Shown: positions 1-64,000 of the stretch, piece after piece | Layout: each line of letters opens with the position of its first letter | How positions within the stretch are numbered: the first letter of the stretch is position 1 | Assembly: GCA_963666205.1 (NCBI GenBank) | Contig: OY762654.1 | Location: forward strand, 992,001-1,056,000 | Origin: Synergistales bacterium | GTDB lineage: Bacteria > Synergistota > Synergistia > Synergistales > JAFGMB01 | Reading direction: 5' to 3' | DNA length: 64,000 nucleotides | The notes under the pieces: generated by a model | The model's database searches: none | Told to the model about the DNA's origin: nothing | What the model saw: the letters and a program-made list of their open reading frames with translations, nothing else | Translations under genes and position numbers: made by a program

Positions 1-1
1 A

Positions 2-214
2 GCCTGTGCCCAGGATCTGGCTCCAGGATCAAGGAGTATAGCCAGTTCTCTTATTATGGGTCTCTGCTGGGGGCTCGGCGGACTGACAGTAGCACTGATA
101 GGGCTTGCTGCGGATATTTTCGGGATAACTCATACCATGATAGGAGTATCCCTTCTGCCCCTCATACCCTTCCCCTATTATCTCAAAGGAGCAATAGCCT
201 CCCTCAGAAAGTAA
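2..214 (+). CDS. MFS transporter (Fsr-like), C-terminal part only (5' truncated by window)
   Basis: Frame 2 reads ...AQDLAPGSRSIASSLIMGLCWGLGGLTVALIGLAADIFGITHTMIGVSLLPLI...RK*, typical of the last MFS helices; not in the ORF track. Confidence 0.75.
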   Translation, partial: ACAQDLAPGSRSIASSLIMGLCWGLGGLTVALIGLAADIFGITHTMIGVSLLPLIPFPYYLKGAIASLRK

Positions 215-250
215 GAGAAAGAGAGGAACGGGGCAGAACCTCTCTTTCTC
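215..250. terminator. Hairpin after MFS gene
   Basis: GAGAAAGAGAGG...CCTCTCTTTCTC inverted repeat directly after the stop codon. Confidence 0.6.
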
Positions 251-321
251 CTGGAGACGATCAAAATTTGGGGGATTGACCGTTCACATCTTGATTAGCA
301 GAAAATGGATCAGGATAAAAC

Positions 322-471
322 CTACCTGTAGCCCTCGAAGGGACCTCTCCAGCGAACTTTTCCAAGATCAAAGGAATCAAACTGTTCATAGGAATCTCTT
401 GATGGATCAGATTCTTCAACAAAAGATCTTGACGGATTAAATCGGCCTGCGGGTTTCCATTCGGATTTCAT
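322..471 (-). CDS. Small hypothetical protein (49 aa, MKSEWKPAGRF...)
   Basis: GAAGGGGAG RBS-like sequence 6 nt before the ATG at 471; open to TAG at 322. Confidence 0.45.
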   Translation of the reverse strand: MKSEWKPAGRFNPSRSFVEESDPSRDSYEQFDSFDLGKVRWRGPFEGYR

Positions 472-564
472 AATTATCTCCCCTTCCGGAAATATGGATT
501 CCTTCCACAAAAACACTTTTCCCCTGTTCCCGACACTCTTAAACAGCATCTGTACTCCTGCAGC

Positions 565-603
565 AAAAAAAAAGAGCCGGAATCCTTTAAAGGATCCCGG
601 CTC
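565..603 (-). terminator. Rho-independent terminator
   Basis: AGAGCCGG(G)ATCC...GGATTCCGGCTCT stem followed by a long T run on the minus strand. Confidence 0.75.
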
Positions 604-624
604 TGGCTCTACTCGTACAGCAGA

Positions 625-717
625 CTAGCTGCCGACCGACCCAGAGAGGGATCCGCAGATAATAATAACGACTATTAGGACTAGGTTCAGTATAGAAACC
701 AGACTGTTCATTTTCAC
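625..717 (-). CDS. Small single-TM hydrophobic peptide (about 30 aa)
   Basis: GAAGGAGG RBS before GTG AAA ATG; MKMNSLVSILNLVLIVVIIICGSLSGSVGS; has its own terminator downstream. Confidence 0.55.
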   Translation of the reverse strand: MKMNSLVSILNLVLIVVIIICGSLSGSVGS

Positions 718-863
718 TTTAGATCCCTCCTTCGGTTGAATATTTTCAATATTGCTGGAATTGTATAATCCTTGAGAACCATTGTCAAGGCTTTTGAATA
801 AATTTTCTGACAAAAGTCCAATTTATTGTTCTAATTTCCTTTTACCGCTGATGATCATTATTT

Positions 864-891
864 TTGACTTATCGCAAAGGTGCTATAAAAT
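864..891 (+). promoter_or_regulatory. Sigma70-type promoter of the UPF0182 gene (possibly leaderless)
   Basis: TTGACT-16 nt-TAAAAT, with the ATG starting 7 nt after the -10 box and no SD sequence. Confidence 0.5.
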
Positions 892-897
892 AGCATT

Positions 898-3771
898 ATG
901 ATGAAAAATAAATGGTTTCCTAATGAAGAATGGTTCAACAACGACGATGGTGAAGGAGGGCAGAAATTTCCTGCAAGACCCAGGATGCCCTTCAAAGTAA
1001 GCAGGCCGGTCTGGATAATCCTGCTGATAATAGCTGCTGTGATAGTAATTCTCCCTGCATTTGCCGATTTTTACACAGAACTTTTATGGTTCAGGGCTAG
1101 AGGCCTATCACAGGTTTTCTGGAAGAGACTCCTGCCTCAATGGGTGCTTTTTGGAGCAGCCGGACTGACAGCTCTTCTGGTTTACTGGTTCAATTTCAGA
1201 AAAGCTTTCAAGAATGCCCTGACCATGGCAAGTACCGATCTCCAGAACTTTTTGGGAAGGCGTTTTCCCGTTATCGTTCTCCTTGCAGTAGCTGCCGTAA
1301 TGGCAATAGCCAACGGACTTGCAACAAGAGGACAATGGGCAATGGTCCTCCGCTTTCTGCACAGGTCTCCCTTCAATCACGCAGATCCTATCTTTGGAAA
1401 GGATGTGGGCTTTTATATATTCAGTCTTCCCTTCCTATCCTTCCTCCAGGGATGGCTTCTCAATGTGGGTATCTTATCTCTTCTCGGATGCGGAGTGATC
1501 TATTTCCTTGCCCTCATGCCACAGTTTCAGCAGCAGGGGAAGATTCCCGTACCAAGAAAACTCCAGTTCCATCTCACCCTGGTGGGTTCTGTCATAATTT
1601 CTCTATGGGCGGCCGGTTACTGGATACAGAGGTATTACCTCCTCTACTCTCCCAGAGGTGTCGCTTTCGGAGCCAGTTACACTGATATCCACGCCGATCT
1701 TCTTGCCCTGAATGTAATGACCATCCTTACCCTTCTTGTGGCTCTCCTTCTTCTTTTAAGCCTTTTTCTCAAGAAGACATGGAAATTTTCTGTAGGTCTG
1801 GTGGTTGTCCTGGTTTTGACAAATGTTGTTCTCAGGGGCATCTATCCGGGACTTATTCAGAAATATGTGGTTGTGCCTAATGAATTCGGCAAGGAAATGC
1901 CCTATATAGAGCACAATATAAAAGCGACCCTGGATGCCTATAAACTTTCAGATCTGGAAACAGAAATGATAGTACCCGATGACCAGGTTGAGGTGGAACA
2001 GATAAACAGCAACTTCGACACCATCCATAACATCCGCCTTTGGGACTATCGGCCTCTTACAAGAACATACAAGCAGCTCCAGGAGATCCGCTCCTATTAT
2101 GATTTCCCCGATGTTGATATCGACAGGTACACTTTCGGAGATGAATACAGACAGGTCATTCTTGCAGCAAGGGAACTGGATCTCAAGGGTCTTCAGAATC
2201 CCACATGGGTCAATACCCACCTTGAATTCACCCATGGATACGGCATCGTGATGAACCCTGTAAACGAGGTAAGCCCCAGCGGTCTTCCCGTACTGTGGGT
2301 GAAGGACATACCACCGAATCTTTCCGTTCCGCTGGAACTGAACAGACCGGAGATCTATTATGGTGAAAAGGCCAGCACATATCTTTTCGTCAATACCACT
2401 GTAAAGGAATTCGACTATCCCATGGGCGAATCGAATGCCCGGACAACCTATGCCGGAAAGGGAGGCGTATCAATAGGCTCTCTTTTCAGAAGGCTTCTCT
2501 TTACTCTCAGTTTCGGCGATTCCAGGATCCTTTTCACTAATGTGTTTACCCCTGAAAGCAAGGTCATGTACCATATGAACATAAGAGAAAGGCTGCAGCA
2601 TGTCGCCCCCTTCCTTATGTACGACAGCGATCCCTACCTGGCAGTCATAAACGGAAGACTTGTCTGGATAATGGATGCATACAGTATTTCCGATCGTTAT
2701 CCCTATTCAGAACCTGTGTCCATAGCAGGAAATAATTCCACAGAATACGGCAGGATCAACTACATCCGCAACAGCGTCAAGGCAACAGTGGACGCCTACG
2801 ATGGTGATATGCATTTCTATATTGCAGATAAAACGGATCCCCTGATAAAAACATGGTCAGATATTTTCCCGGGGCTGTTCTCTCCCCTTGAAAAGATGCC
2901 TCCTGTCATGAAGGATCACCTGCGGTATCCCAAGGGACTCTTCGGAGTTCAGAGTGAGATCTACAGGACCTATCACATGACGGACCCAAACACCTTCTAC
3001 AACAAGGAAGATGTATGGGAGGTAATAAGCCAGGGAGATCGCCAGGATCGACTTGATGCCTATTACATGATAATGAGGCTGGCAGGAGAAGAGAAGGCGG
3101 AGTTTGTCCTTATTGCTCCCTTCATGCCCGTAGGAAGGGATAACATGATAGCATGGATGGCCGGCAGATCTGACGGAGAGAATTATGGTCAGCTCCTGGT
3201 CTACCGTTTCCCGAAACAGAAACTTATCTATGGACCATCCCAGATAGAGGCCCTGACCGACCAGAACCCGGAAATTTCCGCCCAGCTTTCTTTATGGAGT
3301 CAGCGGGGATCGGATGTAATAAGGGGGCACCTGCTGGTCATACCCATCGAGAACTCCCTCCTGTATGTTCAGCCCCTGTACCTGAGAGCTGAAACCAGTG
3401 ATCTGCCCGAACTCAAGAGGGTAATAGTTTCCACGGGAGGCAGGGTGGTCTGGGATACGACCCTGGATAAAGCCCTTGTTAAACTGATGGGACAGCAATA
3501 CCAGACAGGTGAAGAAAGAATATCGAGGACTGAAGTCACTCCTTCCTCTACCTATACAGGAGAAGAAGATATTTCCCGGCTTGCTGCCCAGGCACAGAAA
3601 TACTGGCAGACTTCACAGGAAGCCCTTAAAAATGCAGACTGGGAAACCTACGGCAGGGAAATGGCAAAACTGGAAAATGTGATCAGGAAGATGGCTGCTT
3701 TATCATCCATACCAGTGGATTCCGATAAGGATAAGGTCCCTGTCTCAATTGATCAGGAAATAACCCGCTAG
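898..3771 (+). CDS. UPF0182 family integral membrane protein
   Basis: 957 aa; N-terminal TM helices, DPIFGKDVGFYIFSLP, NIRLWD, YTHG-like FTHGYG, NYIRNSVKATVDAYDG, LLYVQPLYL motifs. Confidence 0.93.
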   Translation: MMKNKWFPNEEWFNNDDGEGGQKFPARPRMPFKVSRPVWIILLIIAAVIVILPAFADFYTELLWFRARGLSQVFWKRLLPQWVLFGAAGLTALLVYWFNFRKAFKNALTMASTDLQNFLGRRFPVIVLLAVAAVMAIANGLATRGQWAMVLRFLHRSPFNHADPIFGKDVGFYIFSLPFLSFLQGWLLNVGILSLLGCGVIYFLALMPQFQQQGKIPVPRKLQFHLTLVGSVIISLWAAGYWIQRYYLLYSPRGVAFGASYTDIHADLLALNVMTILTLLVALLLLLSLFLKKTWKFSVGLVVVLVLTNVVLRGIYPGLIQKYVVVPNEFGKEMPYIEHNIKATLDAYKLSDLETEMIVPDDQVEVEQINSNFDTIHNIRLWDYRPLTRTYKQLQEIRSYYDFPDVDIDRYTFGDEYRQVILAARELDLKGLQNPTWVNTHLEFTHGYGIVMNPVNEVSPSGLPVLWVKDIPPNLSVPLELNRPEIYYGEKASTYLFVNTTVKEFDYPMGESNARTTYAGKGGVSIGSLFRRLLFTLSFGDSRILFTNVFTPESKVMYHMNIRERLQHVAPFLMYDSDPYLAVINGRLVWIMDAYSISDRYPYSEPVSIAGNNSTEYGRINYIRNSVKATVDAYDGDMHFYIADKTDPLIKTWSDIFPGLFSPLEKMPPVMKDHLRYPKGLFGVQSEIYRTYHMTDPNTFYNKEDVWEVISQGDRQDRLDAYYMIMRLAGEEKAEFVLIAPFMPVGRDNMIAWMAGRSDGENYGQLLVYRFPKQKLIYGPSQIEALTDQNPEISAQLSLWSQRGSDVIRGHLLVIPIENSLLYVQPLYLRAETSDLPELKRVIVSTGGRVVWDTTLDKALVKLMGQQYQTGEERISRTEVTPSSTYTGEEDISRLAAQAQKYWQTSQEALKNADWETYGREMAKLENVIRKMAALSSIPVDSDKDKVPVSIDQEITR

Positions 3772-3791
3772 TACGAGGAACCCGCAAACAG

Positions 3792-3829
3792 CAGGAAGAA
3801 AAGGGTTCTTTCCCTTTTCTTCCTTTTTT
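3792..3829 (+). terminator. Rho-independent terminator
   Basis: AGGAAGAAAAGGG...CCCTTTTCTTCCT followed by TTTTT. Confidence 0.6.
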
Positions 3830-3843
3830 ATGGAGGGATAAAA

Positions 3844-4956
3844 TTGGAAGACCCCAGATTGAGAAAACTGGCAGAAATGCTCATAAATTACTGCACGGAA
3901 CTCCAGAGGGGCGAAAACATCCTTATAGAGATCTCCGGAAAAGCCGAACCCCTCGGAAAAGCTCTTGTTGAAGAAGCCTACAAGGCCGGAGGCAACCCCT
4001 TCGTTACGATGAGACACGATCTCATACAGAAAGCCCTGCTAATGAAACTGGAGGAAAAACATGCCCGAACGATGGCCAGACACGATCTTGCCCTTATGAA
4101 GGATATGGATGCCTACATCGGAGTTAGAGCTACCCTTAACAAGAGTGAATTGAAGGATGTCCCGTCATCAGGAATGGCTGTTTTTCAGAAATACTACCTC
4201 GAACCTGTCCACAGCCGGGAAAGGGTCAATAATACCAGGTGGGTGGTACTTCGGTACCCCAGTGGATCCATGGCACAGTTGGCAAAAATGGGTACTGAAG
4301 AATTTGAGAATTTCTTCTTTGACGCATGCCTTGTGGATTACAGGAAAATGGAGGATGACCTTAAACCCCTTGTGGAGATCATGCAGAAAACAGATAAGGT
4401 CCTGATAAAGGGACCAGGCACAGAGCTGACATTTTCCATAAAGGACATTCCCGTTGTTCCATGTTTCGGCAAGATCAACGTACCTGACGGAGAGGTTTTT
4501 ACTGCCCCGATCAGGGATTCTGTCAATGGTATTCTGACATATAACACTCCTTCGGCATACCAGGGTTTCATTCATGAAAATATATCCTTTGAGTTCAGTA
4601 ACGGAAAGATCGTAAAAGCCACATCGAACAACAGCACGAGGCTTAATGAAATACTGGACACGGATGAGGGATCGAGATATATCGGGGAATTTGCACTGGG
4701 TGTAAATCCAAGGATCCTTCACCCCATGACAGATACTCTTTTTGATGAAAAGATAGCCGGAAGTTTCCATCTCACTCCAGGGAACTGCTATGAAGAAGCG
4801 CCAAACGGGAACAGATCTGCCATCCATTGGGATCTTGTATCTATACAGAGAAATGACTATGGCGGAGGAGATATCTATTTTGATGATGTACTTGTCAGGA
4901 AAGATGGCTCCTTCGTAATGGATGAACTCCAGAACCTCAACCCTGAAAACTGGTAA
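3844..4956 (+). CDS. Aminopeptidase, peptidase M29 (AmpS/AmpT) family
   Basis: NVPDGEVFTAP, GEFALG, LFDEKIAGSFHLTPG, SAIHWDLV motifs. Confidence 0.92.
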   Translation: MEDPRLRKLAEMLINYCTELQRGENILIEISGKAEPLGKALVEEAYKAGGNPFVTMRHDLIQKALLMKLEEKHARTMARHDLALMKDMDAYIGVRATLNKSELKDVPSSGMAVFQKYYLEPVHSRERVNNTRWVVLRYPSGSMAQLAKMGTEEFENFFFDACLVDYRKMEDDLKPLVEIMQKTDKVLIKGPGTELTFSIKDIPVVPCFGKINVPDGEVFTAPIRDSVNGILTYNTPSAYQGFIHENISFEFSNGKIVKATSNNSTRLNEILDTDEGSRYIGEFALGVNPRILHPMTDTLFDEKIAGSFHLTPGNCYEEAPNGNRSAIHWDLVSIQRNDYGGGDIYFDDVLVRKDGSFVMDELQNLNPENW

Positions 4957-4958
4957 AG

Positions 4959-5003
4959 ACAAGAGGGTGCAGTCGGCCTTGAAGGTCGACTGCACCCTCT
5001 TGT
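4959..5003. terminator. Bidirectional terminator hairpin
   Basis: ACAAGAGGGTGCAGTCG...CGACTGCACCCTCTTGT between convergent genes. Confidence 0.75.
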
Positions 5004-5027
5004 TAATTCATTTCGTGCCATTATCGA

Positions 5028-5903
5028 TCAGTTATTGATTTCACCCCTGGCAGCGAGGACTATACCAGCCATGATCATCAGGGCTCCGGCAACCGTGGTG
5101 AAGGTTAAAGCCTCCCCCAGGAAGATCATGGCAAGAAGAGTGCTTCCCACAGGCTCACCAAGAAGGCTGATGGCCACCATGGGGGCACTGAGGTATTTAA
5201 GTGCCCAGTTGTATGAGCTGTGTCCAAGTATCTGTGGAATAACAGCCATGGCTGGAAACATCAGCCATGTCATTGCGGAAAAACCGGTAAACCGGGTGCC
5301 TGTTAACAGAACTGCTGTCCAGAGGAACAACCCTGCCGAGCAGTAACATATGGTGATATAGGTCAGGAGAGAGAGTTTTCTTCTGAGAATTCTTCCTCCA
5401 AAGAGATAGCCGGTCAGGAAAAGGGCCCCCAGGATGGCAAGGATATCCCCATAGAAAGCTCCTCCTCCCAGCTGCAGGTCATTCCAGCCTATGACAGAAG
5501 CTCCTGAAAAACTGAGGAGAATCCCTGCAAAGGTCAATCTTGAGATCCTGTCTCCCAGAAGGGGGGCTATCATGGCCGCCCAGATGGGACTTGTGTTCAC
5601 AAGGACCACACTCGTCGCCACAGAAGTCTTTTCCAGGGAACTTATCCAGGTGAAGAAGTGGAGGGCAAGAAAAGCACCGGAAACAATACCCAGGATCCAG
5701 TCCTTTTTCTTAAGTAAAAGGAATTCCTGTTTCCTGCTCAATAAAGCCGCCGGCAGAAGCAGAAGCCCGGCGATCCCAACCCGGTATGCAGCAATCGCAA
5801 GGGGTGGAGCATCTGCAATCCGCGCAAAGATCGCTCCGGTTGAAATACACAATACTCCCAGGCATAGTACTCCGTAAATGGCACCCCTTTTTTCCTGTAT
5901 CAT
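5028..5903 (-). CDS. DMT/EamA family transporter
   Basis: About 10 TM; GAFLALHFFTWISSLEKTSVA, GHSSYNWALK, LLGEPVGS. Start placed at the ATGA overlap with the upstream stop. Confidence 0.9.
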   Translation of the reverse strand: MIQEKRGAIYGVLCLGVLCISTGAIFARIADAPPLAIAAYRVGIAGLLLLPAALLSRKQEFLLLKKKDWILGIVSGAFLALHFFTWISSLEKTSVATSVVLVNTSPIWAAMIAPLLGDRISRLTFAGILLSFSGASVIGWNDLQLGGGAFYGDILAILGALFLTGYLFGGRILRRKLSLLTYITICYCSAGLFLWTAVLLTGTRFTGFSAMTWLMFPAMAVIPQILGHSSYNWALKYLSAPMVAISLLGEPVGSTLLAMIFLGEALTFTTVAGALMIMAGIVLAARGEINN

Positions 5904-7048
5904 AAGGACCCTTTCTTTCTGTGGAAGTGAAGCCATATAAGATGCATCAGGCTTGCGAGGATAACGGACCCTATAGCCATCAATCTATATGCAAGGACGA
6001 TGCCTCCCAGTGAAGAAACATAACCTATGTAAAGGGGAAGGAGGAACCAGCTCAGATCCATGAAAAAAAGGATAAAGGAGGTTATCTTGGGCCTCAGGTA
6101 AACGGGGACAAGGTCTCCTGCAAGGGAAAGAAGGGCCGGGAAACCATAGCCCACTCCCAGACCGTAGATAAAACCGGTCAAGGCAAGTAAAACATTGTTT
6201 CTGACCATTGTCGCCATAAAAAGAGCTACTCCCATACAGAACAGGGATGGCCCCATAAGAAGGATCCTGGGAGTCCTGTTGAAGAAGCTCCGGCCCGCCA
6301 TCCTGATAAAAATGGATCCCCCTGCAAAGGCTACCATAAAAAATGAAGGGCTTAATCCCAGATGGAAGGTCAGGCTGGATATGTAAATGATAGAAGCATC
6401 GCCAAAGGCGAAAAAAAGGACTGTCATGGAAAGTATTCCCAGGGGGGCTTCCCTGATCAGATCAGTATAACTGCCCCAGGCCTGATCCTGGGCACCCCTT
6501 ACTCCACTCACTTTATCCAGGGAAAATGCAAGAAATGTACATACTCCTCCCATAAGGGCAGGCAGCATCAGGTAAATAACGAAGTTTTCTGAACTGATGA
6601 GCATGTCGCACACAGGCATAAGGGTAAACATGGGACAGATACTGCCTATGGTGGTAACGGCAAAAGAGGCACCCCTTTCTGAATCGGGAACCATAATATT
6701 CTGGTATGCCGTAAGTCCTACCATGAATATGCCGAAGGAAAGTCCCATAACCAGGCGGAGGAAAAAGAGAGGTAAAAAGACCATAGGTGCAAGTATGAGG
6801 CCAATACCGCTGGAAAGGCCAAGAAAACCGGCTATTATGAGGGATCTTCTTACACCCAGATTCTCCATGAGCATTCCTGCAAAGGGTTTGACCAGAGTTG
6901 AAGAGGCATAGAATGCACCTATTACCCATCCTGTAAGGTGTGTGGGGAAACTATGAAAGGTAAGATAGGGTGCAAAAAAGAAAAATATGGTAGAAAAACC
7001 GAAAATTGCATAGTTCCCTGCAAAGAGCTTAAAAAGGGTATTGGTCAA
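5900..7048 (-). CDS. MFS transporter
   Basis: 382 aa, about 12 hydrophobic segments, motif-A-like GMLMENLGVRRSL. Confidence 0.85.
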   Translation of the reverse strand: MTNTLFKLFAGNYAIFGFSTIFFFFAPYLTFHSFPTHLTGWVIGAFYASSTLVKPFAGMLMENLGVRRSLIIAGFLGLSSGIGLILAPMVFLPLFFLRLVMGLSFGIFMVGLTAYQNIMVPDSERGASFAVTTIGSICPMFTLMPVCDMLISSENFVIYLMLPALMGGVCTFLAFSLDKVSGVRGAQDQAWGSYTDLIREAPLGILSMTVLFFAFGDASIIYISSLTFHLGLSPSFFMVAFAGGSIFIRMAGRSFFNRTPRILLMGPSLFCMGVALFMATMVRNNVLLALTGFIYGLGVGYGFPALLSLAGDLVPVYLRPKITSFILFFMDLSWFLLPLYIGYVSSLGGIVLAYRLMAIGSVILASLMHLIWLHFHRKKGSL

Positions 7049-7154
7049 TATAACCTCTCCTCAAAGGATGTTCCGGGAAGGATCAGCCTCTAGACAAAGA
7101 TCTGCAGAACCCAGCCTGAATAGCTGATCAGATATGTTTATTGGTAGAACCTTT

Positions 7155-7409
7155 TCATCTCCAGACAAACTGGAGAAAACACAATCCGGCCAGGTATCCC
7201 AGGCCAGCCTGAAGGGAATTACAGAAGAACAGAACCCCTTCCAGGAAAAGGAAATATCCAAGTGCTCCAAAAGCTGCAAGGGCATAAGGGTCTTTCTTTC
7301 GAAGTTTTTCAAGATATGTCCGTCGATATATCACCTTTGCCGGTATCAGGCCGAACATGGCACCTATGGGGAAAGCCAGGAGAAATAGTGTCAAGCCCAT
7401 CATCTCCAT
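7155..7409 (-). CDS. Small hypothetical membrane protein
   Basis: 84 aa with 2-3 hydrophobic segments, same strand as neighbours. Confidence 0.55.
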   Translation of the reverse strand: MEMMGLTLFLLAFPIGAMFGLIPAKVIYRRTYLEKLRKKDPYALAAFGALGYFLFLEGVLFFCNSLQAGLGYLAGLCFLQFVWR

Positions 7410-7505
7410 CCGAAAGGATATCAGAGTGCCTTAAATATTCCTTTCATCCCCAGTATAGTCATGGAGGACCTTTTTTTCAAACAGTCCGGTAAAAGTTCGT
7501 AAAAA

Positions 7506-7540
7506 GAGAATGGAGGACGCTGCAGGCGTCCTCCATTCTC
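7506..7540 (-). terminator. Rho-independent terminator
   Basis: GAGAATGGAGGACG...CGTCCTCCATTCTC stem with a T run on the minus strand. Confidence 0.75.
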
Positions 7541-7574
7541 CATGGCGTAGATAAGAAGAAATACTCAGGTAGAC

Positions 7575-8936
7575 TTAAAAAATGGCTGTTACCATGATTA
7601 TGAAAACGGCCACCGGGACAACAGCTACTACAAGGGGCTTCCATGAATTGGCGATCCTGAAGGTCTTTGCACCCACGTTGCTCTCATCTTTGAAGTTCGC
7701 AAACTTCCACACAAAGGCAGTGTAAAGGGCAATGAGAAGGGCATCCACAGGCATCATGACATTTCCGGAGATATAGTCTGCGAGGTCAAAGAAATTCTTT
7801 CCAAAGATCAGTATATGGCTCCATGGACCCTGTGAAAGAATGGAGGGGATACCGAGGATATACATAATGGCAAGAATACCCCATACAGACTTTTTCCTGC
7901 TGATCCCGAAAAGTTCGGAAAATGTCGCCGCAGGAGCTTCAAGGTAGCCCATACCGGATGTGAGACCTGCCAGAACCACAAGGAAGAAGAACATTGAGGC
8001 AAAGATACTTCCACCGGGAAGCTGGCCGAAAATAACAGGCATGGTCTTGAAAAGGAGACCGGGACCAGCCTGGGGATCCATTCCAAAGCAGAAAAGGGCC
8101 GGGAAGATGACCAGTCCTGCTACAACTGCAATTCCCGTATCAAGGGCAATAACAATGGTAGCATCAGCGGGAAGATCTGAATCGGGAGCAAGATAGCTGC
8201 CGTACACAAAGGCACAGGCGATACCGATTCCGATGGAGAAGAAGGCCTGACCCAGAGCTGCAAGGACCACACCGCCATTTATCTTTGAAAAATCAGGGGT
8301 TACATACCATTTGAGGCCGGCCATGGCACCTGCCGCGCCTTCGACCTGGGGAGACATCATGAGCGATTTTACTGCCAGGATAAGGAGCATTATCATAAGA
8401 GCTGGAAGCATCCATTTACAGGCTTTCTCGACTCCGTCCTTGAGGCCCCTGGTAACGATAACACCAAGTACCACCACAACACCAAGTGTATAAGCGCCCA
8501 CCTGCATCGGGTCGGAAACAAAAGTATCATACATGACACTTGTCTGCTCTGGTGTGACCCCTGCGAAGACCCCCGTAAGGGCCTTGACAAAATATGCTGC
8601 CATCCAGCCAATGACCATGAGGTAATAGGACATCAGAAGAATACACGCAATGGCTCCTATCCAGCCTATCATTACCCAGGGACTGCCCTTGTGGGTCAGT
8701 TTCTGCATTCCCTGAATGGGATTGAGCCGCGTCTTTCTTCCAAGACTGATCTCTGCGATGAAAAGAGGCACACAAATAGTAAAACAGATGGCCAGGTAAA
8801 CGACAAGAAAGGCTCCGCCTCCATTGGTTCCTACCATGTAGGGGAATCTCCATATATTTCCAAGTCCTATTGCAAAACCGGCTGTTGCCATAATAAAGCC
8901 AAAGCGGCTGCCCCAGCTTTCACGTTTCTGTTCCAT
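7575..8936 (-). CDS. Sodium-dependent amino-acid transporter (NSS/SNF family)
   Basis: RESWGSRFGF, AIGLGNIWRFPY, NGGGAF, LGQAFFS motifs; start at MEQKRE. Confidence 0.93.
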   Translation of the reverse strand: MEQKRESWGSRFGFIMATAGFAIGLGNIWRFPYMVGTNGGGAFLVVYLAICFTICVPLFIAEISLGRKTRLNPIQGMQKLTHKGSPWVMIGWIGAIACILLMSYYLMVIGWMAAYFVKALTGVFAGVTPEQTSVMYDTFVSDPMQVGAYTLGVVVVLGVIVTRGLKDGVEKACKWMLPALMIMLLILAVKSLMMSPQVEGAAGAMAGLKWYVTPDFSKINGGVVLAALGQAFFSIGIGIACAFVYGSYLAPDSDLPADATIVIALDTGIAVVAGLVIFPALFCFGMDPQAGPGLLFKTMPVIFGQLPGGSIFASMFFFLVVLAGLTSGMGYLEAPAATFSELFGISRKKSVWGILAIMYILGIPSILSQGPWSHILIFGKNFFDLADYISGNVMMPVDALLIALYTAFVWKFANFKDESNVGAKTFRIANSWKPLVVAVVPVAVFIIMVTAIF

Positions 8937-9058
8937 GTATTTCTCTCCCTTCAGTCCTGTTGTTCGATCATCAACCTTCGAAGAGAACCAGAATGAGATT
9001 TTTTTCACTTTCAGTTACAGTAAAAGAATACAATGAATTCAGTTTAAAAAAGATACAG

Positions 9059-10582
9059 CTATTTGAGAGAGAACAGATGTTTTTCCAGGTCTTCGGAGCT
9101 CAAGATAATACCCTCTCTTTCACTGGTCCAGACTTCCAGTTCCATACCCCCCAGGGTGTCTTTCCCAGCCAGTACTTTTACAGGAATTCCCATTTCTATG
9201 GAATCATCCAGTTTCGAGTTTATCTTTTTATCCCGATCATCAAAGAGAATTCTGAAGTTTTTGGATGAAAGATGAAGATACAGATCCTCAACCTCAGTAA
9301 AAAGAGCATCTTCCCTGGAAAGAGCAGAGATAAGATGAATGTCAAAGGCAGACCATCCTGCCAGATTGTCAGAGCCATAACCCATAACTGAGAGCAGTAA
9401 CTGTTCCAGGTCTATGGTTCCCCGCCATACCTGGGGATAGCATTTTTCCCTGTTTTCATTGATGTAAGTCAGAGAAGGATAGTCTTCGGAAAGATGCCTG
9501 GTAGAATAGAAAGCACCTATTTCCGTAAAATATCCCTTATCCATCATTCCTCCACAGGAAGGACAGGGGGAATCCTTTCCGAAGGCGGCTATATCGCGCA
9601 CCATATCGGCTTTGAAATCCCTTTCCCAGCATGCACCCCTGAAATGGAAATCCGGTTTGTTGGCACCTGCTGCCAGGTTTATCGCACCCTCAACGCTTTC
9701 ATCTGCTACTACTGTTATTTCTTCCGGCAGTCCAATGGGACCACAGAATCCGGCGACTTCCCCTACGGCATCTTTCAGCTCATTTTCAGTTGCTCTCCTG
9801 AGTTTTACCCCTCCAAGGTAAAAGGAAAGCTTCTCAAGGGAAATATCCCTGTCCCCTCTCATCAGAGCGACCACAATCTGACCGGTTCCATCATCCATAG
9901 CATAGAACATGGTCTTTAATGTCTGAGAAGGGGGCAGGTCCAGCTGCCTGCATAGTTCAACAATGGTTGTAGCTCCCGGAGTATATATTTCTTCTAGTTC
10001 TTCTTTTCCTCCATTAGAGACGGCGCTTCTGCCCATGGGAGAAGAGGTGAACCCCTTCCATCCACATGTGGGGCAGACAAGACCGTCCCTTAATCCAAGG
10101 GCCTTTTTATCTCCTTCTACAACCATAGCGATCCTCTCTCCGCTGGAAACGATCTCTTTCAATGAAGAGATCCTTATACCCCCGGGAAGCAGAGCTTCCC
10201 GGCAGGACTGAAGACAGGTTTCCATTTGTGTCGAGACATCGTCTTCCACAGCGGAAAAAGCTGTAAGCTGGATATTCCGGTTCTTTTCCTCCATAAGGAT
10301 CATCGGGAGCTGATCTTTTGTTTTCAGTACCCTTACCACCAAAGCGAATGCGGCTTCATTATGGTTACCCGATATTTCCTGAATACCTGTGTTTTCGAAG
10401 GTTCCTTTTAATTTTCCTGAGATCTGCGCAAGTAACCCTACCCCCAAAGGAGTGAGCAGTATTTCTTCAGCAGAATTGTCATAAACAGCATAGCCGGCCT
10501 TTACAAGCCTTATAAGTCTCTGATCCTTGACTTTTGCCGGATTATTCCTTGTTGTCGGTGCAAGAATTGAAGATAACCTCAT
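9059..10582 (-). CDS. Prolyl-tRNA synthetase paralogue with degenerate catalytic core and intact INS editing and anticodon-binding domains
   Basis: ProRS-like N-terminus (MRLSS..PT, KAG, TPLG); INS motifs TPGATTI, TLKT, GFCGP, GANKPDFH; C-terminal LFDDR...GIP. Motif 2 (FRxE) and motif 3 (YGIGxxR) not recognisable. GGAGG RBS before the ATG at 10582. Confidence 0.8.
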   Translation of the reverse strand: MRLSSILAPTTRNNPAKVKDQRLIRLVKAGYAVYDNSAEEILLTPLGVGLLAQISGKLKGTFENTGIQEISGNHNEAAFALVVRVLKTKDQLPMILMEEKNRNIQLTAFSAVEDDVSTQMETCLQSCREALLPGGIRISSLKEIVSSGERIAMVVEGDKKALGLRDGLVCPTCGWKGFTSSPMGRSAVSNGGKEELEEIYTPGATTIVELCRQLDLPPSQTLKTMFYAMDDGTGQIVVALMRGDRDISLEKLSFYLGGVKLRRATENELKDAVGEVAGFCGPIGLPEEITVVADESVEGAINLAAGANKPDFHFRGACWERDFKADMVRDIAAFGKDSPCPSCGGMMDKGYFTEIGAFYSTRHLSEDYPSLTYINENREKCYPQVWRGTIDLEQLLLSVMGYGSDNLAGWSAFDIHLISALSREDALFTEVEDLYLHLSSKNFRILFDDRDKKINSKLDDSIEMGIPVKVLAGKDTLGGMELEVWTSEREGIILSSEDLEKHLFSLK

Positions 10583-10653
10583 TTTATTGACCTCCTGTAA
10601 AGATGTTCTGATCAAGAGCTGATATCTGTGACCGGTAAAAAGGTTTTCAGAGA

Positions 10654-10998
10654 TCATACCATCTTCATGGCTATCATGACCTGTTCCAGGTCAATAAGGG
10701 CAAAATCTCCATCTGCTTCCGGATCATCATAAAAAACCTGTGAGCGAAATCTCTCCACCGCTTTTTCCAGAAGAACCAGTCCCTTCATATCCATGTCATT
10801 TGAAGAGCTGTTTACAAGGATGGACCTGTATGGATTCATAAAAAGCCTCTGGTTTGCAGGCAAAGGCATACTCACAAGATCATGACCGGATTCCAGATAC
10901 TTCCTCACTTCAAGAAGTACGTCCAGGGGATTCCCCCTTACGGGATGATTATCTTCTATCTTATCCAGAACAAAAGGATTGTTGCTTATAACTTTCAA
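10654..10998 (-). CDS. grdX: GrdX family protein
   Basis: ISNNP, GHDLVSMPL..N...NPYRS, DFALID motifs; directly downstream of grdA. Confidence 0.85.
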   Translation of the reverse strand: MKVISNNPFVLDKIEDNHPVRGNPLDVLLEVRKYLESGHDLVSMPLPANQRLFMNPYRSILVNSSSNDMDMKGLVLLEKAVERFRSQVFYDDPEADGDFALIDLEQVMIAMKMV

Positions 10999-11084
10999 CT
11001 GTGAACACTTCCTTCAGGCCTATACATTTTTATCAGGTGGACGGGGCTTTTCGCCCCGTCCGCAATATCCAAAGGGGGGAACCT

Positions 11085-11561
11085 TTAGATAGAGAACTGG
11101 CTGAATTCTTCTCTCATTGATTTCACTGCTGCACAGAGACCGTCAGTATCCAGAACCATCTCCATCATAGAGATATTTTCTTCCCATGCGGCTTCATCAG
11201 CTTCGTTACGAATTTCATCTTCAAAAATGTCATATACGGCGAGTCCCAACTGGACTCCGGCCAGTGGACCTGCAAAAGTCGGATCTCCGTTTGCAACGGT
11301 TTCAGCATAGATCTCTGCACCTTCGGCATCAGAAGAACCAAGTACTACTACCAGGTTCTCTTTGCCGTATTTATCGGCTGCATCCTTTATCCTCTGCTGA
11401 TTCTGCAAATCCATAGCACCTGCCGCAGTTCAGACAAAACATTCCGTAACTGAAAATACTATCTCTGCTCCTGAGTCTTTCAGACATGCTTCCATTGCTG
11501 GTCCGGGAACTCCGTCTCTTTCTCCCAGAAGAAGCATTTTCTTTCCTGCTAATCTACCCAT
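11085..11561 (-). CDS. grdA: Glycine/sarcosine/betaine reductase selenoprotein A (Sec at UGA 11430-11432)
   Basis: [18 protein letters not shown]...[17 protein letters not shown]...[12 protein letters not shown] reads through the in-frame TGA; GGAGG RBS; 158 aa. Confidence 0.95.
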
Positions 11562-11639
11562 TTGTGCACCTCCTTCCGCCTTGTATACAACAGAAGAGGG
11601 ACAGAGATACTGATACTATTCTGCCCCTCAGGCTGTTCA

Positions 11640-12950
11640 TTATTCTTTAAATATGGTCTGTTCCTTTATTTCTGTAGACATAGCCTTGAAAGCCCTCTGA
11701 AGGAGCTCTCTTCTCTTCTTCCTGTCTCCTTCGGGTCCTGATTCAGGATCTCCTACCGGATGAGGGATAGCCACACCGGGAACTATCCTGTTGGCTCCAA
11801 CTGTGAGCATTATAGGTACTATTGTTGCTATCTGGACTACAGGGATACCGGCTTCTTTCTCTATTTCCCGAACCATCGATGCACCGCATCGGGTACAGGT
11901 GCCTCAGGTGGATGTGAGAATGACAGCATCAACACCAGCCTCTTTAAGTTCCTTGCCGATGGCCTGACCGAAACCTTCGGCATTGGCTACTGCTGTACCG
12001 GTTCCGGTAGTACAGTAAACGAAATCATGAAGCTTGCCGAAAACTCCTTCTTTTTCCATCTCCCGCATAATATCAAGGGGAAGGACTACATCAGGGTTAT
12101 CGTTCGCATATACCCTGTCATAACCTCCATGGATGGACTCGTAATTTTCCGGTGTAAGGTCTTCGAGTTCGGAGATATTGTATTTGCCGAATTTCTCAGC
12201 AGAAGAAACCCTTATGTGATCAGGATTACCGAAGGGAACGATGCCGCCGGAAGTACAAAGGGCAATAGTGGCCTTACTCAGGTCAGCAATGGGAGCTGCC
12301 GGATCTATCTTTTTGAATACCGGCATTTCGAGTTCTGTTTCGAAAGCTTCTCCCCGGATCTTCCTGAGCAGCATATCAACTCCTCTTTCTGCTCCTGACT
12401 TGTCATGGAAAAAGCTTTTACGGATACCTCTGTGGATATAACCTTCAAAGCGGGCTGGGCCAAGTTTCTCTTTTTTCAGCAGTTTCAGAGCAAGAGTAAC
12501 CATTCTGGACAGGGCATCTCTCATACCCCTGGCGCTGTCACTGGTTTCGACAATGTATGTTTTTTTATGGTACATTTCGACACCGGGGTTTTCCCCATAA
12601 AGGGCTGTAACTGTGGGGATCCCAAGCATTTCTCCCGCAGCTGAACATATATCACCACAGGCAACGCCATAACGGCCGGCATTGAAACCAGGACCGGCAA
12701 TAAGCATATCGGGCTTGAAAGCCTTTATCATTTCAACACACTCAGCCTGGGCTTTTTCCATATTCTCACCGTAATAACTGTCACCGCAGATAACCGTACC
12801 TACGACTTCGGCCTCTCCCTGAAGCAGGTTCTGAAGCTGAAGTCCGGGACCCACTATCCCGTCCCGGGATGATGGTGGTACATGGGCTGTATCTTCTCCG
12901 CCCATTCCTGCATAAAACTGATTTATATAATGAACAACCCTGTAGGTCAT
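11640..12950 (-). CDS. grdB: Glycine/sarcosine reductase selenoprotein B (Sec at UGA 11904-11906)
   Basis: HYINQF, AGPGFNAGRYG, ILTST-U-GTCTRCGA continuing in frame into the 11640-11876 ORF; 436 aa. Confidence 0.95.
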
Positions 12951-12972
12951 TTTTCTACCTCCTTAACCTCAA

Positions 12973-14259
12973 CTAGACCCATTCGCAGCCTAGTTTGCTG
13001 AATCCCAGCTCATTGGTGGAACCGATGATCGACTGGAGTTCAACATACATGGAACCATCCTCACGCAGACTGTCAGACGCTCCTCCGGAGAGATGTGCGA
13101 TGGCTTCCGGGAATCCTATGATCTTATCCATGGCCGGAACTTCTATCATCTCATTAACATTTCCGGCTGAAACGAAACCGGTCATTTCAGGTGTAGCATC
13201 TGCAAGCCCCTGGCTTGAACCGTCAACTCCTGCTGCCTCATCTGAAATAACTACAGTTTTGATGCCCCAGTCTTCACACTTCTTGGCATTCATGCAAAGG
13301 TCGGTATCCGGATTGCCATAGCCTTCTTCAGAAATAACCACACCATCTGCTCCGAGCTGTCTGGCCAGATTGGCATTCATCCAGGTGGTTCTCTCCTTGC
13401 CAGCCAGCACTGTGCTTTCAAGAGTTGGAATAACACCGATGAAATTGATCTCCTTGCCATGACGCTTGTAGAGCTCAAGAACGATAGGATCGTTCACATG
13501 ATGGAAGGTCGTATTCTTGTCACAGGCTGAAACGCAGTTTCCCGAGACCATGGCTCCGTCAAGGATCTCATTGGGATGGACCAGGGTGGGAACTATGGAC
13601 TTCATGTCAGCTCCGTAGAGGAAGGTATCGTGGAGAAGCCCCTGGGTAATGGACATGCAGAAATAGGTTATCTTGGGGAGGTCCGGGTATTTATTGTTTT
13701 CCTCAACTATGGAACCCTTGTCAAAGACCTCGACGTTATCGGCCTTTGTCTCCTTGCACTGGTCAGCAAGGTAAACGGAAAGTTTAAGCCCTGCTTCCCT
13801 GAGGGATTTTTCGTAGGCATGTTTTTCAAGGTCTGCAACAGGTTCTGCTACTATTACGAGATTAAAGGTCTCTGAAAAGGGGTTATAGGGACTTGCCGGA
13901 CCGCTCATGTCAATAAAACCTTCCTGGAAAGCCACTATGGGACCGCAGGTAATTACAGAAGCACCCTTGAGGACAAAGGTCGCACCCTCGCCTACCGGTT
14001 CCATGGGAGCGCAGAAACCTGGAAAGAAAGAAGTACCTCCCTCCAGCTTGATCCTTGGTTCCACTACATCCTTGACAGGAATTATCCTGACACTTTCCCC
14101 GGGACGGGCCAGCTCGAGCTGTACATCAGCAAAATTTTCGTCTGCCGCAACAACTTTGATGGCCTCTTCCCTGTTGACATAAAGGACATTATCCTTCAGG
14201 GAGGTTTTTTCACCCCACTGAATATCCTTCACAAAAGCATTATGAAGTTCCAACCTCAT
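12973..14259 (-). CDS. grdE: Glycine/sarcosine reductase component B proprotein (alpha/beta)
   Basis: PGESVRIIPVKDVVEPR, HPNEILDGA, SGNCVSACDKN, EEGYGNPDTD motifs. Confidence 0.93.
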   Translation of the reverse strand: MRLELHNAFVKDIQWGEKTSLKDNVLYVNREEAIKVVAADENFADVQLELARPGESVRIIPVKDVVEPRIKLEGGTSFFPGFCAPMEPVGEGATFVLKGASVITCGPIVAFQEGFIDMSGPASPYNPFSETFNLVIVAEPVADLEKHAYEKSLREAGLKLSVYLADQCKETKADNVEVFDKGSIVEENNKYPDLPKITYFCMSITQGLLHDTFLYGADMKSIVPTLVHPNEILDGAMVSGNCVSACDKNTTFHHVNDPIVLELYKRHGKEINFIGVIPTLESTVLAGKERTTWMNANLARQLGADGVVISEEGYGNPDTDLCMNAKKCEDWGIKTVVISDEAAGVDGSSQGLADATPEMTGFVSAGNVNEMIEVPAMDKIIGFPEAIAHLSGGASDSLREDGSMYVELQSIIGSTNELGFSKLGCEWV

Positions 14260-14544
14260 ATTGAAGCCTCCTTCTTTTACATATTTCAGGGACAGGACAT
14301 GAATATCCCCTTAATAGACCCTTTTTAACGTAAAGATTATAAGAAGACGCAACCTTATTTACATCGTACGAATCATATGGTATTTAAACTATCATGGAAC
14401 TGTTTTTTAGTGCAGATAGTACAAATACCTCTTTTGCTTTCACTAAAGGCTTCAGATAAGGGTTCCTGTTGAAACGTTACGGGAACTGTCAGATGATGAC
14501 CTTACCATGAAGACCCGGGGTAAGAATAAACAGGAGGGCAGGTA

Positions 14545-15789
14545 ATGCTTACAAAATGGGCTGCCGAGATCGCTGGATCCACAGCTGAAGTTATAGGATA
14601 TGATGTTATCATCACTGATACGGAAGGGATAATAATAGGAGCAAGCAACATCCTCAGACTCGGATCCCTTCATGAGCAGTCCCTTGATGTTATCAGATAT
14701 AACCGGGGTGCTGCTGTTGACGAAACAGAAGCGCAGAAATTCAGGGGAACCCTTCCTGGGGTAACTTACCCTATTCAGTCCATGACAGGTAAGGTCGTAG
14801 GTTCTATGGCCATAACGGGCAAACCTGTAAACGTAAAACCCTTTGCGCTTATAGTGAAGAAACAGATAGAGATCCTTCTGCGCGAAAGAGAACTTCAGGA
14901 ATACGCTACAAACAGGGAAGAAACTCTGCAGGCAATAATCCACGATATTTCCCATTACATTTCCGGCATATCGGATCGTAGAATGCTTATATCAAGGGCA
15001 AGAGAATTCGGATTTGACCCATCATTTCACTATATCCCGATCGCTGTCGATCTCTACCAGTTCGCGAGATATGCAAGAAAAATACGAAACGACTGCCTGA
15101 AAGACAGGACAGAAACCCCTGAACTCCTTATACAGAAGACCAAGAATGAGATCCTGAAAAGGATACGCCTGGCCTTTCCCGATCCGGCAGATATTTCAGT
15201 AATGACAGGAAATAACAAGTATTTTATCCTTCATTCCGTGGGAAACAGCCCCTCGGGACGGGAGAGATCCATCTACAGGTATACAACCTCCTCCTGCAGA
15301 CAGATACTGGAAGATCTGGCCAAGATGAATCTGAATGCTGCCATAGGAATAGGTTCCATGGCAGGGAACCTGGAAGAATTGTCCAATTCATACCAGGAGG
15401 CCTGGCGGGCTTTACAGCTTGGTAAAAAATATAATCAGGGTCCTGGGATATACAATATCCAGGATTACAGGGTCGAAGAGCTCCTGGCATCTCTGCAGCC
15501 TGGCCTCAGAAACCGTTTTATCCAGAGAAACGTGGCTGCTTTCAGACAGCAGAACGACTGGGAAGAGCTCAGACAGACATTTCTGACATGGTGTGAAAAC
15601 AACTTTTCCCTTGTAAGCGCAGCCCGGGAACTTCACATTCACAGAAACACCCTTAACTACAGATTGGAAAAGATCAGAAGAATAGGAAACGTAGAACTCA
15701 GGAATTACCGGGACACCCTCAAACTGTATCTCGCTCTCCGACTGGAAAAATTCATTGGACCGGGACTTCATGAAGAAGATGAATCCTGA
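14545..15789 (+). CDS. CdaR/PucR family transcriptional regulator
   Basis: N-terminal diacid-recognition-like domain (IITD..GIIIGAS) and C-terminal HTH AARELHIHRNTLNYRLEKI; divergent from grdE. Confidence 0.9.
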   Translation: MLTKWAAEIAGSTAEVIGYDVIITDTEGIIIGASNILRLGSLHEQSLDVIRYNRGAAVDETEAQKFRGTLPGVTYPIQSMTGKVVGSMAITGKPVNVKPFALIVKKQIEILLRERELQEYATNREETLQAIIHDISHYISGISDRRMLISRAREFGFDPSFHYIPIAVDLYQFARYARKIRNDCLKDRTETPELLIQKTKNEILKRIRLAFPDPADISVMTGNNKYFILHSVGNSPSGRERSIYRYTTSSCRQILEDLAKMNLNAAIGIGSMAGNLEELSNSYQEAWRALQLGKKYNQGPGIYNIQDYRVEELLASLQPGLRNRFIQRNVAAFRQQNDWEELRQTFLTWCENNFSLVSAARELHIHRNTLNYRLEKIRRIGNVELRNYRDTLKLYLALRLEKFIGPGLHEEDES

Positions 15790-15941
15790 AACAGCTGAAA
15801 GGGGTAAGCCGGCTTTACCTCAAAACAGAAGGACATTGGACCAGGTATCATTTTTGTGCAATAGATATAGTGACAGATCCGCTTCGTACATATAGTCTGG
15901 AAAGAGACCTGAAAACCTTAAGAATAAAATAGATCGGGGGA

Positions 15942-16949
15942 GTGTTGAGAATGTCCCGGGAAAATGTTTTACTGCTTTTCAGCAAAGGTTATCCCTGCTG
16001 GAATGAGGAACTTGTTGAACTGGCGGGAGAAAATCCCACTTTCCTGCAGGACCTTCAGCAGGAAGGACTCCTGGTGAAAGAGAATGGGATCTGTTCTCTG
16101 ACCCCGGCAGGAAGAAAGGCTTTCACTGAAATAGCCAGAGAATACTATTATGATGCCGCCCCGGCAGATCCAGCCGAAGATCATGGAAAAGAACTTATGA
16201 AATGCAGGCTTTCCCTGGTGCTGAACAGATCCTTTGTGGGGAGATGGGGCGTGAAGAATTTCCATGTGGGACAGCGTTTATCCTATTACCCCGGGTTAAA
16301 AAAAGGAGATATCTGCTCCATCAGTCCTTCAATGAAACCCCGATGGCTATACAACGAGATGGCTATCATCAATGAGATCAGGGAGACCTTCCCCCAGAAC
16401 AGACAAACAGACCGTCACCCCACCATTCAGGAGATAAAAGAATGGATGGAAGAAAGGGGCATGGAAGAAGGATCTCTGGAGATCGACGTCCTTTTCCTTC
16501 ATTATTGCGACTTCGTGCACTATATGCACAAGGTCCCTCCCGCATCAGACACATTAAAACTCCTGCATGCCGATCGTTTTTATATGAATTTTGTCAGAAA
16601 AGAATTTTATGATGACCCCCTGCTGCTCTTCGAAGAAATAGGGAAATTCCATCTTTTCCTTCTCTACTACAGGCACCTTATCCTCCCTGGCAACTTCGAT
16701 ATTGATATTCACGAGCAGGGAAACCTGAATGCCCTTATGTACATAACTGAAACAGAAGAGGAAGCAATACGATTTTATGAAACATTCAGTCCTATGGCAG
16801 AAGAACTCACAGGCCCCGCCCATCCCATGGACATCTGGTCCATGAGTATGGAGGCTATAGAAAACCACCCCATTAAGGAGGATTCTCACTTTGATTTTTT
16901 TGCAAAGATCGGACACAGGGTCGCCATAACATATCCGCCCGGGGGCTGA
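15942..16949 (+). CDS. Hypothetical protein (possible N-terminal winged helix)
   Basis: 335-aa ORF with GGGGAG RBS; LQQEGLL...CSLTPAG resembles a wHTH wing. Confidence 0.7.
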   Translation: MLRMSRENVLLLFSKGYPCWNEELVELAGENPTFLQDLQQEGLLVKENGICSLTPAGRKAFTEIAREYYYDAAPADPAEDHGKELMKCRLSLVLNRSFVGRWGVKNFHVGQRLSYYPGLKKGDICSISPSMKPRWLYNEMAIINEIRETFPQNRQTDRHPTIQEIKEWMEERGMEEGSLEIDVLFLHYCDFVHYMHKVPPASDTLKLLHADRFYMNFVRKEFYDDPLLLFEEIGKFHLFLLYYRHLILPGNFDIDIHEQGNLNALMYITETEEEAIRFYETFSPMAEELTGPAHPMDIWSMSMEAIENHPIKEDSHFDFFAKIGHRVAITYPPGG

Positions 16950-17009
16950 AAAGGGACCTGCTGATCGGGAAGTCCGTGAGACTTCCTTCAAAACAGAGAT
17001 CAGGTGGGA

Positions 17010-17738
17010 TCAATAATTCATAAAAGCAGGATATTTTTCCCAGGTTGACAGCCTGGGAACGGTTTCTGTCTGATCTGTTTCACAACAGAAGGCAATGTCC
17101 TTATCCATTCCCATATCATTGAGAAGACTGCAGTGACCAGCCTGCTCAATGCCCCTCCTGAGATTGCCAAAACAGCTTTCCCATAACTCCAGGGCTATAA
17201 CTGCTCCATCAGACATGGCTGCATCATTCCGGACCCTTCTTAATATCTCTACCATCAGACCGCAGCAGATAACATCATCCAGGGCCACCCTGCCCAGCCT
17301 TCCTGCACAGAGCAGGCCTATCCTGTCTCCTGTATTAAGTGCTCTTTCAATGGCAGCCGATGCATTTCTCGCACATGCTGCATAAACAGGAACTTCCTGT
17401 CCCAGGGCCCTGATAAGGGCTTTGGTGCCATTGGTCGTCGTTATCACAGCAAAGGGTTTCTCCTGCAGGATATCCTTCGAATATTCAAGGGGAGAATTCC
17501 CCATATCGAAACCTTCCGGAGGAAGGGCGTCCCTTTCTCCCATTAGAAGCCAGTCATCTCCATATGTTTCCCGGATGCGCCGGGCCTGATCAACTTCTTC
17601 AACAGGTATCATAAGCCTTCCGCCCTGGTGGAAAAAGTGAACTATGTTGGTGGTGGCCCTGAGTATATCGACGACAAGCCAAGTATCCATTTCGGGAAGA
17701 TTTTCTGCCGGTGAAAGGACAACATCTATCTCAGTCAT
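17010..17738 (-). CDS. comB: 2-phosphosulfolactate phosphatase (ComB family)
   Basis: VVDILRATT, GER...GFDMGNSP, TTTNGT, LDDVICCG motifs. Confidence 0.9.
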   Translation of the reverse strand: MTEIDVVLSPAENLPEMDTWLVVDILRATTNIVHFFHQGGRLMIPVEEVDQARRIRETYGDDWLLMGERDALPPEGFDMGNSPLEYSKDILQEKPFAVITTTNGTKALIRALGQEVPVYAACARNASAAIERALNTGDRIGLLCAGRLGRVALDDVICCGLMVEILRRVRNDAAMSDGAVIALELWESCFGNLRRGIEQAGHCSLLNDMGMDKDIAFCCETDQTETVPRLSTWEKYPAFMNY

Positions 17739-18072
17739 ATCAGCTTTCCTCATTCCTCGAATTAAGCTGTAATTATTATATCTCAAACGGGAAAAGAAAC
17801 TTCCTTCGGGCTGGCAGGATCATCTTTTCATCACATCTTTACTTTCTCTTGATATTTGTTTAGTATGTTCTGGCGCATCTCGGTAATTATACGTATTTTA
17901 CTCTCATAGTGAGGCATGAAGTCTGTATTGTTGTGCTTATTCTAATAATTCAGGACAATCAGCTCTTGTTTTTTTCAATTTATGCTTTATAATGGCCGCA
18001 CTTGCAGCACTCCCTCACTTTCATTTATGGTTAATTTTTAAACCGGATGAAAGTAAAGCAAGAACAAGGAGG

Positions 18073-18786
18073 ATGATCAAATTGCATAGAAAGGCTACCT
18101 GCACGATCTTCGCCCTCCTTCTGCTTTCAGTATCTGCATTTTTCATAGCGAACGCCATACTTCCATGTCTTGCTGTCAGCGGGTTGGGGAATGAGAATGA
18201 AAATTCACATAAACGAATAGTGGATCCCGACTCCACGGCAATGGCTCTGGTCCAGGAAATGCCCTCCATGATAAATGCCCTGGGCAGAAATCTGGATACA
18301 GGTCCCATCAAGGCACTTTCCGGAATGTATGAACTTGCACTGGATATCCAGGATCAGGCTGAACTGATATCCCGATATATCCAGAAACAGAACAGCAGGA
18401 TCGACGACCTTACTGCCCTTCAGGAGGCCCTTGCCTTCATCCACTACAGTACAAAATACGAAGTGCCAATTGATCTTGTCATAGCTGTTGCTAATACTGA
18501 GAGTCATTTTGACCCCGAGGCGAAGAGCGGACATGGTTCCGCAGGGGTTATGCAGGTTACATGGCGGGTTCATGAAGCACTGCTTAAGGCAAACGGCATC
18601 TATTATGAAGAAGACCTTCACGATCCGGTTAAGGGAATAGCAGCGGGAACCCTTCTTGTTTCCCGGTACCTTAAAGCCTATGGCACACCGGAGAAGGCTC
18701 TTGGGCGTTATTACGGAGGCTCGGCATCTGTTTACTGGAGCAGGATCTCAAGGAACCTGGCCAGGCTCAAGAAATACACAATGTAA
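18073..18786 (+). CDS. Lytic transglycosylase (SLT domain) with N-terminal membrane anchor
   Basis: AVANTESHFDPEAKS, GVMQV, ALGRYYGG. Start could instead be TTG at 18082 given the AGGAGG spacing. Confidence 0.88.
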   Translation: MIKLHRKATCTIFALLLLSVSAFFIANAILPCLAVSGLGNENENSHKRIVDPDSTAMALVQEMPSMINALGRNLDTGPIKALSGMYELALDIQDQAELISRYIQKQNSRIDDLTALQEALAFIHYSTKYEVPIDLVIAVANTESHFDPEAKSGHGSAGVMQVTWRVHEALLKANGIYYEEDLHDPVKGIAAGTLLVSRYLKAYGTPEKALGRYYGGSASVYWSRISRNLARLKKYTM

Positions 18787-18869
18787 AACACATGATCGGT
18801 CAGCGCCGGGAATCATCCCGGTCCTGACCGGGATGAAAACGTGGAAATATCCTTTCAGACAGATCTGCC

Positions 18870-19745
18870 TCAAGTTCTATCTCCAAAAGAAAACCCGTCC
18901 TCCCTGAAAACATCGATACAGGCTTTCACTACATGGGGGTCAAACAGTTTTTCGCTGTCCTTCCTTATAGTTTCAAGAGCCTCATCAAGTCCGACCGCAG
19001 CCCTGTAAGGGCGATTGGAAGACATGGTCTCAACTACATCAGCTACCGCTATTATCCTCGAACAGAGATGTATTTCCTCTCCCTTAAGCCCATAGGGATA
19101 ACCTGAACCATCCATCCTTTCATGATGCTGGGAAATGATCTCGGCTACCGGACATGGAAAATCTATCTCCTCGACGATATCCTTCCCCATCTTCGGATGA
19201 GTCCGTATCATCCTGTATTCAAGTTCTGAAAGATCTCCAGGCTTTGTAAGCAGATCTGAAGGAAGGCTGATCTTGCCGATGTCATGTATCATGGAGCTTA
19301 TCCTCAGACATTCAGTCTCCTCTTCTGAAAGACCCATTTTCTCTGCTATGGCAACAGCGAGCATGGTCACCCTCTCCTGGTGTCCCTGGGTATAGGGATC
19401 CTTGGTTTCAAGGATCTTGCTTATGGATCTTATAGCACTGTCAAGGGTTTTTGCCATTCTTTCATAATTGAGACGGATCTCAGTCTCATATCTTTTTTCT
19501 ATATTGGAACGGCCTTTCAGTTCGCCATAAATGTAGGAAAAAAGGAGAATACCGCTCACGATGACAAATAGCAGGCCCTTGTACGTCTGGAATCTCGAAA
19601 GCTGCTCCGGAGATTTTGCTAAATGCTCGATAAGGGTATCGGAAAAGAATATCCATGCACCGGCAATAAGAATATAAAAGGATACTATCCTCAACGTGAT
19701 CCTGAAGATCCGGTTTTTACTCTCTCCATGCCCTGTATCCTTCAT
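18870..19745 (-). CDS. Membrane-anchored HD-GYP phosphodiesterase
   Basis: Two TM helices; KDPYTQGH, HDIGK, HHERMDGSGYP. Confidence 0.92.
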   Translation of the reverse strand: MKDTGHGESKNRIFRITLRIVSFYILIAGAWIFFSDTLIEHLAKSPEQLSRFQTYKGLLFVIVSGILLFSYIYGELKGRSNIEKRYETEIRLNYERMAKTLDSAIRSISKILETKDPYTQGHQERVTMLAVAIAEKMGLSEEETECLRISSMIHDIGKISLPSDLLTKPGDLSELEYRMIRTHPKMGKDIVEEIDFPCPVAEIISQHHERMDGSGYPYGLKGEEIHLCSRIIAVADVVETMSSNRPYRAAVGLDEALETIRKDSEKLFDPHVVKACIDVFREDGFSFGDRT

Positions 19746-19830
19746 ATCGGATCATCTCCCTGATCCACGGCAGTATAAAAAAGAAGCTTGAGCCAGATTC
19801 CGGTCATAAGATCAATTATCGAATGGAGGC

Positions 19831-20760
19831 TCAGGAAACCCCTTCAATAGTAACCATGTTTCTCCCGCCCTGCTTACTTCTGTACATCATCTGATCTGCA
19901 CGATGAACAAGGGTATCTGCACTATCATCGATCATTGCCAGAGATCCGCCGATGGAAACAGTAACCCTGATACTATCCATATTTTCAGTAAAGACAGAGG
20001 ATCCAACCAGTATCCTTATCCTCTCTGCAACATTCTCCAGCATGGAAAGGGAAGATTCAGGAAGAGCTATTACAAATTCTTCTCCACCCCACCGGCACAC
20101 CAGATCTTCCGACCTCAGGATATTTTTAAGAGTCCCCGCCACCATTACAAGAACGTTATCTCCCACCTGATGGCCGTATAAGTCATTAAATTTTTTAAAA
20201 TGATCAATATCAATGAAAAGAAGGCCCAGTGGAGACAGTTCAAGGGATCTCATTTCATGGAGTTTAAGAGAAATGAAGGTATGGCCATATCTTCTGTTCA
20301 TGACCGATGTAAGAGGATCTCGAAAGGCTTCCTTTTCCAGTTTCCGGATGGTCCTCATGGATCTGTCAAGTTTCGTATTATCACTGAATACCTCCACCGC
20401 ACCAATGATCCTTCCTTCGGTGTCACGAAGAGGAGATATTCTTATCAGAACGGGAACCCTGTATCCATCACAGTGATGGAGAAAAACAGATGCTTCCCTG
20501 TCGAGTCCATCCTTTAAAGTCTCATGAAGGGGACACCCTTCCAGGCAGAGTTTTTTCCCCCTGTTATCCACATGCATCAGGATATTATCTGCACAGCTTT
20601 TGCCCAGCACTTTTTCTGAAGCATACCCCGTTATCCTTTCAGCACCCTTGTTCCAGAAGAGGATCTTTCTCGAAGTATCAACGACATACACACCATCGTA
20701 TAACTCCTCAAGAACATGTCTGAAAAAAACGGGATTGGCCAGCATGCTGTCTACAGGCAT
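19831..20760 (-). CDS. PAS-GGDEF diguanylate cyclase
   Basis: PAS domain, DIDHFK, RSED I-site and RWGGEEF. Confidence 0.92.
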   Translation of the reverse strand: MPVDSMLANPVFFRHVLEELYDGVYVVDTSRKILFWNKGAERITGYASEKVLGKSCADNILMHVDNRGKKLCLEGCPLHETLKDGLDREASVFLHHCDGYRVPVLIRISPLRDTEGRIIGAVEVFSDNTKLDRSMRTIRKLEKEAFRDPLTSVMNRRYGHTFISLKLHEMRSLELSPLGLLFIDIDHFKKFNDLYGHQVGDNVLVMVAGTLKNILRSEDLVCRWGGEEFVIALPESSLSMLENVAERIRILVGSSVFTENMDSIRVTVSIGGSLAMIDDSADTLVHRADQMMYRSKQGGRNMVTIEGVS

Positions 20761-20765
20761 ATTAT

Positions 20766-22238
20766 TTACTCCCCCCAGAATATCCGGATAATATCATCTT
20801 CAGGTTTATCTGTGGCGATGCTGAAGACAATGAAAAGAACAAGAGCTATGAGAAGTGTGGGAACGATCACATGCATACCCCATAACCTTTTAACATAAAT
20901 GACAAGGTAAAAATAGGATGCGACTCCCCCTGTCATGGAAGCAAAAGCTCCGGCTGCATTCGCCCTTTTCCAGTAAAGTCCCAGCACAAGGGGCCACAAA
21001 AAGGCAGCCTGCAGTCCGCCAAAGGCAAAAAGATTTATCCATACGATCAGGTCTGGAGGATCAAAGGAAGCTGCGAAGACGATCGTACCGACTATAGCAG
21101 TAGTCCAGAAACTGAGCCAGTGGATCCTGGAAGTTTCACTTCCCTTTTCCCCGGCTCCGGGATTTATGTAATTCAGATAAAGGTCATTAACAATGGTGGC
21201 CGAAGCGAGGATGAGCTGGGAATCTATGGTAGACATTATAGCTGCCAGGGGCCCGGCCAGGAATACTCCTGCCATATAGGGCGGAAGGACCTTGATTATA
21301 AGGGCCGGCATTATCCTGTCTCCTACCGCAAGGTCTGGAATTATGGCCCTGCCAAATGCTCCGCACAAGTGCATCCCCAGCATCAGGAAACCCACAACTA
21401 CCGTACCCAGGACTATGGCCATATGCATTGACCTGCTGTCACGATATCCAAAACATCGGACCGCCGTATGGGGCAGTCCGATAACCCCAAAACAGACAAG
21501 GATCCAGAAGGACAGGATAAAGGGTCTGGAAATAAAATCCCGGGGTCCGAAGGGCGTTATCAGGGCAGGGTCGATGGCCCTGAGATCGGTTACGATATTG
21601 CCCACTCCTCCACCGATCTTTATTATACCGAAGAGCAGAGCGAAGGTCCCCACCATCATGACACAGCCCTGGACCGCATCTGTAAGCGCCACAGCCCTGA
21701 AACCGCCAATGGTGGTATAGATTATCACTGTAACTGCAAAAATGATCAGTCCAGTGTTGTAAGACAGGCCCGTTACCCCTTCAAAGAGCCTTGCCCCTCC
21801 GATAAACTGTGCGACCATAGCCGCAATAAAGAAAACGAGGAGGCTCAGGGATCCCAGGATAACAACAGCCCGGCTCCGATATCTTTCATGAAGGATATCA
21901 TTAATGGTTACGGCATTTATCCTTCTTGCTACAATGGCAAATTTTTTTCCCAGAACACCAAGAGTAAGCCATGCTGCGGGAAGCTGTATCATTGCAAGGA
22001 GGATCCACCCGAGACCCATCTTGTATGCGACCCCTGGCCCTCCCACAAAACTGCTCGCACTTGTGTAAGTTGCCACCAGTGTCATAGCCAGCACAAAACC
22101 GCCCATTCCCCTGCTTCCGATAAAATATTCTTCAAGGAAATTGCCGGATCTGGAAAGAACCCGGTTACTGTAAAAGGCCATAAGGTAAACCAGGGCAAGG
22201 TATATGAACAGCGGAGCTACAACCCGGTGATCAGTCAT
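20766..22238 (-). CDS. panF: Sodium/pantothenate symporter
   Basis: EYFIGSRGMGGFVLAMT..ATYTSASSFVGGPG, AAIMSTIDSQL; overlaps yhdT. Confidence 0.92.
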   Translation of the reverse strand: MTDHRVVAPLFIYLALVYLMAFYSNRVLSRSGNFLEEYFIGSRGMGGFVLAMTLVATYTSASSFVGGPGVAYKMGLGWILLAMIQLPAAWLTLGVLGKKFAIVARRINAVTINDILHERYRSRAVVILGSLSLLVFFIAAMVAQFIGGARLFEGVTGLSYNTGLIIFAVTVIIYTTIGGFRAVALTDAVQGCVMMVGTFALLFGIIKIGGGVGNIVTDLRAIDPALITPFGPRDFISRPFILSFWILVCFGVIGLPHTAVRCFGYRDSRSMHMAIVLGTVVVGFLMLGMHLCGAFGRAIIPDLAVGDRIMPALIIKVLPPYMAGVFLAGPLAAIMSTIDSQLILASATIVNDLYLNYINPGAGEKGSETSRIHWLSFWTTAIVGTIVFAASFDPPDLIVWINLFAFGGLQAAFLWPLVLGLYWKRANAAGAFASMTGGVASYFYLVIYVKRLWGMHVIVPTLLIALVLFIVFSIATDKPEDDIIRIFWGE

Positions 22239-22542
22239 GGTCCATCTTTCCCTTTCCATCTCCGGCTGGCTTCTCAAGGGGCATATCCCGAAAAAGGAAA
22301 ACCACCATAAGTAAAGCGAGGATCGAAAAAACAATAAAACCGGCTATACAGCTGAGAAAGAACCATGACGGGAAACCTGCAATATAGGAATATTCTTCGA
22401 CTGGACGGGAACCCGGTCCATATGCGGTCAGGTACCACCATGCAAAATAGAGGAATGCAAGTACCAGAGCATAAAGGGCTTCTCTATTGGCAACCGCAAA
22501 ACGGGGATCCTGGAGGAGAATCCCCTTTCGTATTCTCATCAT
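22231..22542 (-). CDS. yhdT: YhdT (DUF997) family membrane protein
   Basis: DPRFAVANREA, WWYLTAY, GFPSWF, FRDMPL; conserved position upstream of panF. Confidence 0.88.
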   Translation of the reverse strand: MMRIRKGILLQDPRFAVANREALYALVLAFLYFAWWYLTAYGPGSRPVEEYSYIAGFPSWFFLSCIAGFIVFSILALLMVVFLFRDMPLEKPAGDGKGKMDHD

Positions 22543-22658
22543 TGTAATCCTCCTGCAACGAGATCTTTCCAAGGGACCTTTGCTTTTCCATTTACAAGCT
22601 TTAGGAAACGATTCTTCAAGGCAAATGGGTGTTCCCCATACCCCCGGGTCAGGTAAGG

Positions 22659-23252
22659 CTAAATGTCCTTACTCTCCCAGTTCCCGTATTCCATATATAC
22701 GGCCCTACTGTCCGCCTCATCCTGGCCATGCAGCCTTGCCACCACATGTAAGGAAAGATCGATTCCTGCCGATACTCCGGCTGCTGTAAGGATCTTTCCG
22801 TTATCCACAAAGCGCCTGCCCGTGACAATTTCTGCTTTTGGGGCTATCTCCCTGAAGAGTTCCCTCACACTGTGATGGGTGGTACATTCCAATCCGTCAA
22901 GGAGACCCAGTCTGCCAAGGATAAAGGAGCCTGTACATACTGAAAGGGTTATCTCACTTTCCTTATGGCACGCCGAGACCCAGTTCAATACATTCTCATT
23001 GTAAACTTCTTTACGGGTTCCCCTGCCCCCCGGAAGGATAAGAATATCCATGTGGGGATGATCCCGAAAGGAATGGTCGGGAAAAACTTTCAGACCGTTA
23101 ACGGTATTTATGGCCTCTCCATTCCAGGATATGGTAAAAACATTGAACAGAGATTCTTCCTCCTCGTCTATCCTTATGGAAAAAACCTCATAGGGTCCTG
23201 CAAGATCAAGAAGTTCCATGTTGTCGAAGATCCATATACCGACGTTTCTCAT
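22659..23252 (-). CDS. DJ-1/PfpI family protein
   Basis: ELLDLAGPYEVF, ILPGG, SVCTGS, TAAGVSAGID. Confidence 0.9.
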   Translation of the reverse strand: MRNVGIWIFDNMELLDLAGPYEVFSIRIDEEEESLFNVFTISWNGEAINTVNGLKVFPDHSFRDHPHMDILILPGGRGTRKEVYNENVLNWVSACHKESEITLSVCTGSFILGRLGLLDGLECTTHHSVRELFREIAPKAEIVTGRRFVDNGKILTAAGVSAGIDLSLHVVARLHGQDEADSRAVYMEYGNWESKDI

Positions 23253-23480
23253 GAAATTCCCCCTTATATATTCTGGCGGTACTCCCTGGTAAGGATCAGT
23301 TTCAGAAGCAAAGCCTGACCAGGGAACATAAAGCTTACCGGACTTCACTGATTCCTCTGTACAGATTAAACATGGCAGAACAGCACATTTTCCAATGACA
23401 TCCCATTCGCTTTATCGTATCATATAGACAAAAGAAAACTTACAGATTCAAGATCTTATCTCCTCAAGGAGGCTTGAACA

Positions 23481-24308
23481 ATGGCTAATCCAGTCTGGAA
23501 AAACGAAGGCTTTGAAGTAACGGCAAGATCAACAGGATCCACACCCCTCAAAGTCAGAAATGTAGTCAATAAAGCCATGATATGCCTGTTCATACTTGTG
23601 ATATCCACGGCGTATATGTGGACAAGCTATTACGCAGGAAAAGGGATCGTTCTTCCCACGGTTATCGCGATAGGCGGAGGTCTTGCAGGCTTTTATGTTT
23701 CCTTCCGCGTACCGGAGATCTCTGTCGTTACAGTCCCCCTTTTCATGATCCTGGAAGGCCTCACTGTAGGAGGAGTTTCAGCCCTTGTGGAATTCTTCTA
23801 TCCAGGGGTAGTATTGAACGCTGTCACCCTTACCTACATTGCCGCACTCCTGCTTCTGCTGATGTCCCGATTCGATTTCCTGACCGCAGGGAACCGTTTT
23901 TTTCGGATATTCACACTTGCCGCCGGGTCCATAATTATTTTTTATGTCCTTAAATTCATTATGGGGATCTTCTCCATAAATATACTTAAATTTCTCAGTC
24001 CCATAGGTATGGCCATCTGCCTGGCCATAGTGATAGTCGGATCCATCAATCTTGTAAACGACATGGATTTCATCAGGGAAAGAGAAGCTCTCGGCATCCG
24101 CAAAAGAGCAGAATGGACAGCAGTACTGGGAATAATGGTCACCGTAGGCTGGGTATATCTCGAAGTGGCGAGACTCCTTTTTATGGTAAAGAGGTTCATA
24201 TCAGGCCAGATCAGGGAAAAGAAAGAAGCCTTCATCCCTGACAAGACCGAAACACGGAAAACAGAGAACATAAAAATAGAGGACAAGATAGAAGCGGATA
24301 AGAAATAG
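23481..24308 (+). CDS. Bax inhibitor-1/YccA-like membrane protein
   Basis: About 7 TM; MANPV, LEGLTVGGVS, EWTAVLGIMVTVGWVYLE. Confidence 0.8.
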   Translation: MANPVWKNEGFEVTARSTGSTPLKVRNVVNKAMICLFILVISTAYMWTSYYAGKGIVLPTVIAIGGGLAGFYVSFRVPEISVVTVPLFMILEGLTVGGVSALVEFFYPGVVLNAVTLTYIAALLLLLMSRFDFLTAGNRFFRIFTLAAGSIIIFYVLKFIMGIFSINILKFLSPIGMAICLAIVIVGSINLVNDMDFIREREALGIRKRAEWTAVLGIMVTVGWVYLEVARLLFMVKRFISGQIREKKEAFIPDKTETRKTENIKIEDKIEADKK

Positions 24309-24383
24309 CCCATCCGTAAATCAGACATAAGGGGAAGATCCCCCATCAGGATCTTCCCCTTGTTCATTACATGCAGGACCCTG

Positions 24384-25232
24384 TCACACACCTGGGTCCA
24401 GAATTATATTGTCTATGAGTCTGGCCTTCCCCACCCTTACAGCAAGAGCAAGAACGGCTTTTCTGTCCATGACATCAAGGTCCCTGAGATTCCCGGCATC
24501 CTTGAGGGAAACGTAATCTATTGACAGTGCCGGATCTGAAGATATTTTTTCACTTACAGCACTCATGATCTTTTCAGATGAAGTCTCACCATTTCTGGCC
24601 ATCTCATGTGCCATGGCCAGGGAACGGTTCAGGAGAAGTGCTGATCTTCTCTGCTCCGGGGTAAGATAAAGGTTGCGGCTGCTCATGGCAAGTCCATCTT
24701 CTTCCCTGACAATGGGACATGTTACTATCTCCACAGGTATGTTCAGATCCCTGACCATCCGTTTAATTACCTGGACCTGCTGGTAGTCTTTCTGACCGAA
24801 ATAGGATCTCCCGGGTCTCACTATATTGAAGAGCTTCGCTACCACCGTACAGACTCCCCTGAAATGTCCCGGCCTTGAGGCTCCGCAAAGAACTCTGCTG
24901 AGGTCATCCTCTTCAACGTGGACTGAAAAATTCTCCGGGTACATTTCTCCGGGAGAGGGTGAAAAGACCATGTCCACTCCTTCGGACTCAAGAAGGGCAA
25001 GATCTCTTTCCATATCCCTCGGATAAGCCTCCAGGTCCTCTCCAGGGCCAAACTGGATGGGATTAACAAATATGGAAACAGCCGTTATTTCATTCTGGCT
25101 GCGGCATTTTCGTACAAGGGACAGATGTCCCTCATGGAGGAAACCCATTGTCGGGACCAGTCCCAGGGTACGGCCCCGGGCATGATCTGAAAGAAACTGC
25201 CTTGCTCCTTCTACCGTTGCTGCTACAAACAA
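24384..25232 (-). CDS. panC: Pantoate--beta-alanine ligase
   Basis: VPTMGFLHEGH, SIFVNPIQF, RPGHFRGV, FGQKD, AMSSRN, RLIDN; TTG start after GGAGGTG. Confidence 0.95.
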   Translation of the reverse strand: MFVAATVEGARQFLSDHARGRTLGLVPTMGFLHEGHLSLVRKCRSQNEITAVSIFVNPIQFGPGEDLEAYPRDMERDLALLESEGVDMVFSPSPGEMYPENFSVHVEEDDLSRVLCGASRPGHFRGVCTVVAKLFNIVRPGRSYFGQKDYQQVQVIKRMVRDLNIPVEIVTCPIVREEDGLAMSSRNLYLTPEQRRSALLLNRSLAMAHEMARNGETSSEKIMSAVSEKISSDPALSIDYVSLKDAGNLRDLDVMDRKAVLALAVRVGKARLIDNIILDPGV

Positions 25233-25352
25233 GGAAAAACACCTCCAACGTGGATCAGTAGTTCTATAATTCAACACATTACCATAATCCGGTTATACCT
25301 GCTGCATAAAGCAGGGGGATCCATAAAAAAGGATCCCCCTGCAATTTATCAT

Positions 25353-25739
25353 TCATCTTCTGATCTCGCCGTGGATCTCCTGTGAGGACTGATCCATTAT
25401 CGTGTTGTTATCATCCACGAAGACCACCCTGGTCTCAAGACCCGCCGTCTCTTCCTCCGGGATCCAGCAATAGGCAATGATTATAACCCTGTCTCCCACC
25501 TGAACAGACCTTGCGGCTGCTCCGTTGAGACAGACCATACCGCTGCCCTCCGGCCCCTCTATTGTGTAGGTCTCGAGTCGGGCGCCGTTATTCACATTGA
25601 CGATCTGGACCTTTTCTCCCGGAAGGATACCCGCTGCGTTCAGAAGAAGTTTATCTATTGTAATGCTACCCACATAGTCGAGCTCGGCCTGGGTAACAAC
25701 AGCTCTATGGATCTTACCCTTGAACATATTCAGGAACAC
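25353..25739 (-). CDS. panD: Aspartate 1-decarboxylase
   Basis: [13 protein letters not shown] cleavage site, [18 protein letters not shown] start after GAGGTG. Confidence 0.95.
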
Positions 25740-25891
25740 AGTAAAGATCACCTCTTATTGAAAGTACTAATGAAAACCGTTACCATTTACAGTTAAATTC
25801 GCCGTATTTTAACATAACTTTACAGAAATCGGAAAGATAAATGTCAACATAAGAAAAAAGCCGCCCATTCCGGGCGGCTTACTTGTATAAC

Positions 25892-26905
25892 CTAATACTG
25901 GGGAAACTGCTTGATTATAGTTTCGGGTTTCATGAGCATGCCCACGTACTGGGCCCGCTCATAGGCAAAGGGATCGGACAGGTTCTTCTTGCTCATTCTT
26001 CCGCGGAATTCCTTAAGGGAGTCAAGTTTCTTACCCTCCATCCATTTGATAAGCTCTCTCCTGATAAACCTTAAATGCTCAAGTTTGCCCTTGTAAAGGG
26101 CACTTACCAGCTGAACGCAGGAAGCACCTGCCATTATCAGCTTGGCCGCGTCCCTGCCCGAATATATACCTCCGCTGGCACAGATATCACCCTGGATCTG
26201 CCCGTAAAGAAGTCCGGTAAATCTCAGTGGAAGCTTGTAATCTCCCTCACAGCTCAGATCGAAGTTGAGAAGATTGACTTCCCTGTCGATATCAAGGTCC
26301 GGCTGGAAGAAACGGTTGAATAGGACGAAGGCTCCGGCTCCTGCCTGATCCATCTTGGATATCACATTAGCTGGATTCGCATAAAAGGGACTGAGTTTGA
26401 CACTCACAGGGATGGATATTTTCTCCCTTATCTCGCAAAGGGTCTCGATCTGCTCCTTCTCTATCTGGGCACCATCCCGGTCCGGATCAGTAGGACTGGA
26501 ATAGAAATTAAGTTCCAGCCCGTCTACGCCTGTCTTCTCAAGAAGCATGGCATATTCCACCCAGATTTCCCTGTTCACGGCATTGAGGCTTGCAATTAAA
26601 GGTATGTCAACTATCTCCCTGCTCTTTTTGACCCAGTAAAGATGTTCTTCCGGCCCCGAGTGTTCCATGCGTGGATGGATCCCTGTCATTTCAGCATGTC
26701 TTTCATCATATTCAGTAAGAGAATCATCCATTTGAAGTCTTTCAAGCTGGATCTGCTCCTCAAAAAGTGACTTCAACACGATAGCCCCCGCCCCGGCTTC
26801 CTCGATCTTTTTAAGGGTTTCAACGTGAGAAGTCATTTCACATGCTCCGACAACAAAGGGATTCTCCAGTTCAATACCCATATAACTGGTTTTCAGATCA
26901 ACCAT
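25892..26905 (-). CDS. Dihydroorotate dehydrogenase-like flavoprotein
   Basis: LKSLFEEQI, ELN, PVSVKLSP, FNRF..PD, SGG, GASCVQ, YERAQY; lacks the SCPN catalytic Cys. Confidence 0.88.
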   Translation of the reverse strand: MVDLKTSYMGIELENPFVVGACEMTSHVETLKKIEEAGAGAIVLKSLFEEQIQLERLQMDDSLTEYDERHAEMTGIHPRMEHSGPEEHLYWVKKSREIVDIPLIASLNAVNREIWVEYAMLLEKTGVDGLELNFYSSPTDPDRDGAQIEKEQIETLCEIREKISIPVSVKLSPFYANPANVISKMDQAGAGAFVLFNRFFQPDLDIDREVNLLNFDLSCEGDYKLPLRFTGLLYGQIQGDICASGGIYSGRDAAKLIMAGASCVQLVSALYKGKLEHLRFIRRELIKWMEGKKLDSLKEFRGRMSKKNLSDPFAYERAQYVGMLMKPETIIKQFPQY

Positions 26906-27086
26906 ATTTTCAACCTCCTTTATGGAACTGTTATGATTCAGAAATCAATACCTTTAAATCCGGGATAATTCTGGAAGAGAGTAAAAAATGAGAATAGAGC
27001 TTACTTGATTATACTAGCAGGTCATCTAGGTGAAGTAAATACCTTAAAGAAAAACCCGGCTTATGCCGGGTCAGAATGGTCTTTCC

Positions 27087-27257
27087 CTATATCCCTCCAA
27101 AGTACCAGCCCATTATGGCCATAACTCCCGCAAGGGCAATATTTGCCAGTCCCTTCACGGGCTGACCATATCTGAATCTCCTCAATCCCATAAAGAACAT
27201 GATCGCGGCACATATATAAAGGACCAAGGGTGCTATGTTGTCAGCAAAGAATTGCAT
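27087..27257 (-). CDS. Small two-TM membrane protein (56 aa), below ORF-track cutoff
   Basis: GGGGAGG RBS; MQFFADNIAPLVLYICAAIMFFMGLRRFRYGQPVKGLANIALAGVMAIMGWYFGGI*; hairpin with T run follows. Confidence 0.7.
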   Translation of the reverse strand: MQFFADNIAPLVLYICAAIMFFMGLRRFRYGQPVKGLANIALAGVMAIMGWYFGGI

Positions 27258-27552
27258 CTGAAAGACCTCCCCGGATATTATGATCTCTACAGCTATAAAC
27301 TGTCAGATAACAGGGAAGCCTGAATTGTACTTCTTCCCCGTAACAATAATACAATATCCCTGTCATATTTTTCATAATACCTGCAATTTATAACAGGAAT
27401 ACTCAAAGACCGATCTCCGGACCCGGGGAAAAGGGGGGAAGGATAGGTGCTCACCTTAAAGATAGCAACAGCTTCGGCTCTCCGGAAAAGAGCAAAGAAA
27501 CGGGGAAAGCATACATCCCTGTCTCTTTGCTCTTGCATTGAAGAATGAAATA

Positions 27553-28782
27553 TTAACCTGCAAGCCTTATTACAGCTCCAAGGATCATTTCCGCACCCCT
27601 GGCTACCTGATCATAATCGGTCCACTCTTCAGGACAGTGACTTTTACCATTTCTGCTTGGAACAAATATCATTCCAACCGGCGCTACCCTGGCCATCACC
27701 ATGGCATCATGGCCCGCACCACTCGGCATTACATGGGTGGAAATATTCTTTTCTGCTGCAACCTCCTGGAATATGGACATTATCCCGGGATCTATACTGA
27801 CGGGAGAGACGGCAAGGCGTTCTTCCCATGAAAAAGCAAGTCCCCCGGAAGAGCAGATCTCCTCGAGGAATTTTTTTATTTCAGAAGCGGCAGTTTCAAT
27901 AACCGGCTCGGAACTGTCACGAAGATCTATGCTGAACTGCACTTCCCCCGGGACGATGTTAAAGGCCCCCGGCCTGACATTCACCATTCCCACCGTGGCC
28001 ACTGTTCCCTTACCGGCCCTTCTGGCTATGGCGTCGATCTCGGAGATCACCCTGCTGGCTCCCACCAGGGCATCCCTTCTGAAATCCATGGGGGTGGTTC
28101 CGGCGTGATCTGCCTTACCCTTTACCGTTACGAAGAAAGTCCTTATCCCCACGATAGACTCGACTATGCCTACGTCACAGCCATTCTGTTCCAGAACTGG
28201 CCCCTGCTCTATATGTAATTCCAGAAAAGCCTTTATGCTGCCTGGCTCCCGCCTGGCCTTACCAACGCATGCAGGATCGAGTCCGAAGGATTCCATGGCT
28301 TCAGCCTTTGTTATTCCCAGGGAATCGGTTCCCTTATATATTTCATCTTCAGATACAATACCTGCCATAGCCCTGCTTCCCCAGACCCCTGAGCCAAAAC
28401 GGCCCCCTTCTTCCTCCGTCATCACGACCATTTCCAGGGGATTGACAGTTTCCATGCCCTCTTCATTTATGATCCTCAAGGCCTCCAGGGCCGAAATAAC
28501 ACCGGCTGGACCGTCAAAAGCACCTCCGTTGACAACTGAATCTATGTGGGAACCGAACATGACCACAGGGGCATCCTTCAGAGTGCCTTCCCTTCTTCCG
28601 AAGAGATTGCCGGCATTATCCTGATATATTTCAAGACCTGCGGCCTCCATCTCTTTCCGCAGATATTCCCTTGCCCGACTCTCTTCAGCACTGAAAGCAA
28701 GCCTCGTAACTCCTTCTCCCGGGGTTGACGTTATCCCGGCCAGAAATTCCAGATCTTTTCTTATTCTATCGACTCTCACCAT
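27553..28782 (-). CDS. Zn-dependent M20 hydrolase (N-carbamoyl-amino acid/allantoate amidohydrolase family)
   Basis: GSHIDSV, FDGPAG, EEEGGRF, ELHIEQGP, HAGTTPM, SGAGHDA, SHCPEE. Confidence 0.93.
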   Translation of the reverse strand: MVRVDRIRKDLEFLAGITSTPGEGVTRLAFSAEESRAREYLRKEMEAAGLEIYQDNAGNLFGRREGTLKDAPVVMFGSHIDSVVNGGAFDGPAGVISALEALRIINEEGMETVNPLEMVVMTEEEGGRFGSGVWGSRAMAGIVSEDEIYKGTDSLGITKAEAMESFGLDPACVGKARREPGSIKAFLELHIEQGPVLEQNGCDVGIVESIVGIRTFFVTVKGKADHAGTTPMDFRRDALVGASRVISEIDAIARRAGKGTVATVGMVNVRPGAFNIVPGEVQFSIDLRDSSEPVIETAASEIKKFLEEICSSGGLAFSWEERLAVSPVSIDPGIMSIFQEVAAEKNISTHVMPSGAGHDAMVMARVAPVGMIFVPSRNGKSHCPEEWTDYDQVARGAEMILGAVIRLAG

Positions 28783-28945
28783 GGAAATACCTCCCTTGTA
28801 AAAACATTATTGCCTCATGGTACGATGCTGGAAATTTTTTAAAAGCATAGCAGAAAACACTTCATAACAACAGTCAGACAACTATCTCAATTAAAAAGGG
28901 GTATGCCCCGGGAGGACATACCCCTTCCTCTCTTCATATATTGAA

Positions 28946-30436
28946 TTATTTATTGCAACCGGCCCATTGGCGACTGCATCCTTCACATGTTGCGGGAAGA
29001 TGTTTTCTCGCCTTTTCAAGGGTATAGGGATCTTCTTCCCTTTCTAGACTTTTCCAGTACCTGGATCTCCAGCTTTTATCCCATACAGGATCGTAAATAG
29101 TCTTAAGTTCCTCAGCATACCTGTCGAGACCCTCTGCCACTTTTCCCTCCAGCATTGCCTCAAGACCGGGATGACAGGGTCTGGCGCCATATTTCCCGAC
29201 AAGGTCTCTCAATACTTCCGGATGATCTATGATCATGCACGGACGAAGAAGATCATCATCTTCGTAGGGCTGGGATTCCCGAATGGCTTTAAAAAAGGGA
29301 CTGGCCGCTATTTCGGAGATGCTCTTTTCCTTTACGTTATCCACAGCAAAGGGAACGAAGACACAGGGCTCGACCATTCCGTTGTGAATGACATGCCAGT
29401 ATCTTCTTCCACCAGCCATGCATCCGTCCACGTATGGACCGTCATTCCAGAAATCTCCAAAGAGGATGGGATAGTCTCTGCTCTCTCTCCAGCCGGCGAC
29501 CTTCTCTCTCAGTTTATTACGCTGAAGGGGAGATGCCATGTATGAAAGATCAGGTTTCGCACCAATGGGTATGTACTGGAAGATCCAGCCGAAGGTGCAT
29601 CCATGATCTATCATTCGGGAAATAAAATCATCGCTGGCAATATAGTCAGCATTCACATTGGTGTAAGTTGCACTGAAACCATATACCATTCCTCTTTCCT
29701 TCATCAGGGAATAGGCATTTGTCATTTTTTCATATACACCAGGACCCCTCCTGGAATCTGTATGTTCCTTTGTACCCTCAATGGAGATCATGGGTGCCAC
29801 GTTGCCCAGCTCAGCCAGACGATCCACAGTCTCCACGGTCAGAAGGGTCCCGTTTGTATAAAACTGGAAGTAACAGTCATTGTGTTTCTTCAGGAGTTCA
29901 AAGATGCGTGGGTAAAGGAGGACTTCCCCTCCGCTTAAAGTATAAAAATACATCCCCAGGGATTTCCCTTCCTCAAGCAGCCTGTCGAAGACCTCATAGG
30001 GAAGGTCCTGATCCTGGTCATATTCCGCGGCATAACAGCCCTTACAGTGCAGATTACACTTCATGGTAGGACTTATGACCATGAAATTCGGAAGATGAAC
30101 ACCCAGTTCCCTGGACTTTCTGTCCCTGATCCCCCTTCCCATGACCATGAAATTCACAAATACGTTCTGCATAAACTTCTGCAGACAATTTGGACTGATC
30201 TCTCTGATCATCCTGAGGAAGGGCTGAGCGAAGGGATCATCATTTCTGATCTTTCCGGCAAGAAGCTTGAAACTTTCCCTGTGATATTTAGCCGGAGCTA
30301 TCTTTGCCAGTGATTCAAAGAGATCCGCCACTTCTCCGGATTCTCCCCTTCGGATCCTGTCCGCTATCCGGTTGACGATCTTCAGGGTAAGATACCCTTT
30401 TGTCCTGTCAATCAAGGAAACAGTCAATATTTTCAC
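28946..30436 (-). CDS. Radical SAM/SPASM domain protein
   Basis: CNLHCKGC, SGGE, YTNGTL, SPASM-type GCMAGG...EPCVF...RPCMIIDHP. Confidence 0.92.
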   Translation of the reverse strand: MKILTVSLIDRTKGYLTLKIVNRIADRIRRGESGEVADLFESLAKIAPAKYHRESFKLLAGKIRNDDPFAQPFLRMIREISPNCLQKFMQNVFVNFMVMGRGIRDRKSRELGVHLPNFMVISPTMKCNLHCKGCYAAEYDQDQDLPYEVFDRLLEEGKSLGMYFYTLSGGEVLLYPRIFELLKKHNDCYFQFYTNGTLLTVETVDRLAELGNVAPMISIEGTKEHTDSRRGPGVYEKMTNAYSLMKERGMVYGFSATYTNVNADYIASDDFISRMIDHGCTFGWIFQYIPIGAKPDLSYMASPLQRNKLREKVAGWRESRDYPILFGDFWNDGPYVDGCMAGGRRYWHVIHNGMVEPCVFVPFAVDNVKEKSISEIAASPFFKAIRESQPYEDDDLLRPCMIIDHPEVLRDLVGKYGARPCHPGLEAMLEGKVAEGLDRYAEELKTIYDPVWDKSWRSRYWKSLEREEDPYTLEKARKHLPATCEGCSRQWAGCNK

Positions 30437-30486
30437 CCCTTCTTCTCAAAATATCGAACTCGGGAAAATGATCTCATGCTGCAGTT

Positions 30487-31203
30487 TTAACTTTCCCGGG
30501 CAATTTTGTTTCTGTAGACTTCGCTGGTAGTCCTGACTATATTTTCAAGGTGTTTCTCCATGATCCCTGATGCCTTTTCAGGATCTCCCCTCCTTACTGC
30601 CTCGAGGATCCGCCCATGGTAATCAAGGGTTATCTCTATCTGGCTGATCTTTTCGTATTGGCTCTCGTTCGATTCTTCCAGCAGTTCCCGGACAGGCTCG
30701 ATCATTTTTCGAAAAAAACTGTTCTGGCATGCTTCGGCAAGGGCCATATGAAAAGTGACATCAGCCTTAATGAATTTTTTTCTATCCCCCTGGTGTTTAA
30801 CCTCTTCATCGTAGATCTTTTCAAGGTATCTGATCTGTTCCGGCGATGCACGTTCTGCTGCCAGGGACACAATGGCGACTTCGAGAAATTTTCTGGCCTC
30901 AAGCAGTTCCATGAGGGTGAACTGTTTCAAGAGGTAGGAAGTTTTCACCTGGTCCGAAAGGAGATTTATATCCTGCATGAGGTATGCACCGTCGTTCATT
31001 CTTATCTCCAGGATCCCCATGTACTGAAGGGCTCTAAGGGCTTCTCTGACAGTTGCCCTGCTCACTGAAAAAAGATCTGCAAGGGCCCGTTCGGAGGGGA
31101 GTTTCTCCCCCGGGGTCAGATCACCTGCGGTTATACTGTTTTTGATCTGGTCTATTACCTGTTCGCATATGGTCTTTTTATTCACTCTCTCAAACATTGG
31201 CAT
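30487..31203 (-). CDS. GntR family (FadR subfamily) transcriptional regulator
   Basis: PGEKLPSERALA..FSVSRATVREAL wHTH and FCD domain (AD..FH, H..I..A). Confidence 0.93.
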   Translation of the reverse strand: MPMFERVNKKTICEQVIDQIKNSITAGDLTPGEKLPSERALADLFSVSRATVREALRALQYMGILEIRMNDGAYLMQDINLLSDQVKTSYLLKQFTLMELLEARKFLEVAIVSLAAERASPEQIRYLEKIYDEEVKHQGDRKKFIKADVTFHMALAEACQNSFFRKMIEPVRELLEESNESQYEKISQIEITLDYHGRILEAVRRGDPEKASGIMEKHLENIVRTTSEVYRNKIARES

Positions 31204-31245
31204 TTTTCTACACCTGCCTGCAGGATTTTACTGGTCTGCTGGACT

Positions 31246-31296
31246 ATTGGTCTTACCAATTAACTGAATGATATGACCCATCTCTATTCATGTCAA
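31246..31296 (-). promoter_or_regulatory. Sigma70 promoter with overlapping FadR-type operator
   Basis: Minus strand TTGACA(31296-31291)-17 nt-TATCAT(31273-31268); palindrome ATTGGT-CTT-ACCAAT at 31246-31260. Confidence 0.75.
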
Positions 31297-31487
31297 CTAT
31301 CTACCTTATCGCTCTGGAGAACACCCGGTTAAAGACACTGCTTCAGATACAGATAACCCCTTAAAGATCACATTTACTCATTCCTGCTTCCATTTTCCAG
31401 GATATTCTTGAATTTTTATCGTTTTAACTTGTCAGCGTAAATGTGGTAAGCTGATCTTACAGGAGAGATGCAGAAGGAGGCGATCCT

Positions 31488-31970
31488 ATGGAAGAAGGAA
31501 GTCAGGCCGGACCCGTAATAAAGGAAATAGCGGCTCTGCTGGAAAAACAGAAACTTGCCGTACTGGCCACCGAAGGAGAAGCTGGACCCTATACCAATAT
31601 CGTTTCTTACACTTTTTCAGATGATCTGAGAGACATATTTTTTGCTACCACCAGGGCCACAAGAAAATATTCCAATATAAGTTCCCACAACATGGTATCC
31701 ATGCTTGTCGATAATAGAACGAACACGGTTGACGACCTTTTTAAGGCAAAGGCAGTCACTGCCATCGGTAGATCAGAGGAACTCGGGGAAGAAGAAAAGG
31801 ATCTGGCCCTTTCCCTTATGACAGCAAGGCATCCCTACCTTGAAGATTTTCTCTCTTCTCCCACCACCGCAACCATAAAGATCCGTGTACACAGGTATAT
31901 CCTTGTGAGCCATTTCCAGAACGTCAGGGAAGTGATCTTTCATGATGAAAATGATAATACCCCTAGCTGA
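31488..31970 (+). CDS. Pyridoxamine 5'-phosphate oxidase-like (split-barrel flavin-binding) protein
   Basis: AVLAT...PY, FFATTRATRKYSNI, VSMLVDNR. Confidence 0.85.
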   Translation: MEEGSQAGPVIKEIAALLEKQKLAVLATEGEAGPYTNIVSYTFSDDLRDIFFATTRATRKYSNISSHNMVSMLVDNRTNTVDDLFKAKAVTAIGRSEELGEEEKDLALSLMTARHPYLEDFLSSPTTATIKIRVHRYILVSHFQNVREVIFHDENDNTPS

Positions 31971-34125
31971 GATAACAGCGGAAGATCGTCCCCTGACCGG
32001 CGGTAAGGCATGGGCTCTTTCAAGACTCCTTCAGGAAGGCATCAATGTACCTGAAGGTATATGCATCACATCCGAAGTCTACAGTCTGTTTATGGCTCAG
32101 ACAGGTCTTGGGGACATAGTTCAGCTGGAACTTAACAGAAAGTCCTTCGATGAGATGCGCTGGGAAGAGATCTGGGATGTGTCACTGAGGATAAGGAACC
32201 ATTTCCTCCGGGTGGAAATGCCTCCTGAGATAACATCACTTCTGGAAGAAAATATCCATTATTATTTCGGAACATCGCCCACCGTCGTCCGTTCTTCCGC
32301 CCCCTCTGAAGACTCTGCAGCCACTTCCTTTGCAGGTCTCCATGAATCAGTGGTCAATGTCAGGGGCGGGAAAGACATAATCGCTGCAGTAAGGAGGGTA
32401 TGGGCTTCCCTCTGGTCCGACGGAGCCATCCTTTACCGCAGGGAACTCGGCCTTGATGTACATAAAAGCACCATGGCTGTGGTTATACAGGAGATCATAA
32501 AAGGAGAAAGGTCCGGAGTCGCCTTTACCGAAGCTCCGGACAACAGCCGTAATTCCATACTCGAGGCAGTATGGGGGCTTAACCAGGGTTTTGTGGATGG
32601 AACGGTTGAACCTGACAGATGGTTCTTCCTGAGAGAAACAGGCAAAACCATATCCCATACCCCTCCTTCTCAGAGAGACAGGATAGTCATCCCCTCTGGA
32701 GATGGGACCATGATAATGACCCTTGATGACGAGAGGTCGAAGACACCCCCCCTTTCCGACGAAGAAGCAGAAAAACTTTTAAAACTGGGAATGAGGGTGG
32801 AGGATATTTTCCTTGCACCCCAGGACATGGAATGGACCATAAGAGCAAACAGGACCTATCTTCTTCAGTCAAGGCCTGTCACAACCATAGGCAAGGCTGG
32901 AGAAGACAGAAGGTCATGGTACCTTTCCCTCACCAGAAGCCTCGATAATCTCAGGGAACTTCAGGAAAAGATAGAAATGACTCTCCTTCCAGAGATGGAT
33001 GAAGACGCCCTGAAATTCAGGAGAATGGACCTGATCTCCCTTACAGATAATGAATTGTCACGTGAAATAACAGACCGTCTTTCAGTGTTGGAGAAATGGG
33101 AAAAGGTCTACTGGGATGATTTCATTCCCTTTGCTCACGGCGCCAGGCTCTTCGGACAGTTTTATAACGACAGGATCACCCCGAAGGACCCCTACGAGTT
33201 CGTCGATCTGCTTGCGGGTACCGAAATGACAAGTATCGCCCGAAACACAGTTCTGGAAGATCTGGCAGGGGAAATACGAAGGGACAGATCCCTCAGGGAA
33301 AAACTGGGTAAGGGGCTTGATATGCCGGCCCCCTTTCTGGCAAAGGTCCGGGAATTTGCATCTTCCTACGAAACCATACCTGGCTCATCAGAACCTGATG
33401 TCATCTCCGCAAGGATCATTCAGCTCCTCCTGGAAATGGCAGATTCCCAGCCTTCCTTCCATGAGGAGAAGGGAAAAAGGACTTCAGAAATGATGGACAG
33501 GTATCTTGCCGGCTTCCAGGGAAAGGAAAGACTTCTGGCACAGGATCTTCTGGAACTTGGAAGGGCAAGCTGGAAACTGAGGGACAACGACAACATATAC
33601 CTTGCAAGAATAAAGGTCGAGGTCGAGAGAGCTTCTTCAGAGGGTAAAAGAAGGATCCGGAACATGGGAAAGGATCCTGATCTTTACAGGGAACCTGGAG
33701 ATGTGGCCCGAGTCCTTGATGATCCGGACTACATGCCTCCTTCCCCGGAACCAAACCAGGATAATGGGGTCCCGGAAATTACTTCTGCCGTGGAGATAAG
33801 GGTAAGACAGGTGAAGGGACAGCCCGCCAGTCCCGGGATAGCAACAGGCACAGCCAGGGTGATCCGTCAGGATGGGGATCTCTTTGAATTTAAAAAAGGG
33901 GAGATCCTTGTCTGTGATGCCATAGAACCCAACATGACCTTCGTAGTTCCCCTTGCCTCGGCCATAGTGGAAAGAAGGGGGGGCATGCTCATTCATGGAG
34001 CCATAATAGCAAGGGAATACGGCCTCCCCTGTGTGACCGGAATACCCGGCGCCGTGGATATAATATCGACGGGAAAAAGGCTCACAGTTGACGGCCACCT
34101 TGGAATTATTATCATAGGGGATTGA
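31942..34125 (+). CDS. PEP-synthase/rifampin-phosphotransferase-like protein (ATP-grasp + helical + His-swivel)
   Basis: GGKA, VVRSSA..ED....SFAG, DMEW, LQSRPVT; C-terminal GGMLIHGAIIAREYGLP. Confidence 0.88.
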   Translation: MMKMIIPLAEITAEDRPLTGGKAWALSRLLQEGINVPEGICITSEVYSLFMAQTGLGDIVQLELNRKSFDEMRWEEIWDVSLRIRNHFLRVEMPPEITSLLEENIHYYFGTSPTVVRSSAPSEDSAATSFAGLHESVVNVRGGKDIIAAVRRVWASLWSDGAILYRRELGLDVHKSTMAVVIQEIIKGERSGVAFTEAPDNSRNSILEAVWGLNQGFVDGTVEPDRWFFLRETGKTISHTPPSQRDRIVIPSGDGTMIMTLDDERSKTPPLSDEEAEKLLKLGMRVEDIFLAPQDMEWTIRANRTYLLQSRPVTTIGKAGEDRRSWYLSLTRSLDNLRELQEKIEMTLLPEMDEDALKFRRMDLISLTDNELSREITDRLSVLEKWEKVYWDDFIPFAHGARLFGQFYNDRITPKDPYEFVDLLAGTEMTSIARNTVLEDLAGEIRRDRSLREKLGKGLDMPAPFLAKVREFASSYETIPGSSEPDVISARIIQLLLEMADSQPSFHEEKGKRTSEMMDRYLAGFQGKERLLAQDLLELGRASWKLRDNDNIYLARIKVEVERASSEGKRRIRNMGKDPDLYREPGDVARVLDDPDYMPPSPEPNQDNGVPEITSAVEIRVRQVKGQPASPGIATGTARVIRQDGDLFEFKKGEILVCDAIEPNMTFVVPLASAIVERRGGMLIHGAIIAREYGLPCVTGIPGAVDIISTGKRLTVDGHLGIIIIGD

Positions 34126-34316
34126 AAACGATCGTCAGTATACTTTCACTGGTTAATTTACCCCTATTGACAGATACCCTCCCATAGTGTTAGATACCCA
34201 CATCTGGTATCATGCCAGAACATTGGACCTTAAATCTTTCATGGAGCGTGACCTGCTGATGTTACGCTCTTCACAGCGCATTCATCCAAAGACAATTTTG
34301 AACAGGACGTGATCAG

Positions 34317-35531
34317 ATGCAGTCCGATCTTCTTTCCAGGTACGGGTCTATAGTCGGAGAAGAAGAGGTCCAGGAACTCTATGACCTGGCCGCTCCCTTC
34401 AGGGGAAAGGAAATAGTCCATGTAAATTCCACAAAACAGGGCGGAGGTGTAGCAGAACTTCTGAATAGTTTTGTTCCCCTCATGAATGAACTGGGTATGA
34501 GATGTTCATGGGAGGTAATGGAAGGGAACCAGGAATTTTACCATGCCACCAAGACCATACATAACGGTCTTCAGGGTAACCCCGTCGAATTCACCCATCT
34601 TATGAAGAATAACTTCGAGGAGACCGGCCGCCAGAATGCACAGAGGCTGAAAAGCAAGCTGGAGAACGCCGACCTGGTTATCATTCACGATCCTCAGCCG
34701 GCATCTCTACTGCATTTCTGTGACAACCGGAAGGGTAAATGGATCTGGCGATGTCATATAGACGCGGCTACCCCCCATCCCGAGGTATGGGATTTTGTGA
34801 ACGGATGGGTCGAGGGATACGATGCCAGTGTTTTTTCCATGGAAGAATTCCTGAAACCCATGGCCCATCACCAGAAGATCATCTGTCCCTCCATCGACCC
34901 CCTGAGCCAGAAGAATGCCATGATGGATTTTCTACTTGTAGCGAGGGTCTGCCGCGATTTCGACATAGACATATGCAGACCTGTCATTCTTCAGGTATCC
35001 CGTTATGACTACTTCAAGGATCCCATAGGAGTTATACGTGCCTATAGACTTGTAAAGAAGGAATTCCCCGATGTTCAGCTGGTCCTGGCTGGAGGCGGCG
35101 CCGATGACGATCCCGAAGGTCAGAAGGTGCTGGAGGAAGTCTACAGGGAATCTGGCGGAGATGAAGACATCCATATCCTCCTTCTGCCACCGGACGCACA
35201 TCTAACCATAAATGCCCTTCAGAGGGCGGCAACCGTGGTCCTGCAGAAATCTCTCCGTGAAGGCTTCGGCCTTACAGTGTCAGAGGCATTATGGAAGAGA
35301 AAACCCGTCATCGGAGGAGATACTGGAGGGATCCGCCTTCAGATAGATCACGAATATAACGGTTACAGGGTGAAATCCTACGTTGAAGCAGCCCAGCATA
35401 TATGTACCCTTCTATCATGTGTGGATACCAGGTGTCAGATGGGAGAAAGAGCCTATGAACATGTCAGGGAAAATTTCCTGGTGACTAAATCCCTCAGGAA
35501 ATGGATGAACTTTGCAGGCAGTCTCGCATAA
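34317..35531 (+). CDS. treT: GT4 glycosyltransferase, trehalose synthase TreT-like
   Basis: HVNST..GGGVAE, IHDPQP, WRCHID, PSIDPLS.KN, QKSLREGFGLTVSEA. Confidence 0.85.
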   Translation: MQSDLLSRYGSIVGEEEVQELYDLAAPFRGKEIVHVNSTKQGGGVAELLNSFVPLMNELGMRCSWEVMEGNQEFYHATKTIHNGLQGNPVEFTHLMKNNFEETGRQNAQRLKSKLENADLVIIHDPQPASLLHFCDNRKGKWIWRCHIDAATPHPEVWDFVNGWVEGYDASVFSMEEFLKPMAHHQKIICPSIDPLSQKNAMMDFLLVARVCRDFDIDICRPVILQVSRYDYFKDPIGVIRAYRLVKKEFPDVQLVLAGGGADDDPEGQKVLEEVYRESGGDEDIHILLLPPDAHLTINALQRAATVVLQKSLREGFGLTVSEALWKRKPVIGGDTGGIRLQIDHEYNGYRVKSYVEAAQHICTLLSCVDTRCQMGERAYEHVRENFLVTKSLRKWMNFAGSLA

Positions 35532-35548
35532 CAAAAAGGATCACTTAC

Positions 35549-35585
35549 AATACAAAGCCCGGTGTATAACCCCGGGCTTTGTATT
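35549..35585. terminator. Bidirectional terminator
   Basis: AATACAAAGCCCGG...CCGGGCTTTGTATT between convergent genes. Confidence 0.7.
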
Positions 35586-35608
35586 CTTCATTAATCAATT
35601 ACCGTTTA

Positions 35609-37297
35609 TCAGAGAGGTTCTTCATAGGTTGAAACTGTATTTTTCCCCTTTGCCTTGGACTGGTAAAGAGCCCTGTCGACCCTCCTGGTGAGCTGATCGA
35701 TGGTATCTTCCCGACTTAATTCCGCCGTGCCGAAACTGGCCGTCACTCCACAATCCAGTTCTTGAATTACTCTCCTGAGCTTCTCCGCAAGTTTCAGTGC
35801 ACTGGGCAGCCTCATGGGAGTAAGGATCATGAATTCGTCCCCTCCCCACCTGACAAGGTAATCAGATTTTCGAATATTTGCATTTACAGACTCGGCTACC
35901 CTTTTAAGGACCATATCTCCCGCCATGTGACCCAGGGAGTCATTTATATCCTTGTAATTGTCGAGATCGAACATTATGAGGGAAAGACATGTCTGGTATC
36001 TCCTGGCCTTATCTATCTCCCGCAGAAGAGTTTCTTCAAAATATGCCCTGTTGAAAATACCCGTAAGTTTATCCGTTCTGGAAGCCTTGAGAAGTTCCAC
36101 CGTGAGACGGTGGGCAGCCTCTTCAGCCAGTATTCTTTCCGTAATGTCATGAACTATGGAATAAAGGTATTTTTTCCCATCCATTTCTATGGGCCCTGTA
36201 TAGACCTCAACATCCCTTGTTTCTCCATTACTCAGCCGGTGCCTGAACTGAAAGAACTTCTGCTCTCCCGTCTTTGCCCTGGTCATAGCCTCCCGCTGAT
36301 CCTTTTCGGAAAGGGCATTGAGATCCCATCCTTTCATCCGGAGCATTTCTTTCCGTGAATAGCCATAATAACGGCAGGCCGCCGGATTCGCATCTTTAAG
36401 ATCTCCCTTTTCAGGATCGATAACAAGCATTACAGCGTGATTATTCTGAAAAAGATTCGCATAAAGCCTCTCCATGCTCTCGAGAGCATCCTGCGTCTCA
36501 AGTCTTCCTGAAATATCCCTGGCAAAGGAAATGATCCCGGCTCTGCCCTCCAGATCATAGGGCCTTATTTCAACCTCCACAGGGAAAACCTCACCGTTCC
36601 CTTTCCTGTGATAGATCTGTTCCACTACCCTTTTACCCGACCAGGCTTGACTCAGCATCTCCTTTAACAGCGGGTGGCATTCAGGAATTACTATGTCCAT
36701 TGCTGACATGGCCAGTAACTCATCCCTTGTGTATCCATAACGTTCACAGGCCGTCCTGTTAACTTCCATGATCTCCCCTGAAAGACAACCTTCTTTCAGG
36801 GTCTGGATAAAGATGGCATTATCGCTGTTATCAAAAAGCTCCTTGTATTTTTCCTTTTCCTTCCTTAGCCTGTCCTGTAGTATTTCCTGCTCGGTAATGT
36901 CCCTTGTAATTTCAATGACGCCCCATATGGATCCATCTTCCTCCGCCAGGGGAAAGGAGGATATCTCATTCAGTCTGGGTCCTTCAACACTGCTGCATTC
37001 CATGACAGCCCTCTCCATGATCCCCTTCTCCAGGCTGACGATACAGGGACATCCCTCACAGGGAGCACTTCTACCTTTGAAGACCCTGTAACATTTTTCT
37101 TTCTCGGGAACTTCAGCTAAGCCGTGTTTTTTCATGGATACCTGGTTCACCCTGATGACGTTAAAATCCCTGTCCATTACCCTTACACCATCATGCAGAT
37201 TATTGAGAAGAGTCTCTATAAGTAAACGTTGGGTAACCGGAATATTACCTTCCTGTTTCTCCAATTCCTTTATGTGAGATTTAATATCAGATCCCAT
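35609..37297 (-). CDS. Multi-PAS diguanylate cyclase
   Basis: Three PAS domains, RKSD I-site, RWGGDEF. Confidence 0.92.
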   Translation of the reverse strand: MGSDIKSHIKELEKQEGNIPVTQRLLIETLLNNLHDGVRVMDRDFNVIRVNQVSMKKHGLAEVPEKEKCYRVFKGRSAPCEGCPCIVSLEKGIMERAVMECSSVEGPRLNEISSFPLAEEDGSIWGVIEITRDITEQEILQDRLRKEKEKYKELFDNSDNAIFIQTLKEGCLSGEIMEVNRTACERYGYTRDELLAMSAMDIVIPECHPLLKEMLSQAWSGKRVVEQIYHRKGNGEVFPVEVEIRPYDLEGRAGIISFARDISGRLETQDALESMERLYANLFQNNHAVMLVIDPEKGDLKDANPAACRYYGYSRKEMLRMKGWDLNALSEKDQREAMTRAKTGEQKFFQFRHRLSNGETRDVEVYTGPIEMDGKKYLYSIVHDITERILAEEAAHRLTVELLKASRTDKLTGIFNRAYFEETLLREIDKARRYQTCLSLIMFDLDNYKDINDSLGHMAGDMVLKRVAESVNANIRKSDYLVRWGGDEFMILTPMRLPSALKLAEKLRRVIQELDCGVTASFGTAELSREDTIDQLTRRVDRALYQSKAKGKNTVSTYEEPL

Positions 37298-37499
37298 TTG
37301 CCCCTCCAGAATAGATTTATTTCTATCACAGCTAAAAGTATAGAGATTCCGGAAAGAGACCGTCGTTCCCTGTGAACCATAGTACAGATATCAATGGCAC
37401 CAAAGCATATGGGTCTTAAGAACTAAAAAAATCGGGACCCTTGTCAAAAAGAGGGGTCCCGGAACATTTTATATAAAAATACTGCTTAGGGGCATACTA

Positions 37500-39620
37500 T
37501 CAGGAAAGGATATACCTGTCCCCTCCCTGCTGCTTTGCAGCATACATGGACTTGTCAGCCCGCTCAAGAAGGGAACTCAGGGAATCTCCCTGGCGGAAAC
37601 CGGTCACACCCATACTGGCCGTGACACCAAGATCCGATTCCTTTATGATGATAAGCAGCTTTTTCGCCAGACATGAAGCACTATTCTCCGAAACAGGTGT
37701 AATTACCAGGAATTCATCCCCTCCCCATCTGCCGAAGAAATCGGAACTCCTGAGATTGGAGACACATTTCCTGGCGAGCAGCTTCAGGACTTCGTCTCCC
37801 CTGGAATGTCCGTAACGGTCATTTACTGCCTTGAATCCGTCGAGGTCGAACATTATCAGAGACAGTTCATCACCATAGCGTCTTGATTTGTTCAGTTCCC
37901 AGTGAAGTATCTCTTCCAGGTGTCTTCTGTTGTTTACTCCAGTCAGCTTATCAGTGGTGGAAATTGCCAGAAGTTCATCATTCAGTCTTCTCGCCCTTTC
38001 CTCTGCCCTTAATTTTTCTGAAATATCATGAACCATGAGAAGAAGAACAGACCTGTTATCAAAGAAAAGCTTTGTACTGTAGATCTCAACATTATGTACT
38101 ATTCCGGATGACGTCACATTTTCAAGATAAAAATGCTTTTTTGTCCCCAGATTTACCTGGTTCAGCTGATCGTAAGGGTCGCGACTATCTGTACCAGGTG
38201 TTATATCAGAGAACCTGCGTCCGATGAGGTCGTCATAGTCATACTCATAGAATGAACAGGCAGCCGGGTTAGCATCCCGGATAAGACCTGTTTCAGGATC
38301 CACGAGAAGCATAACTGCCTCATTTTCATGAAAAAGGCTTGCATAGCGGCGTTCACTATCTCTCAGAGTTTTTTCCGAAGACTTTCGTTCTGTAATATCC
38401 CTGATTATGGAAAGGACCGTGGCTTTGCCGTTAAGGTTGAAGAGATGAGCATTTATCTCTCCGGGTATTCTCTTTCCATTTTTGGCAAGGGCAGTCACTT
38501 CAGTCAGGGCCATCCCATTAAGCATCAGTTTTTCCCTTATTACGGCAACAGTATTTTCATGTTCAGGAACAAGGACATTGAGTGGAGTCAGTTCAAGCAG
38601 CTCTTCCCGTGTATAGCCGAGTAGCTGGCAGGCAATGTCGTTTGCCTCGATGAAGGTGCCTGCCTCGCCATCCTGGGAAATATGGTTCACAAGGATGGCA
38701 TCGGATCCTTTGTCAAAAAGGAGCCTGAACCGGGCTTCGTTCTCGGACAACTTTACCTGGAGATCCCTCATCATCCTTATCTGCCCCATGTTCCTTTTCT
38801 GGACAAGGAAGGTCAGCCCAAGGGTCAGGAGTACCGTAAAAGCAGCGAACCAGAGGGTGAACTTTCGGGCAAGGATCCTGCTGTAACTGTAAAGTTCCGT
38901 ACCCGGTATGGAGGCCCTGAGCAGAAGTCCGGATCCGGTAACTGCCCTGTAAAAGGCTACCACATCCTCATCCCCGTCTTTTTCTGCAACCATACTGCCA
39001 AGGTGCTGAAGAGCGTCTTCATAGACAGGATCATCCCTCAGGATCATACGGTAATGGATATTGTCTTTCCGGATACGGTCCAGAATAGAAGAGACATCGA
39101 AGATGACAAGGTCATAACCGAGAAGATCACCCCCCTCGTAAATGGGAGTGCAGATTCTGACAGCTGTTCTGTCACCATTCCGTAAATATTCAACAAGGGG
39201 CTCCCTGCATTCCACAGTCATGGAAGGCAGGGATGGAGGTTTCTCTCCGTAGCTTGCTATCCTGTTGCCGGCAATATACCTTCTGGCAAAGAGAGCACCC
39301 TTGAGAGACTCCACACCTTCCGTCCATCCTGGAGCAGAAAACTGAACAAGTTCTTCAAGAGATACCTCTCCCATAACGAAAGACCAGGCCTTCTGACGTA
39401 TGGCCGTCCTGCTTGAAAGGGTCTGGGTATTCTGGATGAAATCCTGGATGGAGTTGTCCAGGATTATGAGGGAATTCTCAACCTTACCTGCGAAATTCTC
39501 CTCCAGGCTCATCTTCAGCTCCACCTGAAGGGGCCGGTAAACAAGAAGAAGGGAAGACGAAAGAAAGATCATTACCAGTAAAAACAGATAAAGGGAAAAT
39601 CTGCGGCCCGATGTAAACAT
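37500..39620 (-). CDS. Membrane sensor PAS-PAS-GGDEF diguanylate cyclase
   Basis: Two TM helices flanking an extracytoplasmic domain, two PAS domains, RSSD and RWGGDEF. Confidence 0.92.
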   Translation of the reverse strand: MFTSGRRFSLYLFLLVMIFLSSSLLLVYRPLQVELKMSLEENFAGKVENSLIILDNSIQDFIQNTQTLSSRTAIRQKAWSFVMGEVSLEELVQFSAPGWTEGVESLKGALFARRYIAGNRIASYGEKPPSLPSMTVECREPLVEYLRNGDRTAVRICTPIYEGGDLLGYDLVIFDVSSILDRIRKDNIHYRMILRDDPVYEDALQHLGSMVAEKDGDEDVVAFYRAVTGSGLLLRASIPGTELYSYSRILARKFTLWFAAFTVLLTLGLTFLVQKRNMGQIRMMRDLQVKLSENEARFRLLFDKGSDAILVNHISQDGEAGTFIEANDIACQLLGYTREELLELTPLNVLVPEHENTVAVIREKLMLNGMALTEVTALAKNGKRIPGEINAHLFNLNGKATVLSIIRDITERKSSEKTLRDSERRYASLFHENEAVMLLVDPETGLIRDANPAACSFYEYDYDDLIGRRFSDITPGTDSRDPYDQLNQVNLGTKKHFYLENVTSSGIVHNVEIYSTKLFFDNRSVLLLMVHDISEKLRAEERARRLNDELLAISTTDKLTGVNNRRHLEEILHWELNKSRRYGDELSLIMFDLDGFKAVNDRYGHSRGDEVLKLLARKCVSNLRSSDFFGRWGGDEFLVITPVSENSASCLAKKLLIIIKESDLGVTASMGVTGFRQGDSLSSLLERADKSMYAAKQQGGDRYILS

Positions 39621-39841
39621 CCCTATCCTTCTCTCCGTATGAAAGTATGAGCAACCCCGTTGTTCCCCAGGGCACAGATGGAAAATATCAGGTTATTTAA
39701 AGGTTAGTTGATAAGAAAACAAGGAAATTCATCCTTCCTGTTATCAATAATATAACCTTAATCATCTTTTTTCCATAACGCACCATTTTGAACAAACTTC
39801 AGAGACCTCAAACCGGGCCGGAAATTTATGTCAGCCCTGTC

Positions 39842-40532
39842 CGGTAAACCGATTTTGGATTTTAGATTTTGGATTTTAGATTAGATCCATTGAGTTTCTC
39901 CGTGGTGAAAAGCTTCTGGTGCTGTTTTTTTCTTTTATCGTGCAAAATAGATCCATCATTTTGCACAGTAGAAAAAAGATTTGAGGGCTTCCTCTGCGAC
40001 CTCTGCGGTAAACCGATTTTAGATTTTGGATTTTAGATTTTGGATTAGATCCATTGAGTTCCTCCGTGGTGAAAGGGTTTGGGTCCTGTTTTTTTCTTTT
40101 ATCGTGCAAAATAGATCCATCATTTTGCACAGTCGACAAAGTGGCCTATTTCTTGATCTCCTAGACCCGCGAAGCGTCCGCCCGTCCCCGGTTTATTCAG
40201 TGGTTTTTGGCGGATCTGCGGTAAAACAGCTTTTGATTTTGACCTGGTTTCCCTCCGTGCTACTCCGTGCCCTCCGTGGTGAAACAGGTTTTTGGGTTTA
40301 CGGTTCTAATCGTGCAAAATAGGTCCATCATTTTGCGCAGCACACCATTGTTTATGTTTTACATCTGCGTTACTCTGCGCAACCTCAGCGCTGAAAGTCC
40401 GCCACTACTTGGGTCTAATGGTTTTATACGATGGTTTACGGCGGATCCTCTGCGGTAAACCGATTTTGGATTTTAGATTTTGGATTTTAGATTTTGGATT
40501 AGATCCATTGAGTTCCTCCGTGGTAAAACAGC
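39842..40532. repeat. Mosaic repeat block 1 (7-mer TTTTRGA arrays, 9-mer arrays, three TGCAAAA hairpins)
   Basis: Three copies of CGGTAAACCGATTTT(R)GA...TTAGATCCATTGAGTT; hairpins at 39940, 40104 and 40312. Confidence 0.9.
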
Positions 40533-40538
40533 TTTTTA

Positions 40539-41843
40539 TCATTCAACCATGTTCTTCCTGCGGTAGACCGGCAGTGCCGCCTCCCACATTCCCGGATGCT
40601 GTTTCCACAAAATAATACCCATAGCGACACATACCACACCGCCGCCCGCCAGGGTAAGGGGAGCACCGAACATGGAGGCCAGCCAGCCTGCGTTAAGGCT
40701 TCCAATGGGAGCGATCCCGAGTATGGAAACTATATATAGGCTCATCACCCTGCTCCTCTTGTTATCATCCACAAGGGTCTGGATGAAAGTATTGCATGAA
40801 ACCATGGAGGATACCATGAAAAGTCCAACAAAGACCATGAGGAACATGGACAGTGCCAGGGACCTGGAAAGGGAAAAGAGGGATACGGAAATGCCGAAAA
40901 AGGACATGGAAAAGGCCATGATCTTTCCAAGCCCCACAGGAGATCTTCTCAGGGCCAGACCGATAGACCCGGCAAGGGCTCCTATGCCGCTTGCGGCCAT
41001 CAGAAAACCCAGGGTCTGGGGACCGCCACTGAGTATTTCTCTGGCAAAAACGGGTAAAAGGACGAGATAGGGGATACCGGCAAAACTTATAACCACCAGG
41101 GCTACAATGGTATTTCGAATGGGAGAAAATCCCTTTACATAGACCAGTCCTTCCCTGAGCCCCTCAATGACCCTGCGGGGGGGACCGTCGCGATCTCCCC
41201 TGCATTCTCTAAGTTTCATTATCATAAGAGCGGCAAGGGTGGCAAAATAGCTCAACCCGTTGATAACAAAACATACACCCTCTCCAAATGCCGCGATGGT
41301 AAGCCCTCCCAGTGAGGGACCAAGGAGTCTGGCCACATTGAAAAGGGAAGAATTCAGGGCTATGGCATTACCAAGATCGTCGCTCTTATCAACAAGATGG
41401 ACCACAAAGGCCTGCCGTGCCGGTATTTCAAAGGCATTTACCACACCCAGCAGGGAACTGAGAATAATGATATGCCAGTATTCCACCCGTCCTGACAGGG
41501 TAAGAAAAGCCAGGATAAAAGCATGGACCATACTCAGTCCCTGGCATAAAAATATCACCTTTTTAAGGTCCATCTTCTCAAGGACGACCCCTGCGAACAT
41601 TCCCAGGAAAAAGACCGGGATCTGGCCCACAAAATCCACCGCACCCAGCATGAATGCAGAATCGGTCAATCTGTAGACTAGCCAGCTCATGGCAACTCTC
41701 TGCATCCACAGGCCGCTCAGGGAGACTACCTCTCCCATAAAGAATATCCTGTAGTTTCTATGTTTCATTGCCCGAAGGAGATGATGGGCTCGAACTTTTT
41801 TAAGATTTAAAACATCTGGAGCAAATCGTCCTGACCATGACAT
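40539..41843 (-). CDS. MFS transporter (MFS_3/DHA3-like)
   Basis: RNYRIFF, WMQRVAMSWLVYRLT, PARQAF, NAIALNS..FN.ARLLGP. Confidence 0.9.
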   Translation of the reverse strand: MSWSGRFAPDVLNLKKVRAHHLLRAMKHRNYRIFFMGEVVSLSGLWMQRVAMSWLVYRLTDSAFMLGAVDFVGQIPVFFLGMFAGVVLEKMDLKKVIFLCQGLSMVHAFILAFLTLSGRVEYWHIIILSSLLGVVNAFEIPARQAFVVHLVDKSDDLGNAIALNSSLFNVARLLGPSLGGLTIAAFGEGVCFVINGLSYFATLAALMIMKLRECRGDRDGPPRRVIEGLREGLVYVKGFSPIRNTIVALVVISFAGIPYLVLLPVFAREILSGGPQTLGFLMAASGIGALAGSIGLALRRSPVGLGKIMAFSMSFFGISVSLFSLSRSLALSMFLMVFVGLFMVSSMVSCNTFIQTLVDDNKRSRVMSLYIVSILGIAPIGSLNAGWLASMFGAPLTLAGGGVVCVAMGIILWKQHPGMWEAALPVYRRKNMVE

Positions 41844-41979
41844 CCGGTATACCTATTCCTCTCCCTGTAAAGCTGAAGAGGGTTCCGAAACTGTCCGGAA
41901 CCCTCTTCTGAATTCATTCCTCTGAAGAAAATAAAGACTGGACCGGGCAGATATTCCCCTCAGGATCAGCTGCAGATCT

Positions 41980-42816
41980 TCAGTGCTCCTTTGTACCCGG
42001 AACCTTGGGGTAGGGCATGGGAATATACTGTACGGAAGGTCTGCCCTTCCCCGACTGGGGATAAAGGCTCATTATGTTGCATATGTGTCCATCCAGTTCC
42101 GTATTGACGGGAAGGCCTATCTCCTTTGCCTCTTCGGGGGTGATGGGATAATCATGGGTCCAGCGGCCCTCGGTGAGCTTGGTGGCAATTTCCCTGGACT
42201 TATCCTCATCCATATTATCTATCAGGAGGTCAAAGACGAATTTGTTTGTCTGAACAATAGCCTTTCTTCCCACATCAGCAAGGATAAGGGTCTCGTCATC
42301 AATTTCTGCGATAGGCTTTTCCTCGACCACCTTTAGAATGGAAACGGCAGGGAACTGGCCTATCTGGGGATCCACCGGTCCGAGAACGGCATGTTTGTCC
42401 ATGAGGATCTCGTCTGCAGCGAGGGCGATCAGGGTTCCCCCTGACATGGCATAATGGGGTACGACCACCGTCACCTTTGCAGGATGATCATTCAGGGCCT
42501 TGGCTATCTGTTCCGCTGCAAGGAGAAGTCCGCCTGGTGTATGGATTATCAGGTCTATGGGTGTATCATCGGAGGTCATACGTATAGCCCTTAGAACCTC
42601 TTCTGAATCTTCGATGTTTATGTAATTGCGGGAAAACATTCCCAGGAATCCAACGCTTTCCTGCCTGTGGATAAGGGTTATTATCCGGCTTCCCCTGGTC
42701 TTTTCACAGGCTCTCAGGGCGGTGACCCTTCTATACTTCAGGATCAACTGGGTTAACTGGGGATAGATAAAGAAAAATATAAATAACAGGGGCCATATAC
42801 TGAACTGCTGACTCAT
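41980..42816 (-). CDS. SDH-family ClpP-fold serine protease
   Basis: IHRQE, IHTPGG, HYAMSGGT, GPVDPQ, WTHDYPI. Confidence 0.9.
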   Translation of the reverse strand: MSQQFSIWPLLFIFFFIYPQLTQLILKYRRVTALRACEKTRGSRIITLIHRQESVGFLGMFSRNYINIEDSEEVLRAIRMTSDDTPIDLIIHTPGGLLLAAEQIAKALNDHPAKVTVVVPHYAMSGGTLIALAADEILMDKHAVLGPVDPQIGQFPAVSILKVVEEKPIAEIDDETLILADVGRKAIVQTNKFVFDLLIDNMDEDKSREIATKLTEGRWTHDYPITPEEAKEIGLPVNTELDGHICNIMSLYPQSGKGRPSVQYIPMPYPKVPGTKEH

Positions 42817-43007
42817 GGAAACACCTCTCTCTGCTTCTGGAATGGAATAAAAGATTCATAGCAATTATAACCGCTGGCGGATAAAACTCACAGGGTTCAA
42901 TTTTACTTTCGACTGCCATTGAAAAAAAGACCGGGAATATTAAGGTATAATATGGAGAAGACTGTATCACTTTAAACAGATTTTCAGATGATCTCGAAAG
43001 GCTTAAA

Positions 43008-46000
43008 ATGACTGAAACCAAAAAACATCTTCCTGGAAAAAAGAAACTGCCCCTTTCGAGGGTCTTTAAATATTTACTGCTCTTCCTCCTTATCATTTCC
43101 CTTGGCCTGGCATTTTTTATAAAGGACAGGGATATGGCCACCGGCATGATCACAAAGGCTATCATCAATGGTCTGGCTTCAGCCGGTTTTGATGGAAATA
43201 TCGAAAGAGTGACTGGAAACCCCTGGAAGGGATACCGTATAGAGGGACTGGACTTTGCTTCCGGGGATATCTTCAGTGCCTCCATCCGGACAATAGAGAT
43301 CGATCTGGATCTGCTGAAGATCTTCAACTGGGACCCCGTCGAAAAGATCGGTCTCTACGATTCAATGATAGATATCAGGGATCCCGCAAAACTGGCCCTT
43401 TTGAGATCGGAGCCATCCGGGAAAAAACTGCCCATCCCTCCCCTGCCCCTTGAGATCGAGAGTTTTGACGTCAGAATTCCAGGACATCAGGTCCTTGCTG
43501 ACAGGGGCAGTATATTATATTCCTCAAGGGCGATAGACATGGACATCTCCGGCAGAGTTGACACCCTGCCCTGGAAGATGGGAACAGTTCTTGAAATGGG
43601 AGACAGGATCCATCTCGCCAAAGGCATGTTCGACCTGGGGGCAGAAGGAAGGATCATCCTTTCGGGTGACATAAGTCCCTTAATGGATATAACCGGGACT
43701 GTGGAGAGTCTTGACCTCTACGCCCTCAGCAGCCTGGATAAAAGATTTATGGATGCAAGGGGGATCTTCAGTTCCACCCTCTACGGAAAGGGAACTCCGA
43801 GTGAACCCGAGGCTGGAGGGACATTTTCCCTGGCAGGAGGCGAAATAGGAGGAAGGTCAATGGGATCCATATCCGGCCGATGGTCCTTTGCTGAGAATAC
43901 CTTCAGAATTGATGAGATGGTCAATGAGATCCTGGGAAGCAGGATCGAAGGGGACCTTTCCATAAACACAGAGGGAGAACTGAAGCTAAAGGCACAGGGC
44001 AGGGACCTGGACCTGTCAAAAGCACAAGAACTGAAAATGGCCATCCCCGAAATGAATGGCAGGATAGACACCCTCCAGCTGAACCTGTCCGGGAAACTTC
44101 CCTGGCTGACTGGAAGAGTGGATCTTGTTTCAGGCGGTTTTTCAGTTTCGGCACAGAAATTCGATTCAATGAACCTCAATATCCTTCTGGAAGGAAAGAA
44201 GATCCTTCTGGATTCATCCCTCTCCTGGTCAGGAACCAGGGCACAGGCCGGTGGGACCCTGGACCTGTCGAAAGAACCAGCTCTGGAGTTCAGCCTCAAG
44301 GCCCCGGTCATTGACCTTGCAATTCTGCCAAAGATGGCACCGTCACTCTCTGCACTGGAACCTGAGGGGTCCATGGCCTTATCCCTGGAGGTCCGGGGCA
44401 GTATCAGGGATCCAGACATAAAGGGATCCCTTTCATCAAGGAAATTCAGTATAAGGAAGGAACCCATTGAAGATCTCAGCCTCTCCTTTTCGGTAGTTAA
44501 GGGAACTCTGAACATGGACAGGCTATATGCAAAAATGCTGGGAGGAGAATTAACGGGCAGGGGGGAAATACTGGACATATTCGCATCTCCCCTTCTGGAT
44601 CTCGGGGTCTACGGTAAAGACCTGGACCTTGAAAGGGCATCCCGTCTTGTTCCGTCCCCGCCTGAAGATCTGGGCGGAAGAGCCGATCTTGAGGCCCATA
44701 TCCGCGGCTCCCTTGAGAACCCCCTCATTGAAGGCACTTTACAGGGCAGACAGTTTAGAATGGGAGACCTCGTAAGAGTCGAAACAATAGATGCAAAGGT
44801 GTCGAAAAAAGGTCAGGAAGAACCTGTTCTCGAGATATCCACCCCCCTCGCCACAATAAGCGATGTGGTCCTGCAGGATGTAAATGCCAGCATTTCATGG
44901 AAGGCACCTGACCTGATAATACAGAATATCAGCACTTCCATTCTTGACGGGGAATTTTCAGCCGCTGGCAGGATCATTACAGCACCCTCTCCCCTTCTTG
45001 ATCTCCAGGCTTCCTTCGAGAACCTGGAACTGGAGGATCTTCCCTTTGCTGGCCTTCCTGAAACAGAGGGGACTACGAAGGGAACTCTCACCATAAAAGG
45101 GCCTCCCTCCGACCCGGAAATTTCTTTCCAGGCATTATCTCCCCTTGTCTCTTCCGGCTGTGCTGAGCTGAGGTCCATAGATCTCAGGGGAAACGCTTCC
45201 AGAAAAAAAATAGACATAACCAGTGTCAGTGCAAAGGTGGGAGAAGGCCTCCTGAAGGGAGGTATGTCCCTCATTCTCCTGGAGAAAGGGACAGATATCT
45301 ATTTCAATCTTGCAGGCAGCGGACTGGACCTTGCCTATCTGCTTCCCGGGGAGGATGGATCCTGCCCGGTGGATATTTCCGGCAATATAGACCTGCAGAT
45401 CCAGGGAGATTTTACGAAGGGTAAATTGAACGGTGAGGGAGATATCAGTTCCCAGGCTCTGGTTATTCAGAACTTTGCCCTGGAGAGCATGGATATTCCC
45501 CTGGACATCACCGCGAACAAAGCAGAGATAAAGGGAATGAAGATAAGTGCTTTCGGAGGAACCCTGTCCGGTGATCTCTCCCTGAACTTCGACGACCTCC
45601 AGTGGAACTCATCCTTTGAAGGGGCAGATCTGGATCTTGCCAGGGCAATGGACACCATTCCGGCCCTTTCAAAGAAACTCACGGGAAAAACCTTTTTTGA
45701 TGTTAAATTCAAGGGAAAGGGTTTCAATCCTTACAACCTTTTCGGATACGGTCTTCTTGAAATAAGGGAAGGGGACATAGGAGACATCCCGGCTATAAAG
45801 GCCGCCGCCGCTACAGCAGGGGAAGAGAGGATCAGGTTTCAGAGGCTGAGAAGCAACTTCCTTGCAGACGGTTTCGGTCTTACCATCCTTGGAGGAAGCC
45901 GGGTGGAAGCCCCCCGGAAATATCCTCTCTATAGGCAGATAGAAATGGATGGGAACATACAGTACGACGGAGATCTGGATCTGAAGGGAGCTGCAGAAGT

Positions 46001-46391
46001 GAATATCCAGGCTTTCAATGCCTTCATGGGAACCCTGCAGATAGCATTGAAAACAGTCCTCTCCCAGGGAGACCTGGTTCAGGACATCCTGGGAAGCCTC
46101 ACCGGAATAGGACGAAAGGACTTTCGGACCATAAACTTTGAAATAGGAGGGAACAGGACCTCTCCCGAGATAAAGAAGCTGGAAGTTGAGGGCGGTCAGG
46201 AATACCTGAGCAACCTCCTGGATATGGAAGACTCCGACAAGGACAGGCAAAAGGTCGACAACAGGCAGATCACCATAAAACTTAATTTCCCGGTCGGCCC
46301 CGGGGGCAGTAAAAAAGACGATGAAACGGGTGAGCAGCTGCAGGAACAGTTCCTTGAAGGAATACTTAAAAACCTCTTCCCCAAGGAATAA
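43008..46391 (+). CDS. AsmA/TamB-like periplasmic beta-taco protein
   Basis: 1127 aa; one N-terminal TM helix, then Gly/Leu-rich beta repeats (G..xxP...G). Confidence 0.8.
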   Translation: MTETKKHLPGKKKLPLSRVFKYLLLFLLIISLGLAFFIKDRDMATGMITKAIINGLASAGFDGNIERVTGNPWKGYRIEGLDFASGDIFSASIRTIEIDLDLLKIFNWDPVEKIGLYDSMIDIRDPAKLALLRSEPSGKKLPIPPLPLEIESFDVRIPGHQVLADRGSILYSSRAIDMDISGRVDTLPWKMGTVLEMGDRIHLAKGMFDLGAEGRIILSGDISPLMDITGTVESLDLYALSSLDKRFMDARGIFSSTLYGKGTPSEPEAGGTFSLAGGEIGGRSMGSISGRWSFAENTFRIDEMVNEILGSRIEGDLSINTEGELKLKAQGRDLDLSKAQELKMAIPEMNGRIDTLQLNLSGKLPWLTGRVDLVSGGFSVSAQKFDSMNLNILLEGKKILLDSSLSWSGTRAQAGGTLDLSKEPALEFSLKAPVIDLAILPKMAPSLSALEPEGSMALSLEVRGSIRDPDIKGSLSSRKFSIRKEPIEDLSLSFSVVKGTLNMDRLYAKMLGGELTGRGEILDIFASPLLDLGVYGKDLDLERASRLVPSPPEDLGGRADLEAHIRGSLENPLIEGTLQGRQFRMGDLVRVETIDAKVSKKGQEEPVLEISTPLATISDVVLQDVNASISWKAPDLIIQNISTSILDGEFSAAGRIITAPSPLLDLQASFENLELEDLPFAGLPETEGTTKGTLTIKGPPSDPEISFQALSPLVSSGCAELRSIDLRGNASRKKIDITSVSAKVGEGLLKGGMSLILLEKGTDIYFNLAGSGLDLAYLLPGEDGSCPVDISGNIDLQIQGDFTKGKLNGEGDISSQALVIQNFALESMDIPLDITANKAEIKGMKISAFGGTLSGDLSLNFDDLQWNSSFEGADLDLARAMDTIPALSKKLTGKTFFDVKFKGKGFNPYNLFGYGLLEIREGDIGDIPAIKAAAATAGEERIRFQRLRSNFLADGFGLTILGGSRVEAPRKYPLYRQIEMDGNIQYDGDLDLKGAAEVNIQAFNAFMGTLQIALKTVLSQGDLVQDILGSLTGIGRKDFRTINFEIGGNRTSPEIKKLEVEGGQEYLSNLLDMEDSDKDRQKVDNRQITIKLNFPVGPGGSKKDDETGEQLQEQFLEGILKNLFPKE

Positions 46392-46480
46392 TTTCCACAC
46401 CTCTTTATACAATAAATGAGAAAGGGCCGCTTCGTAACTGAAGCGGCCCCGGATATATACAGACACAGAAGCTTGAACAG

Positions 46481-47758
46481 TTATTTTTTGTTCCTTTCGT
46501 GACGGTCGAGATGGGATGGTTCGAGGGAAAGTTCCTGGCCATTGAAGAGTTTGATCAGTCCCTCGTTGGACAGACTCTTCTGGCGCGCAACATATTCTTC
46601 GTGGTGATAAAGTTCTTCAGGCCTGCTCAGGTTATCCTCAGGCTCCTTGTAGGTGGTAATGACACCCTCGTAATTCCTTAGAAGGACCGTCCTGTCTGAT
46701 CTGGACACGATGTAGTTGGGCATTACAGGGATCTTGCCCCCGCCGCCTGGAGCATCCACTATGAAATAAGGTACAGCAAGGCCTGATGTGTGGCCCCTGA
46801 GGAACTCGATTATCTCGATGCCCTTGCCGATGGAGGTCCGGAAGTGCTCGATTCCCTCGGAAAGGTCACACTGGTAAATGTAGTAGGGTCTTACCCTTAT
46901 TTTCAGCAGCTGCTGATTCAGTTCCCTGAAGATGAGGGGACAGTCGTTGACGCCCTTAAGAAGAACCGACTGGTTTCCGAGGGGCACTCCCGCATCTGCC
47001 AGCATATTGCATGCCCTTGTGGATTCCGGAGTTATTTCCTTGGGATGGTTGAAATGGACATTGATCCATATGGGATGATATTTTTTAAGCATATTGCACA
47101 GCTTCTCCGTCACTCTCTGGGGACATACCACTGGAGTTCTTGTCCCGATGCGTACAAAATCAACATGGGGAATGGCTGAAAGTTCTGCGATGGTCCATTC
47201 AAGAAGGTCTTCATCGATGGTGAATGGATCTCCTCCTGAGAGGAGTACATCCCGGAAGGTGGGTGTATTTTTCACATATTCAATGCATTTAGCGATCTGT
47301 TCCTGAGAATATGCCCTGTCAGTTTCTCCCGCATGTCTTCTTCTCGTACAGTGCCTGCAGTACATGGAACACTGGTCAGTAACAAGGAGAAGCCCCCTGT
47401 CGGGATAACGGTGGGTCAGTCCTGGCACGGGAGAATCCACATCCTCATGTAGGGGATCGCAAATGTCCGAATCTGCTATATGAGTTTCTGAAACCGTCGG
47501 GACAGCCTGCATGCGCACAGGACAGGCGGGATCATCCGGATCCATGAGGGAAGCATAATATGGAGTTATGGCCATACGGAGCCTGTTCAGGCTTTTATCG
47601 ATGACCCCTGCCTCTTCATCTGAAATATTGATTACCTGCCTGAGTTTCTCCACAGAGGTTATCCTGTTGGCTATCTGCCATTTCCAGCTGTTCCAGTCTT
47701 CATCTGAAACATCCTTCCATATGGGTACTGACCGCCTGTCTCGATATTTCTGCATCAT
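46481..47758 (-). CDS. kamA: Lysine 2,3-aminomutase
   Basis: LTHRYPDR, CSMYCRHCTRRR, LLSGGDP, GNQSVLL, DAPGGGGKIP. Confidence 0.93.
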   Translation of the reverse strand: MMQKYRDRRSVPIWKDVSDEDWNSWKWQIANRITSVEKLRQVINISDEEAGVIDKSLNRLRMAITPYYASLMDPDDPACPVRMQAVPTVSETHIADSDICDPLHEDVDSPVPGLTHRYPDRGLLLVTDQCSMYCRHCTRRRHAGETDRAYSQEQIAKCIEYVKNTPTFRDVLLSGGDPFTIDEDLLEWTIAELSAIPHVDFVRIGTRTPVVCPQRVTEKLCNMLKKYHPIWINVHFNHPKEITPESTRACNMLADAGVPLGNQSVLLKGVNDCPLIFRELNQQLLKIRVRPYYIYQCDLSEGIEHFRTSIGKGIEIIEFLRGHTSGLAVPYFIVDAPGGGGKIPVMPNYIVSRSDRTVLLRNYEGVITTYKEPEDNLSRPEELYHHEEYVARQKSLSNEGLIKLFNGQELSLEPSHLDRHERNKK

Positions 47759-47990
47759 ACTTTCCTCCCCTGTATTCTATGAAATATAATTTTATGCGGT
47801 TTGCAAAACTTGTTCAGAATAATCTTAACACAAAGAATTGTACCTATTTCCACGGATTCCAATGACACATTCATACAAACTCACCAGTGCTGATCGTTCA
47901 AGTCCAGATCATCCTCGATCTGATATGATCATATCAACACGGAGGGGACCATTAATATAACAAAATACTAAAAATAAAGGGGGAACCCCT

Positions 47991-49571
47991 ATGTATTATA
48001 AAGACCTTCTTATCTCCGGCGGAACCATTCTTACAGGAGACCCCGAAACTCCACTGGCAGGATCAATTCTCATCTCAGGAAACAGGATAGCCTCCATAGG
48101 CAGTTCCCATGAAGTGAACTGTCATCCGGGAGCAGAACAGGCCCTGAAGATCGATCTGGGCGGGAACACCCTTATTCCGGGGCTCACGGATTCCCATCTC
48201 CACCTGGCTTCAGTGGCAAAACAGATGGAGGCCCTTTCGTTGAAAGAAGCATCATCCCTGGAGGAGATGCTGGAGATCATAAGAGAGAAAGCATCCCGTA
48301 TCAACCCAGGGGATTGGATATACGGAGTGAGATTCGATGACTCTTCATGGCCCGAGAAAAGGCTTCCCAGCAGACAGGATCTCGACGGACTGAACCTGGA
48401 TAACCCAGTGATACTGGTAAGGGTCTGTGCCCATATTCATGTGGCCAACTCTATTGCTCTTAAAAAGGTCAGCCTTCCTGCTAATATAGATGTCCTTTAT
48501 GAAGACCAGGCATCAAAGATAACGGAAATGATTCAGCTTCAGATGTACGATCGCGACAGGATGAAAGATGCCATCCACCGCACATGCCTGAAACTGGCAT
48601 CACAGGGTCTGACCTGTGTCCACACATGCGGATGCAGTTCCTACGGGCTCGAGGAAGATATGGATATATACCGGGAACTGAAAAAAGAGGGAAAACTTCC
48701 CCTTAGAGTGGTCTATTACAATGATGAACTCCCCGAACCCGGCCTGGAGAGCGGGGATGGAGACGACTGGATCCGCTACGGAGGTTACAAGATGTTCCTT
48801 GACGGCTCCCTGGGAGGACGAACTGCAGCCCTCACCCTGCCCTATGAGGATCATCCCGGCAACATGGGTGTCCTCAACCATACTGCCGCAGAGGTCAGGG
48901 AACGTATGCTGGAAATGCACTCGAGAAATATTCAGGTCCAGGTCCATGCCATTGGCGATGCTGCCATTGACCAGTTCATAGAAGCCCTGGAATATGCCTA
49001 TGCCCATGGACCCCGGAGCAGTTCCAGCCTTCGTCACAGGATCGTCCATGCGCAGGTATGCCGCCCCGAACAGGTGGTGTCTCTCCGAAAACTGGAGGCC
49101 ATTTGCGACATCCAGCCAGGTTTTGTACCCAGCGACATAGACATAGCCCGCCAGAGACTCGGGAAGGAAAGGGAACCCTGGGCCTACGCCTGGAAGGACT
49201 TTCTGAAAGCAGGCCTTCTACTCACCGGATCCAGCGATGCCCCCGTAGAATCCACGGACCCCTTCCGGGGGATCTGGGCAGCCATGAACAGGACAGACGA
49301 TAATGGATCTCCCGAGGGCGGATGGAGGCCGGAACAGAAACTCACTCTGGAGGAAACGCTGCCCCTCTTCACCTCCAACCCATGGAAGGCCATTGGCCTT
49401 TCCTCCCCCTTCGGTATGCTGAAGAAGGGTTATGCTGCCGACCTTGTCATTCTCGACAGGGATATAACAATTGCACCGCCCCATACATTAAGGAATGTAA
49501 AGCCTCTCCTCACCATGGTGGGCGGCACTGTAAGCTACGGGAAACTGGAGGGATGGCCCTCCATCCTATAA
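47991..49571 (+). CDS. Amidohydrolase 3 (YtcJ-like)
   Basis: PGLTDSHLH, KMFLDGSLGGRTA, HAIGD, RIVHAQ, GSSDAP. Confidence 0.9.
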   Translation: MYYKDLLISGGTILTGDPETPLAGSILISGNRIASIGSSHEVNCHPGAEQALKIDLGGNTLIPGLTDSHLHLASVAKQMEALSLKEASSLEEMLEIIREKASRINPGDWIYGVRFDDSSWPEKRLPSRQDLDGLNLDNPVILVRVCAHIHVANSIALKKVSLPANIDVLYEDQASKITEMIQLQMYDRDRMKDAIHRTCLKLASQGLTCVHTCGCSSYGLEEDMDIYRELKKEGKLPLRVVYYNDELPEPGLESGDGDDWIRYGGYKMFLDGSLGGRTAALTLPYEDHPGNMGVLNHTAAEVRERMLEMHSRNIQVQVHAIGDAAIDQFIEALEYAYAHGPRSSSSLRHRIVHAQVCRPEQVVSLRKLEAICDIQPGFVPSDIDIARQRLGKEREPWAYAWKDFLKAGLLLTGSSDAPVESTDPFRGIWAAMNRTDDNGSPEGGWRPEQKLTLEETLPLFTSNPWKAIGLSSPFGMLKKGYAADLVILDRDITIAPPHTLRNVKPLLTMVGGTVSYGKLEGWPSIL

Positions 49572-50588
49572 AGACAGGTCCCCCGCCTTGATCAGTCCCT
49601 TTTTCCTCATATACTCGGAAAAGAACAGGGTGAGAAGGGCGGGGAGAACAAAATGAAGAAGGATAATGCCCGTCCACGCCTTTGAACCCATAACGGCAAG
49701 GGTGCCGAACTGCCCAACCAGACCACTGGTGCCCATTCCCGCTCCTATCTTGTTATTCTCCATCCTGAAAAGCAGGGTGGCAAAGGGGCCCAGTATGGCC
49801 GAACTCAAGGTCGGCGGTACCCATATCCAGGGATTTTTCACGATATTGGGGATCTGGATCATTGAAGTGCCAAGGCCCTGGGATATAAGACCTCCCGGCC
49901 CATTTTCACGATAGCTCTGAACGGCAAAACCGATCATCTGGCATGAACAGCCCACCGTGGCCGCACCGGCGGCCAGACCGCTCAGTCCAAGGGAAATGGC
50001 CAGGGCCGCACTGCTTATGGGAAGGGTGAGGATCATCCCCATCATCACCGAAACGAGGATACCCATGGGCAGTGGGTGGAGCCTGGTGGCCATGTTTATC
50101 ACGTTTCCCAGGAAATACATGAGATCCGCTATCCACGGCCCGGCATATATACCGGCCAATCCCCCTGCGAGAATCGTTCCCGCTGGCACCAGGACTATAT
50201 CCACCTTGGTCCTCCCCCGTATAAGCTTTGATATCTCTGCTCCTGTAAGTGAAGCTATAAGGGCCCCCATGGGCTCGCCTATATGGAGAGTGGGTGCACC
50301 TCCACCAAGACCTATGGTACCCGCTCCAATGGCTCCCGTGATTATGGAAGCGAATATTCCCAGGGGTGAAGCGCCCACGCTGTAGGCAACACCGGCACCT
50401 ATGGCAGGACCCATCATGTACTGGGCAACCTGGCCAAAGGAAGCGGCCATCTCGAAACCGGTGTAATTTGCTATCTGTTTTATTATCAGGCCGATGATAA
50501 GTGAAGAAAAAAGGCCAAGGGCCATTCCATTCAGAACCTTTACTACGTAATCCTGTATATCAAGGGGTTTAACTGTTTTGCCGGACAT
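49566..50588 (-). CDS. PTS-EIIC-like (PfoR-type) membrane protein, candidate NiaR-regulated niacin transporter (NiaY-like)
   Basis: LNGMALGLF, LPISSAA, GLGTSMIQ.PN, GMGTSGLVG; follows niaR and has a NiaR-box-like site upstream. Confidence 0.75.
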   Translation of the reverse strand: MSGKTVKPLDIQDYVVKVLNGMALGLFSSLIIGLIIKQIANYTGFEMAASFGQVAQYMMGPAIGAGVAYSVGASPLGIFASIITGAIGAGTIGLGGGAPTLHIGEPMGALIASLTGAEISKLIRGRTKVDIVLVPAGTILAGGLAGIYAGPWIADLMYFLGNVINMATRLHPLPMGILVSVMMGMILTLPISSAALAISLGLSGLAAGAATVGCSCQMIGFAVQSYRENGPGGLISQGLGTSMIQIPNIVKNPWIWVPPTLSSAILGPFATLLFRMENNKIGAGMGTSGLVGQFGTLAVMGSKAWTGIILLHFVLPALLTLFFSEYMRKKGLIKAGDLSL

Positions 50589-50617
50589 GAGGACCTCCTC
50601 GGGAATATAAATGACTT

Positions 50618-50640
50618 TACAGCTGTCTTGTCACCAGCAG
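50618..50640. promoter_or_regulatory. Candidate NiaR operator
   Basis: TACAGCTGTCTTGTCACCAGCAG; its core is one mismatch from the TGTCTTGACA palindrome of Firmicute NiaR boxes. Confidence 0.55.
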
Positions 50641-50667
50641 CTAAAAAAATATACCAGTCCGCAGGGT

Positions 50668-51189
50668 TTATATCAAGTAGTTTCTTTTTTTCAGTTCCCG
50701 AAGAATACGTTCATAGGTTTCCTCATCGGGAACTTCAATGGTGTGAAGATGCAGACCCTCCGTGAGGGATGAAAGAGGTTCTGCCCTGTCTTCCCTGACC
50801 TTCTTCATGAACTGTTCCACATCATACCTTGTGGCCACCATGAGGTTTCCCCTTATCTCCCCGTATACTGGATGCTCCACTATCACATCGAGGATCTTTC
50901 CTCCATTGTCCACGATGGTGACAAGTTCCCCTTCAATGGAATCCACCCCTTCATGTTTCGTTACAATGGTCTTTCTGAGAGAAACGCTCTCCCTGGAAGG
51001 GGTAACGAAGTAGCCCGTGGGAGTGGCTATGATAGCCTCGCCGGAAGCCCTGAGGACAGCGATATCCTGGACGATCACCTGTCTGCTCACATTGAAGATC
51101 TCTGCAAGCTCTATACCCTTAATGCACCCGCCCCTGGTTTTCAGCAGCTCCATTATGGAAACTCTACGCTCATCCGAAGTCACGGTCAT
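50668..51189 (-). CDS. niaR: NiaR (NadR/YrxA) transcriptional repressor, HTH + 3H domain
   Basis: VSRQVIVQDIAVLRA, VEHPVYG, LTEGLHLHT. Confidence 0.9.
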   Translation of the reverse strand: MTVTSDERRVSIMELLKTRGGCIKGIELAEIFNVSRQVIVQDIAVLRASGEAIIATPTGYFVTPSRESVSLRKTIVTKHEGVDSIEGELVTIVDNGGKILDVIVEHPVYGEIRGNLMVATRYDVEQFMKKVREDRAEPLSSLTEGLHLHTIEVPDEETYERILRELKKRNYLI

Positions 51190-51323
51190 ACCCCCCTATC
51201 CATCGGGATACCTGTATTTATCCATTGCCGCAATACCCTTTAAAGTCCGGATTTAGAATAACATAAAAGCTGGAGTGCCGGTATGACCTGGTATAGAATA
51301 AGTCCAGAGAGGAGGGATATCCC

Positions 51324-52454
51324 TTGTCCACAGTAGCGCTGATGACGCAGAGAACTTACTCTGAAAAGGAACTTGAAGTCTCCATGGAAAAACTTCTCCA
51401 GGAACTTGGAGGGATGGATCCCCTTATCAGGCCCGGAGACAGGGTTCTCCTCAAACCGAACATGCTCTCGGCCAGGCCTGTCGCAAAAAGAATAACCACC
51501 GATCCCATGGTGGTAAGGATCATTGCCCGCATGGTACTGGACTGCGGAGCCAAACCCTTCATAGGTGACAGTCCCGGAATAGAACCCTTTCCCCAGGTGG
51601 CTAAAGCCTCAGGCATAGCGGAAATAGGAGAGGAACTGGGCATACCTGTGATCGAGCTGGATGATCCCGTTCCACTGAACAGGAATGACGATACAAGGTT
51701 CAGGAACATAGAAATATCCTCAAAGGTCATTCAGGCGGATAAAGTAATAAACATCCCAAAGCTCAAGACCCATGCCCAGATGCTTCTCACCCTCGGAGTA
51801 AAGAACCTTTTCGGAACAGTCGTAGCGCAGAGAAAGGCCGAGTGGCACTACAAGGTCGGGCTGGACAGGGACATCTTTGCCTCCCTTCACCTGGACATAT
51901 ACCATGCTATAAGACCTGTTATTACAATTCTTGACGGGATCTGGGGAATGGAAGGACACGGTCCCGGGAGCGGAACCCCCCGGAACTTCGGGATCCTTGC
52001 CGCTTCTGCAGACGCCGTAGCCCTGGACTGTTCCATCTGCAGAATACTCGGTGTACCCCTTGAGGACTTCCCCCTTTACCGGGAGGCAAAACGCAGAAAT
52101 ATAGGCCAGACAGACCTGGAGGAAGTTATTTACAGGGGAGATATGGATCCCCTCTCCGTAATTGAAGGAGTGGATATCCCCCGTCTCGACAGCCTTCACG
52201 TACTGCCCGGCTTCCTTAAGTTCTTTGGGAATACCATGATATCCCGTCCCGTCCAGGACCCGAACAGATGCATAGGGTGCGGGGAATGCGTCAGAATCTG
52301 CGCCGCCCATGCCATAAAGCTGGAGGGGAAAAGGCTTGACTACGATTACAGCAAATGCATCCGCTGCTTCTGCTGTCAGGAAGTATGCCCCATCAACGCC
52401 ATAGGGTTCAAAAAGGGATTCTTTCTGAAAGCGATGGAGATCTTCAGAAGGTAA
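51324..52454 (+). CDS. DUF362 protein with C-terminal 2x[4Fe-4S] ferredoxin domain
   Basis: VLLKPN, PKLKTH, GMEG.GP, CIGCGECVRIC, CIRCFCCQEVCP. Confidence 0.9.
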   Translation: MSTVALMTQRTYSEKELEVSMEKLLQELGGMDPLIRPGDRVLLKPNMLSARPVAKRITTDPMVVRIIARMVLDCGAKPFIGDSPGIEPFPQVAKASGIAEIGEELGIPVIELDDPVPLNRNDDTRFRNIEISSKVIQADKVINIPKLKTHAQMLLTLGVKNLFGTVVAQRKAEWHYKVGLDRDIFASLHLDIYHAIRPVITILDGIWGMEGHGPGSGTPRNFGILAASADAVALDCSICRILGVPLEDFPLYREAKRRNIGQTDLEEVIYRGDMDPLSVIEGVDIPRLDSLHVLPGFLKFFGNTMISRPVQDPNRCIGCGECVRICAAHAIKLEGKRLDYDYSKCIRCFCCQEVCPINAIGFKKGFFLKAMEIFRR

Positions 52455-52457
52455 CAA

Positions 52458-52710
52458 TGAATCGAAAATCTAAAATCCAAAATCCAAAATCGGTTAACCG
52501 CAGAGGGTCCGCCGTAAACCATCGTATAAAACCATTAGACCCAAGTAGTGGCGGACTTTCAGCGCTGAGGTTTCGCAGAGTAACACGCAGGAAGACAAGA
52601 ACCGTAGGGTGCTGCTTTAGCGCACCGAAACGACCAAGGTTGATAGATGTCACGAAATCGTAAATTTGTACCAGGAAGGACTTTCGGATCGGAGGGCACA
52701 GAGGAAAACA
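52458..52710. repeat. Mosaic repeat block 2 (reverse orientation)
   Basis: AAAATC(C/T) heptamers, GTAG palindrome at 52604-52626, reversed GGCAC hairpin at 52649-52672. Confidence 0.88.
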
Positions 52711-52804
52711 TAAGACATAAAAACCGTAGACCTTTTCACCTATATCATGAAATCCCTGCCTTATTCATTGAATAAACATAATGTACATGATAATATTTAA
52801 CCAT

Positions 52805-52834
52805 ACTTCAAAAATATCATGATAATTTTGAAGT
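52805..52834. promoter_or_regulatory. Palindromic operator-like site upstream of the AAA-DUF4143 gene
   Basis: ACTTCAAAAATATCATGATAATTTTGAAGT (one mismatched pair), with an extra half-site at 52837-52853. Confidence 0.6.
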
Positions 52835-52865
52835 TGACTTAAAAATTATCATAAGAGGTACCTCG

Positions 52866-54044
52866 ATGATCAAAAGATATATTGCAGATATTATCAGGGA
52901 AGATCTCCAACATAAAATGGTGTTCATAGGCGGCCCAAGACAGGTAGGAAAAACTACCCTCGCAAAAATGATAGGTGAAGATTACCCCTCTTTCACCTAT
53001 CTGAACTGGGATTTCCGCCCCCACAGAGAAGCTCTTGTAAGATCGACACTACCTGCTGAAACAAATCTCCTGATCCTTGACGAGATCCACAAATATCCTG
53101 ATTGGAAATCTCTGATAAAGGGGATCTGGGACACCAGGACAGGCGACGAATCCATTCTGGTAACTGGAAGCTCCAAGCTGGACATTTACAGAAGAGGCGG
53201 GGATTCTCTCCTTGGCAGGTACCACTATTTTCGACTTTATCCTTTGACTCTGAAAGAACTGAATTCTCAAGCTCCCGTAGGCATGGATTTCCCGGATAAA
53301 GCTCCGAAACTTGATCTGGACTTATCGGGGAAAGGATTGGACAAGCTCCTTTTTTTTGGAGGTTTTCCAGAACCTCTGCTTTCGGAAAGCGAAAGGGTAT
53401 TGAAAAGGTGGCAAAGAGAAAGATTTGAAAGGGTCTTCAGAGACGATATCAGGGAAACAGAGAACATAAGATCTCTTGCACAGATAGAGCTTCTGGCAGC
53501 TATGCTTCCATCCAGGGTGACATCACCCTTATCTCTGAATTCTCTGGCTGAAGACCTGGAAACCAGTTCAAACACAGTAAAAAGCTGGATGGATCTTCTT
53601 TGCAGAAATTATTTCACCTTTAAAATACCTCCATATCACAAGCGTCTTGAAAGGGCTCTCAAAAAAAGTTCTAAATACTATCTTTGGGACTGGTCCGAAA
53701 TAAAGGATGAAGGTGCACGTTTTGAAAACCTTATGGCAGTTCATTTGTTGAAATATGCACATTTTATCCAGGACAGCCATGGAATTTCTGTTGAACTGTA
53801 TTACCTCAGGGATACTGCTAAACGGGAAGTGGATTTTCTGCTGACTTGGCAAGACAAACCCTGGATTCTTGTCGAAACCAAGGTTAACCATGGTGATAGT
53901 TTAACCTCTCTGAACTATTTTGCAGATAAGCTTGGAGTTGATGAAAAATATGTAGTATGTCTGAATGATAAAAAAGATTACCTCGACAGGAACTCCGGCG
54001 TAAGGGTAATACCTGCAAGCAGATTTCTAATGTCCCTTGTGTGA
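52866..54044 (+). CDS. AAA_14 ATPase with DUF4143 (wHTH + PD-(D/E)XK-like) domain
   Basis: GPRQVGKTT Walker A, LILDEIH Walker B, VTGSS, LLGR, GGFPE, FEN, EVDFLL...LVETK. Confidence 0.92.
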   Translation: MIKRYIADIIREDLQHKMVFIGGPRQVGKTTLAKMIGEDYPSFTYLNWDFRPHREALVRSTLPAETNLLILDEIHKYPDWKSLIKGIWDTRTGDESILVTGSSKLDIYRRGGDSLLGRYHYFRLYPLTLKELNSQAPVGMDFPDKAPKLDLDLSGKGLDKLLFFGGFPEPLLSESERVLKRWQRERFERVFRDDIRETENIRSLAQIELLAAMLPSRVTSPLSLNSLAEDLETSSNTVKSWMDLLCRNYFTFKIPPYHKRLERALKKSSKYYLWDWSEIKDEGARFENLMAVHLLKYAHFIQDSHGISVELYYLRDTAKREVDFLLTWQDKPWILVETKVNHGDSLTSLNYFADKLGVDEKYVVCLNDKKDYLDRNSGVRVIPASRFLMSLV

Positions 54045-54046
54045 TC

Positions 54047-54929
54047 AGTCGTTTCGGTGCGCTAAAGCAGCACCCTACGGTTCTTGTCTTCCTGCGTGTT
54101 ACTCTGCGAAACATTTGCGCTTACAGTCCGCCTTAACGTCTTTGTAAGATGGTTTGCGGCGGATCCTCTGCGGTAAACCGATTTTAGATTTTGGATTTTA
54201 GATTTTGGATTAGATCCATTGAGTTCCTCCGTGGTGAAAGGGTTTTAACGGTTCAGCTTTACGGTTCTTAGGTTTAACTCGTGCAAAATAGTATCACCGT
54301 TTTGCGCAGTAGAAAAAAGATTTGAGGGCTTCCTCTGCGCTCTCTGCGCCCTCTGCGGTAAAATAGCTTTTGATTTTGACCTGGGTTCCCTCCGTGGTGA
54401 AAGGGTTTAACGGTTCAGCTTTACGGGTTTTCATGGCACAAAGCTGCGCTTTCGTGCCTCCACAAAACCTTTATCTCAGTAGCATCTGGTCCGAATGTAC
54501 GAATCTTTCATCTTACTCCTGAAGAGTTACCCCAAGGGTTTATGTCTTCCTCTGCGCTCTCTGCGCCCTCTGCGGTAAAATAGCTTTTGACTTTGACCTG
54601 GGTTTCCCTCCGTGTACCTCCGTGCCCTCCGTGGTGAAAAAGTTTGGGGTGGATGTTATAGTTACTGGTTTTATTGTTTCCATGGCACAAATCTCCGATT
54701 TCGTGCCTCCCCAAAACCTTTATCTCAGTAGCATCTGGTCTGAATGGATGTTGACATGGAACTCAACTTTATCTTACCGGCCCGAAGGTCCGCCCGTCCA
54801 CGGTTTGTTTAGATGGGTTTTGGCGGATTTCCTCTGTGCTCTCTGCGCCCTCTGCGGTAAAACAGCTTTTGACTTTGACCTGGTTTCCCTCCGTGGTACT
54901 CCGTGTCCTCCGTGGTGAAAAGGTTTGGG
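54047..54929. repeat. Mosaic repeat block 3
   Basis: 65-bp inverted copy of 52570-52634, 7-mer array, three CTCTGCG 9-mer arrays, hairpins at 54281, 54435 and 54684. Confidence 0.92.
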
Positions 54930-56294
54930 TCAGGATCTCCAATAATCACATACCAGGTCTTCCAGCCTTACCAGGTTAATATCCTCTGATGATTCCAACC
55001 CCTTGAAACCTGACCTGGAGAATATATAAAATACCGTTCTGCTGCAATCCCTTCCGACTACTTTCCGGATCTTGTCAGCCTTACCTGCCAGATCCATGAA
55101 AACCCTTGAATTTGCCGGCTCACGAGTCCATTTACATTCACCAAGCACCAGGGTCTCGCCCTTTACAGCCACTATATCAACCTCATCCTCACCATCCCAC
55201 CACCTGCCCATACCTTCAGGGTTTATCCAATCTTTCAGAACCTGCCTGCAGATCTTCTCCCAGGTAAAGGAAGTATGCATAGAAAGAGTGGATGAGATCT
55301 TTTCCTGGACATCAGACCCTCTCTCCCTATAGATAAGTTCCTGATCGTCCAGCAGATACCTGAAATAAAAACGCAGATACTCATCCTCGATGAAGTACAG
55401 GGGGATCTTTTTAGGTCTTTTCAGGGAGAAGGGAAGTTCCTTGCGGATCAGTCCAAGCTCAAGGAGATTCCTCAGGTAAGTTGAAATGTTCTGATGGGGA
55501 ATACCAGTGATCTGTGCTATTTCGGATGCCCTGGTCCTGCCCTTTGCAATTGTCCTCAGGATCGAAAAATATGAAGTTGGATCCTTTTTGAACTCCTCCA
55601 TAACCAGAAAACGGCCCTCTTCCACTAGAAATTCACCAGGGCTCAGCATCGATTCCTTCAGTGCATTATTAAAAGAACCGTGTCCAGACATCTTCTTGAG
55701 ATAAAGAGGAATTCCCCCAACTGCAGAATATGTTTTTACCTGGTCTTCCATGTTCAGGTCAGGTAAAAATTTTCTTGCCTGCAGAAATCCCATAGGATCG
55801 ATACGGTATTGCCCTGTTCTTCTGCCATATATGGGACTGCTCTCTGCCAGGGTGATTCTTTCCATCATGCCGATAAAGGAACCGCAAAGCACCATCATCA
55901 CCGGCAGTTTACTGAATACCTGATCCCACCATCTCTGAAAAAGGGAAAGAAAGGAATCATCCTTGATGGGAATATACTGAAATTCGTCCCATACGATAAC
56001 CAGTTTTTCTCTGGATAATTTGATCATCTTTTCCAGAAGGGAGAACATCTCATCCCATTTAGTGACTTCCAGAGACAAAGGCAGTTCTGCTTTTTCTTTA
56101 AGGGGAATAGAGAACCTGTTGATCAGCTGCTGCGGTTCAGACATATCAGCAGTCAGGAAAAGAGCTCCGGGAAATGTGTTCTCAAGGAGGAAAGTCTTCC
56201 CTACCCTTCTCCTGCCATATATAACGACCAGCTCTGCATTTTCAGACCTGAACTTTTTTTCAAGAAATTCTTTCTCCTGTATCCGATCTATCAT
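54930..56294 (-). CDS. Archaeal-type ATPase with DUF234 (wHTH + PD-(D/E)XK-like) domain
   Basis: YGRRRVGKT, VWDEFQ, LCGS, YGRRT, GGIPLYL, EVDIVA...LGECKW; start at MIDRIQE. Confidence 0.92.
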   Translation of the reverse strand: MIDRIQEKEFLEKKFRSENAELVVIYGRRRVGKTFLLENTFPGALFLTADMSEPQQLINRFSIPLKEKAELPLSLEVTKWDEMFSLLEKMIKLSREKLVIVWDEFQYIPIKDDSFLSLFQRWWDQVFSKLPVMMVLCGSFIGMMERITLAESSPIYGRRTGQYRIDPMGFLQARKFLPDLNMEDQVKTYSAVGGIPLYLKKMSGHGSFNNALKESMLSPGEFLVEEGRFLVMEEFKKDPTSYFSILRTIAKGRTRASEIAQITGIPHQNISTYLRNLLELGLIRKELPFSLKRPKKIPLYFIEDEYLRFYFRYLLDDQELIYRERGSDVQEKISSTLSMHTSFTWEKICRQVLKDWINPEGMGRWWDGEDEVDIVAVKGETLVLGECKWTREPANSRVFMDLAGKADKIRKVVGRDCSRTVFYIFSRSGFKGLESSEDINLVRLEDLVCDYWRS

Positions 56295-56314
56295 ATGCGC
56301 ACCCCCAAAATCAA

Positions 56315-56357
56315 AAAATACAGAAGATATATTCTGCAAATATATCTTCTGTATTTT
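56315..56357. promoter_or_regulatory. Perfect 19-bp inverted repeat upstream of the ATPase-DUF234 gene
   Basis: AAAATACAGAAGATATATT-ctgca-AATATATCTTCTGTATTTT, ending about 20 nt before the start codon. Confidence 0.65.
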
Positions 56358-56384
56358 AAGGGCTGCTCTTATAAATTGCAAATA

Positions 56385-56770
56385 GTCCTTTCGGTGCGCT
56401 CTCTGCGGTAAACCAGCTTTTGCCTTAGGTTTTATGTTTTCCTCAGATATTCCTCCGTACCCTCCGCAGTAAAAGTGTCTACTGTTTTCAGGTTTTATGT
56501 TTCCCTCTGTGCCCTCCAGGTCTAATCTTTACCATGGCACAAAGCTGCGCTTTCGTGCCTCCACAAAACCTTAAAGTTAAGATGTAATCTATCTGAACTG
56601 TCAAAAAAGGAATAAATCCTGAATATTATGTCAAAGAAGTCTTGTTTTCCTCATGTTTTACCTCTGCGGTACTCTGCGTGACCCCTGCGCCCTCTGCGGT
56701 AAAACAGGTTTTGACTTTGACCTGGGTTTCCCTCCGTGGTGAAAGGGTTTTAACGGTTCAGCTTTACGGG
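56385..56770. repeat. Mosaic repeat block 4
   Basis: Half REP-like GTCCTTTCGGTGCGCT, 9-mer arrays, GGCAC hairpin at 56536, CGGTTCAGCTTTACGGG module. Confidence 0.85.
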
Positions 56771-58905
56771 GTATCTCCCCTTCGGTAATTCCCGCTCAGG
56801 TAATCATACAACCCATACACCCGCACCGGATCCTCCAATACCCTGCCCCCCATATCCGCACAGTACCTCTCCAGTTCCTGGTATAGATTCTTCCCCAGCA
56901 CATCCGGGTTAAGCTGCCTCAGAAGCTGTTCCGGGGTCTGCCAGGCACCGGGCTGACGGGCAGCATAGTAATTCCATGTAGACAGAAGGGTGAATTCCGA
57001 AGTCCATGTGTGGGCACTTTCCCTGCCGAACCAGTAATCCGCCGGTATCTCCAGATACATGCCAGCATTGCTGTAACTTTTGTCCATGGTCAGGTTATCC
57101 GTTCTGGCGATCCAGAATCCCACACCAAGGTTGTTCCACCACCTGGTCGCAGAAAACCTGGCACCCCAGTCACCGTCTATAAAGACACCGTACTCTCCAG
57201 TAAGGTCAAGGTCATAAACAGGATCATGATAACCGGCCTGGGCCCAGTACTCCCACCACCACTCATCATCCGGATAACCTCTTCCCACGGTTATCCTGCC
57301 CGTTCCTCCGAATGTCACCGGCTTATCAGCCAGGGAAGCGAAACCCTCGGGGTCCCTTTCATGGACCACGCTCATCCGGCCCCCTACCCACCATCGGCCG
57401 TCATCGCTGTAAAACCTGGCCCATGCATTTCCGCCGAACCACTGGGCATCCAGCCACCCGGCCTCACCCAGGGCAAAGAACCTGTCGTTTATCTTGTAAA
57501 GGTAACTGAGAACACCCTTCCATATGCGGGTTTCGTCATTGGTCTCGGGTTCCCAGTAAATATCTATATCGTTATCGATGGGCTGGCGGATATCCATAAT
57601 GGCCTCCCAGCCATGGCTCGACCTCATGCGGTAGATCCAGTCAACACTCCAGCGGTCCATATAATCTTCCTGGAGGGTCCTGTCGATGCGGGGTTCGTAG
57701 ACAAGCATGGCCTTGAATTCCGAATTGCCCTTATGTCCCGACCTGCCAGGACCATAGTGGACAGGCCACTTGTCACGGAAAAGATCATCCCGGACCCAGG
57801 TGATTTCAGCCCCGGCCGCATCGGTTGCACTTATGTCGCCAAGGCGCAGTAGACCGCACTGGTAACCGGGAACTTCAAGAACACTGATGGCCTCGCCTCG
57901 AAGCCTTGGCACCAGGAAAAGGCTTTCCGTATCCCATGGAAGAAGCAGGGAAGTAAGGGTCATAACCCGGGCCATGGCCTCAGCCTGGGACGTATAGCCG
58001 ATATTCTCGTAGGCCACAAGGACTCTCCTGTCACCGATGAACACCTCCACATCCCGAACACCGACCCTGTTTCCGACATACTCCACAATCTGCTCTGCAA
58101 GACCTTCCAGGTCAGTTTTCTCCCAGTCGGGAAGGGTTACATCTGAAGATTCGGGAAGTGCATATTTCTTTTTATTTTTCCCGAAAAAGGGCTTCGTGAG
58201 GTCAAAATTGTATGAAAGGCCGAAACACCACTCCTCACCCCTCTGATAACTCAGGGAAGCATCCACACCCCAGGGGGTCTTCGCCACAAATCCCGCATTT
58301 ACCTTTGAATCGACATCCTCCGCGATGATCCGTCTGGAACCTATAGTATCCTGGCTGTAATCCAGAGGGCTGTACTCAGCCTTGACCTCAAGCCAGTCAT
58401 AGGGCTGCCATGAAAGGCCGCCGAAAAAGCCGTTAAGTCTGTCGCTGCCATAACCCCATGTGAGGGCAAGCCTGTCCCATTCCCAGGTGGCCACGCTGTA
58501 ATAGGCCTGCATTATCTTCGTACCCAGAATGTCCGTAACGCCAAAGGCAACACTGGGGCGGCACTCATCCTGTTGAAACATGAGAAATTTAAGGTCAATG
58601 GCCTTGTCCTTGTATTTTCCGTAACCTTCCGATATCTGTGGCCCCGTAGCGAAACGGGTAAGGCGCAGGTTCAGTTCCATCCAGGGAAAATAACCGAGGG
58701 AAATGTAGTATGGCCTGTAGGGCTCGAACCATGAAATGCCCACCCTGCCCATACCGTCACCGGGCACCTGTGCCGTGGGGTACTCCCACAGGCCGAGGAA
58801 TCCAGCATTGGAAGGACTTGCTCCGTATGAACTGCCTGTAAAGGCTGTAATAAGTAACAGAGAAAAGACAAAGACCGTTAAAAATATCCTGCGAAAAATG
58901 ACCAA
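56764..58905 (-). CDS. YjbH-domain outer-membrane protein (exopolysaccharide-related beta-barrel)
   Basis: Signal peptide, GFLGLWEYPTA, YKDKAIDLKF, VKAEYS, Trp/Tyr-rich beta strands. Confidence 0.82.
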   Translation of the reverse strand: MVIFRRIFLTVFVFSLLLITAFTGSSYGASPSNAGFLGLWEYPTAQVPGDGMGRVGISWFEPYRPYYISLGYFPWMELNLRLTRFATGPQISEGYGKYKDKAIDLKFLMFQQDECRPSVAFGVTDILGTKIMQAYYSVATWEWDRLALTWGYGSDRLNGFFGGLSWQPYDWLEVKAEYSPLDYSQDTIGSRRIIAEDVDSKVNAGFVAKTPWGVDASLSYQRGEEWCFGLSYNFDLTKPFFGKNKKKYALPESSDVTLPDWEKTDLEGLAEQIVEYVGNRVGVRDVEVFIGDRRVLVAYENIGYTSQAEAMARVMTLTSLLLPWDTESLFLVPRLRGEAISVLEVPGYQCGLLRLGDISATDAAGAEITWVRDDLFRDKWPVHYGPGRSGHKGNSEFKAMLVYEPRIDRTLQEDYMDRWSVDWIYRMRSSHGWEAIMDIRQPIDNDIDIYWEPETNDETRIWKGVLSYLYKINDRFFALGEAGWLDAQWFGGNAWARFYSDDGRWWVGGRMSVVHERDPEGFASLADKPVTFGGTGRITVGRGYPDDEWWWEYWAQAGYHDPVYDLDLTGEYGVFIDGDWGARFSATRWWNNLGVGFWIARTDNLTMDKSYSNAGMYLEIPADYWFGRESAHTWTSEFTLLSTWNYYAARQPGAWQTPEQLLRQLNPDVLGKNLYQELERYCADMGGRVLEDPVRVYGLYDYLSGNYRRGDTP

Positions 58906-58948
58906 CCACTCCCCGAAGAAAAGTCAAACAAAAAACGAACCAGAACAA

Positions 58949-59112
58949 TTTTACCGCAGAGGACGCAGAGAACGCAGAGGAAAGCGTAACCCTGAGTGAA
59001 CCATTTTTCTTTAACCTGCTGCGTATATATTTCCGAGTTCATCCGCTCAGACCTTATCCAACTTAGACTGAGGTTAATGGATGTCACATAATCATAGATT
59101 TGTGCCAGGAGA
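58949..59112. repeat. Mosaic repeat block 5 (reverse orientation)
   Basis: TTTTACCGCAGAGGACGCAGAGAACGCAGAGG and a reversed GGCAC hairpin at 59083-59106. Confidence 0.88.
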
Positions 59113-59149
59113 AACTCTAGCCATAAATTCTGGCTGGTTACTGGATTTA

Positions 59150-59527
59150 CTACAGCCCGTTGGCAAATCGGGTTATACCATCCTTAAGTTTGACTACATT
59201 GAAATTAATAAGCAATCCTAGTTTCTTGCCGCTCAGTTTCAAGTAAGAAAGGATCTGAGCCTTATGTATATCCGTTATTTTTTCAACGGATTTAAGTTCA
59301 ATAATAATCTCGTCCTCTACAACCAGATCCAGACGATAACCCAAGTCTATTTTGACTTCATCATAAATCACAGGAAGAACTTTCTGGGACTCAACTTTAA
59401 AGCCTCTTTTATTTAATTCATAACAAAGACAAGCTTCATATGAACTTTCGAGAAGACCCGGACCTAAAGCAGAATGTACTTTAACAGCGCTATCAATAAT
59501 TTCTTTGCTTATCTCATTTATCTCCAT
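59150..59527 (-). CDS. GxxExxY protein (PD-(D/E)XK nuclease-like fold)
   Basis: 125 aa; VHSALGPGLLESSYE, YRLDLVVE..IIIELKSV, AQILSYLK, GLLINF; visibly AT-rich. Confidence 0.95.
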   Translation of the reverse strand: MEINEISKEIIDSAVKVHSALGPGLLESSYEACLCYELNKRGFKVESQKVLPVIYDEVKIDLGYRLDLVVEDEIIIELKSVEKITDIHKAQILSYLKLSGKKLGLLINFNVVKLKDGITRFANGL

Positions 59528-59604
59528 AGGTCTGAATACCCCCCAATTCAGTCATGACAAAACCCTAACCATTCTACAACAAAATTGTTTTTGGTTTTGC
59601 CTCT

Positions 59605-60102
59605 AAGTCGTGCAAAACCGAGTCTGGTTTTGCGCAGTAGGAAAAAGATTTGCGGGTTTCCTCTGCGCTCTCTGCGCCCTCTGCGGTAAAACAGGTTTGA
59701 GGGTAGATTTTATAGTTTCCGTTTTTATTGTTTCCATGGCATAAATCTACGATTTCATGCCATACATCAACTTTGAGGTAAAGTAGTATCTAGTCCGAAC
59801 ATTCTGAACCCAGAATTGGGAAAATCCCATATTCCGCAATGTTTTAAGCTTTTCCTCCGCGGTACTCTGCGCTCCCTCTGTGTCCTCTGCGGTAAAACAG
59901 GTTTGAGGGTAGATTTTATAGTTTCCGTTTTTATTGTTTTCATGGCACAAATCTACGATTTCGAGCCTCCCCAAAACCTTTATCTTCGTAGGATATGGTC
60001 TGTCCGGACAAATATCACATGTTATTCATGAACAGTTATACCAAGGTTTTACGCCTTCCTCCGTGGTAAAAGGGTTATAACGGTTCAGCTTCACGGGTTT
60101 TA
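59605..60102. repeat. Mosaic repeat block 6
   Basis: Hairpin at 59610, 9-mer arrays at 59657 and 59865, near-identical about 78-bp tandem copies at 59679 and 59885, GGCAC/GGCAT hairpins at 59738 and 59944. Confidence 0.92.
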
Positions 60103-60142
60103 CTCTTGAAAAAGGAAACTTCATGTTTCAAAGTAAACCATT

Positions 60143-60724
60143 TTATTTTACTCTCATTACAACTCCGCCATTGCCCCCAACATTTGCTGGATTTTCCGAT
60201 GCTATAAATAAACTCTTCGAAGGATCATCAAGATTCTCGCTCAGGGAACCATCATAGATCCCGCTTTCGGGAGACATCCTTTCCAGCTGTTTTCTGATCG
60301 AATAATCCGCATAGGTATTAGTAACATTGGCTGCAACATAAATATGAACATCTGGAGTGGCATAGGAAGGATCGCTTCCCGGCCCGGAAACATAGATAAA
60401 GTACGGGTTCTTTGAAGCATTATTCCAATCCTTTGGACCCGTTATACTGTGAGGTTCAGGTATACCCCTGTCCAGGTATTGGCTCAGGCTGTTTATGCTA
60501 ATTACACCCCAACCCTGCTCACTCTGGGAAAACCACTGCTGATTATCAGCATAGTACATAACTACTGCAGTCTTGAGAACTTCCAGGTTTGAGACTATCT
60601 TTGTCGCCTCGCTCTTACTGGTCGCGCTTCCGATTGTGATCATAAGAGAACCTGAGAGAATGCCTATAATGATGATTACAATGAGGATCTCTATAAGGGA
60701 AAAACCTCTGCTGCGCTTTTTCAA
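60143..60724 (-). CDS. Type IV pilin / prepilin-type N-terminal methylation protein
   Basis: MKKRSRG|FSLIEILIVIIIIGILSG class III signal, followed by SKSEATKIVSNL..LKTA..MYYAD. Confidence 0.9.
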   Translation of the reverse strand: MKKRSRGFSLIEILIVIIIIGILSGSLMITIGSATSKSEATKIVSNLEVLKTAVVMYYADNQQWFSQSEQGWGVISINSLSQYLDRGIPEPHSITGPKDWNNASKNPYFIYVSGPGSDPSYATPDVHIYVAANVTNTYADYSIRKQLERMSPESGIYDGSLSENLDDPSKSLFIASENPANVGGNGGVVMRVK

Positions 60725-60917
60725 CTCTCAATTACCTCCCTGGCTGATTAGTATGTGGGATCTTGAACACCATTGAATAGTGTACAGACCTGTTTTCTAA
60801 CCACCAGGGCAAAAAAGCCTGTTTTCCAGGGGACAGGAAGACCAATTTCCCAGGGACTTATGGACCATTTGTATTTCTCATTCGCTCAAGTCCCCCATAC
60901 CTGGGTGTATTTAGCCT

Positions 60918-61520
60918 TATCGGTGCGCTGGAGCGCACCCTGCAAAACTTTATCTTACCGGGCCGAAGGTCCGCCCGTCCTCGATTTGTTTAGTGGGTTT
61001 TGGCGGCTTTCCTCCGTGGTAGAAAGGTTTACGGTTCTAAGGTTCCAATCGTGCAAAATAGTATCACCGTTTTGCGCAGCATGTATTATAACAAGTGGTT
61101 ATGACTTTCCTCCGTGCTACTCCGTGACCTCCGTGGTAGATAGGTTTTAGCGTTTGGGCTTTACGGGTTTTCATGGCACAAATCTACGATTTCGTGCCTC
61201 CCCAAAACCTTTATCTTCGTAGGATATGGTCTGTCCGGACAAATATCGGATGTTATTCCTGTTCAGGTATACCAAGGTTTTACGCCTTCCTCCGTGTCCT
61301 CCGTGGTGAAAGGGTTATAACGGTTCAGCTTTATGGGTTTCCATGGCACAAATCTTCGATTTCGTGCCTCTCAAAAACCTCAATCTTAGTAGTATTGGAT
61401 CTTGCAAAACATAACCAAAGATTAGTCGCAGCATATTTATACAAAAGGGGTTAAGCTTTCCTCTGCGCTCTCTGCGCCCTCTGCGGTAAAACAGGTTTTG
61501 ACTCTGATTTTGACTTTGGT
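60918..61520. repeat. Mosaic repeat block 7
   Basis: REP-like GGTGCGCTGGAGCGCACC at 60922, hairpins at 61051, 61175 and 61345, 9-mer array at 61461. Confidence 0.9.
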
Positions 61521-61526
61521 TTTGAT

Positions 61527-61558
61527 AAAAAAAGAGGATAGCCTTTCGGCTACCCTCT
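61527..61558 (-). terminator. Rho-independent terminator
   Basis: AGAGGGTAGCC-GAAA-GGCTATCCTCT followed by a T run on the minus strand. Confidence 0.75.
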
Positions 61559-61579
61559 CTCAATTATCTTCTCAGCTTA

Positions 61580-62137
61580 TTACTTCAGCAGCCACACCAG
61601 CGGTAAAGCCAGCAGACCCATCAGAGGGCTTACAGCCCCGGCGTTACAACCGCCGCCACCGCCACCACCGGAAGTCTCTTCTTCTGCATTTACAAGATAG
61701 ACCTGGGAAGTTGAAAAATACAGAGAAGGATCTGTTATTGTGGCAACTCCATTCACGACCTCGATAAAATCATAATAATCAGAATGATTCTGGATCAATA
61801 TACCATCGGGATCAAGACCGGTACCCCTCACATCAATGGTTACTGTTCCAACAGGCGTAGTATCGTAGACTGCTTCCACACCCGCAAGGACGACGATCGT
61901 ATAAGTTCCGCTTACCGGCATATTAATATGATCACTGGTCACGCTGGAACTTAAAATACAAGAGGCACAGGAGTCCGTATCTGGAGAAAATATGATAGTC
62001 CCTGGATCAATGGACGTGTAAATCTCCGTATCGACATGTCCAACATGGCCTATATCATGACCTACCACAGCCATACCTACCGACGCAAAAACAAGAACAA
62101 GTGCTGCAGAAACTGCAAAAAGAACAACTTTTTTCAT
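61580..62137 (-). CDS. Synerg-CTERM sorting-signal surface protein
   Basis: N-terminal signal peptide and C-terminal SGGGGGGGCNAG..PLMGLLALPLVWLLK. Confidence 0.88.
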   Translation of the reverse strand: MKKVVLFAVSAALVLVFASVGMAVVGHDIGHVGHVDTEIYTSIDPGTIIFSPDTDSCASCILSSSVTSDHINMPVSGTYTIVVLAGVEAVYDTTPVGTVTIDVRGTGLDPDGILIQNHSDYYDFIEVVNGVATITDPSLYFSTSQVYLVNAEEETSGGGGGGGCNAGAVSPLMGLLALPLVWLLK

Positions 62138-62308
62138 GAATATATCCCCCTCCAGAAGAGAAATGATAAAAAATCAGTTATAACGTATACAGAAACGAAC
62201 CAACCCGGATTATAAACCTAACAACTTTATAGAGCAATATTAAAAAGATCTGAATACCGGAAATGTTACATTAGACCTATCCACCACAAAGGAAATATTT
62301 AAAAACAT

Positions 62309-63435
62309 GTTTAACCGCAGAGGACGCAGAGAAAACCGGGAGGAAAGCATAAAAACATCGCTATGTAGATTTTATTAATCTCCTGTTTTATATATACATG
62401 ACCTGATCCTACTAAGATAAAGGTTGATGTATGGCATCAAATCATCGATTTGTGCCAGGAAGCAAATATTTACAGTGGGCATCGAAGAAAATAACCTGGT
62501 TTTTTACCTGGAATATTTTAAATTGACTTAATTTTTATGTTCCATCATGTGATACCAGCGGCAGAAAAAGGTTCTCTTTTCTGCCGGCAGTCAACCTTAA
62601 AAAACAAAGAAATATTGTAATAAAACCGTAGAGTCAAAAACATTGCCCAAATTAAGTTTCAGTACTTGGGTTCCCTCTGCGCTCTCTGCGCCCTCTGCGG
62701 TTAGCTTAGGGTTAATAGGGGTAAAAGGTTTACGGTTCAGGTTTACGGGACCAATCGTGCAAAATAGTTCCATCATTTTGCGCAGCATAACAAGGAGTGT
62801 TAAGGGCCGAATGTCCGGCCAACCCGGCTTTAAGTTTTTTAGGAAGATCTTTGACGGAGGTTTTTGGCGGGTTTCCTCTGCGGTAAAAGAAAGATACTGA
62901 ATTTGTTTTTGACTTTGGTTTTATTGGTTAAGAGGTTTTCCTCTGTGACCTCTAGTTCGAAAGCACTACCTGGCACAAATCTACGATTTGGTGCCATACA
63001 TCAACCTCAGTCTAAGTAGCATAAGATCTGAGTGGACGTAACATCGGAATAAACACGCAGTATATGGATAAAATGGTTTGACGGGTTTCCTCAGGGTCTA
63101 CCTCTGCGAAACTCTGCGTAACCTCAGCGTCCTCTGCGGTAAAACAGCTTTTGATTTTGACCTGGTTTCCCTCCGTGTCCTCCGTGGTAGATAGGTTTTA
63201 GCGTTTTGGCTTTACGGGTTCCCATGGCACAAATCTCCGATTTTGTGCCTCCGGAAAAACTTGTTCACCAGGTTTTGTAAGTTTCAGGTTCTCGTTCTTA
63301 ATCGTGAAAAATCTAGTCTGATTTTTCGCAGCATGTTTCTTAAATCATTTGGTCTCGTTTTCCTCTGCGCTTCCTCTGCGCTCTCTGCGCCCTCTGCGGT
63401 AAAATAGCTTTTGACTTTGACCTGGTTTCCCCTCC
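62309..63435. repeat. Mosaic repeat block 8 (reverse 62309-62460, forward 62670-63435)
   Basis: Reversed 9-mer array and GGCAC hairpin, an AT-rich gap, then forward 9-mer arrays and hairpins at 62757, 62972, 63226 and 63304. Confidence 0.88.
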
Positions 63436-63653
63436 TGCAAAGTTATCAGTCTTGCATACATACGGTTAAAATCAAGGTCTGACCCCATTCTTTTTTTATA
63501 CTGATAATTCTTTTCATAAATTTCACAGGACCTTTTTCCCACTTTTTTCGGGTCAGGATCTGTATTTAATCTTGACCCTATGGTAAAACTGAATAAAAGT
63601 TCAAATATTTAATATTCCATACTTTTAAGAATATACATTATAATGTTTTTCTC

Positions 63654-63682
63654 TTGACTTTCCTTATTTAACTGCACATAAT
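63654..63682 (+). promoter_or_regulatory. Sigma70-type promoter
   Basis: TTGACT-17 nt-CATAAT upstream of the gene starting at 63837. Confidence 0.5.
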
Positions 63683-63836
63683 GAAATCATTGAGAGTATC
63701 ACGAGTTAGAGAACAAACCCTTCCCCTGTAAAACTATTACAATTAAATCTGAAGAGTTAGACAGTTGAAGTCAAAATTCAATGACCTTTTCTTTCTTACT
63801 TAGAGTAATTACACTTAAACGTCGGGAGTGTCTAAC

Positions 63837-64000
63837 GTGCATTTATGTTTTCGTCGTGGCATGGTATTTGCCATAGCCTTGTTCTTGTTACTGTTTTTAT
63901 CCATACCATCCTTTGCAGCAGGTGAAGGTGTATCAGGAGTTACCGGACCATCCTCTGCCCCATCGGGGTCAACCGGCAGTGATGCCGGACCTGGAGGCAT
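63837..64000 (+). CDS. Secreted Gly/Ser-rich protein, N-terminus only (3' truncated; surface protein/autotransporter-like)
   Basis: GGGAG RBS, GTG start, MHLCFRRGMVFAIALFLLLFLSIPSFA|AGEGVSGVTGPSSAPSGSTGSDAGPGG. Confidence 0.75.
   Translation, partial: MHLCFRRGMVFAIALFLLLFLSIPSFAAGEGVSGVTGPSSAPSGSTGSDAGPGG

Follow-up and report, generated by a model that had tools for sequence, protein, structure and literature searches.

A 24-nt bulged hairpin with compensated stem changes forms the best-kept core of a genus-restricted mosaic intergenic repeat clustered in a polysaccharide-synthesis island

Within a mosaic intergenic repeat, a 24-nt bulged hairpin formed the core that was kept best, with relatedness of the flanks uncoupled across it, and it was restricted to one genus. 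Selection on its structure was supported by covariation and by fixed geometry. The hairpin resembled ordinary bacterial palindromic repeats and appears to function most like REP/BIME elements, yet lacked the features that mark membership of that family. The reading tentatively preferred is that it is the structure-constrained core of a genus-restricted mosaic repeat, locally multiplied in an island and working like a REP/BIME-type element. We infer that the hairpin folds in vivo, that a protein may recognise it, as the original prediction proposed for ssDNA or RNA, and how it would spread, as follows. Folding would take place in single strands, either in RNA or in DNA that replication or repair has opened, and the process that copies or recombines the element would require its invariant shape, with 10 pairs, a loop of three bases and an extrahelical base in the 3' arm. 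Units may have undergone duplication, conversion and reshuffling, often joined at the hairpin region, and multiplication would have been mainly local, inside the polysaccharide-synthesis and accessory-gene island.

The window (the whole 64-kb stretch of DNA that was analysed) contained all 12 copies of the original prediction at the coordinates given there, nine on the forward strand and three on the reverse strand (Table 1). Each had 0-3 mismatches to the consensus, and the chance expectation was 0.01 copies (100 shuffles, largest count 1). The double changes that had been named were present (AAAGC/GCTTT at 54435 and 56536; GGCAT/ATGCC at 59738), and the loop and the bulged base both varied as predicted. 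Bulged bases were C in eight copies, G in two and T in two, and loops were TAC in five copies, TGC and TCC in two each, and TTC in one, with TAT and GAT occurring as additional variants in one copy each. Mismatches in the reversed copies were G.A at pair 2-23 (52649 and 59083) and C.A at pair 5-20 (62433).

Table 1. Hairpin copies in the window, with positions counted from its first nucleotide
Feature	Position	Strand	Description
hairpin	52649..52672	-	GGTAC...GTGAC, loop TAC, bulge C; 3 mismatches
hairpin	54435..54458	+	AAAGC/GCTTT variant, loop TGC; tail to ~54508; RNA fold -11.2 kcal/mol
hairpin	54684..54707	+	consensus match, loop TCC; tail to ~54757; covariance model 88.3 bits
hairpin	56536..56559	+	AAAGC/GCTTT variant; tail divergent
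hairpin	59083..59106	-	G.A at pair 2-23; bulge shifted by one; tail leftwards to ~59033
hairpin	59738..59761	+	GGCAT/ATGCC variant (pair 5-20 U-A)
hairpin	59944..59967	+	pair 4-21 mismatched (A.A); in tandem with 59738 copy, 206 nt further on
hairpin	61175..61198	+	consensus match, loop TAC; best covariance-model match, 89.8 bits
hairpin	61345..61368	+	consensus match, loop TTC; in tandem with 61175 copy, 170 nt further on
hairpin	62433..62456	-	pair 5-20 mismatched (C.A); bulge G; loop GAT
hairpin	62972..62995	+	consensus match, bulge G
hairpin	63226..63249	+	consensus match, bulge T; divergent tail; covariance model 52.5 bits

The architecture was constant over the 24 nt, with 10 pairs closing a 3-base loop and the 3' arm carrying a single additional base: copies without a bulge, with a 2-base bulge or with a loop of 2 or 4 bases did not exist among the copies. 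In one copy a base pair was added through insertions on both arms and the bulge was retained, and at 59083 the unpaired base can alternatively be drawn as A18, one position inward of T19. Paired cells made up 94% of the alignment, and both percent paired and covariation exceeded all 500 shuffles; the covariation score was 0.140 vs. 0.055 ± 0.010 in shuffles (0 of 500 as high). Double changes kept pairing at 4 of the 10 pairs (reached by 5 of 500 shuffles), with at least five compensated pair states at these four pairs, and a half-changed pair 9-15 was absent from the 45 copies. The G.A combination at pair 2-23 was left uncorrected in 9 of 32 distinct sequences, and the persistence of uncorrected mismatches speaks against a mechanism that merely perfects palindromes. 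The stem variants ATC/GAT and AGC/GCT exchanged at positionally equivalent sites of the source genome (G000) and of one genome of the same genus (G001). The original claim that the structure, and not just the sequence, is selected was upheld by covariation relative to shuffles and by the fixed geometry, with the caveat that independent compensatory events were few, because the copies are related and the same two stem variants swap between genomes.

A functionless palindromic relic, carried by local duplication and homogenised by gene conversion between copies, is quite unlikely. Conversion would give the swapping of two stem variants at equivalent sites, and restriction to one genus, strong clustering and decayed copies (a half hairpin at 1058187 and a hairpin-less tail at 1077210 of the source genome) agree with neutrality; however, conversion alone leaves unexplained the at least five compensated pair states and the lack of a half-changed pair 9-15. 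In addition, loop and bulge geometry never varied, and the hairpin had 2 to 4.6 times fewer between-species differences than its flanks. In 10 positional pairs between the two genomes, differences numbered 21 in 240 bases of hairpin vs. 44-97 in equal-sized flanking blocks, a conservation that is partly ascertainment because the copies were found via the hairpin itself.

The semi-conserved tail of the original prediction was real, with AAC at +8 to +10 and both G of the GTAG word at least 90% conserved in the 45-copy alignment; RNAalifold gave no consensus structure for it. The GTAG word lay about 21-25 nt 3' of the hairpin, and none directly adjoined the stem. The 5' flank was TTnCMT (GGGGA or GGAT on the opposite strand), and the 3' flank was TCCCCAAAA or ATCCATCAA. 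In each repeat unit the hairpin was followed by some 45-100 bases of tail and combined with further repeat modules, tandem units measured 170-250 bp, and the tail of the 52649 copy extended leftwards into a REP-like module. The relatedness of left and right flanks across the hairpin was r = 0.12 vs. 0.44-0.57 for other neighbouring blocks, a dip that is partly due to the blocks containing the invariant hairpin. Intergenic DNA of the island held 173 14-mers seen at least three times; two control regions, the locus of the yjbH paralogue and the yjbH loci of two further families contained none. MITEs are marked by terminal inverted repeats, a target-site duplication and the occurrence of filled and empty sites; here, equivalent intergenic regions of the two genomes were patchworks, in which neither a clean insertion boundary nor a target-site duplication or clean empty site was seen.

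The source genome (2.95 Mb) contained 18 copies, 15 of them between 1,044,649 and 1,085,907 (41 kb, 1.4% of the genome), and this cluster coincided with the polysaccharide-synthesis and accessory-gene island at 1.04-1.09 Mb. In the second genome there were 27 copies at 4 or fewer mismatches, and a single contig stretch that is syntenic with the island carried 21 of these. A covariance model matched 19 sites in the source genome and 30 in the second, and gave 0 matches in 149 other genomes of the same order. Scans of plasmid and phage collections yielded no match. A metagenome scan yielded 51 single matches, none with the family tail and only 4 with all three free pairs complementary, and a scan of a genome collection yielded 44 single matches vs. 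about 35 expected by our own arithmetic, with contigs of the MAG Acetomicrobium hydrogeniformans left out. The Rfam search that had been proposed returned no match for the hairpins, neither under the gathering threshold nor with the limit relaxed to E = 1.

REPs are described in PMC8266576 as palindromes of 20-50 nt arranged in mosaic tandem BIMEs, with a frequent bulge that is required if the folded single strand is to be recognised in a strand-specific way, and with a conserved tetranucleotide, mostly GTAG, directly preceding the palindrome. The hairpin shared with them the short imperfect intergenic palindrome (24 nt), the constant irregularity of the stem and the mosaic tandem units. In REP systems this irregularity is required for binding and cleavage to be strand-specific; here the bulge was never lost. 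Unlike REPs, it had no GTAG beside the stem and its copies did not flank a cognate RAYT gene. The RAYT gene of the source genome (2458050-2458595) was flanked by a different palindrome, and of 61 genomes one had that RAYT; none was found in the second genome, with its about 29 hairpin copies. Close inverted doublets were also absent, the nearest head-to-head pairs being 164, 378, 380, 539 and 655 nt apart. Whereas REPs number hundreds and are dispersed, 15 of the 18 copies here fell within 41 kb, and this low copy number and clustering count against the preferred, REP-type reading. For REPINs, PMC3116915 describes compensatory changes and tandem clusters taking in flanks. Compensatory changes likewise maintained the hairpin here, and flanking sequence was included in tandem clusters; however, a REPIN is two inverted REPs in one long, RAYT-dependent hairpin, and the present element is a single 24-nt hairpin with an unstructured tail.

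The ends of IS200/IS605 elements have subterminal hairpins on one strand that flank a Y1 transposase or tnpB gene; here, the three Y1_Tnp matches (1.557, 1.643 and 2.458 Mb) had no such hairpin within 400 nt. A long Y1-transposase-like gene was present in 21 of the 61 genomes, and 19 of these 21 were without the hairpin. A RAYT or a long Y1 protein was rejected as a partner, since the cross-genome distribution of neither fits, and no enzyme was linked to the element. Sites of the attC type are long, have two pairs of core sites and stand in uniform orientation after each cassette. The hairpin resembled them in extrahelical bases that give the folded strand polarity and in its location between accessory genes, but was far shorter, with a single 10-pair stem, and differed in its mixed orientations (nine forward, three reverse) and in having no integrase gene near the island. 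The analogies with attC, IS200/IS605 and REP that had been drawn originally each failed in some of the membership features tested. Neisseria intergenic mosaic elements and pneumococcal BOX are modular repeats with varying module combinations near variable genes, and both families are dispersed genome-wide; compared through Rfam, which gave no match, neither had a sequence relation to the hairpin.

An attC-like recombination joint, i.e., a folded single-strand site for inserting or exchanging accessory genes (DUF4143, DUF234, PDDEXK_3) and modules, is highly improbable. Copies did bracket these accessory genes, and the DUF234 gene and a 384-aa gene were present in one genome only and missing at the syntenic site of the other. 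Blocks of 98% identity between the two genomes terminated at or close to hairpins, in one case within the 59738 copy, and flanks were uncoupled across the hairpin. However, core polysaccharide genes were bracketed likewise, orientations were mixed, and no recombinase was encoded near the island, the six tyrosine-recombinase (Phage_integrase) matches being confined to 0.198 Mb and to positions from 2.526 Mb upwards. The DUF234 presence/absence site showed no clean joint of recombination at the hairpin, and such sites were patchworks. It is very unlikely that the hairpin is the joint of an integrase-free cassette- or module-shuffling system diversifying the polysaccharide locus, in which folded single-strand sites would let nuclease-like accessory genes and modules insert, duplicate and swap. 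If the element is recognised as a folded single strand, as the preferred REP/BIME-type reading has it, its partner must fall outside the known RAYT and integron enzymes, and the case would show a surface-polysaccharide locus filling with repeats and exchanging accessory genes. As it stands, this is a documented lineage-restricted case of structure-constrained intergenic repeats, and the hairpin repeat could be used to mark strains and could provide hairpin-binding assays with a small test case.

All 45 copies lay between ORFs (own ORF calls), five of them overlapping short ORFs composed of repeat sequence. Orientation relative to neighbouring genes was the same in 14 copies, opposite in 21 and mixed in 10, and there was no bias toward the lagging-strand template (9 of 18 copies). 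Copies in the island occupied both 5' and 3' untranslated positions of genes: the 59083 copy lay 44 nt past the stop of the PDDEXK_3 gene, with an identical hairpin at the equivalent site of the second genome, and a 185-aa gene started 296 nt downstream of the 62433 copy. A double-stranded operator, in which the near-palindrome would be bound by a dimeric regulator of island genes, is most improbable. Its palindromic form, indifference to orientation, intergenic position and concentration at one functional locus are as an operator would have them, but compensatory changes indicate base pairing rather than base-specific contacts, and the outer half-sites are offset by one base. Furthermore, 5 of the 45 copies lay between convergent genes, distances to start codons ranged from tens of bases to more than 1 kb, and promoter-like sites were not enriched (23 vs. 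18.1 ± 4.0).

Other regulatory candidates were rejected. For a sigma-54-type promoter at the TGGCAC start, the second promoter element of the consensus was missing, and 21 of 45 copies were antisense to both neighbours. A scan for sigma-70 promoters gave no enrichment and no site at any hairpin, and none of seven terminator-like sites (G+C-rich stem plus T run) was a hairpin copy. A small ORF from a reverse-strand ATG was discarded by eye, as the ATG was present in about half of the copies (CAT vs. CCT before the stem) and frames differed. Control of the polysaccharide genes by a specialised NusG paralogue (ops/RfaH-type) was rejected, since the genome gave a single NusG match and this lay at a great distance from the island. 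The CodY box of Synergistetes, as given in PMC9318921, is a different, AT-rich motif.

Predicted RNA folding energies of the hairpin were -7 to -11 kcal/mol (z -2.9 to -4.5), and the reverse strand also folded (-9.4); the 61175 copy gave -9.2 kcal/mol as RNA and -6.3 kcal/mol as DNA (z about -4.5). An outer helix around the hairpin, hinted at by one fold, was rejected, as flank-tail duplex energies were no better than those of shuffles (mean z -0.38; 2 of 45 below -1.64). Single changes were of the G.U type in three states and of the C.A type in five, and thus equally common and favouring neither strand. An RNA-level cis element, serving as a stabiliser, exonuclease barrier or processing site in long intergenic stretches whichever strand is transcribed, is unlikely. 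Stable RNA folds on both strands and the untranslated positions of island copies are consistent with it, and roles of this type are reported for REPs in PMC8266576. However, it does not account for the asymmetry of the conserved flanks, with T preceding the stem and AAC following it, and the single changes favour no strand; other families' yjbH loci were without such repeats, and Rfam gave no match. RNA-library contigs from relatives overlapped three copies (52647-53219, 62212-62527 and 62875-63154), which agrees with transcription of the element, but these contigs carry no strand, ends or level and the libraries possibly contain DNA. The joints listed among the RNA-library contigs fell within repeats.

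The pattern GGCACAAATC-nnn-GATTT-n-GTGCC (at most three mismatches) recovered 12 copies of the 24-nt hairpin in the window, nine on the forward and three on the reverse strand, compared with 0.01 expected by chance (100 shuffles). All 12 coincided exactly with the copies of the original prediction, and the pairing-preserving double changes that it described were all present (table), so that the observation of a repeated bulged hairpin was confirmed. The semi-conserved tail 3' of the hairpin, also described there, was real. In an alignment with flanks of 45 copies from the source genome (G000) and its same-genus sister genome (G001), the T immediately 5' of the stem was invariant, and the tail AAC at +8 to +10 and both G of a GTAG word lying some 21-25 nt past the hairpin were at least 90% conserved. 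RNAalifold returned no consensus structure for the tail, and an outer helix enclosing the hairpin occurred in one fold and was not general.

Over the same 45 copies (32 distinct), 94.1% of hairpin cells were paired, and 4 of the 10 pairs had changed on both sides. The covariation score was 0.140, against 0.055 +/- 0.010 in shuffles; the observed score and the percentage paired were each reached by 0 of 500 shuffles and the number of double-changed pairs by 5 of 500, and the signal was lost when the partner columns were slid. Among distinct sequences, pair 9-15 was U-A in 27 and G-C in 5 and was never broken, pair 5-20 was C-G in 25, U-A in 3 and broken in 4, and pair 2-23 was G-C in 20, C-G in 2, U-A in 1 and broken in 9, mostly as G.A. 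Pair 7-17 had one G-C. Our own count of compensated pair states, which were spread over 4 pairs, was at least 5. The hairpin folded as drawn (-9.2 kcal/mol as RNA, -6.3 as DNA; z about -4.5). A divergent G001 copy had an additional base pair across both arms with the bulge still there, and searches allowing at most two mismatches found no bulge-less, 2-base-bulge, loop-2 or loop-4 form.

A process merely perfecting palindromes would be an unlikely source of the hairpins, because the bulge was never removed and the G.A mismatch persisted in both G000 and G001. The ATC/GAT and AGC/GCT stem forms swapped at positionally equivalent sites between the two genomes, for which conversion from a pool of copies is a simpler explanation than mutation occurring repeatedly; independent compensatory events are for this reason few. 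With that caveat, covariation supports the proposal that the structure itself is under selection. The further proposal of a protein reading the hairpin on single-stranded nucleic acid seems plausible by analogy.

G000, a single-contig genome of 2,948,783 bases in which the window occupies 992,001-1,056,000, contained 18 copies at up to four mismatches, each with a whole or partial family tail; 15 of the 18 were clustered and the others single (table). G001, with 25 copies at up to three mismatches, was the sole motif-bearing genome among 61 related genomes searched, and 5 others gave one 3-mismatch match each, about the yield of a reversed control pattern. Hairpin and tail together, as a covariance model, matched G000 19 times and G001 30 times, with no match in 149 further genomes from the order. 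In a degenerate exact scan of the genomes of 185,579 species, multi-copy contigs occurred solely under the title 'MAG: Acetomicrobium hydrogeniformans', and the 44 single matches elsewhere compared with about 35 expected by chance (own arithmetic). A metagenome scan with three pairs left free gave 51 single matches, none with the family tail. Plasmid and phage collections held no hairpin match, and Rfam gave nothing at the hairpins at either threshold.

The cluster lay in a polysaccharide locus with a YjbH-family gene, a Wzz/GNVR co-polymerase, a Bac_transf priming transferase, glycosyltransferases, a Wzx-type flippase, an epimerase, UDP-glucose dehydrogenase and ManC, and with nuclease-like accessory genes (AAA_14+DUF4143, ATPase_2+DUF234, PDDEXK_3). 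Intergenic DNA in stretches above 150 nt amounted to 9.8 kb in 50 kb of this island, whereas two control regions had 4.4-4.6 kb. Within the intergenic DNA of the island, 173 14-mers were seen at least three times; the two controls, the yjbH paralogue locus and the yjbH loci of two other-family genomes had none, and the repeat mosaic therefore belongs to the island of this lineage, not to such loci generally. All hairpin copies were intergenic. Their strand was that of both neighbouring genes in 14 of 45, opposite to both in 21 and mixed in 10 (own ORF calls, minimum 90 aa, with a neighbour reassigned for three copies because of a repeat-made ORF). We used GC skew to place the G000 origin near 1.70 Mb and its terminus close to 0.06 Mb; on that placement, the drawn strand was on the lagging-strand template in 9 of 18 copies.

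Units consisted of one of several unrelated repeat modules, all terminating in TTYCMT, then the hairpin, then the tail. Between the 35 bases preceding the hairpin and the 35 following it, pairwise relatedness was nearly uncorrelated (r = 0.12), against 0.44-0.57 for other neighbouring blocks; in a sliding version the dip spanned about -4 to +38, partly as expected, since blocks there include the invariant hairpin. Across 10 G000/G001 positional pairs chosen through the hairpin, ungapped differences per 240 bases were 87 and 64 at 48-25 and 24-1 nt before the hairpin, 21 in it, and 44 and 97 at 1-24 and 25-48 nt after it. Searching G000 with a profile of the tail alone gave 18 matches at E <=10, of which 15 were tails of the 18 known copies and 1 was noise; the other two were a decayed copy with half a hairpin and a tail without any hairpin (table).

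Island synteny between G000 and G001 was kept, but inverted. DUF4143 and PDDEXK_3 blocks were 98% identical versus 85-92% for their neighbours, which suggests recent exchange or conversion, and one block terminated inside the hairpin at 59738. The ATPase_2/DUF234 gene had no counterpart at the syntenic G001 site, where the DUF4143 and yjbH-like genes were only about 580 bp apart. Equivalent intergenic regions were patchworks with no clean filled/empty boundary.

Coordinates of features in the window (W), G000 and G001
Feature	Location	Remark
Hairpins, forward	W 54435, 54684, 56536, 59738, 59944, 61175, 61345, 62972, 63226	AAAGC/GCTTT at 54435 and 56536; GGCAT/ATGCC at 59738
Hairpins, reverse	W 52649, 59083, 62433	
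Hairpin cluster	G000 1,044,649 to 1,085,907	
Single hairpins	G000 1,417,856, 1,451,921, 2,106,016	
Decayed copy	G000 1058150-1058230 (match 1058187)	5' arm only, tail intact; beyond window, upstream of second PDDEXK_3 gene
Tail without hairpin	G000 1077210	
98%-identity blocks (DUF4143, PDDEXK_3)	W 52691-54084, 58942-59756	
ATPase_2/DUF234 gene	W 54930-56381	
Inverted REP-like pairs	W 52570-54112	flank DUF4143 gene
Inverted REP-like pairs	G001 locus L013, about 9400-11100	bracket 384-aa gene
Syntenic site	G000 1093192-1093537	384-aa gene missing
REP-flanked RAYT gene	G000 2458050-2458595	
9-base-unit runs	W 54300-54400, 59650-59700, 63360-63410 and others	
20-bp perfect palindrome, then T run	W 56315-56357	between yjbH-like and DUF234 genes
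SECIS_4 match	W 11866-11903 (-)	38.4 bits, at gathering score

REPs are described as 20-50-nt intergenic palindromes preceded by GTAG and recognized strand-specifically as a folded single strand, with a bulge in E. coli that the RAYT enzyme (a REP-associated Y1 transposase) requires, and BIMEs as tandemly repeated mosaics of REPs and other motifs (PMC8266576); for REPINs, compensatory changes and tandem clusters taking in flanks are described (PMC3116915). By analogy, the hairpin would work most like these elements, although it lacked an adjacent GTAG, RAYT association, close inverted doublets and dispersal. It failed tests as an attC site, an IS200/IS605 end, a terminator and an Rfam family member. 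Of three Y1-transposase matches in G000, one was a typical RAYT, whose own flanking REPs were a different palindrome; it was detected in 1 of 61 genomes, and G001 gave no match. The other two were long forms with no hairpin in their flanks, and one of them, used as query, was present in 21 of 61 genomes. G000 had a single NusG gene, no tyrosine recombinase lay near the island, and this partner search yielded no nameable candidate for a cognate enzyme. The hairpin is a new genus-restricted variant of structured intergenic repeats known in other bacteria, unusual in its regional clustering in the polysaccharide island and its lack of a cognate enzyme.

Metatranscriptome contigs 90-99% like the window occurred in three runs and overlapped three hairpin copies, giving no strand, ends or level, with DNA possibly in the libraries. 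The palindrome between the yjbH-like and DUF234 genes, to which the two weak chance Rfam matches fell, was the region's only strong terminator-like site. In seven hairpin copies the tail contained a REP-like module, which began some 17 nt past the hairpin, could have either orientation and resembled the REPs around the RAYT gene. Units of 9 bases, of the two types CCTCTGCGN and CCTCCGTGN, formed runs with GGTAAAA or GGTGAAA at the end of each; a degenerate 11-mer representing this end had 85 genome matches, 41 of them within 1.0-1.1 Mb.

Follow-up and report, generated by a model that had tools for sequence, protein, structure and literature searches.

A small gene of the GxxExxY family (59150-59527, minus strand), located in the 64,000-nt stretch of Synergistales DNA that we analyzed (hereafter the window), lies between two inverted arrays of short tandem repeats, and comparable arrays accompany many of its relatives. 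We lean, with slightly better than even confidence, toward the view that this repeat-armed cassette is a selfish unit composed of a nuclease and its cognate repeats, resembling a REPtron in how it works but not itself a REPtron. A literature search found no description of a repeat-armed GxxExxY cassette.

On the plus strand, the left arm (58949-58983) reads TTTTACC and then three CGCAGAG-NN units; in mRNA sense it is the antisense ('B') arm. The right arm (59657-59691), read on that strand, has three CTCTGCG units and then GGTAAAA and is the sense ('A') arm. A preliminary description of this DNA had reported inverted 35-bp copies differing at 2 positions, and a repeat search confirmed it: the 35-nt arms, 673 nt apart, are complementary at 33 of 35 positions (94%). 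Both differences set an A in the left arm against a G in the reverse complement of the right arm, occur where the 9-mers have their variable dinucleotides, and are, as had also been noted and as inspection of the sequence verified, G-U pairs on the minus (coding) strand and A-C mismatches on the plus strand. The stop codon lies 166 nt from the left arm (spacer 58984-59149) and the start codon 129 nt from the right arm (spacer 59528-59656), with the sense array upstream of the ORF and its inverted copy downstream. The cassette occupies the spacer between two genes co-oriented with it: a YjbH-family gene downstream (56764-58905, minus strand), whose start at 58905 is 43 nt from the end of the left arm, and an upstream gene (60143-60724, minus strand) with an N-terminal methylation (pilin-like) motif, unmatched in the sister species G001. 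The GxxExxY gene is indeed more AT-rich than its neighborhood, its GC content being 0.35-0.38 compared with 0.50-0.58 across YjbH and 0.445 genome-wide.

Both arms are parts of larger mosaic modules that are also present without the gene, and they belong to two different repeat-module families; for this reason their two G/A differences are not independent events. The left arm and its spacer form a composite module of ~165 nt (arm, ~100 nt, and a GGCAC-type hairpin at 59083-59111) that recurs, by alignment, at window position 62310 and at L001:2057, beside the second GxxExxY gene of this genome. On the right, a tandem pair of 97-nt modules (59665-59967), each an array with a GGCAT/GGCAC hairpin, stand 206 nt apart and are 92% alike; the second module has a degenerate array (59855-59891) and is missing from G001. 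The 31-nt core of the right arm is identical to five other copies elsewhere in the genome. The GGCAC-type hairpin does occur in opposite orientations on the two sides of the gene (59083-59111 and 59733-59761), as first described, yet its placement is not mirrored: on the left of the gene it is found on the inner side of the arm, on the right on the outer side. Because the arms are embedded in these modules they lie farther from the ORF than usual, and we counted the atypical distances of 129 and 166 nt, compared with the tight form of other copies, against the cassette reading. A unit without cargo was found at 62310-62705, with a sense-type arm (62316-62331), ~340 nt, and an antisense-type arm (62675-62699). 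Its arm spacing of 365 nt is repeated in a similar unit at L001:2057-2452.

The 125-aa product matched PF13366 (PDDEXK_3) over residues 5-121 with an E-value of 9.8e-44 (148.9 bits, cut-off 22) and TIGR04256 (GxxExxY) with an E-value of 2.8e-45 (153.4 bits, cut-off 35), and it matched no other Pfam or NCBIfam family. The G-x-x-E-x-x-Y motif is present as GLLESSY (residues 24-30). Residues G24, E27, Y30, D67, E77 and K79 were invariant in a 23-sequence alignment, and the predicted catalytic residues are intact. The predicted structure (pLDDT 91.9) has a PD-(D/E)XK-like fold, with Cas4 SSO0001 (E 3.5e-4, TM 0.43-0.54), lambda-type exonucleases and Hjc resolvases as its best Foldseek matches; the scores were weak, yet every match fell within the PD-(D/E)XK superfamily. 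Searching the sequences of the PDB with the profile of the family returned nothing at E ≤ 1. The PF13366/TIGR04256 family is very large: we found at least 8000 relatives, all at E ≤ 1e-10. Identity to relatives in other phyla is ~70%, and PF13366 is present in 2 of the 41 Synergistota genomes searched. A survey lists the function of the family as unknown (PMC3424549).

We compared 80 related loci from about ten phyla and from archaea (Methanosarcinales). In 47 of the 80, the array nearest to the gene was in sense orientation on the upstream side and in antisense orientation on the downstream side. Inverted matches within one locus scored above the 99th percentile of shuffled controls for 58 of 77 loci, versus 208 of 909 pairs taken across loci. 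Arrays occurred at 6.69 per kb within 150 nt of the gene and at 0.215 per kb beyond 500 nt, a 31-fold difference; the median gap was 24 nt on the upstream side of the match start and 9 nt on the downstream side of the stop. Cargo-less arm pairs were seen in 14 of the 80 loci. Both neighbors were co-oriented with the gene in 53 of 65 loci, and the cassettes often abut the neighbors' stop and start. Where inverted sense-antisense array pairs 200-1300 nt apart enclosed a sizeable ORF, that ORF was almost always GxxExxY. No target-site duplication outside the arms was visible among the 47 listed loci, as would be looked for in a MITE or a TIR transposon.

The core sequence varies among copies of a single genome (CACAGAG, CACGGAG, CACAAAG, CGCAGAT and CAGGAT were all observed), and within each copy the two arms agree in core. 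Likeness between arms was 92.3% at core positions and 79.5% at non-core positions, and the number of units can differ between the arms. What is conserved is the mirror-oriented array of cores, not base pairing between the arms. Nor are the arms likely to be a site for a host factor, since cores change from copy to copy within one genome and yet match between the arms of any one copy. Proteins from loci that share a core were more similar than others, at 0.584 vs 0.558 across phyla and 0.742 vs 0.672 within phyla, a modest association among pairs that are not independent.

Arrays of this kind form a repeat family: the window contains 23 two-unit matches versus 0.06 expected, so the 35-nt match by itself needs no special explanation; it is the orientation and position of the arms that call for one. 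Twenty-nine of the 30 three-unit arrays lie within one 61-kb polysaccharide (EPS) region. The two gene-bearing genomes contain 30 and 39 such arrays, three genomes of the same family in which no gene was found contain 6-10, the remaining 36 genomes 0-4, and controls 0-5. Among the 26 arrays mapped over 39992-67171, in window coordinates, only 3 have the orientation of the left arm, and each of these has an oppositely oriented partner at a distance of 344-682 nt. This local count is only suggestive, and it is the family-wide pattern that shows the arrangement not to be chance. We also considered whether every operon spacer carries sense arrays after the stop and antisense arrays before the start, and rejected this rule because all arrays at window coordinates 84375-101475 have the same orientation; those among them that lie between minus-strand genes are thus antisense-only in mRNA sense. 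We likewise rejected the idea that the switch in orientation across the EPS core follows replication direction, as the turning points of the GC skew are near 0.075 and 1.68 Mb and none is at 1.06 Mb. The second GxxExxY copy, in the Wza-Wzz spacer, is immediately adjoined by arrays in direct, not inverted, orientation, which we counted against the cassette reading; so do we count the arrays that persist in the three same-family genomes and a second array type here (CACGGAG) with no matching gene.

Presence and absence of the nuclease gene were observed to vary. The cassette interior is 99.1% identical between this genome (G000) and G001, in which YjbH, Wza and Wzz are 85-90% identical, and the second copy is missing from its site in G001. 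The Wza-Wzz spacers are mosaic, so their MAFFT alignment between the two genomes is unreliable and was used only to establish which modules are present. At one Flavobacterium intergenic site, the 29 resolved loci comprised 2 that were near-empty, 11 with cargo-less arm pairs, 10 with GxxExxY, 4 with a GIY-YIG gene plus 1 remnant, and 1 with a SUKH gene; the GIY-YIG gene (E 1e-18) is an alternative occupant to the GxxExxY gene. We observed no excised, circular or newly inserted forms of the cassette, which counts against the cassette reading. An integron cassette is a less likely reading: the outer GGTTAAA has some loose likeness to the core of an attC site, but none of the Pfam families listed for 12 window ORFs at 35.6-56.4 kb, for four ORFs near the cassette and for 14 of those within 20 kb past the window points to an integrase.

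The arms could instead act in the operon transcript, pairing to loop out the ORF so that RNase III cuts the message or the message is shielded, with the pairing itself as the selected trait. In a predicted fold of the 841-nt minus-strand RNA, the arms pair in both the minimum-energy and the centroid structure (-259.8 kcal/mol, z -5.19), and the two local G-U differences and the position of the cassettes inside operons also agree with this explanation, as do precedents in Correia elements, with RNase III (PMC2649163), and in the ORF-bearing intervening sequence of Coxiella (PMC4990558). The preliminary description had read the G-U differences as a strand-specific signature and had named an absence of bias across many examples as evidence against it. 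Over 58 related loci, arm mismatches were of the G-U type in 64 cases and of the A-C type in 70 on the sense strand (p 0.67), with 145 transversions, and we therefore do not uphold that signature; the part of the proposal that survives is that a duplex enclosing the ORF is predicted to form. Ten cargo-less arm pairs at the Flavobacterium site were poorly paired (1 G-U, 8 A-C, 16 transversions), and the arms of the ortholog in G001, the nearest relative, have a G-G mismatch in addition to two G-U mismatches. A pure stem would not require a core conserved across phyla, and the unequal unit numbers of some arms and the direct arrays beside the second copy here also speak against RNA pairing. An Rfam scan of 56000-64000 matched no family and no rRNA, giving two sub-threshold matches to microRNA models only. 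Metatranscriptome contigs cover 59042-59461 with one difference each, and none bridges an arm; a scan of 58700-60900 found 6 promoter-like sites versus 4.1 expected and 1 terminator-like site versus 1.7 expected. We consider selection for RNA pairing unlikely and regard the long duplex as a physical by-product, which may nevertheless affect the operon transcript.

It could also be argued that the arrays are a REP-like intergenic element useful to the host (a message stabilizer, attenuator or binding site) and belong to the target, with GxxExxY genes merely lodging inside. Solo arrays and cargo-less pairs do outnumber genes here (30 three-unit arrays and 2 genes), arrays remain in related genomes without the gene, cargo-less pairs are as common as filled sites in the Flavobacterium series (11 and 10 of 29), the arms here are part of modules that occur without the gene, and REP arrays are described as flanking EPS genes in Thauera (PMC3733652). 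We nonetheless judge this quite improbable: arrays are concentrated beside the gene relative to the rest of the same loci, inverted pairs around a sizeable ORF hold almost only GxxExxY, and a host factor does not predict a core type that varies among the copies of one genome and tracks protein similarity. Finally, two members of an abundant local repeat might by chance be oppositely oriented around an unrelated gene, as might be supposed from some 30 arrays in 61 kb, arms from two different module families, and a right arm shared with five other copies. The recurrence of the same layout across phyla and the scarcity of left-arm-oriented arrays, each with an opposite partner, make this explanation highly improbable, and we disfavor it.

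Under the selfish-cassette reading, the compact unit consists of an arm, a small PD-(D/E)XK nuclease ORF and an inverted arm, lodges between co-oriented genes, and occurs in numerous bacterial phyla as well as in some archaea. At its outer end each arm carries TTnACC, and the rest is made up of two to four tandem 7-nt cores (CRCARAG-like) with variable spacers between them. We infer that a sequence-specific protein binds the arms as DNA, the encoded nuclease being the most economical candidate, and that through breaks or synapsis at the arms recombination may copy or exchange the cassette, and likewise cargo-less pairs, in the style of homing or of REPtrons. In this genome, the cassette would have been exchanged recently with the sister lineage, and mosaic intergenic repeat modules would have multiplied within the one EPS region. 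The agreement of the arms within each copy could also come from selection for single-stranded DNA pairing or from inter-arm conversion, and the 99% identity of the cassette could reflect ordinary exchange of a homologous segment rather than activity of the cassette. More generally, and with a confidence somewhat short of even, we suggest that GxxExxY proteins are the enzymes of an undescribed and very widespread selfish DNA, each nuclease recognizing the tandem-core arms of its own gene and driving copying or exchange of cassettes and cargo-less pairs; such a system would be a PD-(D/E)XK counterpart of RAYT/REPIN that crosses bacterial phyla and archaea and lodges in operons. The conserved, copy-specific DNA motif framing the gene offers a first concrete candidate substrate for PF13366/TIGR04256. 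If nuclease and arms are partners, RAYT/REPIN would be joined by a second gene-plus-repeat system with a different mechanism, one that would account for many of the short repeats between genes, of the breaks in assemblies and of the small ORFs that are spurious. Because cassettes and cargo-less arm pairs sit between co-transcribed genes, they would also be relevant to operon expression; those in the window directly precede polysaccharide-export genes.

The cassette shares features with several known systems. Like free-standing homing endonuclease genes and small GIY-YIG cassettes, it places a small nuclease gene in the spacer of conserved co-oriented genes and shows presence/absence polymorphism, both in G001 and in the Flavobacterium series. 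Homing endonuclease genes are not known to carry inverted arms built of repeats. The 23S rRNA intervening sequences, such as the 428-nt example described in Coxiella (PMC4990558), are likewise selfish elements of similar size with an ORF. They lie in an rRNA helix, whereas the unit here lies between protein-coding genes; the ORF described there is of the S23p family, compared with PF13366 here; and the arm mismatches here lack an RNA-pairing signature. Correia elements of Neisseria, as described in PMC2649163, and bacterial MITEs are also inverted-repeat-bounded, intergenic and co-transcribed with their neighbors; in that description Correia RNA can bind RNase III, and cargo-less forms exist. 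Correia elements as described there have no gene, and the unit here carries one; it also differs from these elements and MITEs in that its arms are arrays of tandem units and no target-site duplication was found outside the arms.

The closest resemblance in layout is to REPtrons, described as a RAYT gene with inverted REP/REPIN sequences (PMC3337134, PMC3733652, PMC3116915). In both, a small enzyme gene lies between inverted short repeats, cargo-less inverted doublets of the repeat occur in intergenic DNA (here 62310-62705 and L001:2057-2452), each gene copy has its own repeat variant, and clustered and tandem arrangements are found. The preliminary comparison to a RAYT-like mobile unit therefore holds as an analogy, given the family-wide arms, cargo-less pairs, polymorphism and patchy distribution, but not as an identification. 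The enzyme belongs to the PD-(D/E)XK nucleases and not to the IS200-like Y1 HUH tyrosine transposases, and the arms are tandem 7-nt-core arrays ending in TTnACC rather than the GTAG/CGTC-tagged palindromes described in PMC3733652; at this locus they are three 9-mers ending in TTTTACC, and the GTAG/CGTC tag is absent from both arm ends. The repeats here also differ from those of REPtrons in being restricted to a single 61-kb region. In a published description most RAYTs are single-copy genes passed on vertically (bioRxiv 10.1101/2022.05.22.493013), whereas the GxxExxY gene is multi-copy, patchy in distribution and common to several phyla.

The arms that bracket the GxxExxY nuclease gene were recovered by repeat search at 58949-58983 and 59657-59691 as two inverted 35-nt copies, 673 nt apart and complementary at 33 of 35 positions, each consisting of TTTTACC followed by three CGCAGAG-NN units. 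At both differences, which fall at variable NN positions, the left arm has A where the right arm's reverse complement has G; they read as G-U on the minus strand and as A-C on the plus. The enclosed ORF (59150-59527, minus strand) matched PF13366 (E 9.8e-44) and TIGR04256 (E 2.8e-45) over its full length, and its product retains the G24-E27-Y30 motif and D67/E77/K79 intact. GC is 0.35-0.38 in this gene versus 0.50-0.58 in YjbH and 0.445 genome-wide. In all of this the preliminary description, which had reported inverted arrays with two wobble-type differences around an AT-rich gene, was accurate. It had also placed a GGCAC-type hairpin in inverted form on each side; the opposite orientations (59083-59111 and 59733-59761) hold, but the hairpin lies inside the left arm and outside the right, so the flanks are not a single long mirror repeat. 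Directly before the gene start (59536-59555, minus strand), a small hairpin, CTGAAT-TGGGGGGT-ATTCAG, holds in its loop, as read by eye, the only G-rich Shine-Dalgarno-like run.

Both arms belong to a repeat family. A two-unit pattern matched 23 times in the window (0.06 expected), and 29 of the 30 three-unit arrays in the whole 2.95-Mb genome lay within C1:1032253-1093475 (contig coordinates), a polysaccharide locus with YjbH, Wza/Poly_export, Wzz, a sugar transferase and glycosyltransferases; the reversed control had no matches genome-wide. The left arm is part of a ~165-nt module, made up of arm, ~100 nt and hairpin, which is found again at window position 62310 and at L001:2057, L001 and L002 being stretches of the same genome past the window end; five other copies have exactly the 31-nt core of the right arm. 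Since the arms come from differing modules, the two G/A differences tell one module family from the other and do not count as separate substitutions that arose here. Interleaved with these arrays in the same region are others of a second type, in which TTTCACC precedes CACGGAG units (window 40253, 54608, 54889, 61110, 61290 and 63171, plus the equivalents of 84375-93744), and neither of the genome's two GxxExxY genes has arms matching this type. A 206-nt tandem duplication of an array-plus-hairpin module (59665-59761 and 59871-59967) is absent from G001, the sister species. Left of the central EPS operon (window 39992-67171) nearly all arrays point one way, and to its right (window-equivalent 84375-101475, L001/L002) all point the opposite way, so that almost all of them turn their TTTACC end towards the operon; no replication origin or terminus was evident at the switch from GC skew.

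The genome holds only two PF13366 genes. The second (L001:2499-2876, plus strand), between Wza and Wzz, has the order sense arm, 320 nt, antisense arm, gene, antisense arm, antisense arm (in the mRNA sense of the gene), so its immediate flanks are direct, not inverted. This arrangement, a cargo-less arm pair, the gene and an antisense arm, also occurs at three loci of relatives (L022, L026, L034).

Among 41 Synergistota genomes searched, PF13366 occurred in two, the window's own and that of G001, a member of the same genus, where the ortholog of the window gene adjoins YjbH. Between the two genomes, identity is 98.0% over 58942-59756, compared with 90.4% for YjbH, 86.8% for Wza and 84.9% for Wzz; the interior (58984-59656) differs by six substitutions and one indel (99.1%), and the left arm at 3 of 35 positions, each at NN. 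On the coding strand the G001 arms show two G-U and one G-G mismatch. Likeness ends at the left arm's outer end, where G001 has 311 additional bases, and its Wza-Wzz spacer has other repeat modules instead of the second copy. The comparison points to a recent lateral exchange of the cassette and to its polymorphism for presence or absence. A different copy elsewhere in G001 has CGCAAAG-type arms, the outer pair matching at 30 of 31 positions as read by eye. A pilin-like gene with an N-terminal methylation motif (60143-60724), upstream of the cassette, is unmatched in the syntenic G001 region, so the locus differs between the species beyond the repeats. Three-unit arrays numbered 30 and 39 in the two gene-bearing genomes, 6-10 in three same-family genomes without the gene and 0-4 in the remaining 36 (controls, 0-5).

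At least 8000 proteins scored at E <= 1e-10 in a search for the GxxExxY family, which is both very large and strikingly conserved; relatives labelled Thermoguttaceae, Deltaproteobacteria and Terriglobales show ~70% identity. The preliminary description had called for a survey of such genes for inverted arrays on both flanks, and we examined 80 loci in named genomes from about ten phyla and Methanosarcinales; they were chosen as the best tblastn matches rather than at random, many lie in metagenome bins, and gene starts are match coordinates. Using a neutral pattern (at least two C[AG]C[ACG][AG][AG]G units, 1-5 nt apart), the nearest arrays were sense upstream and antisense downstream at 47 of 80 loci; the others were sense only (11), antisense only downstream (6), antisense/antisense (5), sense/sense (3), antisense/sense (2), sense only downstream (1) or without arrays (5). 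By alignment, the same-locus inverted match exceeded the 99th percentile of shuffled flanks at 58 of 77 loci, as did 20 of 77 matches in direct orientation and 208 of 909 cross-locus pairs, pairwise statistics that ignore relatedness of the loci. Arrays had a density of 6.69/kb up to 150 nt from the gene versus 0.215/kb beyond 500 nt, with median gaps of 24 nt ahead of the match start and 9 nt past the stop. Where a sense and an antisense array, inverted and 200-1300 nt apart, enclosed a sizeable ORF, it was almost always GxxExxY. Both neighbours, judged from long ORFs and not a gene caller, were co-oriented with the gene at 53 of 65 loci, and gene-to-gene gaps had medians of 74 and 55 nt; the cassette thus occupies operon spacers. 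Around the arms of the 47 loci listed for this purpose, no target-site duplication was visible. At L088, L094 and L096 (Niabella, Prolixibacteraceae, Flavobacteriaceae) the gene lies within a long tandem series of up to ten arrays, with periods of about 85-170 nt, and not within one arm pair.

For one Flavobacterium locus, L058, we used its flanks (a hemN-like radical-SAM gene plus the gene following) to search 61 Flavobacterium genomes; 60 matched, 30 loci were fetched and 29 were resolved. The spacer was near-empty at two, one retaining just the two outer ends of the arms (TTTAACC-ttcc-GGTAAAA). At 11 it was filled by cargo-less arm pairs, either 91-110 nt long or in tandem, at 10 by a GxxExxY ORF between arms, at four, plus one remnant, by a GIY-YIG nuclease gene whose inverted repeats are of another kind (E 1e-18, 2.7e-16), and at one by a SUKH-family gene. 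Small nuclease genes thus share this spacer as a landing place. The 94-aa GIY-YIG gene is framed by its own hairpin-forming repeats (L140:2510-2794, L142:1154-1438, also L144 and L153; remnant in L151). A cargo-less arm pair also lay nearby at 14 of the 80 GxxExxY loci. In a contig of run X6, from another organism, window 58979 is joined to 59660 as a compact cargo-less pair, with left-arm-type and right-arm-type arrays and 37 other letters between.

The arms could instead be maintained as an RNA duplex selected in the message. In an 841-nt minus-strand RNA they were fully paired in the predicted minimum-energy and centroid folds (-259.8 kcal/mol, z -5.19), so that a transcript containing both arms is physically likely to form the duplex, and the suggestion that the transcript can loop out the ORF agrees with this prediction. 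Public RNA data for the locus consist of contigs, and scans for Rfam families, promoters and terminators near it gave no signal standing out. The G-U bias on the sense strand, put forward as the decisive test, did not appear: arm mismatches at 58 loci (2054 aligned positions) comprised 64 G-U-on-sense and 70 A-C-on-sense transitions (p 0.67) and 145 transversions. Ten cargo-less pairs from the Flavobacterium site, related and not independent sequences, gave 1 G-U, 8 A-C and 16 transversions in 161 positions. Arm-to-arm identity was 92.3% at core positions and 79.5% elsewhere, a difference that the core definition slightly favours. Because strand bias was absent, transversions were many and cores were more alike than the rest, the conserved feature is, judging from these alignments, a mirror-oriented array of cores and not a base-paired stem. 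We consider a selected duplex rather unlikely; the DNA-level and RNA-level readings are nonetheless compatible, since a DNA element may also fold in its message, as portions of PMC2649163 report for Correia elements.

Arms also occur without the gene, as they would if a host-useful REP-like element merely had the gene lodged inside it, a reading we hold to be quite improbable. The core varies among copies of one genome (CACAGAG, CACGGAG, CACAAAG, CGCAGAT, CACAGAT, CAGGAT, CGCGAAT) and each copy's two arms agree with each other (20 loci, 5 genomes), a pattern that speaks for a specificity residing in the cassette and against a host factor. In a set of 53 loci, protein similarity was higher for same-core pairs than for others across phyla (0.584 vs 0.558) and within phyla (0.742 vs 0.672), a modest association between non-independent pairs. 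Chance, beside the shuffled-flank comparison, is scarcely credible. From the observed architecture, its breadth, the copy-specific arms, the polymorphism and the absence of an RNA signature, we lean towards a selfish cassette whose arms would be arrays recognised at the DNA level, with its own nuclease as the most economical candidate for recognising them. The encoded protein (a confident model, pLDDT 91.9) has as nearest solved folds Cas4 SSO0001, lambda-type exonucleases and Hjc resolvases, with weak scores, and no sequence relative was found in the PDB. Recognition of the arrays by this candidate nuclease would lead to mobility via breaks and recombination; we infer the binding, the cleavage and the copying route.

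In portions of its text, a 2012 superfamily survey gives the family's function as unknown and notes multiple transfers (PMC3424549). We found no description of the arms in the main-text portions searched of the full-text literature on GxxExxY and PF13366/PDDEXK_3, and a full-text search returned no paper mentioning TIGR04256. As far as the sections consulted of the cited sources go, ORF-bearing rRNA intervening sequences resemble the cassette in outline only (PMC4990558), and a REPtron works alike (PMC3337134, PMC3733652). The proposed kinship with RAYT genes bracketed by REPs thus holds for the manner of working but not for enzyme class and repeat tag, the two defining points on which the cassette departs from a REPtron. 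Free-standing homing endonuclease genes are like it in placement and polymorphism.
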